Assembly: GCA_029856525.1 (NCBI GenBank)
Contig: JAHQXC010000061.1
Coordinates: 1 to 8,059 of the forward strand
Source of the DNA: Candidatus Odinarchaeia archaeon
GTDB lineage: Archaea > Asgardarchaeota > Odinarchaeia > Odinarchaeales > Odinarchaeaceae
Reading direction: 5' to 3'
Length of the DNA stretch: 8,059 nucleotides
In this document: positions 1 through 8,059 of the stretch, one piece after another
How positions within the stretch are numbered: the first letter of the stretch is position 1
How the letters are laid out: each line of letters starts with the position of its first letter
Made by a program: the position numbers and the translations under genes
Notes under the pieces: generated by a model
What the model saw: the letters and a program-made list of their open reading frames with translations, nothing else
Databases searched by the model: none
Told to the model about the DNA's origin: nothing

Positions 1-164
1 TCTCCACGCGGTATTAAAAACCTTCTTAAAATTAATATGAAAAGCGCGGCGAACACTATGAAACCTAATATTGTAAATAGGTTGAAACTGAAACGTATAA
101 TAATCGTGAAAAACAACGGGAGATAAGCTAACATGTAAAGAAGATATTTTAAATACTTATACAA
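1..164 (-). CDS. Hypothetical integral membrane protein, N-terminal part (runs off the left edge)
   Basis: Manual translation of the minus strand gives an open frame from TTG 164 to the edge: MYKYLKYLLYMLAYLPLFFTIIIRFSFNLFTILGFIVFAALFILILRRFLIPRG. It has about two hydrophobic, TM-like stretches. An SD-like GGCGGT (178..173) lies 8 nt upstream of the TTG, and ATG 134 is an alternative in-frame start. It is not in the ORF track because it is truncated by the window. Confidence 0.7.
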   Translation of the reverse strand, partial: MYKYLKYLLYMLAYLPLFFTIIIRFSFNLFTILGFIVFAALFILILRRFLIPRG

Positions 165-206
165 TCTCTCATACCGCCTTCCATACTCTAATAAGATTAA
201 ATGAAT

Positions 207-214
207 TTATATAT
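207..214 (-). promoter_or_regulatory. Putative TATA box (TATATAAA on the minus strand) for the divergent membrane-protein gene
   Basis: It is the reverse complement of tttatata at 207-214, in the AT-rich divergent intergenic region. It would place the TSS near 185, which leaves a short leader containing the SD-like motif. Confidence 0.35.
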
Positions 215-270
215 TGAATGCTCGCATACCTTTTTAAAAGATGCTGGGCTTCTTATAATTTAATTTTCTT

Positions 271-291
271 AAAAAATATAACGTTTAAATA
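271..291 (+). promoter_or_regulatory. Putative archaeal BRE/TATA promoter for the type VII ABC transporter operon
   Basis: An A-rich run (aaaaaatataacg) is followed by TTTAAATA at 284-291, about 50 nt upstream of ATG 342. An SD GAGGT lies at 331-335. Confidence 0.45.
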
Positions 292-341
292 AATGTAAAG
301 TTTCTTCAATATAGTTTAATCCTAGTAGTAGAGGTTTTTAA

Positions 342-1478
342 ATGTTAAGATACGCGTTTAAAAACGCTTTTAGGAGAAAGAATATAGCCGCGCTTTCTAT
401 AATCGGGATAGCTATAGGAGTCTCGCTGATGACGGCTATGGCGTCTCTCAGCGCGACTATAACAGATCAGACTAATAGATTCGCACAGCAGAATTTAGAT
501 TCTATCACGGTTCAGCAAAAAGGCCAGCTGGTTTTTACAAGCCAGATTAATCTAACAAAATTATATAATATCACGGTGTTAGATCATATAGACGCTTATT
601 CAGCGCAGGTTGTTACTGTAGTCCAATTGGGAACAGGGTTTGTAAACCCTCAGTTAGTTGGTTTAAACGTTGATAATGATACTAGGATAGGTGGGCCTAC
701 CTCTAATATTATTGATGGCCGTGTTTTCAAAAAAGATAATGAGTGTATTATAAGTAAAATGGGAGCCGAATTCCTTAATTTAAAAATAGGTGAGAATCTC
801 ACATTATATACCCCGGACTCGAAGATGGTTAATCTCACAATCACCGGTTTATATGAAACAGCTACTATAATAACGCAGATGAATATTTATACTACGCTTA
901 ACACGGCTAGAATGTTTAAACCAGGGTTTTCAAACGACACGTATAGTGTTCTACTTATAAAAGCGGATGACCCTGCTAACGTGAAGCAGATTAAAAATGA
1001 AATAGAGAGAATCGCTGAAGAAGAAGAGTTGAATATTGAAGTGATCCTTTTCGAAGACCAGCTTCAAACAATAACCCAGTACACGAGTACCATAAACATA
1101 CTAGTTATTTCAATATCTTTGATAGCTGGGATAGCGGGTGGTATGAGCATAGTTGTAGCGATGCTTATGAGCGTTATTGAAAGGCTTAAAGAATACGCTA
1201 CTTTAAAGGCTACAGGCTGGCAGAACACAGATGTTATTAAAGATATACTTTATGAATCGCTTATTGTAACCGCTGTCGGCGGGGCGGTAGGGTTCGGTAT
1301 CGGCCTTCTATATTTAGGCGTTGTATCCGCGATTTTTAATATCGTATTAAACCCTCTGCAGCCTATAGTGATAGTTCAAATAATTTTATTCGTGGTAGGT
1401 ATGGGTTTAGCCGGAGGAGTTTACCCTGCTTATAAGGCGTCTAAGGTTTCCCCTGTAGAGATACTTAGAGGTGTTTAG
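342..1478 (+). CDS. ABC transporter permease, MacB/FtsX/LolE-like (type VII), with a large extracytoplasmic domain
   Basis: The N-terminus follows the family pattern (NAFRRKNIAALSIIGIAIGVSL), then a ~220-aa extracellular domain with IIDGRVF..ECII, then a C-terminal FtsX-type block (MSVIERLKEYATLKATGW ... GVYPAYKASKVSPVEILR). SD GAGGT lies 6 nt before the ATG. Confidence 0.93.
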   Translation: MLRYAFKNAFRRKNIAALSIIGIAIGVSLMTAMASLSATITDQTNRFAQQNLDSITVQQKGQLVFTSQINLTKLYNITVLDHIDAYSAQVVTVVQLGTGFVNPQLVGLNVDNDTRIGGPTSNIIDGRVFKKDNECIISKMGAEFLNLKIGENLTLYTPDSKMVNLTITGLYETATIITQMNIYTTLNTARMFKPGFSNDTYSVLLIKADDPANVKQIKNEIERIAEEEELNIEVILFEDQLQTITQYTSTINILVISISLIAGIAGGMSIVVAMLMSVIERLKEYATLKATGWQNTDVIKDILYESLIVTAVGGAVGFGIGLLYLGVVSAIFNIVLNPLQPIVIVQIILFVVGMGLAGGVYPAYKASKVSPVEILRGV

Positions 1479-1479
1479 A

Positions 1480-2184
1480 TTGGAGAATTCAGGAGACGAG
1501 AGGAAAATTGAAATCAAGTGTGAGAATGTTAGTAAAGTGTATAAACTAGGCAACAGCATTGTTAAAGCGCTTGACAACGTTAATTTAACGATTATGAGCG
1601 GGGATTATATTTCTATTATGGGTCCATCCGGTAGCGGTAAAACAACCCTGCTTAACATAATCGGAGCTTTAGATCATCCTACAAGCGGGAGAGTCTACTT
1701 AGATGGATATGATATCACGAATCTGCCTGAGAGAAAACTAACTTTTTTCAGACGGAATAAAATCGGCTTCGTATTTCAAGCCTTCTATTTGATTCCGACT
1801 TTAACAGCTTTAGATAATGTTTTAACACCGATCATGCCTAGAGGGGTTAAACCAGCGGATAAGGAGAGAGCGCTTATGCTACTTGAGATGTTAGGTTTGA
1901 AGAATAGAGTTCACCATAAGCCCGGGGAGTTAAGCGGAGGGGAGAGGCAGAGAGTGGCGATAGCTAGAGCGCTTATATCGGATCCGCCTATCATATTAGG
2001 GGATGAGCTTACCGGGGAGCTTGACTCTAAAACAGGGCAGGAGATAATGGATATAATAGATAGATTGAACAGTGAGCTCGGGAAAACTATCGTGATAGTC
2101 ACTCATGATATTAAAGTAGCTGAGCGGGCTAAAATTAAACTTAGAATGAGGGATGGTAGAATAATTGAGGATACTGGTTTCTAA
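1480..2184 (+). CDS. ABC transporter ATP-binding protein, LolD/MacB family
   Basis: It has Walker A GPSGSGKT, Q-loop GFVFQAFYL, signature LSGGERQRVAIARAL, Walker B IILGDE and H-switch VTHD. I moved the start from GTG 1471 to the in-frame TTG 1480, because GTG 1471 lies inside the SD GAGGTG (1468-1473), which is 6 nt before the TTG. Confidence 0.92.
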   Translation: MENSGDERKIEIKCENVSKVYKLGNSIVKALDNVNLTIMSGDYISIMGPSGSGKTTLLNIIGALDHPTSGRVYLDGYDITNLPERKLTFFRRNKIGFVFQAFYLIPTLTALDNVLTPIMPRGVKPADKERALMLLEMLGLKNRVHHKPGELSGGERQRVAIARALISDPPIILGDELTGELDSKTGQEIMDIIDRLNSELGKTIVIVTHDIKVAERAKIKLRMRDGRIIEDTGF

Positions 2185-2204
2185 AGGTTAAGTTAACTTT
2201 ACAC

Positions 2205-2230
2205 TTATTTTTAAAATATTTTACGTTTTT
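2205..2230 (+). terminator. Putative oligo-T archaeal intrinsic terminator
   Basis: Three T tracts (2208-2212, 2219-2222, 2226-2230) lie 20-45 nt after the ATPase stop codon. Confidence 0.45.
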
Positions 2231-2268
2231 AATAGGATCCGGGTTCTCTGGATTAGCTGAGGGGTTAG

Positions 2269-2283
2269 CGAAAGCTTTATTAA
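2269..2283 (+). promoter_or_regulatory. BRE + TATA promoter of the tup operon
   Basis: CGAAAG followed by CTTTATTAA matches the classic archaeal BRE-TATA arrangement. The predicted TSS is about 2305-2307, giving a ~20-nt leader that contains the SD at 2314-2322. Confidence 0.65.
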
Positions 2284-2313
2284 TTTATATCGATATGTTT
2301 TTATAAGCCGATC

Positions 2314-2322
2314 GAGGTGATC
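2314..2322 (+). promoter_or_regulatory. Strong Shine-Dalgarno site (GAGGTGATC) for tupA
   Basis: It is a 9-nt match to the complement of the conserved 16S rRNA 3' end (GAUCACCUCC). Its GAGGT core sits 7 nt before ATA 2326, similar to the 6-nt spacing at ATG 342. Confidence 0.8.
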
Positions 2323-2325
2323 TAA

Positions 2326-3282
2326 ATACCCCCGCCAACCCAGCTTAAAGCCCTACTAGTAATAGGCATAGTCGCGGCTATAGGAGTTGGAGCGGCTTTC
2401 ACAATAGTAGAGTACACTACAACCCAGCGGAGGCTAATATTAGCGACTACAACCAGCCTCTATGATTCAGGTCTACTCGACTACCTGCTCCCATCCTTCG
2501 AAGCGAAATGGAGTGTCGACGTCCAGGTAATAGCTGTTGGAACAGGGCAGGCTTTAGCCCTAGGTAAATCCGGTGACTGCGATGTAGTTTTAGTTCACGC
2601 TAGAAGCCAGGAGGATGCTTTCGTAAACGAAGGCTACGGAGTTCACAGAGTAACAGTATGGTATAATGATTTCGTAATCGTCGGACCCCCGGACGATCCC
2701 GCTAATATAAAAGGGTTAAAAAACGCAACTGAAGCGTTCATCAGAATATATCATACCGGTGAAAACGATGGCTGCAACTTCTATTCTAGAGGAGACGGTT
2801 CAGGAACCGAGAGTAAAGAGGTCTCGATATGGGCGGCGACCGGTTTAGGTAGACCTGGTGAAACTCAAAGCTGGTATAAGAAAACAGGTCAAGGAATGGA
2901 GGCGACACTCATTATAACAAACAATGATCCTAAAGGATACACGTTAACTGATAGAGGAACCTATATATCTATACTCGACAAGCTTCAGTTCATCACAGTC
3001 CTGGTTGAAAACGATAAAATGCTATTAAACCCTTACAGTGCGATACCTGTTAACCCTCATATTTTCCCGAACGTCAACTACCAGGCTGCGTTGAAACTCA
3101 TAGCATATCTCTGCTCGCCTACAGGTCAACAGATGGTTAACAATTATAGAAAGAATAATCTGCAAATGTTCTTCGCCTGCTACGGGACCAGTAACTCTAC
3201 TGAACTAGGCTTCGATACAGATGAGCAGGTGGCGGAATACCTTAACTTCTGGAACCCTATTATTCAACTCTATTACCCTTAA
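2326..3282 (+). CDS. tupA: Tungstate ABC transporter substrate-binding protein TupA (318 aa, N-terminal membrane anchor, probable ATA start)
   Basis: The frame is open from 2326 (after in-frame TAA 2323) and continues into the 128-aa track ORF. Manual translation: (M)PPPTQLKALLVIGIVAAIGVGAAFTIVEYTTTQRRLILATTTSLYDSGLLDYLLPSFEAKWSVDVQVIAVGTGQALALGKSGDCDVVLVHARSQE...YNDFVIVGPPDDPA...FYSRGDGSGTESKE..W...WYKKTGQGM...YTLTDRGTY...LLNPYSAIPVNP. The TTTS motif (2446-2457), AVGTGQAL, VHA and SRGDxSGT are TupA hallmarks. The exact start codon is inferred. Confidence 0.92.
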   Translation: MPPPTQLKALLVIGIVAAIGVGAAFTIVEYTTTQRRLILATTTSLYDSGLLDYLLPSFEAKWSVDVQVIAVGTGQALALGKSGDCDVVLVHARSQEDAFVNEGYGVHRVTVWYNDFVIVGPPDDPANIKGLKNATEAFIRIYHTGENDGCNFYSRGDGSGTESKEVSIWAATGLGRPGETQSWYKKTGQGMEATLIITNNDPKGYTLTDRGTYISILDKLQFITVLVENDKMLLNPYSAIPVNPHIFPNVNYQAALKLIAYLCSPTGQQMVNNYRKNNLQMFFACYGTSNSTELGFDTDEQVAEYLNFWNPIIQLYYP

Positions 3283-3309
3283 AATAAATTTATTAAAAGA
3301 GGGGATTAA

Positions 3310-4056
3310 ATGGGGAACCCTATAATTGACGGTATAATAAACGCGTTTATACTGTTATTTACAGGCGACCCGCGGATCTGGCAGGTAATACTACTATCAC
3401 TTAGAGTTACAGGGTTAGCTGTAGTCTACGCCTCTATGATAGGGATACCTGTCGGAGTTATCATAGGGATGAAAAATTTCTTCGGGAAAAATATGGTTGT
3501 CAGTTTAATAAACACTTTAATGGGGTTACCGCCGGTTGTAGTTGGCTTGATAGTTTTTCTACTAATCTCCAGATCAGGGCCTTTAGGAAGCCTGTCTTTA
3601 ATATACACGCCTACAGCGATAATGATAGGGCAGATAGTTATAGCCACACCTATTATTTCAGGGATCACGTTAGCTGCGGTAAGCTCCATAGACGCTTCAG
3701 TTATAGAGACAGCTAAATCACTTGGAGCTACACGCGCTCAAACATGGGCTTTAATAATAAGAGAGGCTAGGGTGGGTATCCTCAGCGGTGTTGCGATAGG
3801 ATTCGGACAGTCTATATCAGAGGTCGGCGCTAGCATGATATTAGGCGGGAACATTGAAGGTTTTACTAGAATTATGACCACGGATATAGTTCTTCAAACA
3901 GCTCAAGGCAACTACGGGGAGGCTTTAGCTCTAGGTATAATGTTAATATTAATAGCTTTTATAATAAACAGTTTAATCCTGACGAGACTCCAGTTTTCAT
4001 CTAAAAAACTAGCCGGTAAAAAGATTATGAGTCTAGGCGCGCTTTCAACACGTTAG
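3310..4056 (+). CDS. tupB: Tungstate ABC transporter permease TupB
   Basis: It contains TupB-type motifs (NTLMGLPPVVVGLIVFLLISRSGPLG, LIYTPTAIMIGQ, EAA loop ETAKSLGAT, FGQSISEVGASMILGGNIEGFTRIMTT). SD GAGGGGA lies upstream, and the gene sits between tupA and tupC. Confidence 0.93.
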   Translation: MGNPIIDGIINAFILLFTGDPRIWQVILLSLRVTGLAVVYASMIGIPVGVIIGMKNFFGKNMVVSLINTLMGLPPVVVGLIVFLLISRSGPLGSLSLIYTPTAIMIGQIVIATPIISGITLAAVSSIDASVIETAKSLGATRAQTWALIIREARVGILSGVAIGFGQSISEVGASMILGGNIEGFTRIMTTDIVLQTAQGNYGEALALGIMLILIAFIINSLILTRLQFSSKKLAGKKIMSLGALSTR

Positions 4057-4064
4057 GATGTGGG

Positions 4065-4802
4065 TTGATGAGCTTACTCAACTTGCATAAGGTTACAAAA
4101 ATATACAGTGACAGGTGTATTCTAAAAAATATCACGTTATCCGTTAAAAAAGGCGAGGTTTACGCGTTAATAGGGCCTAGCGGTGCAGGTAAGAGTACGC
4201 TGCTTAGAATTATAGATTTACTTGAAAAACCCTCTTCAGGGGAAGTGGTATTCGAAGGCGTTAGAACAAGTCTACTAAACGAGAATAGTATAATTCAGCT
4301 GAGAAGGAGAATGGCTTTACTATCCCAGAGAGTCGTTTTATTTAATATGAGCGTTTTCGGAAACGTAGCCTACGGGCTTAATCTAAGAAAAATTGATTAT
4401 AAAATTGTAAAAGAGAAGGTTAACGATGTTTTACAGCGTGTGGGAATGCTAGAGTACGCTGATCAGAACGCCCTGCTTTTATCAGGAGGAGAAGCTCAGC
4501 GTGTAGCTTTAGCTAGATGTATAGTTTTAGAACCGGAGCTCCTATTACTCGACGAGCCGACAGCTAACCTCGACCCTGCTAATGTAGCGTTAATTGAAAA
4601 TATAATAAGCGAGCTGAACACTAAAAATAAAACAACTATAATTATTGCAACTCATAATATGCTTCAGGCTAAAAGACTTGGAAGCAGAGTCGGATTCATA
4701 TTAAACGGGGAGCTGGTTGAAGAGGGGCCGCCGAGCCGGGTGTTCGACAACCCTATAGATGAGAGAACTAAAGCATTCATCGACGGGACTATGATATATT
4801 AA
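4065..4802 (+). CDS. tupC: Tungstate ABC transporter ATP-binding protein TupC
   Basis: It has Walker A GPSGAGKS, signature LSGGEAQRVALAR, Walker B/D-loop LLLDEPTANLDP and H-switch ATHN, with no C-terminal TOBE domain. The start is TTG 4065 or ATG 4068. It is the third gene of the tup operon. Confidence 0.9.
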   Translation: MMSLLNLHKVTKIYSDRCILKNITLSVKKGEVYALIGPSGAGKSTLLRIIDLLEKPSSGEVVFEGVRTSLLNENSIIQLRRRMALLSQRVVLFNMSVFGNVAYGLNLRKIDYKIVKEKVNDVLQRVGMLEYADQNALLLSGGEAQRVALARCIVLEPELLLLDEPTANLDPANVALIENIISELNTKNKTTIIIATHNMLQAKRLGSRVGFILNGELVEEGPPSRVFDNPIDERTKAFIDGTMIY

Positions 4803-5010
4803 TCCCTTTTTTAATTAAAAATTCAGCTACCTCTCTCACCCATCTGCCTGTGAACTCGTTTTCAACAATCCTCTTCAAATAATCCATCCATTCGATATCC
4901 ATCGCCCTCCGCCAGTTATTGAAAGCTTCCTTAATATTCTTATACGCTGTTTCATGACGCTCACAGAACACTAACCCGCTTACATTGCCATCGCACACTG
5001 AACAGCTCAT
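4789..5010 (-). CDS. Small hypothetical protein with a putative C3H zinc-binding motif, translationally coupled to topA
   Basis: It is 73 aa with C3-x2-C6-x9-C16-x2-H19 followed by a Trp-rich helical region. Its ATG overlaps the topA TGA (ATGA, 5010-5007), and an SD GAGGTG (5021..5016) lies inside the topA 3' end. Confidence 0.8.
   Translation of the reverse strand: MSCSVCDGNVSGLVFCERHETAYKNIKEAFNNWRRAMDIEWMDYLKRIVENEFTGRWVREVAEFLIKKGINIS
4807..4812 (+). terminator. Putative oligo-T terminator of tupABC (inside the antisense small CDS)
   Basis: TTTTTT begins 5 nt after the tupC stop and overlaps the perfect palindrome TTTTTAATTAAAAA (4808-4821). Confidence 0.4.
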
Positions 5011-7115
5011 TTAGACACCTCTACAGGCGTTTTCCTCCTGTTATTTAAAGCTTCAACGCGACCGGGGCATTGAAGCCAGTTCACGCACATATTCCAGGGA
5101 CGCTTCCCAGGTATGAAAACTTTTATAATAGGGTACCCGCAGTGTTCACACTTTTTATCAGTTGATTCAATTCTCCCCTTCTGCGGTAATGGAAAGCTAG
5201 TGTTACATGAACCTTTACGGTAATTAGAGCATCCTATAAATCTTTTATGAGATGAACGCGAGTAAATCACCGTTAACTCGCCTGTGCCGCAGTTAGGGCA
5301 TGGAGCAATATAATTTTGCTTCTTCCATAGTTTTTTAAGAGCTGCGCCTAAATCAGCTCCGATAACATTCTCCTTCATTTTAAACTCTTCTAGAATAGGT
5401 TTCAAAGCGTTAATAGACTCTACTATAACCTCTCTCCTAGTCTTCTTATTCGCTTGAATCAACTCTAAGTCTTCTTCAATATCCCGGGTTAATTTAACTG
5501 ATAGAACGCTAGGAGAATATTTTTCTAAAACCTCTATAACCGAGAAACCTAAATCGGTCATCTCCATAGGCTGGCTTGTAACAAAACCTCTTTTAACCAG
5601 GGTTTCTATTATATCAGCGCGTGTGGCTTTAGTTCCAAGATTCTCCTTCTCCATAAGTTTTAGAAGAGAGCTGGGATTATATCGAGGCGGAGGCGTCGTA
5701 TATTTCTCGTCTAGAGTTATAATCGGAGCTGGGAGACTCTGACCGATAGAGAGCGGCGGTAGAATAATATCGTCTTGCTTAAAGTATGGTTCATAGAATC
5801 TAAGCCAGCCGGGCTCCTTCACCTGGCGTCCTTTAAGATAGAATAAATGATCGCCTACACGGATCTCCGCTTTAACACTTTCTTTTAAAGCAGGTTCACC
5901 GAATAAAGCGAAGAATCTTTTAGCGATTAAATCATAGAGCTTCCTCTCATCTGAGTCTAATTCTCTCTCAGGCTTATTCCCGGTTACATGTATAGCTGGG
6001 TGAGCTGGATCCTCTTTCTCCCCTTGATTTGGAACTATTCGATTCTTGCTTAATATCTCCTCAGCTATCCTCTTATAAGCAGGCTGCTGAGCCATCCCCT
6101 TTAATATCTCGACTACGTTAATCGACTCAGGTATTCTCTGACTGCTCGTTCTAGGATACGATATTAAAGCTTCAAGGTAAAGCCTCTCAGCTATGTTCAA
6201 AGTTCTCCTCGGAGTGAAACCGAACAGTTTATACGCTTCAACTTGAAGGGAGCCTATGTCGAAGGGGACAGGAGGGTTTTGACGGTACTCCGTGGTTTTA
6301 ATATCGCTTACAACAGCGGGTTTACCTTTACACTCTCCAACTATTCTCTCAGCTTCAGCTTTAACATCTATTCTACTCTGAGAATACTCTAACTGATATT
6401 TACCTCCGTCAAACTCGATTTCAGCGTTTACAATCCAGTATGGAACAGGGACAAATGATTGAATCTCTCTCTCCCTATGATATAAAAATGAAAGCGTGGG
6501 GCCTTGAACTCTACCAGTGCTCAGCACCCTATACATTCCACTCGCATTTTTTAAAGCGAGGGTTAAAGCCCGGCTGAGATTAATCCCGAAAAGCCAGTCG
6601 ACTTCATGCCTCGTCTGACCGGCTTCAACCATGTTAAAATCTAAGCTATCAGACATATTTTTGAAAGCTGACACCAGCTCTCCTTTAGTGAGCGTGGAAT
6701 ACTTCATTCTCCTAGCTTTTTTAAGCGCGTTCTCACCGCACGAGTATTTAATAATAGAGTAGCCTATAAGGCTACCCTCCAAGTCAAAGTCGCATGCGTT
6801 TATGAAGACATCAGCTTCAGAGGAGAGCCTTCTAATAACTTCAATAAAAGTCTTAGTGTTTCTAGCAGTTTTACTAACTTTATATGAAGGCATCCATGTA
6901 GTGTTGAAAACAGGGTAAACCCATCCTTCACCTCTCTGAGTCACCGTGTATAAATGTCCTAAAGCAGGGACTACGATTAACTGTTCACCGTTATGTTTAA
7001 CACGATAATATGTAACCCCGTTCTCCTCGAATTTATTCAAGCTGTTTTCATCAGCTAAAGCTGAAGCGATTCTCAGACAGGCTGATGGTTTTTCAGTGAT
7101 TATAAGAGTACTCAT
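5007..7115 (-). CDS. topA: DNA topoisomerase I, type IA (archaeal TopA/Topo III-like) with C-terminal zinc ribbons
   Basis: It has TOPRIM motifs LIITEKPS and ACDFDLEG, STGRVQGPTL, the catalytic Tyr in LISYPRTSS (codon 6158..6156), AHPAIHVT, and LGTKATRADII. Two C-terminal C4 ribbons follow (CPNC...C..C and CEHC...C...C). ATG 7115 is preferred because GTGGT lies just upstream; GTG 7124 is an alternative. There is no intein-sized insertion. Confidence 0.96.
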   Translation of the reverse strand: MSTLIITEKPSACLRIASALADENSLNKFEENGVTYYRVKHNGEQLIVVPALGHLYTVTQRGEGWVYPVFNTTWMPSYKVSKTARNTKTFIEVIRRLSSEADVFINACDFDLEGSLIGYSIIKYSCGENALKKARRMKYSTLTKGELVSAFKNMSDSLDFNMVEAGQTRHEVDWLFGINLSRALTLALKNASGMYRVLSTGRVQGPTLSFLYHREREIQSFVPVPYWIVNAEIEFDGGKYQLEYSQSRIDVKAEAERIVGECKGKPAVVSDIKTTEYRQNPPVPFDIGSLQVEAYKLFGFTPRRTLNIAERLYLEALISYPRTSSQRIPESINVVEILKGMAQQPAYKRIAEEILSKNRIVPNQGEKEDPAHPAIHVTGNKPERELDSDERKLYDLIAKRFFALFGEPALKESVKAEIRVGDHLFYLKGRQVKEPGWLRFYEPYFKQDDIILPPLSIGQSLPAPIITLDEKYTTPPPRYNPSSLLKLMEKENLGTKATRADIIETLVKRGFVTSQPMEMTDLGFSVIEVLEKYSPSVLSVKLTRDIEEDLELIQANKKTRREVIVESINALKPILEEFKMKENVIGADLGAALKKLWKKQNYIAPCPNCGTGELTVIYSRSSHKRFIGCSNYRKGSCNTSFPLPQKGRIESTDKKCEHCGYPIIKVFIPGKRPWNMCVNWLQCPGRVEALNNRRKTPVEVSK

Positions 7116-7138
7116 ATAAACCACTTAATTTTAACACG

Positions 7139-7948
7139 TCAAATTAAAACTATTCTTTGAAATTCTTCTAATCCTATTACCGGTATTCTAGTTAACTCTG
7201 AATTCTGTAATAAACAGTAATATTCAACTTTACTATTAAAAATTAACTCCTCTATTATTCTCATAGCGTATACGAGTTTACGACGTTTAATCAAGTCAGC
7301 TTTAACAGCGGTTTTAAAATACGGTTTAGAGTAACGGCCCACCGTATACCCGAAGTCCATGCCTAGTAGAAAAACTATTCGAGCGTTGAAAAGCTCGCAT
7401 AAACAGACCGCCCGGTCTCCGTCTGTGAACCCGCCTATATTGAATACTCTACTATTAAAGTCCACTTGACATGTGCCTAATGTTCTCTGAGAAAGCTGCA
7501 GGGGATAGCCTTGAATTCTCTCAATATTGTCGCCGTGCGCGTGTAAAACGATAACCGCTCCCGGACCCGTCTTTATTAAAAAATCTGGTTGAACACCATC
7601 CAGATCTGTGACAACTATATGCGGGTTTACCCCGTTTTCTATAAGCGGTGTGAGAGCTCCGTCGACTGCTATCAGCGTTAACCTATCTTGTAAACGCTGC
7701 AGTATAGGTTTAACTATATTTATAGAAGATTCGAGGGATGGGCCTGGAGCGATTACTAGAACAGGTTTACTTGAAATTAAGAAATCTAGTTTCTCAACAA
7801 GAGGTGTAGGCTCAGGTAGAATACTGGCGAGGAGTTCAGCAGCTTTTAAATCTGAAAACTGGTTGTAACCGAAGTCGGCTAGTATCCTAGGATACCATTT
7901 ATCTAAGAAATTATTTTTTAGATAAAATAATCTATCTTTAAAATTCAT
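7139..7948 (-). CDS. mptE: 6-hydroxymethyl-7,8-dihydropterin pyrophosphokinase, archaeal MptE (DUF115) family
   Basis: It carries the family motifs APGPSL, IAVDGA, VVTDLDG, VLHAHGDNI, IGGFTDGDRAV, LLGMDFG, GRYSKP and KRRKL. Confidence 0.88.
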   Translation of the reverse strand: MNFKDRLFYLKNNFLDKWYPRILADFGYNQFSDLKAAELLASILPEPTPLVEKLDFLISSKPVLVIAPGPSLESSINIVKPILQRLQDRLTLIAVDGALTPLIENGVNPHIVVTDLDGVQPDFLIKTGPGAVIVLHAHGDNIERIQGYPLQLSQRTLGTCQVDFNSRVFNIGGFTDGDRAVCLCELFNARIVFLLGMDFGYTVGRYSKPYFKTAVKADLIKRRKLVYAMRIIEELIFNSKVEYYCLLQNSELTRIPVIGLEEFQRIVLI

Positions 7949-8059
7949 CTAAGACCCATTTTATCTTTAAATACAGATATGTACAGGCATTCTTCAGGCG
8001 GTATAAGCAGCTCCTCCATTCTAATAGGACGGTCTGTGAACTCTACAGGAGCGTCTCTA
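7945..8059 (-). CDS. C-terminal fragment of an unidentified protein upstream of mptE
   Basis: The frame is open from the right edge: ...RDAPVEFTDRPIRMEELLIPPEECLYISVFKDKMGLR*. Its TGA (7947..7945) overlaps the mptE ATG (ATGA), as expected for translational coupling. Confidence 0.65.
   Translation of the reverse strand, partial: RDAPVEFTDRPIRMEELLIPPEECLYISVFKDKMGLR

Follow-up and report, generated by a model that had tools for sequence, protein, structure and literature searches.

The tupA locus and its start region

The window, the whole stretch of DNA analysed here (8,059 bp), is contig C112 of G000, a metagenome-assembled genome (MAG) of 1.32 Mb in 127 contigs assigned to an Odinarchaeia archaeon. 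It carries a tupA gene followed by genes for a permease and an ABC ATPase, in the order tupA-tupB-tupC that is also found in relatives. The features on which the argument depends are the following.

2276 to 2283, forward strand: upstream TATA-like box TTTATTAA, a candidate from the sequence
2290 to 2315, no strand assigned: degenerate palindromic operator-like element TCGATATG-N10-CCGATCGA, its right half with 2 mismatches in the window
2298 to 2306: second TATA-like box, in the operator spacer, likewise a candidate from the sequence
2314 to 2322, forward strand: Shine-Dalgarno (SD) site GAGGTGATC, all 9 nt complementary to the 16S rRNA 3′ end (...GGATCACCTCCT)
2317 to 2325, forward strand: in-frame GTG ATC TAA, in which the GTG belongs to the SD and the TAA closes the frame; in G001 and L023 the frame from this GTG continues into tupA
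2326 to 2328, forward strand: ATA, the proposed start codon, orthologous to ATG in L025-L027, ATA in G001 and ATC in L023, and aligned with the GTG of G006
2326 to 3282, forward strand: tupA, encoding a TupA-like tungstate-binding protein, 318 codons plus stop (PF12849, NF041772, dN/dS)
2350 to 2409, forward strand: N-terminal membrane anchor, about residues 9-28 of the translation, aligned with the anchors of orthologs
2446 to 2457, forward strand: TTTS motif, residues 41-44 of the translation, within an ATTTS (40-44) conserved in orthologs
2896 to 2898, forward strand: ATG at codon 191, first canonical in-frame start and start of the truncated 128-aa public gene call
3310 to 4056, forward strand: tupB permease gene, with an ATG behind GAGGGGAT
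4065 to 4802, forward strand: tupC ABC ATPase gene, starting at TTG 4065 or ATG 4068

The product of tupA combines the PBP_like_2 fold (PF12849, residues 33-265, 5.4e-37) with the TTTS anion-binding motif, and shares both, together with the gene order, with TupABC transporters; as in other archaeal binding proteins, an N-terminal membrane anchor is present. The only family match is NCBIfam NF041772 (TupA, residues 29-283), at 212.5 bits and thus below the equivalog cut-off of 400, so that the ligand specificity (tungstate or molybdate) is presumptive. Proteins of relatives are named tungstate-binding protein by JGI. With the TupB model NF041773 the tupB product falls short of the cut-off (165.7 against 320 bits); the general ABC_perm1 model accepts it.

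Across the tupA start the window reads GAG GTG ATC TAA ATA CCC CCG CCA ACC CAG. The TupA frame is closed upstream by the TAA at 2323-2325; ATA is the first codon after it, and from there the frame is open for 318 codons to the TAA at 3280-3282. The original prediction had described this situation from the letters of the window, and its description holds: between the stop and Met 2896 there is no ATG, GTG or TTG, and this part nevertheless encodes the anchor, the TTTS motif, over half of the PBP fold and about 190 aa of TupA. Conserved residues are therefore found upstream of every in-frame ATG, GTG or TTG after a stop that lies just ahead of them. Since no canonical start precedes codon 191, an ORF listing limited to ATG, GTG and TTG represents tupA only by a 128-aa ORF, and the public gene call is truncated to these same 128 aa, as the prediction had anticipated for automated annotation. 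One element had been overlooked: a GTG at 2317-2319, inside the SD and in the tupA frame, is separated from the ATA only by ATC TAA. This GTG has no SD of its own. Rescue by a frameshift at the C5 run was considered and rejected, as it had been before: the other two frames are closed (one by TGA 2318, the other by TAA 2304 with no later start), and G001, a genome of the same genus, aligns without a shift.

The start-less part of the gene is under selection. Compared with G001, dN/dS is 0.085 over the whole of tupA (dS about 1.1) and 0.092 for codons 1-190 (dS 0.88), which indicates purifying selection on the start-less part for nearly the whole time since the split, a measure that is insensitive to very recent inactivation.

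An assembly error at the tupA start is unlikely. In a Logan contig from run SRR14702244 (14x word depth), positions 2317-2328 match the window letter for letter; three mismatches further upstream, at 2216, 2226 and 2236, show that this contig was not copied from that of the MAG. As this run may be the MAG's own sample, the contig counts as the work of a second assembler rather than as an independent sample. It is the only run listed with the window's sequence, and no RNA run is among the matches listed. The truncated 128-aa TupA product is also on record from this Logan assembly.

The very strong SD of the original prediction is borne out by the genome's own 16S rRNA gene (contig C11): its 3′ end is ...CTGCGGCTGGATCACCTCCT, which makes GAGGTGATC a 9-nt perfect SD, with the GAGGT core (2314-2318) placed 7 nt ahead of the ATA as had been stated. 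Genome-wide, ATG is enriched 3-5 nt after GGTGAN, the modal spacing, and ATA 2326 sits within this range, 4 nt past GGTGAT.

Where transcription begins bears on whether this SD could act. Archaeal TATA boxes lie at -26/-27 from the transcription start site (TSS). If the TATA-like box at 2276-2283 is used, the predicted TSS would be at ~2305-2307, and the mRNA would carry the SD in a leader of ~20 nt. If the box at 2298-2306 is the promoter, the predicted TSS would fall at ~2327-2331; the SD would then be untranscribed, and the mRNA leaderless or starting past the ATA. This second arrangement counts against reading the ATA as a start; judged from the sequences, the choice between the two boxes is ambiguous. 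In relatives, CGATATG-N9-10-CATATCG stands in front of tupA, and the palindrome was found in 11 of ~20 Asgard loci; a search for further CGATATG-N8-12-CATATCG palindromes across G000 gave no convincing sites. A sigma-70 promoter and terminator scan of the window returned no matches, with models that are not applicable to archaea.

Start sites of tupA orthologs

We compared tupA loci from the genus, which includes the closed 1.4-Mb genome of Ca. Odinarchaeum yellowstonii (G002), from the order and from public assemblies. Locus searches of genome contigs and of metagenome contigs gave one distant relative each, a Clostridia MAG and a further contig, both with 44% identity. Four start regions carry the comparison.

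L025-L027 (Odinarchaeia, 62% identity): GGGTGAT-ttac-ATG CCG CAA CTT TCC CCA
L023/L024 (70% identity): GAGGTGAC-ggga-ATC AAC CAA CTT TCA CCA
G001 (same genus, 84% aa identity): GAGGTGAT-taat-ATA CCC CAA TTA TCC CCA
Window: GAGGTGAT-ctaa-ATA CCC CCG CCA

A common layout, GGTGAY-4 nt-start, thus runs across Odinarchaeia; its start codon is ATA in both the window and its sister, ATC in L023/L024 and ATG in the more distant L025-L027. The canonical GTG start of G006 (GTG GTA TCG CCA ACC CAA) aligns codon for codon with the window ATA. Because the distant Odinarchaeial relative carries ATG at this very site, ATA 2326 occupies the ancestral start position, and because G001 has ATA at the orthologous codon, the ATA of the window is neither an error nor a private mutation. 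Three more Logan assemblies of the G001 species agree with G001 letter for letter in this region. A single G>A change private to this genome, or a sequencing error, which the original prediction had offered as its second option, is rejected on these grounds and by the identical letters of the second assembly. Upstream of the start, the three near-cognate lineages (window, G001 and L023) have an identical GAGGTGA but show no relatedness in the 4-nt spacer or in the flank further upstream, which is the pattern of an SD and its spacer and not of codons 1-3 of a protein.

The start codon is not uniform within the genus. In addition to ATA (window), ATA (G001) and ATC (L023), there is a new ATG in G002 and G003, whose N-terminus is of a different kind. 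In the TupA tree, L023, the window with G001, and G002 with G003 form one clade (94/95 support), and the outgroups start canonically at x-SPTQ. The site has thus undergone start-codon turnover within the genus. The comparison of orthologs proposed with the original prediction showed ATA in the sister G001, the closest relative, ATG in the more distant Odinarchaeial relative and a new ATG in G002/G003. This lack of uniformity, unlike the constancy of the primase gene priS or of aspS described below, counts against the AUA reading of tupA.

Public gene calls place the start elsewhere, at the GTG of the SD: the G001 protein P0002 begins MINIPQ... and the L023 protein P0003 begins MTGINQ.... For G001 the N-terminus would be MPQLSPTQLK with an AUA start and MINIPQLSPTQLK with a GTG start. 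A spacer of 4 nt automatically puts the GTG of GGTGAT in frame with the codon behind the spacer, and the GTG is open even in L025, where that codon is an ATG; the open GTG frames of G001 and L023 are consequently no evidence for a GTG start. The window itself holds a local precedent for an in-frame GTG inside an SD being called as a start: for the ATPase gene upstream, the ORF listing starts at GTG 1471 inside AGAGGTG, and the Logan call is TTG 1480, 9 nt further on.

Putative near-cognate starts elsewhere in Odinarchaeum

Long ORFs of the G000 genome were scanned for SD-led codons ahead of their first canonical start, and candidates were checked in G001, in the closed genome G002 and in G003, four genomes in all. 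Six genes have the same non-canonical codon behind an SD in 4/4 genomes. They are given below with the G000 sequence and, genome by genome, the position at which a canonical start is first met.

priS: GGTGA-aaaaaa-ATA; first canonical start +31, +19, +31, +83
HIT-family gene: GGTGA-cctgaa-ATA; first canonical start +47, +5, +47, +14
LbH acetyltransferase gene: GAGGTGAT-aaaaa-ATA; first canonical start +8, +8, +60, +8
moaA: AGGAGG-agtaaaa-ATA; first canonical start +39, +21, -13 (G001, a TTG upstream), +39
aspS: GGTGA-gataa-ACG; first canonical start +13, +13, +13, +5
hisH: AGGAGTGAT-ttaaa-CTG; first canonical start +54, +35, +28, +13

In each of the six, the near-cognate codon sits at the N-terminus demanded by homology, and the first canonical start shifts between genomes. 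For moaA the latter lies at or beyond the CxxxCxxC cluster in 3/4 genomes. For aspS the N-terminus is TQRTH, at a place where other AspRS N-termini read M-x-RTH; a TAA stands directly upstream in two genomes. The survey for an SD with ATA that the original prediction had suggested thus yielded priS, the HIT and LbH acetyltransferase genes and moaA, and its impression of relaxed, SD-driven initiation gains genome-wide support from all six.

Further candidates come from G000 only: a NuoL/Mrp-like gene (ACG), a ClC channel gene (ACG), an RNase H gene (CTG) and two ORFs without any canonical start (ATC, ATT). An ATC at 12506 on C124 was rejected as a near-cognate start, because a Met 10 codons downstream fits the N-terminus of the epimerase. 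The ATT ahead of radA on C11 is an ambiguous case, since a TTG located 31 codons further on would fit as well. Among start-less N-termini of G000, an SD precedes near-cognate codons 2-4 fold more often than other codons (Fisher p about 0.002-0.003). SD-led first starts in this genome (n=252) comprise 172 ATG, 68 TTG and 12 GTG. GTG is accordingly a rare start in G000, and TTG is the second commonest, in line with the earlier remark on TTG starts in the window, where TTG 1480 follows AGAGGTG.

The initiator tRNA gene on C11 is split by three or four introns and has a CAU anticodon and the GGG/CCC stem. Manual splicing places an A opposite an A at 1:72. Introns also account for the few tRNAs that ARAGORN reports for the MAG, with no tRNA-Met among them; the intron-split initiator gene went unrecognised by Rfam as well. 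A search for an initiator-like tRNA with anticodon UAU found none, all GGGCTTATAACCC-like matches lying inside protein-coding ORFs, so that decoding of the near-cognate codons must involve one mismatch.

Reading of the tupA start and comparison with known systems

Taken together, the orthologous start site, its conservation and the parallel cases point to genuine AUA initiation, the first option of the original prediction. We consider it probable that tupA is intact and functional, that it starts at AUA 2326 and that it is one case of near-cognate start use throughout the genus. The 16S rRNA 3′ end would pair with the 9-nt SD GAGGTGATC inside the transcript and so place the AUA, 4 nt past GGTGAT, in the P site, where the normal initiator tRNA (CAU) would be accepted despite the mismatch at the third position. 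Ribosomes would then initiate at AUA 2326 with insertion of Met, and TupA would begin Met-Pro-Pro-Pro-Thr-Gln, (M)PPPTQLK, ahead of the membrane anchor, an N-terminus of the same type as that of the ATG-started ortholog (MPQLSPTQTK). The GTG inside the SD would be incidental, kept in frame by the spacer length. By this account it would be a habit of the genus Odinarchaeum that a minority of genes, essential ones included, have SD-led AUA, ACG or CUG starts. The further proposal that AUA tunes the level of the tungstate-binding protein found no support.

We lean, with less assurance, towards a more general statement: start recognition in Odinarchaeum is relaxed or differently tuned, and AUA, ACG and CUG placed by an SD serve as regular and stable starts in perhaps 1-2% of genes, those for primase and AspRS among them. 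If so, tupA would let this change be seen under way, ATA or ATC having taken the place of the ancestral ATG with the SD kept or strengthened. The cause might lie in aIF1/aIF2 or in the initiator tRNA. Against AUA initiation stands the very poor performance of this codon as a start in those bacteria for which measurements exist.

The alternative that survives best, though we judge it unlikely, is a recent loss of the start. The working start would have moved to GTG 2317 before the window, G001 and L023 separated, once the ATG had decayed to ATA or ATC, and a change to TAA two codons past this GTG on the window lineage would then have cut the gene off, leaving a young pseudogene or trace expression. 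G001 and L023 do have open frames from this GTG, which could be their working start, as the public calls have it, and a fresh null in the window would be invisible to dN/dS. The turnover at the site (ATA/ATA/ATC), the different ATG gained by G002/G003 and the single sample that contains the window sequence all fit such a history. The open frames carry little weight against AUA, however: two random codons are open about 91% of the time, and openness in L025, with its ATG following, shows it to be uninformative. The GTG lacks an SD of its own and lies in a GAGGTGA that is conserved as a unit. No further lesion is found in the 318 codons, lineage-specific amino-acid change equals that of the sister (17 unique changes on the window lineage and 14 on that of G001, with L023 as outgroup), and the same genomes rely on ATA, ACG or CTG for essential genes.

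Recoding or coupling is a good deal less plausible still. Here ribosomes would re-initiate on the AUA after a GTG-ATC-TAA mini-ORF, or read through the TAA, or the AUA would be edited to AUI and read as AUG. The TAA and the ATA are indeed directly adjacent, and C-to-U editing to AUG, as happens in plant organelles, is conceivable for the ACG starts found elsewhere in the genome. Yet the other ATA, ACG and CTG genes share no mini-ORF, CTG cannot be turned into AUG by an A-to-I or C-to-U edit, and G001 and L023 have the same SD and near-cognate layout without the stop. We know of no established case of TAA read-through or of mRNA editing in archaea.

Least credible of all is an error within 2323-2328 hiding a sense codon at 2323 or an ATG at 2326, for although the MAG is fragmented, with its 127 contigs, the 14x Logan contig that differs elsewhere carries the same letters here, the ATA is common to G001, whose region recurs in three further Logan assemblies, and the spacers of G001 and the window differ by three substitutions, not one.

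Returning to AUA initiation, tupA shares with the other six Odinarchaeum genes their genomes, the type and spacing of the SD, and truncation by gene callers. It differs from them in two respects. The codon of the six is invariant in four genomes, with no in-frame canonical alternative, whereas the tupA site shows turnover (ATG, ATA, ATC or a new ATG); and tupA alone has an in-frame GTG inside its SD, closed only in the window.

ATA is among the possible starts in NCBI translation table 11. AUG, GUG and UUG are the only start codons named in a 2020 review of archaeal initiation (PMC7531240), which counts against the AUA reading. Our literature search turned up no ATA, ACG or CTG start described for Asgard or other archaea, and the paper on the closed Odinarchaeum genome makes no mention of start codons. 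In practice, callers limited to ATG, GTG and TTG truncate tupA or, in the sister species, would misplace its start on the GTG of the SD; primase, AspRS, MoaA, HisH and other Odinarchaeum proteins are likewise clipped, so that the proteomes used for Asgard and eukaryogenesis studies carry systematically shortened N-termini. Conserved AUA, ACG and CUG starts would show that eukaryote-type machinery in an Asgard archaeon can work routinely on near-cognates once their position is set by an SD. If this is true, archaea of a lineage near to eukaryotes would naturally use a eukaryote-like set of near-cognate starts and offer a natural system for how aIF1, aIF2 and tRNAi set start-codon stringency. 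To this tupA would add evolutionary turnover at a single start site.

The nearest bacterial parallels are the AUU start codons of E. coli infC (encoding IF3) and pcnB. There, as proposed for tupA, a conserved near-cognate AUN behind an SD is the only start and is missed by gene finders limited to ATG, GTG and TTG. In infC the codon is part of an autoregulatory loop, through discrimination by IF3 against non-canonical starts; tupA may be likened to it by resemblance only, as nothing ties TupA to initiation fidelity. Odinarchaeum also differs in its archaeal machinery (aIF1, aIF1A and aIF2), in the codon, AUA, and in the many unrelated genes concerned.

The second parallel is eukaryotic. In eukaryotes, near-cognate initiation (CUG, ACG, AUA and others) is under the control of eIF1 and eIF5 (e.g. 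PMC3950347, PMC13754004). The one-mismatch set AUA, ACG and CUG would be the same in Odinarchaeum, read by a normal initiator tRNA, and the host is an Asgard archaeon with eukaryote-type initiation factors. In Odinarchaeum, however, the codon would be positioned by SD pairing and not by scanning and Kozak context, and the near-cognate codons would be the sole starts of housekeeping genes, whereas the eukaryotic ones are alternative or regulatory starts.

Near-cognate start codons in the genus

Six genes outside the tupA contig carry an ATA, ACG or CTG start behind a Shine-Dalgarno (SD) site, and these starts are kept in all four Odinarchaeum genomes searched. Standard gene callers would clip all six, which lie in the genome of the window (contigs C14 to C124) as follows:

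Near-cognate starts behind an SD site, kept in 4/4 genomes
C14, 41106-41597, minus strand: HIT, ATA
C110, 5406-6659, plus strand: priS, ATA
C124, 10742-11302, plus strand: LbH acetyltransferase, ATA
C111, 20741-21643, minus strand: moaA, ATA
C46, 679-1968, plus strand: aspS, ACG
C121, 702-1310, plus strand: hisH, CTG

Six additional SD-led candidates were seen in the window's own genome alone. For radA the assignment is ambiguous, because a TTG 31 codons downstream fits too.

SD-led near-cognate candidates of the single genome
C54, 3305-5257, plus strand: NuoL/Mrp-like gene, ACG, with 139 codons to the first canonical start
C105, 173-1915, plus strand: ClC channel, ACG
C75, 6679-7107, minus strand: RNase H, CTG
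C1, 16923-17459, minus strand: ORF without any canonical start, ATC
C80, 9774-10172, minus strand: ORF without any canonical start, ATT
C11, 5806-6825, plus strand: radA, ATT

In this genome positions -2/-1 are AA in 8 of 9 near-cognate start candidates, compared with 25% among the 252 canonical starts that follow an SD (p ~1e-4 in a binomial test, for a pattern picked out post hoc and accounted for in part by adjacent TAA stops). The pattern is not strict in relatives.

Initiator tRNA-Met

Three or four introns interrupt the gene for the initiator tRNA-Met, which has orthologs in the fetched loci L063, L064 and L065:

C11, about 9855-10012 (106-262 of fetched locus L052): intron-split initiator tRNA-Met gene

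It was called solely by ARAGORN on hand-spliced sequence, with guessed exon boundaries. Spliced in this way, it shows a CAU anticodon, a GGG/CCC stem and, with the same reservation about exon boundaries, an A at position 72 facing A1 instead of the usual A1:U72 pair. A1/A72 is identical in the four genomes of the genus.

Region upstream of tupA

The ABC ATPase gene 5′ of tupA starts at TTG 1480, 6 nt after AGAGGTG (window 1468-1482). The GTG within this SD (1471) is in frame and was chosen as the start by automatic ORF listing; the ATPase is the canonical-codon form of the GTG-in-SD trap of tupA. The 8,059-nt window holds no regulator gene.

In several Asgard families tupA is directly preceded by a palindrome, CGATATG-N9-10-CATATCG or its variant CGTTATG...CATAACG, whose spacer usually holds a TATA-like box (11 of about 20 loci: L002, L003, L004, L005, L006, L010, L012, L013, L015, L019 and L025):

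Window 2290-2315, just 5′ of tupA: palindrome with degenerate right half, CCGATCGA

In two Odinarchaeum genomes, G003 (L003) and G002 (L005), the N-terminus of TupA is unlike the other forms and the gene starts at an ATG lacking an SD, directly 3′ of the right half of the operator (AACATATCGATA-GAT/AAT-ATG). This arrangement suggests that a short-leader or leaderless start has taken the place of the ancestral SD-led one. The palindrome resembles ModE-type molybdate/tungstate operators.
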